Part shown: positions 1-64,000 of the stretch, piece by piece
How positions within the stretch are numbered: position 1 is the stretch's first letter
How the letters are laid out: every line of letters begins with the position of its first letter
NCBI GenBank assembly: GCA_964036045.1
Contig: OZ038378.1
Location: forward strand, 164,672,001 to 164,736,000
Length of the DNA stretch: 64,000 bases
Origin: Eutreptiella sp. 'Long Island Sound 2002'
Taxonomy: Eukaryota; Protista; Euglenida
Reading direction: 5' to 3'
Program-made: the position numbers and the translations under genes
The notes under the pieces: generated by a model
Seen by the model: the letters and a program-made list of their open reading frames with translations, nothing else
Told to the model about the DNA's origin: nothing
Database searches by the model: none

Positions 1-2750
1 AACTGATTGAATGAATAACAAGAAATTTCATACCCTTTGTGCAACATTTTCCATTCTCGGAAATTTTTTCCGTTTCTACAAGATTGGAACCGATGAGTTG
101 ATTTTTTCTTAACTCTAAAGCTGAAACCAACGAGTACATGTTGCTCATCAGTTGTGAAGATGTGAATAAGGAATCAATTATTGCTTATGTCAAATTAATT
201 ATGTTCAAATTCGGACAATGAGATTCAATTTTCGACGGTTCGAAAAATATCGACAGTTCGACCGGCGCCATAGTCGGAATTTGCCTGCTGCTAAAAAGTC
301 GATTTTTTAGTAGCAATTTTACGATTTTTCCGTCACATCAGTTTGTGCGGATTCGGATTCCGAGTCTGTTGCATATTTTTGTTGCCTTTCAGACCCCAAA
401 AATCTACCCCACTTGCTCCAGGAGGGGGTACGCACTTCTATACAGATGGTTCAGTGGTCCGTGGCGGCCGGGGCCCTCTCCCAGCCGCCGCATCTACCAG
501 CGCGCTGTCGCGCATAAGCAATGACATAAACTGAAATCGAATATCTTTTGGGCCATGGACGGGATGAACCTAACCCCCTTTTGAACAGTGCCAATGCAAC
601 TGCATTGGCTACCGCAGTGATACGACAAATTGGGGTATTGCTCATGCTATGACGCATGTTGAGCGATGCCAGTAGTATAGGGCATTCGAAAAGGAAGCAT
701 GTCTGCCGAGGAATAAGAAGGCAAAGAAATAATGTCTAGAGCATATGTGTAGCAGTGAAAAATGATTCGCGCTTTTATGGGGACCATTTTTTTGGGACCA
801 CCAAGGGTCCCCCTAACGTTTGCCTCACATTACTAGCCATCCTACTAGAACGAATGAGCTCTGCCGTTGTTTGACATTGATGACCTAGTGCTCATGCCTT
901 TGCTTTGTTGATTGTCATATCTTGGTTTGTTGCTTTGCATTATGTCACGCGTTTGGGCACAACTAAACCAAACCACTCCCCAAAACACCTTTGCGCAACC
1001 CTCGATCCGAATGATGTCTTGGATTTTTTTTGATGCAACACACTTGGGCTCAACCTCATAGCTTCATGTACATGTGAGCCAAAGAGTGACTGCGTAGCAA
1101 ATCTAGTGACAGGTGTCCTTTTCGTCAAGACCAATTCACGTGCATGCCCGAGTAGGAGCGTGCAGAAAGAGGGTTGTACGAGCTCTGAGAAGAGTACTCA
1201 AAAAGCCAAAGCAAAGAAGTGGCCATGACAACCCACCCTCAAGTGGGCTTATGGGATTTCCTCGGGGGTTTGAGGAATGCCCAAATACGGAGCACGGGGT
1301 CCAGGATTACCTTTATGATGATTGGTGCCCACCATATGGATGGGTATCCTTTTAAACCGCATCTCATGCACTAGTTCTTGGAGGTTGGAGGAGACATAGG
1401 AGGGGCCTAAGGCATATTTACACAATTACGCACACTGTTCGGCATGAAACCTTACCATAGCTCATGCCGGATACACTTCCACACTACTTGGGTGTTTCAT
1501 GTGACACCAAGTTCTTGTGTGGGGACTTTGACAAATCATGGCACTTCAAAAAAAACATGTGCTTGTGTCATGTTGAGCCCAATGCACGTTGTGCGTGCCG
1601 TGCTAAACCCAACAGAAGAGCCCAAAGTTGATTTTGGATGCTGCTACCTGTTGCCTGTTTGCAAGGCATTTGAAAGTGGGGAATGTATCTTTGGTTGTAG
1701 TTCTGCAACATGCAACAACAACCTCTGCTATCGATAATGCTCTTATGTGGTACATGCGCAAGAATGATTTTCGTCTTTTCTATGTCCATCCATTTCCTTT
1801 GACTTTCGAATAATGTCGCATTCGTGGAGCATCACGTTCTATTATGATGTATGCACATGTGAGCAGTTTTCTTTGTGTTCGTGTAGTGCACACCTACTGT
1901 TCTCCACCGGCCCGACGAGTCTGACGAGACCAAGTGGAGAACATGGCATTGGCCAATATACTCCAAACTAGTGACAACAATAGCAACCCTACAACACAAA
2001 CGGTAATACATGACATGCAGGGTTTGGGGGTTTGGGCATCCGTGGCCACGTGCCAAGCCATATCTATTTGAGATACACTTCACATTAAGAAGTGCACACA
2101 CAACAAAATGAAACCCATGGCATAACTACGCTCACAATCAACAACTCACTGCCAACCATATATACTGGCAAGTGAGGCAAAAGATGACCAAAGGTTTCAT
2201 TTGGACACATGCACTCTTGCAATCATGGCATTTGTCCTCCTCCAAGCACCTTCAGACAAGGCATACAAGAACAATGTCCGTATAGTGCGGTGGTTAGGAC
2301 TGCAATGTAGCTTACAAACGTAAGTTATGTAACTTGCAAAGCCAAAAATACACATCATAAGCTACAGTTACCATGGCGAAAATGGTAGTGAGGCCGTCAT
2401 CACATGTTGTTGCAACCTCTCGGATCGTAAGTACCGTGGCTAGAATATGACCCCTGAGTTACGTTCAAAGGCGGTGCCCTCGGTCCAAGCTGTTGCTCGC
2501 TATCTTGAATTTCCGTCTCCCTCCTACATCCAACATAACAGGGATGTTCCAAGAGAAGACGAAAGGCGGGCTGAGGTTTGAATTGTAGCATACCGAGTCT
2601 GGAGTCAATTTTGGTGATGCGGTGCACCCTATGATTAGCATCTTGCTTGCATGCTTCAATCCAGGGTCCCACGTGCTGGACTACTACACTGGTTTTGTCA
2701 CTCCTTTGTCAACCTAATGGCTGTGTGAGCAGTCTTCTCTCATGCTCGCG

Positions 2751-2777
2751 TCTTCTGAGTGTCTACTTTTTTTCTCG
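2751..2777 (+). other. Relict euglenid spliced-leader (SL)-like sequence
   Basis: TCTTCTGAGTGTCTACTTTTTTTCTCG compared with the euglenid SL as I recall it (ACTTTCTGAGTGTCTATTTTTTTTCG): 13-nt exact core TTCTGAGTGTCTA (2753-2765), then a T-run and a terminal CG. No SL RNA intron donor (GT) follows, so it is not an SL RNA gene. Confidence 0.7.
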
Positions 2778-3088
2778 ACCCTGTCATGAGCTCTTGACTG
2801 ACGAGTTGGCACTTTGCTGCTTTGTGGGTGTAGTTGTCTTGTACTTGCACAATTGCCTTGCCTTGTCAACTGTTCGTTGGCGAAAGCTCTTTCGCAATAG
2901 CAAGTGAAACTTGCATCCAACAGTGATGGCGTAAGTGACGCCCGTAATTTACAATTCATAAATCGCTGTAATTGCTAGTATCGGTTGCACCAACTCTCGC
3001 GTCTAAAATAGAAGTAGGTTTTGGAGGCCTTGTGTGGTGACGTCACTTTTGAGATGAGGTCTAAAATTTCAAGTTTTGGACCAAAAGG

Positions 3089-4010
3089 ATGGGGCTACCC
3101 GTGGGAACACAAAAAGTTGTATGGCAAGCCAAATGGCTTGTCATTGCTAAGGAGGTATCCAGCTTCAACTTAAATAGGACTATAGTGAGGGTACACAATA
3201 GCACAAGAAGAAGTGTTGTAGCGCACATAAACGAATTCAACCTTGGTCGCCCGGTCGCCTTTTGTGTAAGCTTGACCCAATGTGTCTGTGTGTGTGCGCG
3301 TACGTGTGATGCAGTGTATCACACACCCAGAACGCACATGTGTGGCAAAGTCGTCACAATTGTTTTGATGCAAAGGTAGTCAGTCACATTGGAAGGTCGG
3401 ATTTTTGTTGGAGTTGGTGCTTGTTTGCCTGTTGAAGTAGTTGTGTGCAGCTTTGTTGTACCGAACGTGTTTGTGTAGGTAGTTGCCACATACGCATCGT
3501 GTAGCCGCACGCCTTCAGTGGGATCCAATGCATTCAAAGCAAGCAAAGGGTGTTGGAAGGCGCTATGTTGCCCACTATGAAAGGGGAGTGCCAAGAGCAG
3601 TACACCAACCATTATTGAGGGGAGACAAGGGCATTCCTTTGTCTCCCTCTCGGTTACTTTGTTTGGCCGGGAACATAATGGACAACATGTCCTTGGAACC
3701 CTCATCCACTGACAAGAAAATGTACCTGAAAAGCCTCAAAAGCATCGCCGCCTAGCCCCGTTTCACTCTGCAATCTTTTTTGATCAAAGCAGTTGTGTTT
3801 GGCGTGCTAGTGCTTGTCCTCATACACATGATCTAGGCAATAGTTTGCCTTGGTTTGCATTTCTGGCCAATTTTGGTGTTTGCATTTGCTACGTGTGATA
3901 TTCCTTTGGCTACGTGTACGGCGGTCAACCATTCCCCGTTTTGGACCCTTTAGGTCACTTCGGAGTTAATAGTGGGGACGCCATGGCGTGTGTGGTTTTG
4001 TTCCAACCAC
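3089..4010 (+). mobile_element. Decayed non-LTR retrotransposon (LINE) RT relic
   Basis: Broken frames give RT-like motifs in the expected order: NLGRPVAF (NYRPISL-like), LRGDKGIPLSPSRLLCL (RGxxQGxPLSPxLF-like) and PFPVLDPLGHFGV (xxKYLGV-like). Many stops. Confidence 0.35.
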
Positions 4011-6147
4011 ATGAAATAAGGCACTTTCACCGAAGGTTGACCTTTTGGGGGTCGTCCGGTCGTATCTTCCGCTTTCCTCACTTTGCAACACTTTACTTCA
4101 GGTAGTCATTGTTGCCTCTGAGTGTGCCCTCCTCAGCCAAGCAATCATTGTACGGTTGTGTTGCGACAAAGGGAAGTGTCCAAAAAGCATTTCCCACCAT
4201 TCCACCTAGCGCATTTTGGGGTATGCACACTTTTGTGTTGTTTGCTTGTCTCGGTGTGTTTAAATCTCGGTGTTGTGTGTGTTGTGTGTGGTGTTGCTCT
4301 TCTTTTCTGCATTTATTTGCTCTGCTGACATTTGTTTGCACAGCCGACATTTGCACCAAAGGGGACAACCCTACCAGTCGACGCATTAGTGGTGCACAGT
4401 ATAACAATTTTCTTACCCAGTGTGTTTAGATCAGTTGCTTCACTTTGGGTTGATTGGGCTGCCAGCAGTCACATGTCCAACACTATTTGTCAGCTAAGCA
4501 AAGTGAGCGAAGTCAACGAAGTGAACAAACAGAGTGGACTTCGCATCACTTTGCTCATTTTGCTCACTTTAGCTCACTTTAACAATTCTGTGGATTGATA
4601 ATGTGTACATTGCTGTGCTGGGGTTGCAAGATGCAGCCCCCTGTTTGCGTCTATCCTTGAAATTGGGCCAGTTTGGGACCAAAATGGTCGGGCATTAGCA
4701 ACTCCTCCTCATGCACATTGGGCACACGTGTGCGAACATGGTCCGAGGACGTGGGTGGGCAAGAGCCATGGCAAGAGGACGCAGGGGAAATTCCAAAGCC
4801 GAAGTGCCGCGACCGCAGCAGGATCCGCAGCATAGATCACCCCTTTTCTACCGAAGCGGCCACTCTCTCCATTCTAGCAGTAGTCGCATTACCCTTCTCT
4901 CTGTCCATGTTGGATTGATCACAACCCGAAGAAAGGAAGCAGCTTTAAGATTTGTTGGTCTCAGAACTGGACAGTTTCAGCTTGTGAAACATACATATGA
5001 ACATGCACACAAGGCCTGCCACACGTCGAAATATGTCAAAGCCACAAAAAAACAAAAAAGAGCCGAGGGAGACCCACCCTTGCCTACACGCCCACCCCTT
5101 CCGAGATTTGTCCATTGACTCCTTTACCCACCATCTCAATCTCCCCACAATCAACAGAAGCCCTCTCCCACAAGCTGTGCAGCCCAGACAGCTTTGCAAC
5201 AAGCCTTCATGCCTTTGTGGATTATGTTGCCTGGTTCTGGTGGTCCCGGTGGGACACAGACAAGAGCACTATGGACCCCATGTCGTCCGCAGGGCCTGTG
5301 ATCAGCCACCAGCACGAAGTTTCACACAGAGGGGGGGGGGGGGCCACGGGGCACAGGACAGTGAGACGAGCCCCAACAGGACACGCAACAAGACACAAGG
5401 GAACCATGAGGTGCGAGCACTGCAGCAACCACCAAATGCGGCGCACGCCGAGGGAGCCATCAGCAAACACCCCCGCCCTCCTCCCTCTACAAGGTGCCCA
5501 CGTACTCCACAAGGGCGGGGGCTGCGCCCCGCGCGCCGGGAGGTGCCTGCCACGGGGTGGCAACAGGGCCGTGAACAGCCAACCGCGCACGGGGCAGTCC
5601 ACGTCGTACGGAGATGTGAAATCCTCGTACGGGGGGGCAGGCGGGTGGGACAGGAGGGGGTGCGCGACATGGGCACCCAGGAGCGCCACCAGACAGGGGG
5701 AGGAGCAACACAAACACACAGAACGCGGGAGCCACACCAAGAGGGACAAGGGCGGGCACACCAGACAGGGAGGAGGGGCACAGCAAGGCAGGAGAGGCAA
5801 CCAGAACAGCGGGAACAGGGAACCAGAATGGATGGTGGAGCGTGCGCATGGGAGGCAGCGACAAGAAAGGGGATGGCTTGGCCAGCCAGCCCCATCGCTA
5901 GCAGCTAGCGGGTGCCAGGGCAACCCCTGCTCAACCTGCATCAGGTGGGGGGGGTGTCCCGCAGCCCAGATGGGCTGTTTGCGCAACAGGAGTGGGAGCC
6001 CATCAGGGGCAGACCAGCCGTGAGGGGGAAAAGCACATATGGTGGACGGCCCGGACAGCGCATGGAGGAACAGGGCACCTGGGCCGCACAGAATCACAGC
6101 GAGGCAGGCTATGGGCGGTCTGTGGACAGAGGTGGACAGCAAAAACA

Positions 6148-6419
6148 GTCAAACGACCCGGGCAACAACCAGCACAACCTCAATACGCCAATTATTGGGC
6201 GCCGCTGATGCGCAAAACGGCACACCATGCCACATTCAGCACAGCCCCAACACACCAACTACTGGGCTCCGCGAACGCAGAAACGACACCAGCAAGAGCA
6301 CCAGCCGCAGCGGCCGACAGAAAGCAGCGACCCGACGCAACATGCAAAGGGAAGAACGGGTGACTGTCCAGGGCCCCGTAAAGGAGCAACAACCAGACGG
6401 AATGTCACACAGGGGGGGG
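6148..6419 (+). repeat. SINE-like dispersed repeat, copy 1 of 3 (~260 bp, ends in G-run)
   Basis: Visibly highly similar to 21433-21688 and 23482-23738 (…ctgggctccgcgaacgc…acagaaagcagcgaccc…gtccagggccccgt…gacggaatgtcacac(a)GGGGGGGG). The 3' end is shared and the 5' extent varies. Confidence 0.8.
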
Positions 6420-6580
6420 CTCCAATACGCGTGCGCCTCTCCCTGTTCCCTTCAGCGCACATTTGTCTCAATTGTACAGTGGATCCGATCCCAGATGCCG
6501 CACTGCCCATGTCCTAAGCCCTCTTGAGCCTCCGCATCCCTGTGCAACCCAGTCTTGTCTTGGTGAAGATGCTAATAGAC

Positions 6581-9500
6581 ATGCACGAGGGGAATGTCAG
6601 CAGCCGCACGCGCAGCAGTTCTGGTGGAGCTGGGTCGCGTGTGCCGTGCGTCCGGATTGGCACACGCTCGGTCAACCTTCCCCCGCAGCCCCCGCCCAGG
6701 CCACGAGGCACTGAGCCACAGAAGATGTGCGCCGGTGTGCAGCCCCCCCCTCCCCCGAAGCGGCACAAAACGCGCTCCCAAGTCGCGCGCGCCCGCGCCA
6801 CAACGACAGCGATCCCACAGGCCGCCGTGGCCCCTCAACCCAAGAGCGCGAGCCAAAAGGGCGCCGCCGCACGGGACGGGTGCCCACAGGCACCTCCTGC
6901 ACGGAAACGGCAGCAGATGGGTCGCGAACCGCTCCCGTGCCCTGCACCGAAGCGACAGAAAGTGCACGCCAGACCAGCGACCGTGCAACACGAAGTAGGT
7001 CCCGAGCCGCAGGACTCCGCCGCCCCGAAGCGACAGAACGTTGGGGTCAAAGCCACCGACAGCAAGCGAAGGGTCCGCAGCACGGTGCCGGATCTCTGTA
7101 CCACCAAACGAGCCAAGCCTGCAAATGGTCCCGACACCCGGCGCGAGAGACCGTCCCCGTGTGCGCGCGGCGCTCAGGGCCGCGCGGTGGACACTCAACA
7201 GGGCAGAGCGCCACACAACACTGGCCGCCCTGAAAGGGCTCCGACCGCCTCGGGCAGCAGAAGTCCAAACGGCGACAGCGCACGATGTGGGCGCAGTCAT
7301 AGCCCCGGGGGGGCGTTTGAGGAGTCCGCAGCAGCGCATCGCATGCTGCCCACACCCAAGCGGCTGTCAGCGCCCAAGGGACCGAGCCCATCCTCCTGCA
7401 GCCGTGCCGCACCACAAGCCCTGCAGTGCGCTGTGGTTGGCAAGACAGTGCAGTCCGAAGTCGCCAGTGAGGTGCCTGCGGCGATATGTGACCCCACACA
7501 GGTGCTGCTCCCACCGTCAGAAGACCCGGTGCCGACTCGGACCTTTTGGGGCGCCCATTGATTTTGCAGGGCTGGGCCCAAGTGCTTGCCAAGGGTGTGG
7601 GGGGGTACTTTTGGTCGCATAAGCCACTGCCGAGCCCATTGTCTTCCTGCGCATTGTGCTGATCGCCTCTTGTGCACACATGCAACAGCGCAGGGCGGTT
7701 CCATTCACATGGTTTGTCGGGCCAGAGAGACAGACATGTTTGACCAGGCAAGGCTAAGGAATTAAAATTGGGCAGAGGCGGGGGGGGGGGGGGGAAGGTC
7801 TGCATTGTGTCTCAGGGTGGGTGAACATCTGATGAGCCTTTAGACTGAGCGCTGGTTTTTTTTTCACGTGGTTTTCTCTGCTTTTCACACTTGTACCCAA
7901 TTATGTCAGAGGTGGTGGATAGCTCAGTAGTGTTTGCCTTGGACTTAAGATCCGCAAACCCTGCAAAGAGGGACAGCCATGATGTCCATTTCTTGGGCTG
8001 CATGCTAATAGGGGAGGATGGTGGCAGGAGCACTATATGCACAGTGCATCCCCCCACTATCCTTGGGAAGGGTTGTCTTCGGAGGGCCAAAGGCTCCAAG
8101 ATGCTGTGGGTAGATAGGTAATCACTTGGCAGAAAATGATAGACGGATCGCAAGCAGTCAACCTCTGTGCTCTGCTTGGCGGCCAAGCCGTTGCTACATT
8201 CCTGTGCTTCAGAGACTGAGTCGAAAGACACCCAGGCAGTACCTGCTGGACCTGTGTTTGTGTTGCATGTCCACATTTCTATGGCTCCGTTTGAAACCTA
8301 CCAGGGAGGTGCATATGCAGGGTGCACCTCAGATGAAATGTAAAAGGGACGCACATAAGCAATGAAAGCCAAGTTCATTTCGTTACTGAAACATGGTGAT
8401 TTTTTTTTCCTAATCGAAGACCGACCAAGCTGATTGAGAGAGTACCAAGATAACATGATGGCCAGGTAGTACATGGCCACCCAACAGCCTATTGAGAAGA
8501 GTGACAAGATAACATGATGTGGCCCATTAGTACATGGCCACCCAACAGCGCCAAAGCAGTGGGAGGAAGAGGAAACAGGGTTCCGAGAAGAGGCAATCCC
8601 AGAGGAAGTACAAGACAATGAGCAGGATTTCCGCCAGCGGTTGCCGCTGCAGCAAAAGCTGTCTATTCATCCAGCAGCAGCTGCTGCTGCTGCTGTTGTG
8701 CTGCTGCTGCTGTGCTGCTGCTGCTGCAAACGCCATAATAAACCATCCCTGTGTCTGACGTGATTTGAAAATGTAATTGCACCTTGTTTATATACCGGCT
8801 TCTCAGGTCCTCGCCACCCCCACCCCTTCGTTCAATCTGGACACTGGTTGTACCACCCTGAAACCCTTCTTTTATGCCACGGTGCACCTCCCCACCTTGG
8901 CTAAAAGTCAGATACAGGCATGCACACAAAACACACTGCCCTAAAACTCACACATCATCAACATTGCACAACCAGAATTTCTCACACCCAAAGTATCTCA
9001 GGACGTAGTGTACCTCCTCAACCCCACAAATTCGTCACTGTCTCCAGATGCCCATTGTTTAGAATTCTGGGAACAACAATCAGGCAATGCACCCCACAAT
9101 TCTGAATTGGATCTCATGATTCTTAAATCTCATGATTCAGGCTTGATTGAATCTCACTGTGGACAAAAGGACGGCACCCCAGGTTGACCCATAATTTCAA
9201 ACCTTCCCCCCCCCCCCCCCCGTTGTTAACCAAGTCGAATCCACCCAACTTTTTTCCCAGCAAAAACAGAAACATTTTTGCACGTCCAAGATTGATTGAA
9301 TCAGCAAACCTCATTTGAGAGGGCTACAACCAATAAAATTGACACCCCACTGATTTGAACCCTGCACCGCAGTCGCAAGCAGCAAATAGTGTATGTAACA
9401 CGCTCCACCAACAAAGGATTCAAACCCCAAACTTTGGTCCATTGCACATTGTGTGTACAAACGTGTGCATTGCACACACTCTCGCAGTGTAGGAAGCCTG

Positions 9501-11923
9501 GGTCATCATTTGGTACAGTAGGCCCATCTATTGGGTGTCCATGGGCCTGTGAGAGGCCTGTTTGCAGGAAATATCAGCCCGTTTGTAAAGATGGATAGGC
9601 ACGACTCATGAAAATGAAATGCTTCCAGTTGCCCTCGTTGCCCTCATTGCAGAAACAGCAAAGCAAGATGCAACCTCAGCGAGAAAGGCACTGGACAAAT
9701 GTCACTTTGAGTGTCATAAATCATGAAGAAGGAGAAATGCATACCTTTGCCAACAAGCGGCCTCATCAGCCCCAAATACATTGAATGATGCTGAGGTAAA
9801 TTATGCACAAACAAATCAATTGAATTGAAATCACAACGAAATCACAACGGAATGGGTGAGGTGAGGTGTGTGAGGTGAGGTGAAGTAGGGTGACGTGAGG
9901 CGGCGTGAGGTGAGGTGCCAGAATGTCCAAGCCCCCTTGAGGGGGGGGGGGGGGGGTAAGATCTCTGAAAATTATGGATTGGACTGGACTGAACAGGATC
10001 CAGCGGAATGATTGAGTCACTGCGGTGAGGCTAATCATGGAGAGTGCGACGAGGCCGGGTATCCAAGTGAATGCATTTGGAACGCGTTGTCCCTCAGGCA
10101 GAGTTCCACCAACCCACGCAACGCGGGCCGCCCAAGAGAAAATCGTTCTTGAAAGGCGCACGGCCATCGGTGCCCCCGCCCCCACCGCCACCGCCGCGGC
10201 CCTCCACCTCCACCGTGGACGCCTTTGCGTTTGAGTGTCCGCTGGATCCCGCACCAGCGCCGCCTTCGCAACGCCGCAGCCGCAGCTTTGAGGCCGAATC
10301 AGACCGCAGTAGGAACGGCTCCACTGCCAAGCCTGTGCCCCGCCGTGCTCCTTCCCCTGACCTCAACGCCACCGATTGCTTTCCCTCTCCGGATGCTTCC
10401 CGGAGGTTGACCTTTGAATGTCACATCAGCCCCGGTGACAGCGCAGGCCTGGGCGTGCCCGAGCACACGGGCGGTCTAAGCAGCACGTTCCACGATGACA
10501 CCGCGCACCGCGAGCCAGTGGTGCCTTCCGCCCTCGACACGACGGCGGTATACGACAACTCCGAGGCGGTCGCTGCCGGCGACCCGACCGATTTAGGTAT
10601 TTCCTGCGATGCCTTGCTTCTCCCATATCCCACATACCCACATCCCGCCAGCCGCCCCACATCCTCCCGATCTCCGCAAACAACCCACCCACGCTCACTC
10701 CCCACGTCCAGATCCCGCATGACACCTCAACCCACCCACCAGCCCAATCAACCCACAGAATCCACAAATTGAAAACCATGCACCAGGGGATCTTGCGACA
10801 GGACTAGAACTGGAACGACAGTAGAGCGGAGTTACCCCTCCCATGACACACAAACAAGCATAGCAAACAATATCACCAACCAAACCAGACCCAAACGAGC
10901 AAACACCACGCACAGTTTGATCATAATTAAAAGGACGAGCACCCCTGCAAAACAACGCCAATGCAGAAGCACAAGCAGTGTAACCGCGATAGGACACGCC
11001 CACAAAGCCACAAAAGCACAACAAAGTAGGGCACCCAACCAGCAGCACGGGCATGCCAGCACAAGCATGTCAATTATCCCCTGCTTGAAGTGCAGAAGCT
11101 AGTAAATGGCCACAAGTGGGGCATGCTGTGGGGACACGGTTAAGAGGATACGCCAAACCGGGTGCCATGCCAATATCTTGGCAGCGTGGCAGTGCTGGGA
11201 GTCTACAGCTGCAAGGCATGTGCAAGCCCCTGCCCCGAAAATATCAAACAAAACAAACAAAAGTAAACACAAAACACACACTATCAAGTAAGGGCAGGGT
11301 AGCGTCAGCGTCTCAGCCAAGCGTCCCAACCGGGGAGTTTGGAGGGAGGGGATGCAGTGGGATACAGGGGCATGGGCAGGGGATGCAGATTATATGCGAG
11401 CGGGGGGTGTAAGTAAAGGGCGGGGCAGTTAGTATGCAGGCGGATCGAGGGAGCCTCGGGGGTTGATGCAGGGGAGGACGCACAGGATACGGCTGGGTGG
11501 GTGGGGGGTGTTCCGCGAGCCAGACCTTAGCCAGACTATACTTAAAAATTTTAATTTACAATACGCGGAGGTTCGCGAAGGAAAATGGCAAAGTAGATAA
11601 TTTCTCATGTACCAATTCGGAAAATGCATAGACAAAAGCTTCCATAAAATTCTAAACAGCCCCTTGGCCTGTAGTTAAGTACTTTGAATGCTCAGATGGA
11701 CCCACCTCAAGCCCCTGACTACGTCCTCCGTCCTGCAGATACCACCATCGAATTCGACAACGACCCAAACCAGCCGCTGGTGGACCCTCAGACTGCACCA
11801 ACCCCCGTGCTCTCTCCCCCTCCCGCGCCCTTGCGCAGCGCGGCGGCATCTTCATGGGGCAGGCGGCGCAGCATTCTGAACACCGTGAGAGGGAGACTGC
11901 AGTCCCTGCTCGCCGCGTCATAG
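6581..11923 (+). CDS. Hypothetical Pro/Arg/Lys-rich disordered protein (~534 aa), 3 putative exons
   Basis: join(6581..7501,10098..10596,11739..11923). The GT-AG introns are phase-compatible (0, then 1) and the total of 1605 nt stays in frame to a TAG. Exons are GC-rich and carry repeated PKRQ/RKRQ NLS-like motifs. No recognisable domain; the start and first donor (7471 or 7501) are uncertain. Confidence 0.4.
8672..8727. repeat. CAG/CTG trinucleotide tract
   Basis: (CAG)3 followed directly by an interrupted (CTG)n run. Confidence 0.8.
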
Positions 11924-14900
11924 AATCGGGACTGTGCAGGCGACGCGCGGGGGATGTCTGCAGTTCTGCACTTGGGCAGCGGTGTGTCTGGTCCCTCCTC
12001 CTTTTTTGTTTTTTTAATATGGCACTGCCAGTCCAACCCTTCATTGAGAAACTGTACAAAGTACAATGTTATACTGCCTACGGTCTGCTTTGTGGAAGCC
12101 CTGGTTTTAGTAACCCCAATTGAGTTTGGGTGTCATCTTTTTGGGGGTACTTTTGTGGGTTTCTGCTCCCCTCCTCCTCCTCCTCCTCCTCCTCCTCGTC
12201 CTGCTCGTCACCGCAACCCGCGTTCTTCGATACACCCGTGGCCCAGCGGGAGGCGAGACGCCGAAGCGCAGCGCGCGCCCCGAGAGGCGCGGGACCGGCG
12301 ACGCGGCCACCGCGGGCCCGAGTGGACGGTGAGGCACGCAACACCGCGTGGGTCTTGCCCGGGCCACGGCTCAGTGGCGAAGTTTACCTTTTCCGGGGGG
12401 GGGGGGGGCTGCATAGGCCAAAAAAAAAGTTTGTGTACCTAAAATCGACCTCCAATTTCGGGCCCCTTCGATAAATTTCATTTTTGCCTGAGGAACATTT
12501 CTCGGATGTGGGTGGGTGCCCCCCCCCCCCTCCCTGGCAACCCTCTGTGCCACGTTGCTGAAGGGTATCTCGCCTCCGCCCCCTCCCCCTTTCCGCCCCC
12601 CTACATTGAGTTTCCTGATGTACAGCACACGCCACCCTCCTCTTTCCGTGCTTTCCTCCGTCCCCCTTCGGTCGTTCTGCCCGGGCCGCTTGTGTCTGCC
12701 CACAACGGCCCACTGACCGTTTTGGAACAACCGGGCAGTGGCCCCCCAGCCGCTTATCTAACCACCAACCGCTTTGGCAACCCCTAGAGAGATACCCTTT
12801 CAGCCTCCCGCCCCCTCAAGTGCATCCCTGTTGCACGCCCCCCGTCCCCCCCTTTGACCTTCGCTTGGCTCACCTTAATTCGGTTTAAACCGCCCTCCCC
12901 TTGAACCCCCTCCCCCTCTTTGTGTGGAACTCCGGCAAGACCATCAAGCGCAAGTCCAGGACGAAAGGTCACTCGAGTGCATAGTGCAAGGCCAAAGTCT
13001 GAACCTGCTCCCACTCAGCCACAACCCCATGGCTCATCCGCCCACACCTTCCAACTGCGACCAACGCATGGTTCTGTGAAGGCAACTTGGCAAAACGATT
13101 CGCTGGGGAGAGGAAGACAGCCCGTCACACGTTTCGCCGTCTCGCATTGGGTCGCCTGTTCTGCGCGTTGCATCAGAAGCAGCGTTGGGATGTCAGGAGC
13201 CGTTGGGACGGCGGACAGAAAGGGTTGGCAACAGGGTCGGAGTGGGTACTGTCGGTCACCAATGCCTTTGAGGGAGGGGGGCAGTTGTAAGATGGCCATC
13301 TCAAAGGCACTGAGGCTTTTGATGGCAGGCGCACCCCGGGCCTTGACGGAGTGCCTCGGCAACCCGGAGAATCCCGGGTGCCCCAGTGGTCTCAGGTCCC
13401 GATTCCTGGACCCCCAGTCCCCGGTACGAGCCCCAGGGAGGGGAACACCGTTTCGAGTAGCATCGGGGGGTAAAGCCTACAGGCCTGCCAAATGGGAATG
13501 CTCCCTGCGGGTGCACCGCAGGCCCCGCGGGGTCAGGGTACTTAGCTGCGGGGTAATTGGCACTGCATTGATTTTCCTGAATTTCGGGTGAAGGAAGCAG
13601 GTCAAACAGTCACAATGGCACAGTACTCAAAATGGACAGAAATGTTGCGCTAACCACTCCCTATTCAAAGGCACCGTTCACACAAGGAGCAATGTCCCAT
13701 GTTCCATGATAATTTACCCCAATTGCGCGCCGCAGGTGCTGCAGGCGCCGCAGGATTAGCGTTCCCCATGGTGTTGAGCACAGCGTACTAATCTCAGCAT
13801 TTGGCCCTCCATTACCTGCCTCCCGCCCAAGGTCCACCCTGGACGAGCGGGTTCGGGTGCACATGCGTGGCAAAGGGCACTCCACCATCATCCGTTCCAG
13901 CTGCCCACATAAAGGGATGCATTGAAAGTGGGGCAGGAACCGCCCTGCCTCCCATGGGCCAAGCCTGGGAGCCACTCCACCACCCATCCGTTTTCGGGGG
14001 AGGGAAGGGGCCAAACGGCCTGGCAGTGTCCGATTCTGTCAGCAACAGTCCTATTCACCCATTGTTGCCCCATCCGACTCAACGACCGTGAGTTGCACAC
14101 AGGCGGCCCCCCCAGGAACCCCTTCCCAAGCCCTGGAACATGCGTGGTCAATGCCCTCCCACAACACCTCACCCTAACCCCCCCAACCCCCCCACCCGTT
14201 GCCCCTCCATAAACCCCCACCCTCCCTGCGTTACAATTCCCACATTGGTGGCGGCGAGCACTCTCCAAACCTGGTGGTCTGGGGGTGACTGAATGTGACG
14301 TCCATCAATGAATGGTGGCACGGGAGTGGACGCTCCGGGGGCAGTCGTTGCAAGTCGTGAGCAAGGGGATCTACATATACTCTCGCCTGCAACATTGCGC
14401 GGGGACACATGGGAGGGGCTCGTTCCTCCCGCCCCCCCGCCGTACCTGGACAGGGAAGAGGATAGGGCACCCTGGCCTCAACCCAAACCCGGGCCTGTCG
14501 CTGACCCTTGACCTCCTTTGTCAACGCTCGGCGGATATTAGGTGGAACTTTGGTCACAGGTTTTAAAAAAAAAAACAACAACAATTGTGCCAGACATGCA
14601 CACCGTTTTGTTGGCAGTCTCCCTGCCTCTTTTCCCCGACAGCTTTCTGCCCCTTTTCCTGGCCACCGGACACTGGCCCTGCACACCGGTTGTACCACAT
14701 TGTAGCCTATGTGCTGGGTACAGCCGGGGCGGAAGCTTGTGAAGTAGCCAGCCGCAGTAACTACCCATACATAGGGCTGCTCAGATCCGTACTCAGTCCA
14801 AAAACTCAGGTAAAGCAATGTTTCACCCTGAAAATGGCAGATTGCTGTCTAAATCTGCTGTTTTTGCCCTGCGGACTTATGCTTCCCTAGTTGTGGGTGG

Positions 14901-16419
14901 GTTGCAGGGTGGTCACGGCAAACCTAACTTGCGAATGGGCGCTGTGCCCGCGCTGTGTGTGTGCTATGCAGAAACGCTCCCCAAGGGCCCGCAGCGGGGT
15001 TTGGGTTGGGCGGGAAGCGGGTTCCTGGGGAAGATGTTGCAGATTTTGCGAGATTGCCCCTTCCACCGGAACACTGCATCCCTGTTTACTTGGACGCAGA
15101 CACTGAGTACATCCTAGAGCCTGCTGAGAGGCCCTGGTCTGAGCCGGTGCCTCTTGACGTGCTCCCTGAAGCCACTGTGTTGCAGGGATAAATGCAGCCC
15201 ACCTCTTGGGGAGAGATGCAAGGCTTGGGTTGGCAAACACGTGACAAAATGTACACATGCTTTTTGGATGGGCAATGGTTATCTCATTGCAGCTTCTTTC
15301 TGGCAGGCCTGCCTGTGCACAAAGTGGGCACACACAGCACACGACGTCTGCCCATCAGTGTTGTCAAAAACTCCAACTACAATCCTGGGTTTGCAAGGTG
15401 GGGAGGGCGACGTTTTGGAGTCTGCAAATAGCCCAACTGTTGGGACAGTTGTGTCTGAGGCGGCAAAGCAAATAGTTGCATGGTGCACAAACAGCCCCCT
15501 GTTCTTTCCATTGTGTCGCAGATTTAATTGGAAGCAATTCTCCAGGCACGGTGACAACCATGGCAAGCCACTTGATGATTTCATTCTTAACTCTGGTGCC
15601 CCTAATGACATCCATACACTGAAGATGAAAATGTGCCCTTGTTTGTACCCAAGAATCTGGAAAAAAAAACCAGCATATGCAGATAGCACAGCCCATCAGC
15701 CAAAATTATGGGGGCAGGTGATACCATTGGATGGGAGGATATGGGAGGACCACGTTGGTGGGTGTGGTCCTGGTACACCATACGTATTTCTGCATGGGTC
15801 CTGACCCCCGACTGTCACGCAACATGTGTTGCACCACCTGGGACGGCCTTCTCGGGTGAGTTAGGAAGGACAACTATGTGGCCAGTCTCGGCCTTCAAGC
15901 CAAGTAAGGGTAAGGATTAACTGTCGGAAGATGATAGCTGTGACAAAGAAGTGGTAACGACCATGCAAATCCTTGGACAACACTCGGTGCCGGTACCCAT
16001 TCCAACGGCAGCCAACGCCCATTGCGGAGCCACAACCCGAGCTGGACGAGGATTGGACTTTGGTTGGAACAAAAGGAGGCATTGTGTGCCAGTGGGGCCA
16101 AGCACCGCCACTAGTGTTGGACACACCACTGTGGCTCAGCACGTGGTGGCTTTTGGGTCGCCCCCACCAAAAAAAAGTTTAGGGGTTGTCGGTGTTGGGG
16201 GCTGCACCTGGTCACCCCCATGGTGGGATATATCCCAACAACACATGGTATTTTACCTAACCCAACAAATAGAGGGCGGGCGTCCCTCTTTGAGGTGCAT
16301 TGCCAAAGGTAATAGAATTTTCTTGGCCTCTGTGCCTGCTATGGGGGTTGGGGTCTAAAACTGAAGTGAACCATGAGTGAATATTCACACCCACCCATCC
16401 CCTACAGGCACACCCTACT

Positions 16420-17090
16420 CTTTTTCACCCCCAATGCAAACTTTCTAATCATCTCGTAATCATCTTCACTTGTGTTGGTTCTCGGAAACCTTGGCAGGGA
16501 TGCAGGGCCTAAGGGGTTAGCACTTAGCGCCTAGTGCGGGGACAAAATTGGAAGTGGAGTGTAGCCTTCAGGAAGTTGGGAGGCACATTGTCCTGGTGGA
16601 AATCTACCTGACGAGCAGCCCACTATGCCCAATGTGCCCAATATGCGCCCCCCCAGATGGTGCCTAGCATGACTGAGCCCTTGTGAGAATCGGAGTACTC
16701 GGCTCACAGCAAAGAGCCGGACATTGGTGAGGAGGATATACACATGGCAGTCAATACCCCTCGCATTGGATGGCATGGGAGGGGGGGGGTGACAACAGTA
16801 CCCCACACTGGAAACAACCCCCGTCTGATTGTCCGCCAATGACAGTTTCAGAACTGAAAATGTCAACTAGCACTAGAACCTCAACTAGCGCCACTGCCAT
16901 GATTTTAGTGCAATATCTTGACCACGTCCTGCTTGCTTGCACACATAAAACCGTCCTGGGTGTTGACACAACCCCACAGTTGACAATCTCAACCTCCAGG
17001 GTTGAGTTCTCAGCACAAAGTCTGACTTGGAGCCGAGTACAAGGGTAGCATTGTCGACTTGAATTACTGCGTGTGGCCGGGTGACGGCCG
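16420..17090 (+). mobile_element. Decayed reverse-transcriptase relic, DIRS/YR-retrotransposon-like
   Basis: Frameshifted pieces in RT order: PNANFLII..SSLVL, WKQPP, ILVQYLDHVLLA (YLDD-like), then LQG*VLSTKSDLEPST (GFxxSxKSxLEP-like, typical of DIRS RTs). Confidence 0.4.
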
Positions 17091-18086
17091 CGTGAAAATT
17101 ACTAAGCCCATGTTTGTTCTAAGAAACAAAAGGTTGTGCCACTGGGTTACCCTCCTCTTTGTGTATCAGACTCACTGACATTTTGACGCACCAGCCCGCC
17201 CACACTGGTCTCACCCGCCCACCTGCCCACCTGCCCACGTGCCCAGCCCCAAAACCCCCCCACCCACCCACCCAATGCATGCCAAGAAGCCGAACTTCCA
17301 CAACAAGGTTGATGAAAATACCAGGCAAACCAGTGGATTGCTAGTGTGCCTTCAGCAATCCCCCCCCAACCCTCTTCATCCTCCACCCCATGCTGTTCCT
17401 TTGGGGGAGGGGGGGGCGCTGAGGCTCATGTACGAACAGTCCCAGTAACACGTCTTAACATACGGTCACCCTCCCGAGTGCTGTCCGTCAGCTGTCAGTC
17501 ATCCCAGGCAAGCACTCGAAAGTGAGGAGGAATATTCCCGCTCCCCCTTCAGTGACAATTCAATCTGTCAGCAGCCCACCAACCATTTTGGAAATGCCAG
17601 ACGTTGCTTGCCCAACTGCTTTCCAACCACCAGTAACTGCTGAGGCAACTACTTTGCATCCCCCCCTTCAGCCTTCTGCCCGCCGCGTCGATATAAAATC
17701 GAAAATTGATTTCACCCTCAAGGTAATCCGAGCTGCTTGTACCCCGAACAAATTTTTTCAATCAGATTCCCTTTGACCTTTGACCTTTGAAGCGACCGCT
17801 GGGTCTGCCGCTTTTTTCACTTGAGTTGCTACCCCAATTCAGGCCCTCATCAGCAAACAAGCGAAAACAAAATTAACACCCAGGAGGCACACTTACCCTG
17901 TGAGATGCAGGTTGCATCATTCCGACCATGCACCTGATTGCAGGTGAAAGTCGGCTGAAACAAAAAACCCTTCAGCCTTCTGCGCCCACAACCCTGCCCC
18001 CGCTCATAGCTGCGGCCACCCGTGCTGCCTCTCCGTTTCTTCGCCTCAACATGAGCCTTTGTTTCAGAGTTCCTGCGCATGCCCTA

Positions 18087-19178
18087 ATGTCCACTGCGGT
18101 GAGATACGGCTCTTACCAGCCCCTGTCCGGAGGGCTCCAACCCACTGCGCCCCCATGCCCGCCTTGGGTGCTGCTGTGCGCATGCGCAGGCCTCTTTGGC
18201 CTGCTGCTGCGCCTCAGCACCCCCGCCAACGCGACGCCCTCCCAGTCCATGTGGGTTCACACCGCGCCCACATCCACCGTGACGAGCCGCTCCGTACATC
18301 CCTATGCCAAGCCTGACTCGGTGGTACAGAGGCCCGTAGCCCTGGCCACTGCCCGGCCGCTGCTGGCCCCGCTGGGGTCGCTGCCGCGGCCGGAGCGACA
18401 CGCGACTGCAACTGCGGTGCCAGTCCTGTCCGCCCCCGCGCGCTCCCCTTTGCTGTGGATGTGGCTCGCCAGCGGGTCCGCTGCGCTGCTGCATGTTCTT
18501 TACTGGGCCGGGTACGCCCGCGCCAGACAGTGGGCCATGCTGTCGGTGTCTGGGGCCGCGCCCGACGCCCCCAGCCCCAGCGCCACATACGCGGCCTTGG
18601 CCAGCGACGCCCAGTTTCCCGCCTACGACGCGGTCTGCGCCGCTGACGTTGCACCCGCGGTGCGCACGCTGGTCGAGGAGTGCGACCGGGAGCTTGCCAC
18701 GCTGGAGGCGGCAGCCCCGGCGGCCCCAGCGCTGGCGCGCGCATTGCTGCGCCTTGGAGCCCGCGCGCACCGCGCGTGGCACATGCTTGCGCTGCTGCGG
18801 ACGGTCGATGGCGGGGTGGAGCTCCGCAGGGCCTGTGAGACCGCCCTTCCGGAGCTGAGCGCGTGCGCACTCCGTGTCGCCCAGTCTGGTCCGTGCTACG
18901 CCGCGCTGGAGGCGGGGGCACGTGCGACAGACCTGGGGCCCTCGGACCGGGCGGTTGTAGACGAGGCTGTGGCAGCTGCGGAGCTCGCTGGGGCCCGCCT
19001 TGACCAAGACGCGCAGCGCGAGTTCCGCAGCGTGGCGGCGGAGGCTGCGGATGCCCGACTGGAGGCGCTGGAAGCGGGGGCGCAGGGGAGGTCTGGCGGG
19101 GAGTTCGACTCTGAGGCCCTCCGTCCGTATCTGCAGTGGGACGCGGTCTGGGCTGCCCTCCAGGGCCTCGTGTCGCAG
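18087..19178 (+). CDS. Exon 1: tripartite plastid presequence + N-terminal oligopeptidase A-like helices
   Basis: Hydrophobic segment PWVLLCACAGLFGLLLRL, an S/T/P/A/R-rich spacer, then a second hydrophobic segment LLWMWLASGSAALLHVLYW + ARAR. This is followed by FPAYDAVCAADVAPAV…ELRRACETALPELS…EFDSEALRPYL, resembling PrlC/OpdA (LPPFSKIKPEHVVPAV…ELREAYEQTLPLLS…DEQLRPYF). Confidence 0.8.
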
Positions 19179-19584
19179 GTCCGTCCCACGGCAGTCTGCG
19201 CCCGACCCGAGACTCCACGGCGCATGTTCTGTCGCACCCACGGATCACCTGATCACTCCCATCTTCTGATTTGTCGTGATCGTCCTCGGTGTTGCGTGCC
19301 GTTGTGTGTTGCTGGCTGATGAATGGAAAGACCAGGCGACAAACCACCGACAAACCACCGGATCTACATGCATCAGTCTCTTTACAACATAAATATGGCG
19401 GTTATCACAGTTGGCATACCCAAGTGGTTACGGGGATGGACTGCTAATCCATTGTGCTTTGCATGCGCAGGTTCGAATCCTGCTGTCAACGATTTGTGCC
19501 ATGCAATGTATGTATGTATGTATGTACGTAGGTTGGAATCTATGTCCCTCCCCAAGGAGGAACTCTCGCACCCCTAGCAGCAAG

Positions 19585-19641
<57 letters not shown>

Positions 19642-22600
19642 GAGAAAGGGTTGGGGCGGTTGAGGTCCAGAACCTATTCGCATGACAAGAAAGTGCCAGT
19701 GCCATTGCCGTTGCCCCATCCACCCAGCCGGAAATCGTGAAGGGCCCTGACTGCATAGCACACACAAGGACAGACAGAAAAGAAGAGACCGTTTTTGGCG
19801 GTAAACGCCTGGTCGGTCAAAGGGCCAAATTTCAGGTCGGCACCAAGCCAACACTGGCAACTACGATGGACAACACCAAAACACGAGCCCAGCCTTTGCT
19901 TCCACTTTTCAATCAGACGTTTAGGACATGGAATCAGTTACGCTACACAGGGTACACAGTCAGCGGGCTTGCTGTCATTCCTGCAGGCCAGTCGCCTGCA
20001 CCACGGCAGCGAGCAACAACCAGCTACCGCTGGATAGTTCTCTTGTTGCAGAGCTGTGCAGATTCGAGAACAGCCTGTGGAAGTGACGCACAGGGTACGA
20101 AATGGATTGCATGGCACTCTCACTGCAGGTCTGGGGTGTGTCGCTTCAGCCGCTCACGGCCCAAGTGCCGCTCCCACATCCGGACGTCCGCCCGTACGCT
20201 GTCATGCGCGGGGGCGACATCGCCGCGTATCTGTTCCTGGACGCCCGCGCGCGCCCCGACAAGACCGGCTCCGGCTGGAGCCCGGCGCTGGCGCCGGTGG
20301 TGCCCCCGGCACTCCCACTCGTGCATGTGCTCGGGCGCACGCCGGCCTCGGGGATGACGTGGGCCGAGGTCGAGGGCCTGTTTGATGCGATGGGGGAGGC
20401 CCTGGGGCAGACTCTTTCGGCCGAGAACCGGCTGGAGCAGTGGGCGGCGCAGAAGGGCACGCTGCTGACACTCGTGGCGTCCCCCACGGAGGGCAGCGCG
20501 ATGCCCACGGACCTGCTGGCGAAGGTGGCGGCGGCCGCGGGGCTGGGGCCGGTGCAGGGCGCCCCGCCGGTGGAGGTGTACCCTACCGCCCCGAGGCCGC
20601 CAGTGCCCGAGGGCTTCTATGATGAGAACCTGCTCGATAAGTTTGCGCTGAAGCTGTTCCGGCTGCTCGTGCAGAGGGAGATCGCGTACGTCTCTCCGTT
20701 GGAGGTCCGTTGCGGTCGTGCGTCCCCTGCTGCGGGGGGCTGGACCGAGGTTGCGGGTCGCCGCCGTGTGTCGGTGGACTGGAAGTGATGAGGGATGCCT
20801 GCAGCCTGGGCTGTAGGCAGTCTCACTGCCCTGGCGGCTTTGCACCACTTTTGACGTGGTAAGAGGGGGCCCGGGGATGCCCACATACCGCGCCAAACCG
20901 GGTGTTTTGTGGGCAATGATCTGGCCTTTGCCAACACGTCAGGGACACAGAGTTCACTCCTCGCGCGCACGCGCGCACACGTACACACGAGACCACAGAC
21001 GCAGCAGATTGTCAGACTTTTCTCGTCGCGCTCGTGCAGACAAGGGCTATGCCCGTGGCAAGAGGGGGCTCTGGGATGCCGAGACATGGCCGCCCTCAAT
21101 TACACATGCTGACACATAGAGACCGCACCCACCCACACACCCACACCCCAATGCTACTGTAGCGTGGCGCGGGAACGGTTTCCAGTGGCACCACGAGACC
21201 AGAAAACCGACGGTGGTTTGCCGGGCACTGGAGGGGGACACTGTCTTGGCAGTAGACATCAGCCTCTGGGAGCACAGGGGATGGACGCACTTCCACGGCG
21301 AGCACGTGAGAGCCTGAGGGGCAGTGGGTCGACCGACGTGCCTGTGGCGCGGGCCGTGCGTGTGTCCAAAGCAGCATCATCCCTCCCGTACGGGGACAGG
21401 GTAGGGGTGGTGGGGGGATGCACAGGACCCCCACAACAACCAACACAACCTCAATATGCCAACTACTGGGCGCCGCTGACGTGCAAACGGCACATCCTGC
21501 CACATTCAGCACAGCCCCGGCACACCAACCACTGGGCTCCGCGAACGCAGAAACGACACCAGCAGGAGCACCGGCCGCAGCAGCCGACAGAAAGCAGCGA
21601 CCCGACGCAACATGCGAAGGGAAGAACGGGTGACTGTCCAGGGCCCCGTAAAGGAGCAACAACCCGACGGAATGTCACACGGGGGGGGTCCCCCCCCCCC
21701 TCCGCTCAAGCAAGGCCCTGCCGGGACAGTCCACAGTCGATGGTGTGCGCCCGCAGCTTTTGAAAAGGACCGGAGGCCCGGCGCACCGCCGCCTGCCTCA
21801 GCCCCCCCCAGCCCCCCCCCCCCCCCCCCACACTACGCACTCCAGGGGTACCCGGGGTTTTTGGAGGAGGCCAAGTATTACATGACCCAGACCAAGGCCA
21901 ACAAAGAGCAGCAGCAGGGGATGGTCAAGAACATACTGCGCACCGTCTGCGGCCCTGCGGTCCCGCCCGTGTACCGCACGTTCATGGCCCCGTGGCCCTG
22001 GTCCCCCTTCTTCACGGCCCTGTTCACGCCCCCGTTCTTCAAGTTCCTGGTGGGCCCCAACCGCTGGGCCCTGCGCAACGACGAGGCGCTGGGGGGCGTG
22101 TACGTGGAGCGCTGCCGCTTCTTGGAGGAGACGGGCTGCAAGGTATGCCCCCCCCAACGCCGGCCCTCAGTCGGACGTCCCATTTCCGCCGCAGCGGCCG
22201 CCCCCACGCAAGAGACCGGTGGGCTCTGCCCAGGGACCGCAACACGACCCACGCTGTGTCAAACCTCCACTGACAGACCCCCGCTCGGGAATCAAGACTT
22301 AAGCCTGGGACCAAGGGGGGCGGCCTCCAGACCCCCCCCCCCCTCCCCCCAGACCCCCTGAATTCTCCAGATTTTGCAGGAAATTGTTGGCGCCAAAGGT
22401 GCCGAAAATTTTTTTTGGCCTCCTGACGGGGTAATTTTTTTTTTTACACTACTGTACTCACTCACAATTTGTTGGAGAATTCATAAATGCGTGAAAAGCA
22501 CAAAAAAGTTTGACCCCCGACATGACCTTGGCTGATGGGAGCCTGAGCTAATGGGAAAATTTGTTCTGAAAATTTCTTTACCCCAGTCGTGTATGTTCCA

Positions 22601-25600
22601 AATGATGAGCATGGGGATCAATTTGAGGTATGTATGCTGGGGTACCCATCAACAACCCCTTGGGGAGCCCGGTGCCTGACCAGCCGATCCACCCCCCCGC
22701 CCCCTCCAGACCCCCAAAATTTTTCGCACCCGGTTGGAGTCTAGAAATCGAACAGGCCACCCCCCTCGCCTGGGACCAAGCTGGGGCCATATGGTTCTCT
22801 GGAACTGGGTTGAAAACCGGCTCATTTCCACCTCAAAATGGACCAGGGCACGGCACCACTGCATGAGAGACCCTCATTGACTTTTGTCCCCCCCCCAAAA
22901 AAAATTGCATTCAGCATTTGTTTAACACAGTTCAGAAAGGATCACGATTTCCACAGGTGACCATCAAGGAACGCGTAATGCGCACCCCCGGTGGAGCGCA
23001 GGGGGTGGACGGGTGGTTAGGCGCGGGGAGGAGTGGGGCACCTGGGCCTCACCCACAAGGGAACGCAGCGAGGCAGGTTGTTGACGACCGGAGGGCGGGG
23101 GAGCGTTAGCGCGCCGGGTGCGCGCCAGGCATCTTTTTTTGACCATTCCCCACTCGTGCCTCTTTTTGCCCTCACCTCACCAAACAATTTGGAGTACCTT
23201 CTCGCCGTGTCTAAGAATTTGGCCCATCCTTTGCACCCAGTTTATGATGATAGCAAGGGTGGTGGTTGGAAGTGGTGGGAGTGACATTTTGTGTTGTTGA
23301 ATTCTCATATTTCGGCTTATGCAAGGTGCCTTGCAGAGAAGGTTTGCGGTCTAGTGCGGTCTACTTGGGGGACTTCCCAAAGTGAGGATAAACTTGGGGC
23401 TAGAGATAAGAAACTTAATACAATGGTAGCGCGCTGGGCATGCGCTGGGCGCGCGCAGCAGGCAAACATTCCCCCAAACCCGTCAAACGACACCCGCAAC
23501 AACCAGCACAATCTCGGCACGCCAACTATTGGGCACCACTGACGCACAAACGGCACATCCCGCCACATTCGGCACACCAACCACTGGGCTCCGCGAACGC
23601 GGCAACGACACCAGAAGGAGCACCCGCCACAGCGGCCGACAGAAAGCAGCGACCCAACGCAACATGCGAAGGGAGGAACAGGTGTCTGTCCAGGGCCCCG
23701 TCAAGAAACAACTGGACGGAATGTCACACAGGGGGGGGCGAGCGGTTCCACCAGGATAGGGCGTGGGCGGTGGGGGGGTGGCTTCAGTGGGCCTCTGTTG
23801 TCAAAGAATTTCCCCCAGTCTTGCTACGTCCCTCGCCCAATTGGTTTACCTCCCGGATTCCGCCTTGTGCAGCTCCCTGGGCTGTCTGAGGCATGGGGAC
23901 CGCTGGTTCTGGCTGCTGGGGGGTGGCAGGTGCAGCAAACCTCCCCCGATTTCGCCCATCCCTGTGTCCCCTCGCGGAGATCCCCTCAGCACTTCTAGTC
24001 GGTGGCCCCAGCATGGAGCTGCATCTTTGGGTCGCGGCGGCTTCCCATCAAGTCGGAGTTGGTTTACCAGCCGGTGCACCCGGTCGGTTTGTTTGATGTG
24101 TGTGTCCGTGCTTCTACCCCCCCCCCCTCTGCTCCCACCTCATAGATTTTGTCCTTTGGTGCCCCTGAAGAGGCGGTCCCCTGAAGATGACACGGGTGGG
24201 AGTGGGGCCCTGGGTGGGGGGTGCATCAGATGTTTGTTCCACAACGGGCCCTGCGGTGCTTGGGGGGGGGGGGGGGTTGGCCTCAGCAGTTTTCAGCCTC
24301 GATTTCGAGGCTTAAGCTGTTGAGGCCGGTAATCGCTTCAGCAATTTGTGCACTGAAATGTTCCAGTGCCCAAACACGATTAGAAAAGCCTAAAGGAGCC
24401 CAGACATGCGTTACATGCGGTATTTGATCACTGTGAGTGATCAAGAATATCAAGAAATTTTTTTTTTGGAGTTTTCCATTTTTGAGTATTTAATAATTCC
24501 AATTCCCGTTTGTTTTTTGATATTGTGACCACTATGACCACTCAATCGAAGTTTTCCAATGTGGGGGGTATAGATGTGGTTTTTTTGCAGTCCGTGTCTC
24601 TTGGGGCCTGCCTGGGCCGTGCAGGATGAGCAGACAAGTTCCAGAAGCCTCAGCACCTTGTGGCGCCACCCTGGACTGGAGGGGTGGCATCGGGGATGTT
24701 GTGGCAGGATGCGCTTGGGAGGATGCAAAGCGACGTATCTGAAACACGCGAATCATGGTTTGCACTGAGAATAGGGTCACAACTGCGTAAGCAGTTTTCC
24801 CACCACTGCTTATGCAGTTTCCAACTCAACTCAACAGCTCCAAATGGGACATTCCAAAGCCTTCAAAGGCCTTCATCCACTGGGGCCCTGGGCCTTTGGT
24901 ACCGCATCGCTTGTGGGGGAGAGCACCCTCCCCACTTCAGGGCTTGGGGACTGACCGAACGTGAAGTGTGTCCGCGCGGGGCAGGGGGACGGGACGCCCC
25001 GAGGGCAGGGACAGGCATTGCACTCTCATGCACCCCCCCCCCCCTGCACTTCCCTGCGACAACAACCAAGCCCCCAAATCGGCGGCTGAATTTGGCTGAA
25101 TTTGCCGATTTGTCCTGCCGATTTGTTGGGTTTCTGGATGTGGCCGATTTGTTGTGCTGATTTGTCGGGGGTTCGGGATTCTGGGACACCTGATGAGAGG
25201 TGGGGGGGGGCAAAGAGAAATTACTGAATTGTTGAGAGTCGTGTCCAAAACCAAAAACACACAGCCTCGAGGCATGCCTCCGTCTTCATGGTCCCCCCAC
25301 CCCCTTGCTCCCAAATTTTGCCAGACAACAGGCTGAGGTGCGTGTGGCAGGACTGGGTCCCCCCCTCCCCTCCAACACTGGAAGCCACATCCAACACGAA
25401 TGGAACGCAGATGGCGATGAAGGCTGTGTGATGGCAGGCGCGGCGGGAGCTTCGTCCGTGATGGATCGGATTATCCGGACCGGCAATCTTCCCTCGCCAT
25501 AACCCTTAGGACATTGCAGTTCCCATTTGTAACATGACACATTTGCGGCACCCGTTTAAGATGAGAAATTTTCTAACATTACATAACATTTCTTTATTTC

Positions 25601-26255
25601 CTTTTCTTTTGGGGAATCTTAGTGATGAATTTTTCCTAAGTTCAAGTTTTTTTCCAGATTTTCAAAAATGAAGAGCTTTTTTAAAACTACAAACTCCAGG
25701 TCGATTTTTTCGATCATTCGTTTTTTCTTGAAAAATTTCATCTTTTGCAGAAATTGTTGTATGTGCCTTATCTCAGCCTCCATGGATAATTGTCTTCATC
25801 AAGAAAGCTACATCAAGAAACCAAGGTAACGCAAGCCTCGCTCTCATCAGTCAACCGTTTTCACCCAGAACGTGAGTGGGAGGTTCCACCCCCGAGAAAG
25901 GATGCGAACGGAGGTGGCGGGTCCACCCCTTGCCCTTTTGAGGCCCCCGCGCACCTGTCACACCTGCGTTGCCCCCCGCCCCCCTCACTGCAGTGCCCCT
26001 CTCTTCCCCCCCCAGGGCCTGTGCCTGAACCTCTGCAAGATTCCGACGCAGGAGTTCTTCCGGGAGACCTTGGGGATGGATGTGACCTTCAGTCCGAACT
26101 TCGACACGCATGAGTGTCGCCTCAGTTTCGGCATGACCCCCTTGCCTCTGGAAGAGGACCCGGATGTGCCCCGCGGCTGCACCACCGACTGCACGATGGG
26201 CTACGAGCTCGCAGCCGAGGGCCAGCCCCGCACCATTTTCTGCAGCAACAAGTAG
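18087..26255 (+). CDS. D27: Plastid-targeted fusion: inactive oligopeptidase A (M3A)-like scaffold + D27/DUF4033 beta-carotene isomerase-like domain (~734 aa)
   Basis: join(18087..19178,20129..20704,21846..22142,26016..26255). Three phase-0 GT-AG introns; the junctions restore continuous homology (LVSQ|VWGV, SPLE|GYPG, TGCK|GLCLNLCKIPTQEFF). An alternative ATG lies at 18051. Confidence 0.85.
19410..19491 (+). tRNA. tRNA-Ser-GCT: tRNA-Ser (anticodon GCT), intronic
   Basis: 82 nt. Acceptor GTTGGCA/TGTCAAC, D-stem CCC/GGG with a TGG loop, anticodon stem ATGGA/TCCAT with loop CT-GCT-AA (GCT at 19443-45), long variable arm GTGC-TTT-GCAT, T-arm GCAGG-TTCGAAT-CCTGC, discriminator G. Confidence 0.9.
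19587..19637. repeat. (CT)n microsatellite (~25 units)
   Basis: Perfect TC dinucleotide run in intron 1. Confidence 0.95.
20129..20704 (+). CDS. Exon 2: M3-like core lacking HEXXH (DAMGE) + start of D27 domain
   Basis: VWGV…HPDVRPY…YLFLDARARPDKTGSGW matches M3A (HPDVRFF…FYLDLYARENKRGGAW). MTWAEVEGLFDAMGEAL aligns to LTHDEVITLFHEFGHGL. Ends with YDENLLDKFALKLF, the D27 N-terminal motif. Confidence 0.8.
21433..21688 (+). repeat. SINE-like dispersed repeat, copy 2 (intron 2 of the D27 fusion gene)
   Basis: High similarity to 6148-6419; ends in G8. Confidence 0.8.
21846..22142 (+). CDS. D27: Exon 3: D27/DUF4033 domain
   Basis: GYPGFLEEA…FTALFTPPFFKFLVGP…VYVERCRFLEETGCK, matching the D27 family motif (V.KCRYLE.SGC). 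Confidence 0.85.
23482..23738 (+). repeat. SINE-like dispersed repeat, copy 3 (intron 3 of the D27 fusion gene)
   Basis: More diverged copy of 6148-6419 with small deletions; ends in G8. Confidence 0.75.
26016..26255 (+). CDS. D27: Exon 4: C-terminus of D27/DUF4033 domain
   Basis: GLCLNLCKIPTQEFFRETLGMDVTFSPNFDTHECRLSFGMTPLPLEEDP…C…C, matching the D27 motif (C.N.CK.PTQ.FF…PNFED.SC…G..P…EDP). TAG at 26253-26255. Confidence 0.85.
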   Translation, partial: GLCLNLCKIPTQEFFRETLGMDVTFSPNFDTHECRLSFGMTPLPLEEDPDVPRGCTTDCTMGYELAAEGQPRTIFCSNK

Positions 26256-27321
26256 GCCCGCGGCACGGGGCTGTTGCCTGCGACAACACGGAGCGCCGCT
26301 GAATGGCCGTCCCCCCCCCCCCCCCCGAGGGACATATTACGATGGCCGTACACCATAGGAGGAGCCCCCCCAGGACTGGCAAGAGGCGGATGGGTACCAG
26401 CGCCTATGGAGGGAGTGTCCAAGGGAAGGGCAGCGAATGGCGATCGGCCAGTAGGCGCCGCCAGCTGCAGACGAGAACAATACACCATGGCCACATGCCC
26501 CCCCCAGGAGACCGGGCCAGAACGCATCAATTGACCTGAGTGAACTGGAGGCGACCAGCGTGGACAGTAGGCGATGAAAGTTGCGGGGAGCAGGTGCGGC
26601 CAGAGCCCAAACGTGGACACTGCAACCTGACCATTGACCCCCCCCCCCCCCCGGACCCTCCCCCCCCCAGACCAAAGGGACCATTGTGGGACAACAAGAC
26701 ATTTACCGTTGGGAAAATCGTGTCGGGCCTATTTCGGTACACACCCTTTTTGGATCCCAGACCCCCCCCCCGTCCTCTTCCAATACATCCCTGGGCCCCA
26801 GGCTTTTTTGTTTCAAGGGGGAGGCCCCCCCCCCCCCCTCCCGTTGGGAAAGGCTCTGTGTGAAGCATGCGTGCGCCAGCCTGGGAGGCACGCTAAGGGG
26901 CGGGGGCAGCCATTGGGTGCGACAACTGCCCCCCTCTAACCGGGTACAAGACGTTTCCTCCGGCTGTTGGGGTTAGCCGCGCGGAGGACTCCCTCCTCAA
27001 AAAGGGGCACACGTGCGCGGCACCCGGAAGTACCCACCGGCACACTCACTCGGCCTTGATGGCACACGCCCTCCCCCCCCACTTGCCTCCAGGGACGACT
27101 GCCACCGCATCCCCCCCTTCCGGCTGCCCCGCTGTGCCCCCGTTTTGAACCGGTTTGCCTCCCGACCGCTTCCCGGTCGGCCATTGGGTCTTGAGATCCC
27201 CCACCGGCCTCCCTCCCATTCAACCACCGGCCTGCACAGCCCCACAGCCAACCCCCCACCCCCCCTCGCACAGCAGCACCACAGCCCCCCCCCAACCCCC
27301 CAATCGTCTCACATCCTTAAC

Positions 27322-28490
27322 CTCCGGCGCACGCCCTTCTCAGTGTTTCTTGAGAAGGCGCAGCCCTTCGATGCCTTTTGAGGGGCTTGCGGGCGCCACT
27401 GGCAGCCCCTCTTCCCTTTTCCCTCACCGCCTTACAGCCCGACCACCCCCAATGCGGGACCCGAGGCAGTGCAAACCCATAAGACATGCGGTGGGTGATG
27501 GGTCTGCACGCCAGACAAGGTCCCGGGCACTTGTTTTGCAAGTGTTTGCCCACCTGAAGCCCCGCAGATCCGGGAGGGTTGGGCATCGTGGGGGTCTGCA
27601 CCAGCTCACCACGGAATCCCCTCTTTTTGAACCCGGGCGTCCAAGTGAAGAACTTGGAATTACACCCCCTCCGCCGCACCACCCCACCACAACACAGCCC
27701 AATTGGCCCCACAAACCCCAGCCTCTCGGCCCTGCGACCCCTCCGCCCCCTGCGCCCCACCGCCCCACAGCCGCCCATTCCACCGGCCGTCTCCGTTGTT
27801 GACGCTCCTCTTGTCCTCCGCAAATCACAGGAACCCCCTCCCCCCTCTTCCTCTTGGACGGTGGTGTTAATGGGGAGAGCGCTTGACGCGGCGCACACGC
27901 GGCGCCACTACTCGGGCAACCCGGCGGGAAGTGGGTGGTAAATGGGAAATGGGGGCACAGAGTAGTGGGGAATATCCGAAATACTCCGGCGGGTCCCGGG
28001 ACCACCGCGGTCAAAGGCGCGCGCGGCGCCCACACGGCGCGTGCGCGCGACCCCCCCTTCCCCCCCCCCCCCACAAGGGTATCAGAGGCTGGCGCGCCGA
28101 CCCGATAGGGGCTCCGGAGAGCGTCCCTCGTCCTGCCACACCTCATTCACGCCCCTTCTGACCCGACGTCTTCCGCAGACCGCCCTTGCCTTTGGCTGTG
28201 CGAAGACCCCGTTCTCCCTGTGCCCAGTGCCACCGGGTGCGGGCCTGTTCCTGGAATCCGCGGGCCTTGTTCACCGTCCAACCCCCCTCCCCCTTCAAAG
28301 CGTGGCAGACGGGGGCCTGGTCTGTGCCCCACGGCACCTCGCACGGACCCCTGAATGCCCCGTTGCCGCCCGCAGTCCTGTATCTCCCTCCAGCGCACGC
28401 CCTTCTCAGTGTTTCTTGAGAAGGCGCAGTCCTTCGATGCCTTTGAGGGGCTTCTGGGCGCCACCGGCAGCCCAGCCCCTCTTCCCTTTT
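27322..28490 (+). repeat. Pair of ~100-bp direct repeats 1066 bp apart (27322-27420, 28388-28490)
   Basis: ctcc(g/a)gcgcacgcccttctcagtgtttcttgagaaggcgcag…cttccctttt occurs twice with few mismatches. Confidence 0.8.
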
Positions 28491-29158
28491 TCCTAACTGC
28501 CCCCCGGACAGCGGTTGTAACAGACAGTAACCGCCCCCGCCCGTCTCGGCAATGACCTCCAACCGCCGCCCTTACCGGCCCCGCCACCTCATGTGGCCCC
28601 CTCCGCTTCCAATTGATTTACGCATGGTCTTACAACTCGATACCGCTCGCTCATGAGGCATTTGCGATGGAACTGCCGGAAACCTCCCAACTCTCCAAAG
28701 AAACGAACTTTTCGGCGCGGGACGGTGCAATGGCACGTTGTCTTCTCTGTCTCCTGGGGCCCGATGGCGTCAGACATGAAAGCCAACATGCGCACTTCGG
28801 TCCAACGCTTGCTCATCTTTGCGGTTTGCAACGGCCGCGACCCCTAACCGCCGTCAACGGCATTCGGTCAACCGATAACCGCCGTTGACGAATCGCTAAC
28901 CGCCAGCGGTCCGCTACCAACGGCCGATCACAGATGTCCAACTACACGTCTCCGGATCTAACCTGCTTCAATTCTCGTGGTAACCAGGGCCCCAGGCGGA
29001 GGTGGGGTGGGGGTTTCCCCCCCAACGACCCCCGCGTCGCATGTACGGGATCGGCCACAGGCTGCATCCCGACCTGTGTATGGGATATGTGTGTGTGTCG
29101 ACGATAGGTCTCGGTGGCAAGGGGTGCTGCTTCTGTGGGGCTGAATGCTCACCGGGGC

Positions 29159-29159
29159 T

Positions 29160-29190
<31 letters not shown>

Positions 29191-29231
29191 ACGCACACAT
29201 ACACACGCAAACACACGCGCACACACACGCA
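29159..29231. repeat. Interrupted (CA)n microsatellite
   Basis: CA dinucleotide run with interruptions. Confidence 0.85.
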
Positions 29232-30099
29232 CAGCCACTGTGGCCTGATGGGCTGCTACCAATCAGAGGCTAGGCTTCCCAAGCCAAGGATGCCAGTGTG
29301 TTGCCAGTTGTCCGTGCATACATAGTGAAATCTGGTTAAATCTGGTCTCTAGAGTAGCAACACATGGATTCATCAACTTCCGAACGCCTCTAAAGTTGCA
29401 AGAATTGGGCTGTTGTATTGTGCTCCTGCTCCTGTTCTTCTGTGCTCCTGCTCCTGCTCCTGTTTCATCACAGCGCACACAGACACGGACACAAACAAAG
29501 ACACAAACACACAGATGCACATACACAGGAGGCCTGCGACTCAGAGCTGGACCGGGCCTTGCTGAGAGGGGTGTTGGTCGGAGCTAGAGCCCCAGAGGGA
29601 GCACCAGCGTATTTTGCCCGCCGTTGCTTCAATGGCGGGCCATGCTGGAATAGAGATGTGGATCCAAAACGGGCATAAGCAAGTCTCCTTTATGGCCTCA
29701 CAGGCCATATTGGGTCTGGCAGTAGGGCTATTAGAAGACCCAGGACCCCGGATCTAGTCCCTCATTCTTGGTGAGAACCTCCTTTGCGAAAGGATGATGT
29801 GACCTCCGTCCTTGTGTGCCCTTGATGTGCCACTCCGGCCTCTTGAGCTGACGTTTGCCTCTGCTTGAGGGGGTGTTTCCACACGGCGCCTCCGGCGGCC
29901 TATGGTTTGCCAGATGTGTAACCCCCTCCTCCCAGTGATCCTACTTAGACAAGGCCGTGCTAATGTGTGGCCATGACACGGGGCATAAAAGGATGCACCC
30001 GGCTTTGTGAGGCCCGCAGATGCCCATGCATGAGGTGTGATTGCTAATTAATAGCCACCAAACAATTTTAACACCCAAGTCAATTTTTTTTCGAAAAAA

Positions 30100-31560
30100 T
30101 GATTAACAAGCAAACCAAACCAATAAGTAATATGTGGTGGAATGCATGCTGCACCAAAAATACATTGATAAATTTGGCCTATTTCTATGTTCAAATCTTC
30201 TGTGTTTTAGTATTTCGATTTCTCCTCCAAAATGTTTCGTTCTTTCCAGCACAACAATGCCTTGGCAACCCCCATACATGCAAAATGAATGGTTCCCAAA
30301 ATATATTGTGATTTTGGGTGCTGCTGCAGCCGGTTGTTGGTGTTTGTGAAGGCGGTGCTGACATCCACGTACCCTAAGACATTGCGGTTGCCTCCCACCC
30401 TTGCGCAACGACCAACAATGTGTTGCCGTCTGACCGGGTAGGGGGTGGGTGTCAGAGTGGTTTGAAACGGAAAGAAGTGCGCTTTGCACTCCCCGGCATT
30501 TCTTCTGGCATGTTGCTCCGGAGATGGGGCACAAGAAACCCTGTGTAACAAAACCTGCGGTGATAGAGCAAGATACACAAGCACAATTACGCTCAACAAC
30601 CTGAAATGTGCATGCAGCTATGGAAAAGGCCGACACTGCACCTGAAATACAGCTTGCTGTAAAAAACATGGGCCAGGCCCCACACTCTGGCTTCCTTTGC
30701 CCACACAATTTCGGCACATTGATTGTCATCTTTCCTCTGAACTGGACTCAGCACTAGAATGGAGCAGACTTGCTGGGTCTGAACCTGAGTCCCTTATCTG
30801 AGCTTCGTTCCACAGCTACCAGAATTGGTTAAACATTCATCAACTCACAACTCCACAAAAAAAAAGTTGGTCGTTGCACCAGAGAGGGGGGGTAAAGCCC
30901 AATTAAGGTGAGCTATGCGAAGGTGGAACCTTCGGCAGACCAACCTTGTTCAACACAGCCACCTACCAAAAGCTACTTGATTGCAACCCAAGGAAGGGTG
31001 GGGGGATTATTTCGGGCAGTGCTTAGCACCATATTCAGAACTACGTGATGCAATCCTTGCACGCGGCATTGCTGATGTGGTGCACCTCAAGGATGCTTAG
31101 GCCTGGATCAACAGGGAGCATGCCTCAAGCAATTGTATGATGGTGTTGTCTTGTTCTGCCATGCTGAATTGCGCTGCTAGGTGGGCTTTGGTGGTCCTCC
31201 ATGCGACATGGTGGGGGTTTGTTGTGACGCACCCCAAACCAAGCATTGGAGGCCCTCTGCCTCCTCTCTATTCACATATGCAGGACTGATGGTGCCTGGC
31301 AGACCACTCACACAACGCCCAATGCTACCAACAACATAAGAGATGGAACAAAATTTATTTTGTGTGAAACTAACAATACATCTTGTTCATATGAGAAGGC
31401 ATTCTTCATGTGAAGAGTAGTGTCCGTACGAAGAAACAACTGACTACTCTTTTGCTCCAACGGAGAGATAATGCCTTTCTGGTTCCGGAGGATTTCCAGA
31501 AAAAACATTCGTACACTGCAAATCCAATGCAAGAAGCATCCTTATGCCCAGCCCTGGTGA
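30100..31560 (-). mobile_element. Decayed LINE RT relic
   Basis: Minus-strand fragments QKGIISPLEQKSS…HMKNAFSYE (RT domain 0/1-like), FRKDDN (xxDD position), FLCPISG…K and VLGYVDVS (YLG-like) appear in RT order. Many stops. Confidence 0.3.
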
Positions 31561-32890
31561 GACAGAGGACAAAAACGTCAACAAATGAACAAAAATTGAG
31601 TCAGAAGACAGAAAGAAGCACAGCTGCTACGCACCCAAAATGGCCAGCCTCACATCGGTTGCATGTGCATCTGTGGGGCGAGGAGTACAGCACTGCTGCT
31701 CCAGGGGGCATATGGCGCACCCAGAGGCAATCCTGAAGCATGCGACTACGATGCGCTAGCTGGCCAGCCACATCATGCCAGGCTAGACGCCGGCGGCCAA
31801 GAAGGAGCAGTGGACTATGCCATCGAGATGCATACTCAGAAGTTCAGTATATGGCAAGTGGTAGCAGTAGAACTGGTGTGGCCACTCTCCACTCAGGCCC
31901 GCTCAGATGAAAACGTGGTTAACTGTTGGCGCGTTACAAGAGACACATATCAGAAAAAAGTACTCCCACACACTCGAAGGCCCAGAACAGAACAAGCAGA
32001 GGTGGATTCAGCGCAGGGCATCTGTTTCCCGGGACAGCACCGGTTGGGTCTGGTCGTTAGGAGTCCTAGAACACAGTGAACTGCAGCCCCTGAGGTTCAT
32101 GCCCTGCTGTGGCAACAGCGGTGCCACGTCCTGCAGTGCTCACGTCTGATGCCCACACTGGGTGTTCCTCCAAAAGTGGAATACCATAATGTTCAACAAG
32201 GCTGACCAAAAAGTGATGCTACTCCCAAAACAATATCAGAATACACTAGAATACACTGCAGGGTTTACAACTAATCTTTCACCACACAATTGTACACATT
32301 TTGACAAACCCGCCACCATTGTCTTTAATGAAGGCTGTTTTATTAAAATTCGTCACACAAACAGCCTACAACACCTAAACCAAACAAAATGATGCAACTA
32401 TGATGCCAATTTGCATCAATTGGTGTCAAGCGTTTAGAGCAATCGTACGACAAACCTATATGTTCATGGCCGAAACGGACAATGGGCCGTGCTCTACTCA
32501 GTGTACTCAACAACATTGCATGGTGGGCTTGCGCCGCAAAAGGACTCAGCAACACTTGTTTTTCAAACAAAGGCCAATTGAACAATGATAAAACCCTATA
32601 GTTCAAGAGACGGTGGGTGTCACGGCTAAAATGTTGCACAATATATTGGGTTATACGCTTCAATACACCAATTATGGCTCAACGTGTCGCACTCGACGAG
32701 CATGTGAATCATGCCCCATACAAAACACTGCACGCCCCTTTTCAGTAGAAATATTGTGCATACAAGCAAAATCCACTCTTGCAGTAACTATAGATACAAT
32801 GCCAAATATGGTAAGCTACGCAATACCACGTTGCAAGCCAAAACATCTTTTTTCAACATTTCTATCCGATTTCCGTCTGGTTCATAAGAC

Positions 32891-35800
32891 ATGATGTTGC
32901 GGCTGAAAATGCCATTTCTTCTCGTGATATTCATTTGGGCACACTTGCCTCAAGTTCAAGGTGCATGTGTGAGCGACTTTACTGGTTACGTTCATTGTAA
33001 GGATGCACTAAATTGGATGCTGAACGACAACTGGAAGAGATCTGTCTATGACAACCACAACCTCGAGGGGACTCGATGTTCCATACAAAATTACCTTGCT
33101 GAAGTGGAATCAAAATGCCCCCCTTGTGCATGCCCCGAAGAGACTTGTGTCGGAAGTCCCCTGATGATCTCGGGGGTGGCATCCCACGTCTTCGACGGCC
33201 CCAGCGGACCGGAGGCCTTCAACGTCGTGGAGGTGTACGCCCGCTCCGACATTCCGGACCTCCAGGGGTTCGTCCTCCGCTTCACGCGTTCCGGAGAGCA
33301 CAGCGACGAGGCAACAAAGGGCAAGGAGGTCCCTCTCGACGGGTGCCTGGCCGCGGGCCAGTACCTGCGCGTGGCCATCTGGGGCACTCTGGGGACCACG
33401 GCCACCAGCCTGGGCTTCGGGCGCTTCTTCCTGGAGGCCGCGGCCGATTACGAGCAGCCGTTCGCGGAGGTGGACCACGGGAAGGAGTACGTGGAGCTGC
33501 GGTACCAGGGGGACGTGGCGGACGCGTACGGACAGCGGGAGGGCGAGGGCTGGTGGTACGGCAGTGGCTGGGCGTACCGCGCACCGGGCACGGGGCCCTC
33601 TCCCACGTACTCACCGGCGGGTTGGGCCCAAGACTCCCTCGTGGGGTTGACGCAGAATCAGGGCAAGAAAGCGTTTCCGACGAGAACATTCCAGACGGCG
33701 AACTGCGGGTTCCTGAAACTGACGCTGGATTTCCGGGATGCGCCGGTGGAACAGTGCCCGGAGGGCTGGTGGTGCGACACCGCCGCCGTCCGCTCGGGGG
33801 GGTTGGAGCTCGCCGACGACCCCGGCCACGGCAGCGCCCGCAGCGCTGCATTCCGCCTGCCGGCGGGCATCGACCACGTCACGGTGGAGCAGGCGGGGGG
33901 AGCGGACGCCCCCAGTGGCCTCAGCGTCAGGCGCGCCAGCGACGACTTCGAGCTGTGCCGGGCGGACGACGGTCAGACGGAGTGGAACAGCGATCAATTC
34001 CGGCAGATTCACTGCAAGGGCCTGGAGGGCGCCGCGGGTACTCGGGTGTATCTGGTCGCGAAGGATGTCTCTGGGGATAGCCAGTGGGGCCGCGTCTGGA
34101 TTCGCGAGATTCAGTTGCGCGACGAACAGGAACAGCCCCTGGCCCTTCCGGGCGGCAACGGGGCCGGCCCGCTCCCCGGGGGTGCGTGCGACCGCGCCGG
34201 GCAACACTATCAGCCGCCGACCTGCGCGGAAATGGTCGACCAGGGCAAGTCCATCGTCTGCAGTACACAGGGCGACCCCCACGTCACGATGTTCTCCGGG
34301 TTCCAAAGCCACCCGCAGGGCGCGGGGGAGTACGTGCTCGCCACCTGCGCGTCCCAGGACTTCACCGTCCACGCCTGCCACCGGCCGCTGTGGTGGCTGG
34401 ACGGCATCTCCGTGAACCACGGCTTTGCCATCAAGTGGGGCTCCACCGTCGTCAAGGTCCGTCCCGAGGGCGTCGACGTGCAGCCGCCCGGCGCCGCCGT
34501 CGTCGTCGAGGGCCACAAGATCCGGTTTCCCATGGCGGACGGCACGGAGGCCGTCGTCATCGCGAGGCCGGACCGGCTGACCGTGAAGCTGCCGGCCGCG
34601 TGCTGCGGCAACGTGAACGGGCTCTGCGGGCAGTACAGCCCCGCGGAGTCCTTCGCCGACGCCTACACCGACGCCGCCGGGCAGCGGGGCTCGTACCCCT
34701 CGTCCCGCTGGGGAGGGCCCTACGGGGGCGAGTTCCAGCGCCAGTTCGTCGACTCCTTCAAAGTGGCCGCCACGGCCAAGGGCGCGCTGTTCACGGCGGC
34801 GGAGTGCCCGGGCGATGATGGCCCCGTCGACGTCGACCCGGAGCCCAGCGAGCCGTTCGAGGCCTGCGAGCCGGGGCTGCTGGCGGAGGCCCTGACCCAG
34901 TGCCCCCGGGGCCGGTTCTTCGACAACTGCCTGAACGATGTCGGGGCCACATGCGACCTCAGCCGATGGGTCAAGGAGGCCAACGACGCCGCAGACGACC
35001 TCGCGGCGTTGGAGGACGAGACGGTGGAAGTGCCCGCCAAACCCGAGCCTCGGTCCAGCCCGTCGAGCGAAGTGCAGCACGGGAGCTGCGACAGCCTCGT
35101 CCAGAGCGGCAAGTCGATCGCGTGCAGTACCCAGGGGGATCCGCACGTGACGATGTTTGCCGGCTACAGCTCGCATCCGATGGGCTCCGGGGAGCACGTG
35201 CTGGCCAGGTGCACGGGCGACACACACACTTTCGCGGTGCACAGCTGTCATCAGCCGGTGCGCTTTTCCCGGGGCATCTCCGTAAACCGCGGCTTTGCCA
35301 TCCAAGCGGGCGCGGCGGTTATCAAAATTCTGGACGACGGGATCCACGTCGACCCTCCGAACGCCGAAGAGATCGATTTCATCGACGGGCACAAGATCGT
35401 TTTCAAGACCGGCGAGGTGCTGATTGGCACGGCGGACCGCTTAACTGTGAAGCTGCCGGCCACGTGCTGCGGGAACGTGGAGGGGCTCTGCGGCCGGTAC
35501 ACCCCGGCGGAGCACTTCAAGGACGCCTACACCACCGCGGCAGGAGTCGCTGGCTGGTACACCAACACCCGCTGGGGGGGACCGTACGGCGGGCAGTTCC
35601 AAATGGAGTTTGTGGAGTCCTTCAAGACGGCCGAAGGCACGTCGCTGTTCACGGCCGACGAGTGCCCGACTGGGGGCCCCAACAAAGTGCCATTGGAGCC
35701 GCCAGGCCTGTTCGAAATGTGCCCGGAGGACGTGCTGGTGCAAGCCAAAGCCCGATGCCCGAAGGGGCGATTCTATGAAAACTGCTTGACCGACGTGGGG

Positions 35801-36085
35801 GTCACGTGTGACGTCGATAAATGGGTGGGTGCCGCCGAAAAGGCAAACGATGATTGGTTGGAGGTGAAGGACAACGTGAAGGTCCCCAGAAAGCCAGAAA
35901 AGAGATATACTCCGGAGCCTCAGTGCATGGCGGACCTTGCTCAGCAGCCAACCTTTGACTGCCCGAATATCGGGTTCCTCTTGCGGACTTCTGCATGTTT
36001 CATCGAATGTGGCCAGCCGGTGTGCCCGGGACTGGACGACGACGCGATCAGAGCTGCGTGCACCGTGGCTCAAGAGACTGAATAA
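32891..36085 (+). CDS. Secreted, intronless 1064-aa protein: Cys-rich module + lamin-tail-like module + jelly-roll module + 2x VWD/Cys-rich units
   Basis: Signal peptide MMLRLKMPFLLVIFIWAHLPQVQG. Two CSTQGDPHVTMF VWD starts (C…GDPH..TF) lie 864 nt apart, each followed by CCGNV.GLCG and a C8-like CPxGRF(F/Y)xNCLxDVGxTCD. Strong GC3 bias; no stops over 3.2 kb. Confidence 0.9.
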   Translation: MMLRLKMPFLLVIFIWAHLPQVQGACVSDFTGYVHCKDALNWMLNDNWKRSVYDNHNLEGTRCSIQNYLAEVESKCPPCACPEETCVGSPLMISGVASHVFDGPSGPEAFNVVEVYARSDIPDLQGFVLRFTRSGEHSDEATKGKEVPLDGCLAAGQYLRVAIWGTLGTTATSLGFGRFFLEAAADYEQPFAEVDHGKEYVELRYQGDVADAYGQREGEGWWYGSGWAYRAPGTGPSPTYSPAGWAQDSLVGLTQNQGKKAFPTRTFQTANCGFLKLTLDFRDAPVEQCPEGWWCDTAAVRSGGLELADDPGHGSARSAAFRLPAGIDHVTVEQAGGADAPSGLSVRRASDDFELCRADDGQTEWNSDQFRQIHCKGLEGAAGTRVYLVAKDVSGDSQWGRVWIREIQLRDEQEQPLALPGGNGAGPLPGGACDRAGQHYQPPTCAEMVDQGKSIVCSTQGDPHVTMFSGFQSHPQGAGEYVLATCASQDFTVHACHRPLWWLDGISVNHGFAIKWGSTVVKVRPEGVDVQPPGAAVVVEGHKIRFPMADGTEAVVIARPDRLTVKLPAACCGNVNGLCGQYSPAESFADAYTDAAGQRGSYPSSRWGGPYGGEFQRQFVDSFKVAATAKGALFTAAECPGDDGPVDVDPEPSEPFEACEPGLLAEALTQCPRGRFFDNCLNDVGATCDLSRWVKEANDAADDLAALEDETVEVPAKPEPRSSPSSEVQHGSCDSLVQSGKSIACSTQGDPHVTMFAGYSSHPMGSGEHVLARCTGDTHTFAVHSCHQPVRFSRGISVNRGFAIQAGAAVIKILDDGIHVDPPNAEEIDFIDGHKIVFKTGEVLIGTADRLTVKLPATCCGNVEGLCGRYTPAEHFKDAYTTAAGVAGWYTNTRWGGPYGGQFQMEFVESFKTAEGTSLFTADECPTGGPNKVPLEPPGLFEMCPEDVLVQAKARCPKGRFYENCLTDVGVTCDVDKWVGAAEKANDDWLEVKDNVKVPRKPEKRYTPEPQCMADLAQQPTFDCPNIGFLLRTSACFIECGQPVCPGLDDDAIRAACTVAQETE

Positions 36086-39000
36086 TGCGACAGCAGGCCC
36101 CCTTTTGCTGCGCCTGCGTATAATCAGGATTGCTGCTGAGCATCTGATCCTTTGTTTTATTCGGGTGTCTCCTTCTAAGTCTATGTATTCGAACCCCCGA
36201 TGTCAGCCCCGAATGGCGTCTATTTTTGACCTGTAGCACTCTACTCTTCTGCTTCACTGCACGTCCTTCGGGCCGTGCAGACTTTGTACAAAGGTCTGGA
36301 GGTTACAAGTGCGAAGCCTCTGTCCAGAAGTGACCCGAGACGTTCCAAAAGCTCAGGGCAGTGCGCATCGTATCGTGTATTTGTGTTTTCACTGAGACCA
36401 GCTGCGTACTGACGGCAGCTCAGGAACTGGCAGCTCTGTGGCCGTCTGGCAAATGGCAGGCCAGCGAAGGTGACCACCGAACCTTTGTGTTTGTTCACAT
36501 CCAACCCACTCGACCCACTGCTTTGCTGTGCTGACCGGTAGGCTTTGCTTTCAGAGGTCTGCGCATGCTTTTATCCCGCGTTCCCCGCCTGTGGGCCCGC
36601 TTCGCGAGGGTTGGTGAATGCAGTGGTGCCATCTGAGAAACATTCCTGGGATTGCTGACCCTTTGACTTTGTGCGAAATGCATGTGGCTTGTCTTCAAGC
36701 CGTTCCTGCGCCAGTCTGGAAACGAGTTCAATCCGCCTGCCAGTTCGCCGTCAAGTGCTATCACAGGCCCATGGACTGTCTTCGCTTCCTTTTCAAGCGC
36801 TGTTGGCCATCACCTAGCCCTCGGTTGCCATTGGTTACCTTTCAGAAATGACCGAGACTGGCCTTCCCTTCCCTCAGCAAAGCTTCAAGTGCTGTAGATT
36901 TGCTGTCAGTCTTTGCGTTAGCTTTCAGCTGCTGTCAGTTATCTGTGAAGTGTCATCGGTCAGCATTCAACTGTGGCCTGTTGATTGTCAGTTGCTTGCA
37001 GCCTCAACAGCCAATCAGTCTGCAGCCAAACTGCATGCACATTCGGCAAAAAGGCACAAGTGACCCAGCAGGCCTGGTTACGCGCTTGAGGGCCCCCTGC
37101 TGGACTTCGTGGACAAATGGTGTCGCGACTTTGCCGCATATACGCTTGCAGAACTGATGTGGATGCCAGAGTAATTCTGGGGGGTAGCGACCATTGCTGT
37201 TCAGTGGCCTAACACGCGCTTTTCCAAACATGGCGACCGCGTGTTTCCGCATTTTTGGGCCTGTTTCTGGAACCATGGTTTTTGCCCTTCCAAAACTAAA
37301 GAATGTGGTTTTTAGCTTTGTGTAGGCTGCTGGAGCGGTCAATTTGGGTGTCCAAGGGTGGGTGTAGCTGCAATTACATGTGCTCTTGTGTTGTGGTGTG
37401 TATGCTGGCCTGTTGGACATCTTTTTTAGTCATGAACAATTCTCTATCTCCTGCTGGTCCCTGAGGCAGCCCCTAAGCCAACGGCTAAGCCATCCCCAAA
37501 GTGCAAGCATGTTCAGCTCTTGAAGATGAGGCGCAAGGGGTTCTAGTCGGTGCGTGTCAATGAGAATGCAAGCAACTGAGTGGCACCTGAGTTGTGCAGA
37601 TGAACCAATGCTTTGTATTGTTGTGTTTTGAGGGGTAGGGCTGGCTTATGTCTGCAACGTGTGTTCCATTCTACGTATGGCGTGCAAACACGCGCTTGTC
37701 CATGCATGCCAACACCAGTGAAGTCATGGATTATGCATTTTCGAAGACAAAAGACGACACCAGACACACACTACATAAGCTGGATCCCCGCAAAACACAT
37801 GAGATGCGCAACCTAGTTGCCATGGCTTTGGAGCTGTCCAGTTCTACAATGATCCCACACTGTGGGCTGTGCCCTATATCGAAGTCTCACCCCATATTGA
37901 CAGACCGGGGGCTATCCATGCTTAGTACAGGACAAAATCACATGAACCTCGAAGACACAGGTGGCTGCTAGTCATCCTCGGCACTCCTTTGGTCCAAATA
38001 GAACCCTCTAGGCTATGACCCCAGCCACCCACCCACCCATCCACCCACCGACCGACCCTAAGAACTCTAGTTGCACGAGCCACGACAAGCTGGGGACACA
38101 GAGGCCGTCGAATGGTTCACCAGGATGATGCTGAAAGTCCCAGGCACGGCCCCAGCTGCACACCCACAAGACGACAATTGCATGAGTTACACAAACACCA
38201 GGAACAGTACACGTCGATCAACCTTGCTACGGACAAGTAACTGCTACTGAATGATGCTACTGAGCCATGGAACACTACCATGTTTATCGCACACAACGTC
38301 ATGATTTTTCATGACATGCGGGCCAGGAGAGAGCAGTGGCATAGACACCAACACATCACCCAGCGGGGCAGGACTACCGAGAAACACAACAGCACATGAA
38401 GCAAATGCTCCAAGACAGTAAGCGACTGTGACACTTACTAGAACGCTGGGTCCGTGCAGAACGCCGGCAGGCCCTGCTATACCTGAATACAAGGGAGCGC
38501 TTTGCAAGCCTCTACCAACAACAAACGCCCTGGGCACATATGACCCACGAACTGCCGGTCGGCATGAAGTGCAAGGAGCTGACCTAGCTGAAACAAGAGT
38601 CACTGTGGCGCAATTCCTCCTCTACCACAAATGGCCACGCGACTGATATGTGGGAAGTCCCCCTCCCGCCTGTAGTCCAACACCAGATATGACTTAGCAA
38701 CCAGACACAACAGCAACACAAGAGGGCCCAGTCATGAGCTGAATCCCATTTACTTAACTGGGAAGGAGAATTCCGGTTACATTATGCTTTCTCTTCTGAG
38801 ACCATTGCACCTATCTCTGTACTGATGCACGTATGTGCTGGACGAGGCCAGAACACTTTGAGCCCCATTTCATCAAAACAAGCGGGGGTCTACACCAACA
38901 AAACCAACAACACTGCTGTGCAGGACAAAGCAGAAGCTGGTTCAACCACGTGTTCTGCTCCTGAAGTCAACAGAGCACAGCACTGCTTGTCAGAAGAAAA

Positions 39001-40275
39001 CAATGCGGGGCTTCAAAGGCCTGCATAATGATTTGAGTGACTTGCTGAACGTTGTCCTCACCCCCCCCCCATGGGGGAGGGGGGTGGGTTCTGTGTCAAT
39101 GTCTGTGATGTCCAAGCGGCCTCATCTACAGTCCAAGCTCTTCAAAGACAGTTCGCAGAACCAAATCCGAACTCGAATGTCTCCCCCGTGTAGCTAACAT
39201 GTTTTGTGACACCCAGTGCACCCCCTAAGGGGTCATAGCACGGGACTGGAGGGGCCCTACACTGTTACGCGGTTCATGGAGCTCTTCCGCTGGGAAGGAG
39301 TACACAAGACTTGTGGGGATCAGTAGCCAGGTGCACAGCCAATTGTTGTCACTCGTTGCATATATGAGCCAGGATTTGGCGTGGTGTGTCCCCCCCCCCC
39401 CCATCTCGTCCAGCAGGAGGTCCCCTTTTCCCCTCCAGCAGGAGAACAGAAAGCCGTATGGTTAGGCCGAAGGAGTGCATCAGGCTATACGGCCCTGTGA
39501 TTCACTGCGACACATCAACACAGACGCAGCTTGAGGGCGTGGCTGTTTTTCATGCACCATCTAGCTCAGCAACACACAGGTATTGATCTATAGTGGTTCG
39601 CCGTCCACAGGTTATATAACAAATGCAGCTGCCACTGGCACCGCTGATTGAAACCTTGTACCTACTTGTTGTACATTGAATAGTGGAGCACCCCAACCAA
39701 GAAGGGGACACATGCAGCTGTGAGAGAACCTCTGGACTAATGGCTGAAAGTGTCTATGGCGGGGACATTCAGTCGATCAGCACCGACCATTGATCCCCAT
39801 CTCGTCCATTCGTCCCAAAAGATGGACCCATCGCCACAGTATGCCGCTTTGGCTTGCACCGACTGCCACCACAAAGCCCACAAAGAGCAGGTGTGTGTTC
39901 TTATGGTGCCCTTGAGCCCCACCACCAAACCTGTCCCCAGGGTGGCGTTTTGCGCGTGGCGCCAGTTATTACGTTGTTGATCCTGGGAACACCCCTGAAA
40001 ACCACCCACCTACAGAAGCATGCATGATCAATTCAAAACATCATGGGGTGCAGAATTCAGGACCCGTGGCTACCGGTGGCGGAAAACAGCCGACTTTTCG
40101 CACAGCACACGGTGCACCCCCCTGAACCTTGATTCTGAGAGGTTGTCTTGAGTACCCCCCCCCCCCCCTTGTAATAGCTGCACCCTTGCCCAAGCTACAG
40201 CGGGCGTAGGGACCGTATCAATTTGGTACCTAATTTGATCCGCAGCCCACGTGCCCCGCGCGATTTCGTTTTCCG

Positions 40276-42384
40276 GTGGAGGCCTTGTCCGATGAGGTGG
40301 CTATGGGTAGACTGAGAGAGGGGCTCCAGCAGTGGGCAGACAGAGACTTGGGGACCACGGAGTGGTGGGCGGGGGTGACGGGTTTCCTGCAGCGGGAAGC
40401 TCGCGAGTGGCGCCAAGCGCACCCCACCTCGGGTTACACGGAACTGCATAGCCTGGTACGCGAGAGCACACCGGTAAAACTGGCGGTGGGGGCACTGGAC
40501 TACCTAGAGGAGCTGGGATATTCGCCGAGGACGGTGGGGGAGGGGTACGGGCTGTTGGTATCCCTGCTGGTGAACCAGCGCGAGGCCATGTTCAAATCGG
40601 ATATGTGTGATAGGCTAAAACGGCAGTTACAGCCGCGGGAGGTGCGCGTTCAAGGACAGGCAAATCGGCGGCGGACCATCCACAACTTGGTACGGCAGTT
40701 GCGAGAGCGACAGCACGTGGCACGAGTTCGGGACTCGCAGGGGGGGGTACACACCGGGGTGCGGGCGATCGCACAGGCTATGCGGGACTATTGGGCGGGG
40801 GTCATGGCGGGGAATGCAGTAACCGAAGAGGAGTGCTGGCGGTATGTAAGGTCCCTACCCATTCCCCCGAAAATCCTACAGGCGTTGCCTCTGCTTATGA
40901 AGCCACTGTCGCTGGACGTGGTATTGGCGGCTCTCGAGCGGCTTAAAGGGGGATCGGCACCGGGTAAGGATGGTATACCAGCGGAGCTGTACCAGGCGTT
41001 TCCATCTGTCTTTGCTCCGCGGTTATTGTCAGCCATGCAGGATTTCCTTAGGGTGGGGGGGGTGCCAGCGGAGTGGTCGGTCTCTCTGATGCGGTGCCTG
41101 CCTAAGTTTTGTGGGGCGGAACAACCCAAAGATATGAGACCCATTGCGCTCCAGCAGGTATGCCTAAAGTGGGTGACCACTACGGTGATGTTGCAGCTCT
41201 CGGACGTGTGGCCACAGGTGATCCCCCCCTGTCAGAAAGGCTTCGTGCCGGGGCGGCAGATGCTGGATCATGTAATCTATGCCAGGGCAGAGTGGGAGCG
41301 GCTGCCAGACCAGATCATGGTGGCGGTGGATTTTCAGAAAGCCTATGACTCGGTAACTTTCACCCTGTTGCGGGTCACCCTGATCCACCTGGGGTTGCCC
41401 TTGGCGTACGTTGGTTTGTTGATGTCAGTGTCGGCGGGGCCCGTCTTATTTTGCGTGCGGAGGGGCTTTGTGGCCGATGTGGAGCTGAGCCCACGCTCAG
41501 GCATCCGACAAGGGGACCCACTGTCCCCCTTGCTTTTTGACCTGATAACGGTCCTACTAATTTTTGATTTCAAACGGTTGCATGTTACTGTGGTGGTGCT
41601 GCTATACGCAGATGATATTTTGTTGGCGCTGCCGGGGCGGGGGCCGCAACAGGTGGCCGATCTGAGGGCGGTTTTGTATGTCCTGCAGGTGTTTGGGTAT
41701 TTCTCTGGCCTGAGGGTCAATTTTTCGAAAACATATGCGGTAGTCAAGTGTTCGGACCCAGATGCCCCACGGCCGGCCACGTTGGCAGGGCTGACGGTGA
41801 AGGAACAACTCAAGTACCTGGGCATCCAGTTGGGTAATGTGACAGCGGCTGGTGCATACGCACCCGTGGTCGCGAAAATGCTGGCGCGGGCACGCACCCT
41901 GGCCACGTTGCCACTGGGAATGGAGGAGCGGGCGTATCTGTTCGCTACGTGGATAGCCCCAATGGTCTACTTGACTGCACGGGCCTATGCTCCGACGGAG
42001 CATGTGGTGGCGCAACTAAACATGGTCCACAGGGCGGCACTAGACATTAATAACTGGCATCTCACGATGCCGATCTTGGTTCTGCCTCCGGCGGAGGGGG
42101 GTCTGGGGCAGGTAGGATTGGGTATGTACGCGACCTGGGTACACAGCCAAACGTTTGTTCAGGCAGTGGTACGGGCGGCGTCGTTGGCAGAACAACATGC
42201 GCGGCCGTTCCGGGGGTGGGCCGACCGAGTGGGGTTGTTGCTGGAACCGGCGTTTCTTCCCTATCTGCAGCTAGCCAGCCAAGCCTTTCTGCCCAAGCCT
42301 ACCTTTTTGCAGGGTACCGTGAAGGCGTACTCGGTGGTTCGACGGGGGGGGGGGGGGGGCACCGGCTCCCCCCCCCCTGCATGA
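40276..42384 (+). CDS. LINE ORF2, reverse transcriptase domain
   Basis: SAPGKDGIPAELY, MRPIALQQVCLK, QKGFVPGR, VDFQKAYDSV, GIRQGDPLSPLLF, LYADD, VNFSKT, KYLG. The true frame continues by a +1 shift in G16 (42344-42359). Confidence 0.92.
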   Translation: MEALSDEVAMGRLREGLQQWADRDLGTTEWWAGVTGFLQREAREWRQAHPTSGYTELHSLVRESTPVKLAVGALDYLEELGYSPRTVGEGYGLLVSLLVNQREAMFKSDMCDRLKRQLQPREVRVQGQANRRRTIHNLVRQLRERQHVARVRDSQGGVHTGVRAIAQAMRDYWAGVMAGNAVTEEECWRYVRSLPIPPKILQALPLLMKPLSLDVVLAALERLKGGSAPGKDGIPAELYQAFPSVFAPRLLSAMQDFLRVGGVPAEWSVSLMRCLPKFCGAEQPKDMRPIALQQVCLKWVTTTVMLQLSDVWPQVIPPCQKGFVPGRQMLDHVIYARAEWERLPDQIMVAVDFQKAYDSVTFTLLRVTLIHLGLPLAYVGLLMSVSAGPVLFCVRRGFVADVELSPRSGIRQGDPLSPLLFDLITVLLIFDFKRLHVTVVVLLYADDILLALPGRGPQQVADLRAVLYVLQVFGYFSGLRVNFSKTYAVVKCSDPDAPRPATLAGLTVKEQLKYLGIQLGNVTAAGAYAPVVAKMLARARTLATLPLGMEERAYLFATWIAPMVYLTARAYAPTEHVVAQLNMVHRAALDINNWHLTMPILVLPPAEGGLGQVGLGMYATWVHSQTFVQAVVRAASLAEQHARPFRGWADRVGLLLEPAFLPYLQLASQAFLPKPTFLQGTVKAYSVVRRGGGGGTGSPPPA

Positions 42385-42385
42385 A

Positions 42386-42951
42386 TTGTGGTCCTTGGGC
42401 GTTTGGCACTGCGTGTTTTTTCGTAATAAGGTTTGGTTGACCTACTACTGCCCGGCACTGCACCGGAGGGGGGTGCTGCGCTGGTGTGACCTCATCTCGG
42501 GGTCCAAGGTACCACCCCAGCTGTTAGGCACTGTGGCCCCCACATGGCGTGCCATCTATGAGGAGTCGGCTTTGAGGGTGGTGGGGATGTACGAACCCAA
42601 TTTTGCGGTCCCGGCGACCCCTCCGGTGGATAATTGGTCGTTGCAGTGGGCGAAGCGACGGACCCTTTTGGCCATGCAGCAGCGCACGCGCCACGAGGCC
42701 CGTCAGCCCGAGGAAGTATGGCGTGTGTTTGGGCGCCTATACCTCCCCAAATGGGATTTGGATTTTATACGGAGGGTTCTGTGGCGCAAGCTGCCAGTTG
42801 GCGCTCGCATGGAGCGGCTGGGGGGTAAGCTGTGTCCACAGTGCGGGCGGGTGGAGGACCACGCGCACACGCTGAAGCGGTGCTACTTCTCGGCATTTAT
42901 GTTTGATACGGTGAGAAAGGCGTTTGGCCTGGCGCGGGGGGGGGGGGGGGG
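42386..42951 (+). CDS. LINE ORF2 continuation: zf-RVT-like region
   Basis: VLWRKLPVGARM…LCPQCGRVEDHAHTLKRC. Bounded by two G16 runs. Confidence 0.75.
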
Positions 42952-44111
42952 CAGTAGAGCCCAGCAGGCTTCTGCTGGAGGAACCTCTGCTATCGCTGCA
43001 GACGACGCAAGGCCTCGTTTTGTGGGCAGGCCTGCGTGCGCAGTGGAAGCTGCGGTGCGAGGTAAAGTATCAGCATCGGCAGGTTTCGTTGGAGGAGTTT
43101 GTAGCTGTTTGGGTGGGTGTGTTGGAAATCTGGAGGGGGGAGCGCAACATGTCGTGCAGTCGAGTCGATCTGCGCCATTTGATAGCACAGCTCCACAGCT
43201 GGGCGGACCATAAGACGATGTTCCACAGGGCGCCCCAAGCCCCCACGACGGCCAAGCTGCCGTCAGCGCGACCAGACCCGCTGAAGTTAAAGGAGGAAAA
43301 GTGGGGTAGCCACAAGCGATCTTTGTTGGCGGAACTAGAGGGGATGTCGGGTGAGGGGTGGGTCATAGTGTACACGGATGGCTCGGCGAAACGCGTCCGA
43401 GGTGGGATGCAAGCAGGGTACGGGGTTTGGTTCGGGGACAACAGTAATCGTAATTTTCGGGCGCACGTACCAGCTCATGAGCGACAAAGTATCAGCAGGG
43501 GGGAGTTGCGAGGGGTGCTACATGCGATGCTCAGTCGGGAGGCGGGGGAGCGGATGGTGGTGGTGGTGGATTCCGAATACATTTTTAAGGCTATCACAGT
43601 GTGGACGGACAAGTGGAAGAGACACGGGTGGCGCACGTCGTCAGGGGAGGTGGGGCACAGAGACTTGTGGGAGCACATTGATTGGCTTCGCGGGGAGGCG
43701 GGGGACAAGTTACAGGTCCGCTGGGTGCCATCGCACCTCGGGGTGGCCGGTAATGAGGCAGCCGATGAACTAGCGGGGCAGGGCCGGGAGCTGCACCCCT
43801 ATAACCTGCTGCCCTTGTCCAAACGACGCCGAGTCACGGAGTGGGATGCATTGGGGCTGGAGCCCATGGCAGAAGTGTCCGACCGGGACCTGGGGTCAGA
43901 GGTGGACTCTGGGGGGACGTCAAGCGGCAGTTCGACCGCGTCGTCAACGTCGGACGACGAAGACGTTTTTCTGTCCAGCTCGGAAGACATGTCATTCAGT
44001 ACGGATGTCAGTGACACGCGGTTGCGGGGGACGTGGGACAGTGACAGTGATGGGTTCAGTACGGACGTGAGTGAGAGCAGGAAGAGGCGGCGGAGGGGGA
44101 TCGAGTCCTGA
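42924..44111 (+). CDS. LINE ORF2 C-terminus: RNase HI domain + acidic Ser-rich tail
   Basis: YTDGS…GELRG…VDSEY…WKRHGWR…HRDLW…WVPSHLGVAGNEAADELA, with all RNase HI catalytic D/E/D/H/D positions present. The tail has two FSTDVS motifs. Confidence 0.88.
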   Translation: MAWRGGGGGAVEPSRLLLEEPLLSLQTTQGLVLWAGLRAQWKLRCEVKYQHRQVSLEEFVAVWVGVLEIWRGERNMSCSRVDLRHLIAQLHSWADHKTMFHRAPQAPTTAKLPSARPDPLKLKEEKWGSHKRSLLAELEGMSGEGWVIVYTDGSAKRVRGGMQAGYGVWFGDNSNRNFRAHVPAHERQSISRGELRGVLHAMLSREAGERMVVVVDSEYIFKAITVWTDKWKRHGWRTSSGEVGHRDLWEHIDWLRGEAGDKLQVRWVPSHLGVAGNEAADELAGQGRELHPYNLLPLSKRRRVTEWDALGLEPMAEVSDRDLGSEVDSGGTSSGSSTASSTSDDEDVFLSSSEDMSFSTDVSDTRLRGTWDSDSDGFSTDVSESRKRRRRGIES

Positions 44112-45229
44112 GACGGAGGGGCGCCAGTGGCGCCTCTGGACCACGGGGCAACAACGGGGGAGGAGCATACCAGAAACACGCGTGGCTCCCAAGCCACGGT
44201 CGGTGGCGAGGTCGACGGGCACGCCACCGGGCATATCCGCCTTGAAGGTCTGCACTAAGTGCATACCGCAGCAGCAACCGCTAGGGTCGGTGGGGGGGGG
44301 AGAGACCTGGTGGTTTCCGCGGCCGGTACACGGCACATCGGGCATTAGCATATCGGAAACACGCTTGTCTCCCACGTCATGGGTCGTGGGTTCGAAACCC
44401 GGCGGACAGGTCGCTGGGGATTCATCATAGTGGTCGACACGGGGGGTGGTATTATTTTCGTCTCGGAGGTACCTGTCAGCTCAACCCAGTTCCTACTGAG
44501 GGTAGGGAGGGCGACCTGACCTATCCTGAAGAACTGTGGCGGCGCCTCCGGCGCCGTATCCGAAGGAGAGCTGTGGCGCTTCGCTGGACAGATGGGACAA
44601 TGTGTGCCGCGGCTCCGCCGCGTGATACTTGCTGATTGAGGGCATAGGTCTGTCGGTGGGGACCTATTGCTGAACTTTCCACTGTTCTATGGCCAAGCTA
44701 CAGCGGGCGTAGGGACCGTATCAATTTGGTACCTAATTTGATCCGGTACAAATGTAGTGGAGCTACATAAGACATGGGTTTGGTGACAAATTTGCCAGTG
44801 ACATAGGGCCATGGACACTTTTGTTGTGAGTGTTTGCCCACTTGAACCCACATAGCTCTGATTTTGGGGATATTTGTGCATTACATTCCCCTTTCTTGCA
44901 CCAGCTCACCATCTGTGTGGTATGTGCAAGCTACGGCCTTGTCTAAGCTACCATAGGCGTAGGGACTGTATTAATTTGGGACTTTTCTGTAGCTATTACA
45001 AGGGGGGGTACCCCAGGGTACACCAGCTCATCTTGGTTTGGACCCTGCCAAAAAAGATACAGGGCACAGCCCACTGTGCATAGTGGGTTGAAGCTTTATT
45101 GTGAAGGACACACATTATTGGACTGAAGGCTGACATGCCTATGGTGGGGGCATTCAGTCAACGACAACCGACCGTTGCTCGCTATTTGGACGCTGTGGAG
45201 TTGAATGCTGTTGATCAAATGGTTCCTCG

Positions 45230-45259
45230 CTCTCTGAGTCTCTATTTTTTTTTTTTTAG
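45230..45259 (+). promoter_or_regulatory. Relict SL-like sequence, now a probable trans-splice acceptor
   Basis: CTCTCTGAGTCTCTA-T13-AG vs SL CTTTCTGAGTGTCTA-T8-CG: 13/15 matches plus the T-run. Ends in AG 33 nt before the ATG at 45293. Confidence 0.65.
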
Positions 45260-45292
45260 AACCATGCGCCTTTGTTAGCCTTCGCTGAACGC

Positions 45293-48200
45293 ATGCCACT
45301 GCCGCGATGGAAAGGGCCAGTGTCTACCACAGTGCTGCTGATCGTATTGTGCACAGTTCCGCATGCCGCTCCGGGGTTTTTGCGTGGGGACGCGAATGTG
45401 GACTACAACCGCTGTTGTTGCGTCTCCAGTCCTGTTGCCGAAGGCTGTACATACTCGACAGAAGGGTCCTTCTTGACGGTGACGGGCGTGGGAAGTTATG
45501 TGCTTTGTTCCGAAAGGTGCGCGGCGGATTCTGAATGCGTGGCCTGGACGTGGCAGAGAGGAACCACAACCTGCACACTGCTGAGCTCCATCGCTGTAGC
45601 AACGCAGGATTGTTCATTTGGCATCGCCGCCGCGGCCAGTGCTGAATGCAGTACCGGTACAGCCACACCCAGCCCCACACCCACAGCCGCACACAGCGCG
45701 ACGCTCACCTGCAGTCCCACGCGCTCCTCCAGCCCCACATCTACCTCCAGCCCCTCATCCACCACCAGCCTCACACCCACCTCCAGCCCCTCTCTCACTA
45801 TCAGCCCAACGCCCACGCCCACTCCGAGCCCCACATCCACTTTCAGCCTCACACCCACACCCACACCCACACCCACAGCCACACACAGCTCGACGCCCAC
45901 CTGCACTCCCACGGGCTCCTCCAGCCCTACATCCACCTCCAGCCCCACATCGACCTCCAGCCCCACATCCACCTCCAGCCCCACAGCTAGCTTCAGCCCC
46001 TCATCTACCTCCAGCCCCTCATCCACCTTCAGCCCCACATCCACCTCCAGCCCTACAGCTAGCTCCAGCCCCACACTCACACCCAGCCCAACACCCACCT
46101 CCAGTGCAACACCCTCCAGTGCAACACCCACCTCCAGCCCCACCCCCAGCCCTACACATACCTCCAGCCCCACACCCACACCCACGTGGAGCCCCAAACA
46201 CACGTCCAGCTCCACATCCACCACCAGCCTCACACCCACCTCCAGCCCCTCTCTCACTATCAGTCTGACACCCACGCCCACCCCTAGCCCCACACCTACC
46301 TTCAGCCTCACACCCACCTCCAGCCCCTCTCTCACTATCAGTCTGACACCCACGCCCACTCCGAGCTCCACACCCACCTTCAGCCTCACACCCACCTCCA
46401 GCCCCACACCCACAGCTACACACAGCTCGACGCCCACCTGCAGTCCCATTCGCTCCCCCAGCCCTACATCCACCTCCAGCCCCACATCCACCATCAGCCC
46501 CATATCCACCTCCACCCCCACACCCACATGGAGTCCCAAATACACGTCCAGCTCCACATCCACCTCCAGCCCCACATCCACCTCCAGCCCTACAGCTAGC
46601 GCCAGTACCACACTCACAACCAGCTCAACACCCACCTCCAGTGCAACACCCACCTCCAGCCCCACACTCAGCCCCACCCCTACCATGAGCCCCACCCCCA
46701 CCCCCACACCCACCTTGAGTTTCATATACACCCCCAGCCCCACACCCACCTCCAGCCCCACACCCACAGCTACACCCAGCTCGACGCCCACCTGCAGTGC
46801 CACGCTCACCTGCAGCCCCCCACCCACCCCCAGCCCCACATTCACAGCCACGGCCACAGCCACTCCCACCTGGAGTCCCATATATACCCCCAGCCGCACA
46901 CCCACCTCCAGCCCCTCTTGCACCTCCAGCCCCACACTCACCTTCAGCCCCTCTATCACTATCAGCCCCACAGACACCTGCAGCCCCACAGCCCCCTGCA
47001 GCCCCACACCCACTGCAAGCCCCACCTGGTCCTTCAGGCCCCCCCAAACCACCAGCCCCACAACCACGTTTAGCCCCACACCCACCTCCAGCCCCTCTCT
47101 CACTATCAGCCCCTCACCCAGTTCCAGCCCCACACCCATTTTCAGCCCCACTTCAAGCTCCACTCATACCAGCAGCCCCACAGCCTCATTGACCCCCCCC
47201 GCCACTACAAGTCCAAGCGCCACTGCCACAGGCCTGCGAACACCAATATCGAGTCACACGCCCACCCCAAGCTCCACTTTTATCCCAACCGCTGCATCTG
47301 CTCACAGCCTCACGTCCAGCCTCAGCCTTACTCCCAGCGCAAGCCCTTCCCCTCTTCCCAGCGGCACAGCAAGCGCCAGCCCTACATCCTTACCCAGCCT
47401 GACAACAACCTCCAGCCCTACCAGGACAATCAGCACGTGCACACCCACACCTTCAAACGCCGCGTACAACATCACTTCTCTGATGGCCATCACGTTCCGC
47501 GCTTCCAGTGACCTCCTTTCTGCGCAAGACGTGGCTGCGCTCGAAGAAGGGCATGCTAGCTGGGTGCAAGCCGTGCAGTCTGCCTCATCTGGGCCCCGGC
47601 GGTCTGGAATGAGCACCAGCCGTCTGCAGGTGTGGAGCATGGGCACAGACCCTTCATTCTGCGACGCAGTCCTGCTGCAATACAGCCTCGTGAGCAACAT
47701 AGGCCCTGCCCCCAGTGCTACGCAGCAGCAGTCGAACGCGGAGGCCCTGGTCAGAAACCGCGAGAGTCTGGACGGCCACCTCGCCTTGGCGCGCCTTGGG
47801 AATTCCCGCATCCGCGGGCCCTGGCTTGCAGACAGCGCGCCGCTGTGCCCCTGTACTACCCTCAGCAAAGCCGTCGTACTTGCGAACGGGCTCTATGGAC
47901 GTCCGGAGGGGAGTGGGTCAGTGGCCCCGGTGGCGCGCTCCGATGTGCTGGTGCAGCTCCTGCCCGAGGGCGTCGTCACGGACCCCGCCCAATCTATCGA
48001 GCTCGTCGCCACCATCCGCCGCGTCGACTGCTGCGCCGTGAACTTCACAGTGCGCGTGGAATGGCAGTGCCTCGTGGAGGCGCGGGACGTCCTGCCCGGC
48101 CTTCTGGGGTCCGGGATGGCGCGGCATGTTCCTGGGCCCGGCCTGCGGCTCGGGTCCGGGGCGCTGCGGCCGGGCGCGACCGTCGCTCTCCGCGTGTGGC

Positions 48201-48794
48201 CGGGTGCCGCGCGGGGCGCGGGGTGGGCCCAGCCCATCACCGTCACGCGGGCCGTCGCCGGCCCGGCCCCCGCGGCGCCGCTGCGCAGCGCGGTCGCGCC
48301 CCGGGTCGGGGCGGCCTGGCGCACACGCTTCACCGTGTCGGTGACGCCGTGCCTCCCGCGCCAGCACCGCTTCTTCTACGAGCTCGGGGGCCGCCGGCAC
48401 ATCATCCTCGACGACATCCGCTGCAGCGCCCCCGCCACGCAGCTGCCCGCGGGGGTGACGCGCGTCGGCGTGTGCCAAGTCCCGGAAGGCGTCGATAACG
48501 AGGGCGATTACGAGGCCGAGGAAGATGAGGAAGATGAGGCCGAGGAAGATGAGCCCCTCTGCAGCCTGTGCGACGTCCGCGTGCTGAACGGCAGCCTGAG
48601 TGCGGAGGCCGTCGCCGCGTGGTTCGGGGCCCTCAGGGCCCTGCCCACCCTCCGCAACTGGACGTTCGAGGCGTGCCCCACGCTCCCCGCGCTGGAGCTG
48701 GTCCCGGAGACGGCTGAGCGGCAGGCCCTCAAGCTGCAGCTGACGCAGGAGGTGGATTGGGGCCTGGAGAGGGAGATCGACGGTCACGCCCACG
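45293..48794 (+). CDS. Receptor exon 1: signal peptide, PAN/apple-like module, ~600-aa S/T/P mucin stalk, REJ-like region
   Basis: [25 protein letters not shown] (PAN pattern C…C…C.AWTW…C). Mucin built of 18-bp agccccacatccacctcc-type units (~45655-47450). TRFTVS…FFYE…QLPAG is REJ-like. Confidence 0.8.
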
Positions 48795-51700
48795 GTAGTA
48801 TCCCTCTGACATCTCTGCCCCCTCCTTTGAAGTACCCTCGCCCCCCCATGTCCATCCTCCCCTCTTGTCCATCCACACCCCCCCCCCCCCGTCCATCCCC
48901 CCCCCCTGTCCATCCCCCCCCCCCCTGTCCCTCCCCCTGGGGGGGAACTGTCACTTGGCGACAGTCCCCCCCCCCCCCCCAGCTCCCGTCCCTGTGGGGG
49001 GGATGGACATGGGGGGGGGAGGGTAGCTACTGCTGTAGTTTGGTCTCGTGCCGCCGGGTGATCGGGTGATAGTAGGACCGTTTGCCATCGTGCGTGCGCG
49101 TGTACGTAGGCTGCGATCTTGTGTAGCCCACCTACAGGGCGCCCTGGCACGGCGCAATCCAAGAAGACCACAGAAATGAACTACATTGCCCAAATCCCTC
49201 TCATGGGTTCTCAACTCACCTCATGTCACATCTACAAAACAATGATGTCAACAATAAAACACAAAACCACACAAATGCACTGTTTTGAGGTTCCCGACGT
49301 GTGACATACTTTGTTCACTGATGCGGGCGAGTTGGTACGCCCGCTTTGCTGCGCTCAGGTGCTCTGCTCGCTCTCACCCCCGCCAACCTCACGGCCGTGC
49401 CCCCGGGCTGCCGCGCGGTGCTGGCCTACGAGAGCGTGACGCAGTTCTCCTTCCGCACGGCGGCGTACCCCGGGGACCGTTCCCCCGAGACGCAGCTGCT
49501 GCGCTCCTCCATCGCCTTCGTCCTCGACCTCGAACCCGAGTGGGTGCACGTCTGCGGGCTGTCCCCCGGCGAAGCGCCGCCAACGTACGACCCCGGCCTC
49601 GCGTGCGCCGGCTCCCCAAACGTCGCGTCCGCCGCGTCCGCGCCGCAAGCGGGCGTCGCACCAGAGGCGCCGCCACCGCCGGATCCGGGGCCCGACTCGC
49701 CCGCCAAGGCCCACCCCCGCAGTCCCGCAGGCCGGGCCGTGATGGTGTACCTCGCCCGATGCTGCCTGGCGGCACTCCGCGGGGTCGAGGTCCTCCTGCG
49801 GGAGGCGCTGCTCCCTGTCCCCGGCGCCCCCCTCACCCAGTGGCTCGTCGTCACGCCGCCCCTGAGGCTGCCCCTCGTCGCCTCCGCCTGCGCCGCCGCC
49901 GTGAGCCACCTGCTGTTCCTGACGCAGGGGGACGTGGGGGTGGCGCTGCAGGACCACCTCCTGCGCCGCACCCTCCCGCGCATCGCCTCCACGCGCCTCT
50001 GCGTGCGCGCGGCCGCCCCCCTCGGCAGCGCGCTGCAGCTGGTCCAGAACGTCGTGACGGCGGTGCACGACACGACGCGGGCCGCCGCCGACGACGCCGC
50101 GCTGACCCGCGAGGCCGCGCGCTTCGGCCAGGCGCTGCGGGAGATCGACGCGCTGGCGGCCGCGCAGCACACGCCCGACCCGGAGCACGTCGGCGGGCCC
50201 GAGGGCGCACGGGAGGGCCCTGCGTCATTCGCCTGGAGCGCCGACTCTGGGGACCCCGATCTGTCGGTCAACATCACCGCCGTCCCCGCGGAGGCGCTGA
50301 GCGCGTGCTACACGGCGCTGGTCCCCTTCTGCTTGGCACAGGGCGTCGAGGACGTGGCATTGGCAAGCGGGTACGCAGAAGTCATCGTCGTCGCGGTGGA
50401 GGTGTCGCCGGTGCTCGTGGCCCCGGAGGAGGGCCCGGCCCTCGCGCACCCACACGGGCGGCTGCGGCAGAGCGGGGGCCGGACGCTGGCGGCCGTCAGC
50501 GACGTGCTGTCCGTCACGCTGCTCGGCCGGAGCGCGCGCGGCGCGCCGTGGGAGCCGCTGACCGTCGAGGGCGTGCCGGGGGCCGTGGTGATGGACTTCA
50601 CGGTGGACGCCGCCGTCCCGGACTCGGAAGGCGGGACGGTGCCGGCGGGGGACGAGAGCGTGTGCCAGTTCTTCGACCGCGCGAACGCGACCCGCGCGGC
50701 GTGGTCCACCGCCGGCTGCGAAGTGCTCGGCACGTTCCCGGGCAACGTCACCCGGTGCGCGTGCGACCACCTCACGGAGTTCCGGGCTGCGCGCCTCATG
50801 CCCATGCCTAACACCGTCTCCACGCGGCACCTACTGGACGCCTTCGACATGGCCCAGGTCGCGTGGGTGTGGGCGGGCCTGCTGGCGCCCCTGTACGCCC
50901 TGGCCCTGTGCCTCGGGGCGCTCGCCCACCGCCGCTACGACGCCCGGCGGTGCGAGTTCCTCGTCAAGTACTTCCCGCCCTCCCTTTCGGACAAGGGCCC
51001 CAGCGCCGCTGCGCCCGACATTTCATTGGTGTTCTGCCGCACCGACAGCGACGCCTCCGACGGCTGCGCGGACCCTTCGGAGCAGCACAGGCCCTGGGGG
51101 CCGCGGTTGGACGCGGTGAGCGGCGACTTGCGCCGGCCGCTGTGCCACCAGACCGCCACGCCCCCCGCGTCCCGCTGCCGGGGCTTCGTGCGGTTGCTGG
51201 CGGCCAGTCACGTGTACGCGTCGCTGTTCCTCTTCGACGTCACATCGGCGGTCACGGTGGTGCCCCGGGTCCTGGGCCTTTTGGCCGCCGTCCTGACCAC
51301 CATCCTCCTCATGGCCCTGTGGTTCGCGGCGGTCGATGCCACGAACGTGTTCGTCGTCATGTTTCAACTGCTGGTCATTGTTGTCCTCAACTCTGTCGTC
51401 ATGGCCCTTGTGACGAAGGCCCTGCGGCATCCCTTTCTGCTGTGCAGGTGTGAGGAGTACGGGGTTTAGGTTAGACACCGGGGTATGCAGCAGGCTTCTC
51501 AGTCTCAGACAGGGGCCTTTCAGCCCACGCAGGAGAGTGCAGGTTCCTGCGGTCTTCTCTTTGTTTATTTATTTGTTCATTTATTTGGTTTAGTATTAGT
51601 TAGTAGTAGTTATTAGTTAGTATTAGTTAGTTCGTTATTATTATTGTTTAGTTAGTGTTATTAGTTAGCCATCAGTCAGTTATTAATTAGTTATTAGTCA

Positions 51701-54700
51701 GTTATTGGTCAGTTATTAGTCAGTTATTGGTCACTTATTAGTAAGTTGTTAGTTAGTTATTAGTTTAGTACTAGTTTAGTATTAGTTTAGTATTAGTTTA
51801 GGATTTAGGCCTCAGTGCAGAATCGTCAGTGCTGCTTTGGAACACTGAGAATATTGGCCGGAAGTGCCCAGGCGGGGGCATCCAGTATCTTGCTACCGAC
51901 CGCATTGTGCCCCCGTTCTGCTGTGCAGGGGCCACTGGACGCTGCGCGGCATGGTGGCCTGCCCGCGGCCAGCCCCGGTGGAGCGCGCCGCGCTGCGCCT
52001 CGTGGCCCCGCGGGTGGAGGACGCGGCGGGGTCGGTCCGATGGGACCCGGACGCCATGCAGTACGTGGCCCAGCAGGCGGAGAATGCGCTGGTGGCGGAG
52101 CACCTGCGCTGCCTCGCGTGCAGCGCGCGCGGCGAGCCCTACCCGACGACCGGCCTGATGAGCGGGATGAAGCCCCTGTTCGCCTTCGAGCCCCCCCCCG
52201 ACGTGTGCCTGGACGCCTACCGCGTCGCCGCCCTCGCGGCCCTGCAGGGGCTCATGTCCCACGCGGTGGAACTGGCTGCGGAGGCGCTGGCCCTCGCCAA
52301 CCCGGACTTCCGCACGCTGTACGGCCGCCCGGGCTTCCTCGACGGTAGCCTCCTCTTCGCCGCAGCCCTGCGCAACGTCAGCGAGTGCCACATGGCGCTG
52401 CACGAGCGCCGCTGCGCCGTCTCCGCCGAGCTGGACAAGCTGCTGCGGTGGGAGGGCGTCGCCCCGGGGGAGGAGGCCTTCGGGGGGGAGTGGGAGGGCT
52501 GCGACCCGAGGCCCTCCGGAGTGGAGGCCCTGGCGGCGGGACGGGACATGGGCTGCGAGGCCGCCACGTTTGCCGCCCCGGCCGCCGGTGACCCCCCCTT
52601 CCCTCCCCCACCACCGCCGCCACCGCCGCCGCAGCAGCAGCAGCCCAAAGAGATACGCAGCACCACCGACAGCAGTTACCTGTACCTCAGCCCCCCAAAA
52701 TGGGTGCACGAGACGCCCCCCGACCCCGTCCTGCCCCGCGGGGGGCCTCCGTTGCCGGCCGCCGGCCTCCCGTCCCCGGGCCGGCCCGTCACGCACCGCG
52801 ACATCGTCGCGGAGCCGACGCTGGTGGTGTTCCCCGAGGCCGCGGCGAGCGCCCGCCTGACGACCGCGCGGCTGCACAGCGCGGCCGCGGGGGCTGAGGG
52901 GGCCGAGTTTGGCAAGTCGGCGGCGGGTTCCGATGGGGGCCCCGGGGACTTGGTCGGTGACGACGGTCTGGCACCGGCAGCCGCGGTGGCGGACGCGGCG
53001 CGCGGCGACGCGGGCTGGCGACCGCGCGTGGCGTGGGCCATGGCGCAGGAACTGGACCTCTCGCACTTGTGGCCGGGGCACCGCCGGGGGCACGGCTCCC
53101 CGCCGGACCTGTGGGAGCGGGGGCTGGCGGCGGCGCGGGCGGCGAACTTCGCGAAGGCGCTGCTGCTCCTCCAGGACGCGCAGCCCCCCGTCCCGGAGTG
53201 CCTCCAGCAGCGCCCCCCCTCGGGCCCCCTGGCGGCCCTGTTCTGGGCCGTGCTCGCGGCCGAAGAGGCCGGGTACGACGCGGAGTTCGTGCAGCAGTGC
53301 CTCTGGCGGGAGGCGGGGCCGTACCCCGTCCGCGCGCCCCCGGTCCGCGCCGGGCCTGGCGCGGGCGCCGCCCGGCCCTGCGCCGGCCACGCCGCCCGCC
53401 TTGCAGCCGCCGCGGCGGTGCCGGGGCCCCGGGGCCCGCCGCGGGCCGCGCCGGCCTCCCCGCAGCCCCCGCCGCGGCCGCAGTGCCACGGCGCCACGCT
53501 GCTGCTGAACGCCGCGCTGGGGGCGCGGCGCGTGATCTACGTGGACTGCAACGCGGCGGGGGCGCGGCAGACTGGCTCCGCCCTGCACCCCTTCGGCACG
53601 CTGCAGGTCTGGCCTTCGCTGCTCACTGGCTCGGGGGAGGGGTGGACGCTGGTTGGGGCGGGGGCGTTGCGCCGGTGCCTTCTGCCCCCCCCCCCCCCCC
53701 TCCGCCACTGCCCCCATCCCTCCCCGTCCCCGCCCCAGGGATGCATCAGAAGGGAAGGGGCATTCGCCTTTTCAAGTCCTGGACGCTAGTGCGATTGAGG
53801 GGTTCAGAGGGTTAGCGGGTGAGAGCTCATCTATATACAGCTGTATACAGATATATAAGGCCCTTACCCCCCCCGCCCCCCCCAGCGTATCGCGGCGCGA
53901 CGGAAGGACCTTGGCCTCCATCCTATGTGGGATCCTCCGAGGAGCGACCCTGCCCAGATCGCGGGCTGTGCGCTCCCCCATCCGCGCCCGCAGATGCAGG
54001 TGCGGCTGTGGGGGGTTGGGCGCTCCCCCCTCCCGATGACTGCACCTGCCGAGTGAAGCCCAGGCTCAAGAGCCCCCCCCCGCGGGGCGGCAGACGGGCT
54101 GCCGCATTCCTGCGTTGCACGGGGCGCCCCTGACGGTCCGCCCCACGCGCTGCCCTGCCCCCCCGTGTCGCACTGCCGCGCTCCTGCGCCCGCCCTGCCC
54201 GCCCACGGAGGGAGGGGGGGGGGCTGCGCCGCGCCGGGGGGGGAGCAGAACCACCCTGTCCCCGACCCTGGCCCTGTCCCTGACACCCCTGACCCAGGGC
54301 AGCAGCCTCTGGCTGCCCCTGTGCGTGCACCACAGAAAGAGGCGCAGCAGCCTGCTGCCCCAGACCCCGCCCTGCAGCACCCTGCTGCCCCGGATCGCTG
54401 AGGGGTGGGGAGGCACCTCTGCCCTGCCCATCCCGTGGCCAACCTGCAGTCCCCTGACACCCCTGATCCAGGACAGCAGCCCCTGGCTGCCCCCGTGCCT
54501 GTACCACAGAAAGAGCTGCAGCACCCTGCTGCCCCAGACCCTGTCCTGCAGCACCCTGCTGCCCCTGGTCGCTGGGGGGTGGGGAGGCACCTCGACCCTG
54601 CCCATCCCGAAGCCACCCTGCAGCCCCCTGCCGCTCGCGGGGCGGAGGTGGGTCACCCTGTGACCCATCCGCCCGCGCCGCATCAAGTAGCGCGGCCGAG

Positions 54701-55791
54701 ATGGAGCCAAAAACGTCCGCGAGGCTCGCGCGCCCCCGTCCCTGCCCCCCGCCCCCGCCGCGGGACGTGCCCATAGTAGGAGAGGGGGAGGGCAGTGAAG
54801 TCGTGGCCGACGCATCAGAAGGGAAGGGGCCTCAGAGGCGGCCCCAGCAGCAGTTAGGCAGGCGGTTGGAGGAGGTTGCCAAAGCGGTTGGGGGCGGTTA
54901 CTGTCGGTTACAAATGCCATTGAGCCTGGCACTGGGCGTCAGGGGGACGGTGGCTGGGCATAGGCTGGGCGCCCTGGAGGCGGGGGGGCTCTCCCCCTTC
55001 CAATGCATCCCCGCCCCCATCGTTGCCGTCCCCAGCCCCCTCCCCGTCTCCATCCGCGGCGTCCTCGGCGCCCTCCTTCTCTGCAGACGGCGCTGCGGCG
55101 GTGCCGCCACGGCGACACGGTGCTGCTGCTGCCGGGCCGGTACCCGAGCGTGGTCCTCAGCGACCTGGACGCCACGGTGGCGCTGCCCCTGCACATCCGC
55201 GGCGTGGCGGAGCGCCTCGTGATGATTGGCGGCACCCGCGACGCGCCCGCCGTGCGCGTGCGGCGCTGCCGGGCCGTGGCGCTGTCCTGCATGCGGCTGC
55301 GCGACGCCCAGTGCGGCGTCGAGGTGGACGCGGAGTCCATCCACATCCGGATCTCCAACATCGCGGTGCTGGACTGCTCCCGCTGCCTGAGCCTGCCCTC
55401 GAAGCACCTGCACTGCATCGAGGTCACGGACGTCCGGTTCCACTGCGGCGACTCGACGGCAAAGAGGGCCTGGGACTGGCTGACGGACGATCGCCCTTTG
55501 ACGGTGTGGCCCTGGGTCGCGCAGGTGCCCCTCGGCGTTGCGGTGGTGTGCTACATCGCGGGCTGCTCCCTCGTCGTCCTGATGTTCGCCGCGCGGTTCC
55601 ACGAAGACGGGGGCCTCGGCAAAGTGCAGGACTTCGTCGTCAAAGTCTGGACCTCGCTGCTGATCGACGCCTTCCTGAAGCAGCCGGCGCTGCGCCTGGT
55701 GCAGTGGGTTTGGACGGCCCTCCCCTTCTCCTTCTGCGGACCCGTCCTCCTCCGCTTCACGAAGGCGGGGGATATCTTCCTGCACGGATAA
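45293..55791 (+). CDS. Polycystin-1/REJ-like GPS-domain receptor (~2657 aa): SP-PAN-mucin-REJ-like-GPS-3TM-loop with beta-helix-2TM
   Basis: join(45293..48794,49359..51447,51929..53606,55087..55791) = 7974 nt in frame. GT-AG introns of phase 1, 2 and 0 (alternative first donor at 48782). GPS motif CQFFD…WSTAGC…[11 protein letters not shown]; polycystin-like HVYASLF…RVLGL and [10 protein letters not shown]. Confidence 0.8.
49359..51447 (+). CDS. Receptor exon 2: GAIN-like region, GPS motif, TM1-TM3
   Basis: GPS at 50663-50782 with intact H-L-T; three hydrophobic helices follow. Confidence 0.85.
51929..53606 (+). CDS. Receptor exon 3: long loop ending in the beta-helix N-cap
   Basis: GC-rich ORF; ends [10 protein letters not shown]…[11 protein letters not shown]. 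Confidence 0.78.
54278..54626 (+). repeat. 174-bp tandem duplication in receptor intron 3
   Basis: Units start at 54278 and 54452 (ccctgacacccctga…); the period is a multiple of 3. Confidence 0.85.
54809..55009. mobile_element. ~200-bp MITE-like element with imperfect TIRs
   Basis: gacgcatcagaaggg…cccttccaatgcatc (12/15 inverted). Related fragments occur at 53739-53760 and, inverted, at ~28510-28570. Confidence 0.55.
55087..55791 (+). CDS. Receptor exon 4: pectin-lyase-like beta-helix + TM4-TM5
   Basis: [19 protein letters not shown] completes the YV…GS…PF.T…A…GDT…PG.Y beta-helix signature across the intron. Two hydrophobic helices follow; TAA at 55789-55791. Confidence 0.8.
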   Translation, partial: TALRRCRHGDTVLLLPGRYPSVVLSDLDATVALPLHIRGVAERLVMIGGTRDAPAVRVRRCRAVALSCMRLRDAQCGVEVDAESIHIRISNIAVLDCSRCLSLPSKHLHCIEVTDVRFHCGDSTAKRAWDWLTDDRPLTVWPWVAQVPLGVAVVCYIAGCSLVVLMFAARFHEDGGLGKVQDFVVKVWTSLLIDAFLKQPALRLVQWVWTALPFSFCGPVLLRFTKAGDIFLHG

Positions 55792-58700
55792 CTTCGGAGA
55801 AAAACTCCGTCTTCGGGGGAGGCGGCGACATTTTCATTTTCCCCCGGCGAAATGTAGGGGTGTTGGCAGTGTAGTGCAGCTGGAGCTTGGGGATTTCCGA
55901 CGGCGGCGAACTTCCCCCCGCCCCCCCCCCCCCCCCCCCCGCTCAACGGCACGGGCCACAGCCCGTCTCCGGGACAGCCGACCCCCGGAGTAGTCAAACA
56001 GGACAAGTCATCCAGGGGCTCCGTTGACACGACCAAAACACGTTCGCACCCACAGAGGTCAGAATGTGCAAGGGTGAGAGGCCAATAGGCACTGCCAAAG
56101 GCAAACAACCTAATACCGAGGCCTTGTGCCACCCCCCACCCCCGCCCCCGAAATTTTCCCACACGCCCCATGCCCCGGTGGGCCCAATTGCAAGGTATGT
56201 GGCCGAGCGAGGCCCGCCACAGCAAGCACACCCGAGGCAGAGCACGCCAACATGGGACACGATCTCAAGCCACGCCCCGGCGCGGAACGTGCCCCCGGTG
56301 TGACCCGGCGGCAATGCCCCGAACCAGCAGGCCCTTGTCTCTTACCCAAGTCGGGGAGGCTCCGGAGAAGCACAATGAGCCAATGCAGGGATGGATCTAA
56401 TTTGTGCGCCACTCAGGGGGTGGGGGTGGGGGGGGAGGGGGGGGGGGTAGTGAATTGTGACATGTCACAAAAAATACAATAGGCCATAGTGGGAAAACAG
56501 TTTTTCTGAAAATATTGTGACACCCAAAAGGCTCTGTGGTAATTTCCGAGGGCAGTGGTACTTTCCGAGGGCATGCGGGATGGTTGCTGGATTGCTCATC
56601 TTTATGTTCCTGAGCTTCCTGTGTTTTTGTGACAATTCTGTTTTTGTGACATTCTGCTTGCATGCGCGACAGAGAGATGAGACGCGGTGTCAACTGACAC
56701 TGTGTTCTCTGTAGGCTCTCCAGACTGACGACATTCGCAGCAGCTCATTTGTCTGCCGCATCCTTCCGACAGCCTTTGTCATAGTTCTGTCATGGGTCGA
56801 AAGAAGGTGGGTTTTCAGTGTGATCGGCCGTGTGTTTCAGCCGCGGCATGCCGAAAAACAAGGAGCCGTGCAGCCCGTCGCGCCGCAGCAATTGCTCTGG
56901 CTGTGGGTGCTGTGGGTGCAGCTGTGGGTACTGGGTACTGACAGTGACAGTGACAGTGAATAAGAACCCTGGTGCACCAGCAAAAAAGACAAAAAACTGT
57001 TTCTTGGAATATGCAATGGTTTGCATTGAATGCTTCAAGTGAAGGGGTGTGCTGCCTACCTCCTGGCACCCTGCGTGGCTCAATCTGTGACCGGGTTTTT
57101 TTGTGACGCATATTGTGACGCCTCGTCACAACAGGGGGGGGGAGGGGGGGGGTAGGGAGGGACACCCACCCCCCCAGTTAGATCCATCCCTGAGCCAATG
57201 GACAACCCAATGGCAAGTCGAGCACGCCATGAACTGAGAAGGCAATGAAGGCCGTGGGAAGGCAGGCGCGGCTGGAGCACAGTGGCGGGTCCACACCTGA
57301 CCTTTGGAGGCCCGACATTTTCTGCGGCGAAATAAGTAATCCCCATACAAACCGCCCCCCCCCCCCCTATCTTCAGCTGCCCTCAACCCGACCAAGAAAC
57401 ATTCGATAGCCACAATTGAGTGGCGAACTCAAGGCAACATCCGGTACCGATTGAGTGCATCTGGCACGAGGCCAGGGTCACGCTGTTTACTTCAAAACCT
57501 GACGCCATGGCCCTGTATCTTGATCGGGCCGGGCAGGTGCCCGTTGGGGCTGCCCCTGCGCCTGCGCGTGGGAGTGCCTCGTTACAGTAGCCCCGATGGA
57601 CGGGCTCGCCGGAGATGGCACAGGGTGCGATGCCGGTGCTGCGATGGGCAGGGACTGTGTGGTACGGCGCTCTGGACTGTGAGGCTGCCGACAGTGACGC
57701 TTTGGACTGCAGGTCATGGCGGTCGACGCTGTGCACAGCAACGCTGTGGATGGGGTTGCTGTTGACAGCGACACTACGGGGGGAGGGAAAGTGTCGGGCG
57801 GGGGGTACATCCGTGGGACAATTTCGTCTTTCGGGAAGGTGGCGAAATTGTCCCCTGGCGAAATTTAGAGGAGTCGGCAGGGCAGTGAAGAGGGCACTGC
57901 GTTCTGTAGGTCCACGGTCTCTGGGGAAGTGTGTGGAACAGTTTCGTTCAGATGTCGTGAAGTAGTGCTGCTTTCAGTGGCCGTGTGATGTGCAAATCTT
58001 TCTCTGACTCAGAACGATTCCAAGGGTGGCGAAACATCCCCCCACGAAAGTTTCCCCGGCGAAATACTCAGACAAAATCCCCCCCCCCCCCCTCCTATCT
58101 GGACGGTGCTATGGATGGCTGGGGCTGTGGACGGCGACATCGTGGGTGTTGCCCCCATGGACGGCGCACACTGTATCCGTAGCTTCCCCTGCGATGCAGC
58201 CTTGCATGCTGCAAGACCGCCCAAGAATTGGCCTTCCCATGCGCGAAGTCCATGCCCGAACTTGCCACTCTGCAGTACACGGGGGGGGGGGGGCTTGCCC
58301 GATGCGACGTCCACATGGGTTGGGGGCAGGTTTTGCTGCCTTTTCAGCCGCATGAGCCCCTGCCCCGTCAATGAAGTCCCGTGTGGTGACAAAGCCACCC
58401 GGCCGCTGCTGGAGCCGCCGGGGGTCATCCCGGGTGTCCTGATTGATTTGCTGGCCAGAACGTCGTGTGCTGGCGTCCGTCTGTCCCGAGACAGCGGCTG
58501 GGCCTTGTATGCCACCCCCCACCTTCCCCCCCCCCCCCCCCCGCCCCCGGGGTTTTGGAAGACAGTGGTCCTGGTGGTGTGACGGGCGCGACCATTGTTG
58601 GTCTCGCTTACGTGTAGCCAAAAGGATCAGTGCGACACGCTGATAATTTTGATACCCGTATCTTGGGGTCCGACCCCCCCCCCCCCCCGAGTTTTTGACA

Positions 58701-59010
58701 GATAATTGGGGGTTTGGGTCGTAGCAGGACCGGGTCCAGCCTCCCCCCCCCCCCTGCCACAGTGCTTGCACACCCCGTTCCCCGTTTGGACTTCTTCTCC
58801 ATGTACCCTTGACGCATCAGGCACAGGTTGTCTACGCCCGACTCCACCACGTAGTAGGGCCCAGGGATGTCATCCTTCCTCTCTTCTCGCCTGATTTCTT
58901 CCAGTCTCTGCAGGCATGCTGTGGCACGATGTACTATGCCTTAGATCCGCTTTGCCCAACCGCTGCCTCACTGCACTTGCTCCATACGAATGGGTTTGAT
59001 GGGCCCTAGG

Positions 59011-59410
59011 CTCTGGATGGTTCCTGATATTTCCTGGTGGGCTCTGGATGGAAACAAACACATCTTTGTCCCTTCCTTCCGCCTGGTACACCGCTGTACA
59101 CGTCTTAATTCACAGTACTCACCTGCATCTGAATTCACAGTGAAGTCGTTGGTCATGCCGCGAAAATTTAGCCCGGGGGGGGGGGGGGGGTGGCGGGGCC
59201 ACTGTGCGGATCGTTTCCAGCGCGGTTCCATTGATCCGCTTGAGGAACGCTCGCTTGTGTGTGTGATGCCCATTTCTGTGGGGCATTCTACTGCAGGGGG
59301 GGATTTCGGGAGGGGAGAATTTTGCGGGGAAAATTTCGCCGTTAAGAAAAGTGGCGAAATTCCCCCCAACCATCCAGAGCCTACCAGGAAATATCAGGAA
59401 CTATCCGGAG
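59011..59410. repeat. 41-bp inverted repeats enclosing ~320 bp (foldback/MITE-like)
   Basis: 59011-59051 is the reverse complement of 59370-59410 with 3 mismatches. Confidence 0.75.
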
Positions 59411-60545
59411 CCCACCGGGAAATAACAGCAAGCTCCAGGATTCCTGGAGGTGGCGGAATTTTCCCGTTCCGAAACTGTCCGTGTCGAAATTGTCCCCTGG
59501 AAACCTCCCCCTCCCTCCCCTGTACTGCGTTAGCCATTTTTGGGTTCCGCAGTGGTGCAGCGCTTTTCCTTCCCTCCCCACTGCCATGCGGGGTTTCCCT
59601 TAGGTGTGTGTGACGATCTTTTGCCTATTGCCCGGTAGCATCTTAAGGGCACGAAGACGTGTCGGCCACCTGATGCAATAATGTGCAAAGGAAATGGACA
59701 CTGTACATATTACTGTGAGTGGAGAAAGTCAGGAACCTGCGAATGAGCATGTTCTGGGGCCTGCAAGCCCGATGCCTCTGAGAACTGAGAACACATGGTT
59801 CTTGCAGATGGAATGTTGTAGGAGCGCAGGTGTTGAACCTCGCAGTTTGAGCATGTTAGAAAAATGTCTTGGGCATCACCCACCCACCCACCCACCCACC
59901 CACACACACCCACACACCCACACACACCCACACACCCTCACTTCCAGGGTGGTCCTGGGGCAGCGAGCCAGGTTCTGGTCCAGAGTGCATATCACACTGG
60001 TCGAGAGGTAACACAGGGACGCACCCTGAGCCCGTACAGTGGGCCTGCTTCGATGGGAGTGACCCGACCCGAGGACGCCAGAGTGGCCATACGGGCTAAT
60101 CCGGGAGACCTGGTAAAAATGGCAATACCCCACCCACCCACCCACCCACACACACAAACATTGCTGCAATGAGAACAGAGCTGTAGAGTGGTGATGTATC
60201 ATAGCGAGCGCTATTGCTTCGGTTGAAATAATTGGGCGTCACACACATTAGAGCGAGGTAGGCAAGGGCTGACCCGAGCTGCTGAGAGGTGTACAGGGTG
60301 ACCAAGGGCAACGAGAGCTGCCAGACAGCGCCGGACAACATGCACAGCACTGCCGTCCATGTGTGACAGAGCCACGTTCGGCAGGCGCAAGAGGAGGTCA
60401 GATTAGACAGGGTTAGGCAGGGCGGGGACGGGCTGACCCCAAGCTGCCATACACGAGCACAGTCTGACCCAGAGCAAGGAGGGTTGCCGGACAAAGCGCA
60501 AGAAGGCAGAGCAAAGCGAGACCATGCAGCGTCCTGGTCGAGTTT

Positions 60546-60740
60546 CACCCCTCCGTGAATTATTTATGCCCCTCCGTGAATTATTTCACCCCTCCGTGAA
60601 TTATTTACCCCCCTCCGTGAATTATTTCACCCCTCCGTGAATTATTTACGCCCCTCCGTGAATTATTTCACCCCTCCGTGAATTATTCATGCCTCTCCGT
60701 GAATTATTTCACCCCTCCGTGAATTATTTACGCCCCTCCG
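60546..60740. repeat. Minisatellite: 9.5 alternating 20/21-bp units (41-bp higher-order repeat), core CCCTCCGTGAATTATTT
   Basis: cacccctccgtgaattattt alternates with a(t/c)(g/c)cccctccgtgaattattt; no spacers. Confidence 0.95.
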
Positions 60741-60989
60741 AATCGAGTTTGAATCAACCCACTGTGGTGGGGCATTTTGCATTTGGCACACATAGGCCTC
60801 ACAGACACACACACGTGATATATTCTGTTTGATATTAGTTCTTTGTGAATCGGAACGTGTAGCATAATGTGAACGTCTGAGCCTGACAAAAAATTGTGAT
60901 GTCGTGCAAAAAAAAGGCCCATACCCCAAAACAGGGCTTTGGTGTTGGAGACCCGGCCCTTGTGGGTCCTGCGATCTGAATGTAATGTT

Positions 60990-62050
60990 TCAAAGAAATA
61001 TGAGCTTTGCATTCTGTTCACAGCTGCTGTCAGTTTTGAATTGTGGAGTGAACAGACTTGACGGAAGAATTGACTTTGTCACCATGTGAATGTATTGCAA
61101 GGAGGACAGGGACACAGCAAAACATTCCTTTGCCCGAGCCTCTGCCCCCAAAATAGTGCAGTGTGCGTGCAGAGCAACTACTTGGGTGTCTGGTTGCACT
61201 AGAAACCCATACTTTGTGATACTAGGGGCATCATTGTTGTTTAACGACAGGTATTTTGTTGCTTCTTTTGCATTGAGGATATTGGACAAAGCCCGTTGAC
61301 AGGTTGAGAAAGATGTCCCTCTCAACCTCATGGCGCTTTAGGATGTCCTCTTCAATCTGAAGTATGAGAGTTGTGCATATAAAATCATAGTTGCAGACTA
61401 TATGTAATGCAGTTATCAGCAATCCGTGGTTGCAATATGTGCTCCACAACTAGGCAGCCATATGGGTCACAAAGAAATGAGAAGTGCCCATAAGGCATGG
61501 CGACAGTTTTGCCCTAGTGCTCACTAGAAGGGGAAAAACTTCTGTCAAGCCATGAGCCTATGGTTACTCACTCCATTCTGTACCTCCAGTTTGCGACCTA
61601 TTGAAGGGTTTGCACGGCAGCATCTTCCCCACCTTGGGGTTGACCCGGCATGGGATAAGGACACGTCAATGGCAATGATGCAGGATATTCTCCACCCAAG
61701 CTAGGAGTACCCACGTGGCCGCCGTCTTGAGATGTCTCCAAGCAACCGAAAAAGCAGAAATGTAATGTGACGCGGTTGCAGTCCGATTGTAGAGGGAAAA
61801 GGGAGTTGGATCATGCTCTTGGCAGTTCCTCCTGCTCATACCAACATTCTGCTTGCAACCGCAACTCAATGCTGTTCAGCCATGGTTGCTTTTGCTATTG
61901 CTGGCATGGCTGTTACATACATCTGGTCCACCGGTGAACATGTGCCTAGCACAATTATTGGTCGTTCTACCCATGGGGATGATTTGTTTTGTGTGAAGTA
62001 CATGCGGAATGGTCATCAGATTGAGCATCATGCACCTTTGGACCATGTTC
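60990..62050 (-). mobile_element. Decayed LINE relic (post-RT thumb/C-terminal region)
   Basis: Minus-strand fragments such as RPIIVLGTCS…AKSMIQLP and LLITALH…LILQIE…NILNAKEATKYL resemble LINE ORF2 downstream of YLG. Weak and broken. Confidence 0.3.
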
Positions 62051-62164
62051 TTTTCTCAATCTGCAGCCCTTCTCTAGTGCCCTCAGAGGCCTCTCCAACA
62101 CAAGGGTGGTACTGCAGGTCGCGCGCAAGCAGGGGCTTGTCTAAGCACGGGACTTCCTGAGCAT

Positions 62165-62510
62165 TCTGAGTGACGGCTCGTCGCCGGAGGAGCATTGGAC
62201 CTTGTCAGGGGGGGACTTGTCATCAGATGAAGCCTTGTCGGGAGGGGGTTCCTCGAGCACCGAGTCAAGATTCAGTACGGATGTCAGTGACCGCCAACGG
62301 GTCCCGAAGAGACTTATGCGGGGGGTGGGCCAGCCAGGCTCGTAATCAACAACCCTGATCGCCTAAAGGCGCAGCGACCCTACCCATTAGCCGGATGAAA
62401 TGCTGTCTGAAGTTGGCGCCGCCTATTGGCCTCTTACTGCTTACCCTTGTCCTTCCTTGAACCCAGTGCCCATTGGCCTCTCACCAGCTTGTGCCCTTCC
62501 TCTCCCTGGT
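62165..62510 (+). mobile_element. 3' fragment of a LINE related to 40243-44692
   Basis: Translates LSDGSSPEEHWTLSGGDLSSDEALSGGGSSSTESRFSTDVSDRQRVPKRLMRG…*, sharing the acidic tail and FSTDVSD motif. The putative UTR motif (gcctattggcctc…tgcccattggcctctcacc) is also seen inverted near 56060-56110. Confidence 0.55.
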
Positions 62511-62899
62511 GGCTGCAAAAGTCCACAGTGTTAAAGGCCCCAGCAGATGGAATTTGCCCCCCCCCCCCCCCGCCGCCCTTACGCAAGCACGCTGAAAGTC
62601 AGGAAAACGACAGTGACAAGTCCCGTGCTTAGCCATAATCCGACGATGGCCGTCACCCCCGGTATCCCACCCGCAGGAAATCACTGTTCGCGTGTCCAGC
62701 AAACGCGACAGAGCCGCGGCCCACAGTTGTCCAGACGCGGCAAAGCCGCGCCCATGTGTCCAGCAAGCGGCAAAGCCGCCATCATGTGTGCGTGCACATC
62801 CTGCAGTTTGAGCAAAGTTTGCAATGAGATCCTGGCCCCCTTGCACAGTTCCCCAAGAAGAGGGTTTGGCATAATAGAAGGATGCAGCAAACCAAATGT

Positions 62900-64000
62900 C
62901 CCACTATTCAACCATCCTGCTGCTGGGATCATCCAACAATAGTTGTAGTGGAAAGGTAATGTTTGGGACAGTACACGATGAGCTAGCTTCAACAGAGATC
63001 TGCTTTGCTATCCATTTTCTATCCCCCTGCGTCCCACTCCCCTTCACCAGCTCGCAGTCCAGCGCCACCAGGAGAAAGCAACACCAACACTGAGACCAGA
63101 ACCTATGGGAACCAAAGGGCTGCTGCCCCAAATAATTTGGTTTGGCAATAGGTTGTATTTCACTAGGGATCTTGTTGGCAATGTCGGCATCCCTGCATAT
63201 CCAAACCAGTGCCAAAATTTGCACCAAAGGACAGAACGAAGAAGCTTGGTGAGCAGTTGCAACTATTTTTAAGAGGTGAGCTACCCCCCCTTGCGAGGGA
63301 AGGTGCCATGCGGTGGTCCATTTTGAGATGAAAATGAGCTCTTTCCCAGCGTGTTCTCAGGGCGGTCATCCTGGAAGTTTAGGACTATCACCGGTGTGTC
63401 GTGTTGGCGTCCCGAACGAGTGTCGCTCTTCTGCCACGGCAGTTGGGCTATCAAATGATTGCAAATGGGCACTCAATAAGGCGTCCCTCACACCATGGTG
63501 CCGTGCAGAGGTCCACTGTGAGGCAGAAGGACCCAGCTCAGTCCTAGTCACACGTCTTGGTTTAGGGTTGTTGGGGTGCAGAGATGAGATGGCTATAGGA
63601 AGCCAGGCAACGAAAGCTGCAACTGTGAGCATCGGGACAAACATTGTACTCTCACCCACATAACTGCAACCCTAACCCCCATCCCACCTGCAATCCCTCA
63701 CACAAATGACCTTCGATCAAGAAGCAGGTCACTCATGGTACTGGAAACTGGTTGTGTTCCCCCTGTAACCAGCCAGCCTTCCGGGAACACCCTAACCTTG
63801 CACGGCAAACCTCCTGCCAGTACTGACAGGCTTCACATTGTCCGTACCCGCGCATGCTTTGCAAGGGCAATAGTGCAAATTGATTCTGCACTTTGGTGGC
63901 AGCAGCATGCCGAGCAATGATGAAGCCCTTTTTATACGGCTCACAGTCCTTTGTTGATAGGGCTTTGAACACATCATCAACGAAAGGGCCAAAGCTGGGG
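62900..64000 (-). mobile_element. Decayed LINE of the same clade as 40243-44692, running off the window edge
   Basis: Minus-strand YKKGFIIARH…FALLPL, VAAFVAWL and LRSVLWCKF parallel YAPVVAKMLARARTLATLPL, SQTFVQAV and IRRVLWRKL in the intact element. Confidence 0.4.

Follow-up and report, generated by a model that had tools for sequence, protein, structure and literature searches.

The analysed window, a stretch of 64,000 nt from the euglenid Eutreptiella sp. 'Long Island Sound 2002', contains on its forward strand a gene of four exons with a product of 734 aa (Table 1). The exon borders were read from the sequence; all introns are of the GT-AG type and in phase 0, and the GC3 values of the exon segments are 0.79–0.95 (with 0.74–0.81 noted for exon 1), versus a GC content of 0.53–0.65 in the introns. 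Gapless homology spans all three junctions, i.e. to the Arabidopsis oligopeptidases OOP (4KA8) and TOP2 (4PUT) for exons 1/2, and to single-domain D27 proteins for exons 2/3 and 3/4. Borders, phases and junction-spanning homology agree with the preliminary description, in which four in-phase exons encoded one chain of a presequence, an M3A-like region and a D27 domain. An erroneous merger of two neighbouring genes was rejected, because the M3 and D27 parts are located in one exon and one frame. If the candidate spliced-leader acceptor at 18067 is real, the in-frame ATGs further upstream (17928 and 18051) are excluded. A dispersed repeat is found twice in the introns, with one copy in intron 2 (21421–21660) and the second in intron 3 (23484–23712). 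Three small sequencing runs of unstated kind from one study contain 98–100% of the sampled words of exon 2, and four runs in all contain words of the locus. Judged from its sequence, the locus is a genuine euglenid gene with four exons, whose product is a predicted plastid-targeted D27-type carotenoid isomerase.

Table 1. Features of the M3-D27 gene (positions in the window; aa, residues of the predicted product)
Feature	Position	Strand	Residues	Remarks
Candidate spliced-leader acceptor	18030–18067	+		pyrimidine-rich tract with final AG, 19 nt 5′ of ATG 18087; proposed from sequence
Exon 1	18087–19178	+	aa 1–364	presequence and N-terminal M3 remnant; open frame, donor GT at 19179
Bipartite plastid-type presequence	18087–18581	+	aa 1–165	resembles euglenid class I
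Presequence hydrophobic core	18156–18218	+	aa 24–44	
Presequence second hydrophobic segment	18447–18515	+	aa 121–143	
Oligopeptidase N-terminal helical block	18594–19043	+	aa 170–319	corresponds to OOP residues 22–175
Segment of 19 aa replacing ~190 OOP residues	19044–19100	+	aa 320–338	OOP about 176–366; gap between aligned blocks
Intron 1	19179–20128	+		950 nt, GT-AG, phase 0; tRNA-like element (by eye) and (CT)n run
Exon 2	20129–20704	+	aa 365–556	M3 middle block with dead zinc site, followed by short linker and D27 start; single open frame
Zinc-motif site, DAMGE instead of HEXXH	20384–20398	+		aligned with the HEFGH helix of OOP
Last weak M3 similarity, then linker; fusion point	20429–20584	+	aa 465–501 (M3), aa 502–516 (linker)	M3 part corresponds to OOP about 529–565 (weak second HMMER stretch); linker of 15 aa
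First D27 helices	20585–20704	+	aa 517–556	from the conserved RPP...FY motif; alignment includes P0003, P0004 and P0018
Intron 2	20705–21845	+		1141 nt, GT-AG, phase 0
Exon 3	21846–22142	+	aa 557–655	D27 core, first two conserved cysteines
Intron 3	22143–26015	+		3873 nt, GT-AG, phase 0
Exon 4	26016–26255	+	aa 656–734	includes stop codon (TAG, 26253–26255); D27-like_C, remaining conserved cysteines

In euglenid class I precursors, a second hydrophobic segment follows some 60–75 residues beyond a signal-peptide-like core; the layout is reportedly that described by Durnford and Gray in 2006. The Kyte-Doolittle profile of the product (19-aa window) has peaks at aa 19–32 and 120–126, given as window starts, and the stretch between the two hydrophobic segments is rich in Ser, Thr, Ala and Pro. 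Hydropathy thus reveals the class I pattern of a signal-peptide-like core, a hydroxylated transit region and a second hydrophobic segment. The plastid-targeting presequence that had been proposed is of the euglenid type, and the gene product is predicted to be plastid-targeted.

Behind the presequence, about 330 aa are related to M3A peptidases (organellar oligopeptidase), of about 690 aa in the full two-lobe enzyme. The N-terminal block matched 4KA8/4PUT in a phmmer search of the PDB with an E-value of 1e-14, and by our own count in the phmmer alignment it is about 36% identical to OOP over the first 103 aligned columns. A Pfam search identified TOP_N (PF19310) in exon 1 (2.8e-11, 43.7 bits, cut-off 27). 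The NCBIfam oligopeptidase A profile PRK10911 matches aa 171–320 with its positions 5–159, with an oligopeptidase A equivalog score of 39.7 bits versus a cut-off of 927; the M3 similarity begins at about residue 5 of the mature oligopeptidase profile, right behind the presequence. The HMMER comparison that had been suggested earlier was successful for DUF4033 (PF13225, 63.4 bits), whereas Peptidase_M3 (PF01432) in exon 2 stayed below the cut-off (E 0.004, 17 bits versus 27), although TOP_N passed. In the structural comparison, M3 peptidases ranked first, though only with modest E-values: the top seven Foldseek hits of the N-terminal block were all M3 peptidases (E 0.01–0.4, with 27–30% identity for the plant ones), obtained with a low-confidence single-sequence AlphaFold model (helical, pLDDT 57.8). 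The VIA Z of 8.2 for this model is not distinctive among helical bundles, and the single-sequence model of exon 2 was unusable (pLDDT 33.8). The N-terminal block contains 30% Ala, and its GARP value is 0.48, versus 0.26 in D27.

Alignment to the OOP helix bears out the replacement of the zinc motif HEFGH by DAMGE, i.e. the catalytic His, Glu and His are exchanged for Asp, Ala and Glu. The third zinc ligand of M3A peptidases is a Glu about 25 residues past HEXXH. It is absent here, with about 20 residues missing between the motif helix and an ENW-like segment, in a region of weak alignment. The large deletions reported before were also recovered, comprising about 190 internal residues (previously given as about 180) and the M3 C-terminal part beyond OOP residue about 565 (about 150 residues). 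Because the motif is changed, the third-ligand stretch is missing and both deletions are present, the M3 part is, by its predicted protein sequence, catalytically dead, with the zinc site and over half of the peptidase fold lost. It shares with OOP and oligopeptidase A (M3A; 4KA7, 4KA8, 4PUT) the N-terminal helices (OOP 22–175) and a middle block with the beta-hairpin and the active-site helix (OOP about 367–507, weakly to 565). In contrast to these enzymes, the remnant lacks HEXXH and the third-ligand stretch, and it cannot form a closed two-lobe peptidase.

The M3-to-D27 join lies within exon 2, as previously stated: both parts share one open frame, and no intron is present at the boundary, so that classical exon shuffling does not apply here. 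The D27 homology sets in with the RPP...FY motif, the point at which the presequence of stand-alone D27 relatives ends, and the M3 part occupies exactly the place of the presequence of other D27 proteins. The linker ahead of the motif is rich in Pro, Gly and Val.

D27-like_C (PF13225) was found in exon 4 (2e-17, 63.4 bits; cut-off 27), and the match extends through exon 3. In a MAFFT alignment, aa 517–734 are collinear with nine relatives, without gaps at the exon junctions. The nearest D27 or D27-like proteins are from ochrophytes and alveolates (Nannochloropsis EWM28615.1, Ectocarpus CAB1100231.1, Chromera, Vitrella), with 55–67% identity in exon 3; the representative search gave 67% to the Nannochloropsis cluster and 66% to Ectocarpus. 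The D27 domain is 65–67% identical to single-domain ochrophyte D27-like proteins. In contrast to the present protein, with about 500 aa ahead of the core, these relatives have only 257–361 aa and a short presequence. The cysteine cluster, described earlier as intact, is complete and common to all of them: all seven conserved cysteines are present (Cys646, 654, 658, 662, 689, 710 and 714), including four [4Fe-4S] ligands, with the spacing C-x7-C-x3-C-x3-C-x26-C-x20-C-x3-C. Their counterparts in rice D27 are Cys199/207/211/215/242/261/266 (PMC13254051). Taken by its residues, the D27 domain is a complete, putative [4Fe-4S]-type carotenoid isomerase.

The same domain layout is found in Euglena gracilis. 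EG_transcript_2543 encodes a C-truncated GluZincin domain at residues 197–553 (E 1.7e-27) and DUF4033 at 750–828 (Ebenezer et al. 2019, Table S3, PMC6366073). In the plastid proteome of Novak Vanclova et al., protein 2543 is listed as D27 of "Ochrophyta" origin with a spliced leader and a signal peptide, and its log10 plastid ratio is 1.97. The M3-D27 layout is therefore transcribed and plastid-located in a euglenophyte. Both proteins share the domain order: an N-terminal targeting region is followed by about 350 aa of C-truncated GluZincin/M3-like sequence and then by an ochrophyte-type DUF4033/D27 domain. In contrast, the domains are at 170–501 and about 622–700 in Eutreptiella, and the E. 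gracilis protein (about 860 aa) is about 125 aa longer, with about 27 aa N-terminally and about 100 aa before D27. A missing exon as the source of this difference was rejected, because homology is gapless over all three junctions; the length difference indicates that EG_transcript_2543 is an orthologue or paralogue and not this gene. The earlier statement that no M3-D27 fusion had been described holds for the paper texts searched, in which the fusion is discussed nowhere and 2543 is annotated as D27 only, but not for the E. gracilis supplementary table (PMC6366073) and the plastid proteome.

Searches for further relatives retrieved no other such protein. A protein search with the exon 1 ORF (length window 255–810 aa, which excludes the E. 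gracilis protein) found only the query itself, and that with the exon 2 ORF only itself and two short D27 N-terminal matches. None of the 146 D27 relatives from the representative search with exon 3 has an M3 part, a Gymnochlora D27 query (P0008, length window 330–1050 aa) yielded no M3-D27 protein, and a metagenome protein scan and a scan with a 24-nt exon 2 word gave no match. In the cluster data, the ORFs of the window are singletons and come from one ENA contig. The protein collections contain nothing beyond the ORFs called on the genome itself, no transcript of the locus was present in the collections searched, and no donor oligopeptidase gene was seen.

With slightly better than even probability, the M3 piece is a leftover from the capture of a plastid oligopeptidase gene's 5′ half as a source of the targeting signal, while D27 does the chemistry. 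In this scenario, a resident gene for a plastid oligopeptidase would have contributed its 5′ half to a D27 gene of ochrophyte-like ancestry through a join inside an exon. The first ~500 residues would then stem from an organellar oligopeptidase (M3A) precursor of the plastid, and the donor's euglenid targeting signal would have replaced D27's own presequence. Since the fusion, the peptidase piece would have eroded, persisting as a non-catalytic N-terminal extension, and D27 alone would be active in the plastid, as a cis/trans isomerase of beta-carotene or of a related carotenoid. Capture of a 5′ gene half explains the protein better than a purpose-built module, because the M3 similarity starts at about residue 5, the place of the presequence is taken, Ala accounts for 30% and less than half of the fold is left. 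The previously proposed role in peptide sensing, scaffolding or membrane docking, coupled to import or proteostasis, is unsupported.

Acquisition of presequences via recombination or exon shuffling has been proposed for Euglena (Vesteg et al. 2010, PMC2920757). In that model, too, a foreign gene takes over the euglenid plastid signal of a gene already resident, but introns are at the presequence border, whereas here the join is within an exon and includes ~330 aa of the mature donor protein. The chlorarachniophyte Gymnochlora (P0008, P0165), also a secondary-plastid alga, contains D27 inside a larger chain, but the partner is an unrelated, C-terminal and apparently intact alpha/beta hydrolase.

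Capture followed by pure decay is confronted with an N-terminal block that is still ~30–36% identical to plant OOP and recognisable in E. gracilis, which argues for some constraint if the genera differ. The M3 remnant could be a working pseudoenzyme domain, e.g. a helical module for binding, oligomerisation or membrane docking, under selection since an early euglenophyte and needed for the function or placement of D27. We regard this generalised version of the preliminary interpretation as possible, albeit rather unlikely. Dead peptidases are reused in plastids, e.g. FtsHi, the similarity to OOP persists (E 1e-14, about 36% over 103 columns) and the M3 part is also recognisable in EG_transcript_2543 (E 1.7e-27); if Eutreptiella and Euglena both carry the layout, it is older than a deep euglenophyte split. 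However, less than half of the two-lobe fold is left, compositional drift has brought Ala to 30%, the E. gracilis protein is different in length by about 100 aa, confidence is low for the single-sequence models from AlphaFold (pLDDT 57.8 and 33.8), and no candidate partner, motif or function has emerged. It is a little more doubtful still that the piece is a euglenophyte-wide conserved pseudopeptidase domain, predating the Euglena/Eutreptiella split, that would add peptide or membrane binding or complex assembly to D27.

Cleavage of the precursor after import, in the style of euglenid polyproteins, would free an ordinary D27 of about 25 kDa and leave the M3 part as only a long pro-region. The Pro/Gly/Val-rich linker directly before the conserved D27 start would fit, and polyproteins are known from Euglena plastids (LHCPII, RbcS), but the decapeptide linkers known from polyproteins are not evident in the chain, and we consider this improbable. 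A gene model artefact or a silent pseudogene copy, with the expressed gene elsewhere, is more improbable still: no transcript was present in the collections searched and the E. gracilis protein is ~125 aa longer, but the frames are intact, the splice sites are canonical and in phase, all four exons have a high GC3, none of the key residues of D27 is lost, and three small runs of unstated kind contain nearly all sampled exon 2 words (98–100%).

The gain of targeting signals for secondary plastids has mostly been deduced indirectly, whereas capture of an oligopeptidase gene half would leave the donor still legible. A presequence together with half of its original cargo on a foreign enzyme would document signal capture in a concrete case that can be dated, and the remnant may serve as a test bed for neutral versus functional baggage. 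The main ochrophyte-type D27 of euglenophytes would have a length of ~730–860 aa, compared with the typical 25–30 kDa, which matters for expression and knock-out work. If the M3 piece were instead a euglenophyte-wide pseudopeptidase domain, it would make the protein a plastid pseudoenzyme-enzyme fusion of a new class.

The gene encodes, in a single frame, a targeting presequence, a dead remnant of an M3 oligopeptidase and an intact D27 carotenoid-isomerase domain, with a predicted product length of 734 aa. The three introns (950, 1141 and 3873 nt) have GT...AG borders and lie between codons. GC3 is 0.79-0.95 across all exon segments versus a GC content of 0.53-0.65 in the introns, so that a coding bias is common to all four exons.

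Segments of the gene and of its presequence
Feature	Position	Strand	Remark
presequence	aa 1-165	+	hydrophobic segments aa 24-44 and 121-143; Ser/Thr/Ala/Pro-rich stretch between
exon 1	18087-19178	+	read from sequence
exon 2	20129-20704	+	read from sequence
exon 3	21846-22142	+	read from sequence
exon 4	26016-26255	+	read from sequence; TAG 26253-26255

Euglenid class I plastid presequences are built in this way, with two hydrophobic segments and such a spacer. A pyrimidine tract with a terminal AG at 18066-18067, 19 nt upstream of the ATG at 18087, is a plausible candidate for the spliced-leader acceptor, and would favour this ATG, the start codon of the preliminary description, over the in-frame alternatives (ATG at 18051 and at 17928). 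A genomic spliced-leader-like word with 3 mismatches to the euglenid leader core is located at 2752-2775 (+).

Intron 1 contains a (CT)n microsatellite (~19589-19637) and, at ~19410-19495 (+), a candidate tRNA shape recognized by eye, with a T-arm consensus, a 7-bp acceptor stem, a long variable arm and an anticodon loop that reads Ser(GCU). Introns 2 and 3 share a dispersed repeat of ~240 nt (21421-21660 and 23484-23712; 82-91% identical), probably a small mobile element. Retroelement ORFs are found at 40276-44108 (+) (reverse transcriptase RVT_1, 6e-23; RNase H, 1e-26), and an uninterrupted ORF of 1064 aa at 32891-36085 (+), which encodes a von Willebrand type D domain (6e-13) and has a GC3 of 0.82, is probably a real single-exon gene.

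Residues 170-319 align to residues 22-175 of the Arabidopsis organellar oligopeptidase (OOP, 4KA8) and its cytosolic paralogue (4PUT; E 1e-14), match Pfam TOP_N (2.8e-11), and cover positions 5-159 of the NCBIfam oligopeptidase A profile, i.e. the peptidase homology starts at the very beginning of the mature enzyme. Residues 320-338 occupy the place of ~190 residues (OOP ~176-366), residues 339-464 match OOP ~367-507 without a gap over the exon 1/2 junction, and a final weak stretch (residues 465-501) was aligned to OOP 529-565, beyond which the C-terminal ~150 residues are absent. The internal and the C-terminal deletion had both been claimed before, as had the replacement of the HEFGH helix by DAMGE, which the alignment to OOP places exactly at 20384-20398. 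Since the motif has Asp, Ala and Glu for His, Glu and His, ~20 residues with the third zinc ligand are missing, and less than half of the two-lobe fold remains, the M3 part is, as judged from its sequence, dead and eroded. Alanine makes up 30% of its N-terminal block, and Gly, Ala, Arg and Pro together account for 0.48 of the residues versus 0.26 in D27, as expected when constraint is relaxed in a GC-rich genome.

A single-sequence AlphaFold model of residues 165-364 is helical, with low confidence (pLDDT 57.8). The top seven Foldseek matches of this low-confidence model are M3 peptidases with weak E-values, and its VIA Z to 4PUT, 8.2, does not stand out for a helical bundle. AlphaFold gave no usable model for exon 2 by itself; in a language-model search exon 2 adjoins Peptidase_M3 clusters, a score that serves as a lead only.

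A 15-aa linker separates the remnant from D27, the homology to which extends from aa 517 (RPP...FY motif) to the C-terminal end and is collinear with stand-alone D27-like proteins over both remaining junctions. Exon 4 scores 63.4 bits with PF13225 (DUF4033). All seven conserved cysteines are kept with family spacing, including the four that correspond to the [4Fe-4S] ligands of rice D27 (PMC13254051); the cysteine cluster is intact, in agreement with the preliminary description, and the domain is complete. Compared with 1.84 billion representatives, the nearest named relatives of exon 3 are from Nannochloropsis (67%), Ectocarpus (66%), Chromera, Vitrella and Gymnochlora. The nearest D27 relatives have 257-361 aa and only a short N-terminal extension, except for the Gymnochlora form, which carries an alpha/beta hydrolase at its C-terminus. 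Two chlorarachniophyte proteins (P0008 and P0165, from Gymnochlora and a JGI relative) have this arrangement, with an alpha/beta hydrolase of 600-734 aa, a further undiscussed D27 fusion.

The same architecture is on record for Euglena gracilis. Table S3 of the 2019 transcriptome paper lists for EG_transcript_2543 a C-terminally truncated GluZincin superfamily match (197-553, E 1.7e-27) and DUF4033 (750-828, E 1.8e-36) (PMC6366073). In dataset 1 of the plastid proteome, protein 2543 is annotated as beta-carotene isomerase D27 and assigned an "Ochrophyta" origin, with a spliced leader, a signal peptide and a log10 plastid enrichment of 1.97 (bioRxiv 10.1101/573709). Together, these entries show that the architecture is transcribed, trans-spliced and plastid-found in a euglenophyte. 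M3 starts ~27 aa and D27 ~128 aa later than in the present gene; a missing exon was excluded as the cause, as no exon can be missing here, and the two genes are thus orthologues or paralogues. The main texts of both studies do not mention the fusion, and a literature search retrieved no paper combining DUF4033 with oligopeptidase. The claim that no M3-D27 fusion had been described therefore holds for discussion in the searched literature, but the domain pair was already recorded in supplementary tables; the families are known singly, and the combination is not described there. In dataset 2 of the proteome (sheet Yoshida), the plastid/mitochondrion log ratio is only 0.15 for the detected protein GDJR01068616.1, an M3 oligopeptidase A that may be the intact donor-type enzyme, perhaps dual-targeted.

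A presequence followed by the M3 piece is the exact order of an oligopeptidase precursor, and both replace the segment that holds the own signal in other D27 proteins, which makes a capture the simplest history. A resident gene for a plastid oligopeptidase would have contributed its 5' half to an ochrophyte-like D27 gene, with the join inside an exon. That the M3 piece is a relic of this event is the most probable reading, held with moderate confidence. For Euglena presequences, an origin by recombination with resident genes has been suggested (PMC2920757); that model places the join at introns and transfers no donor cargo, whereas here the join is within an exon and the donor M3 piece was kept.

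Today, the remnant may be carried along neutrally, may be useful as a non-catalytic domain, or may be a pro-region that is cleaved off. A functional pseudoenzyme is a less probable reading: the N-terminal block has retained ~30-36% identity to plant OOP and is recognizable in E. gracilis, a strong argument if both sequences come from different genera, but composition drift, deletions and a length difference of 100 aa from the E. gracilis protein speak against it. Cleavage of the M3 part as a pro-region is improbable. A single exon and frame contains both parts, and no junction interrupts the homology, which gives strong indirect support for a common mRNA; exon 2 is present in four sequencing runs (kind unspecified) of one study, the protein collections hold for the locus nothing beyond the genome's own ORF calls, two metagenome scans gave no match, and an artefact of the gene model or a silent copy is the least probable reading, with very little weight.

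Under a capture, the fusion would have brought D27 a euglenid targeting signal. The chemistry in the plastid would be performed by D27, i.e. the cis/trans isomerization of beta-carotene or a related carotenoid as the putative substrate, with the supply of 9-cis isomers as a possible output.
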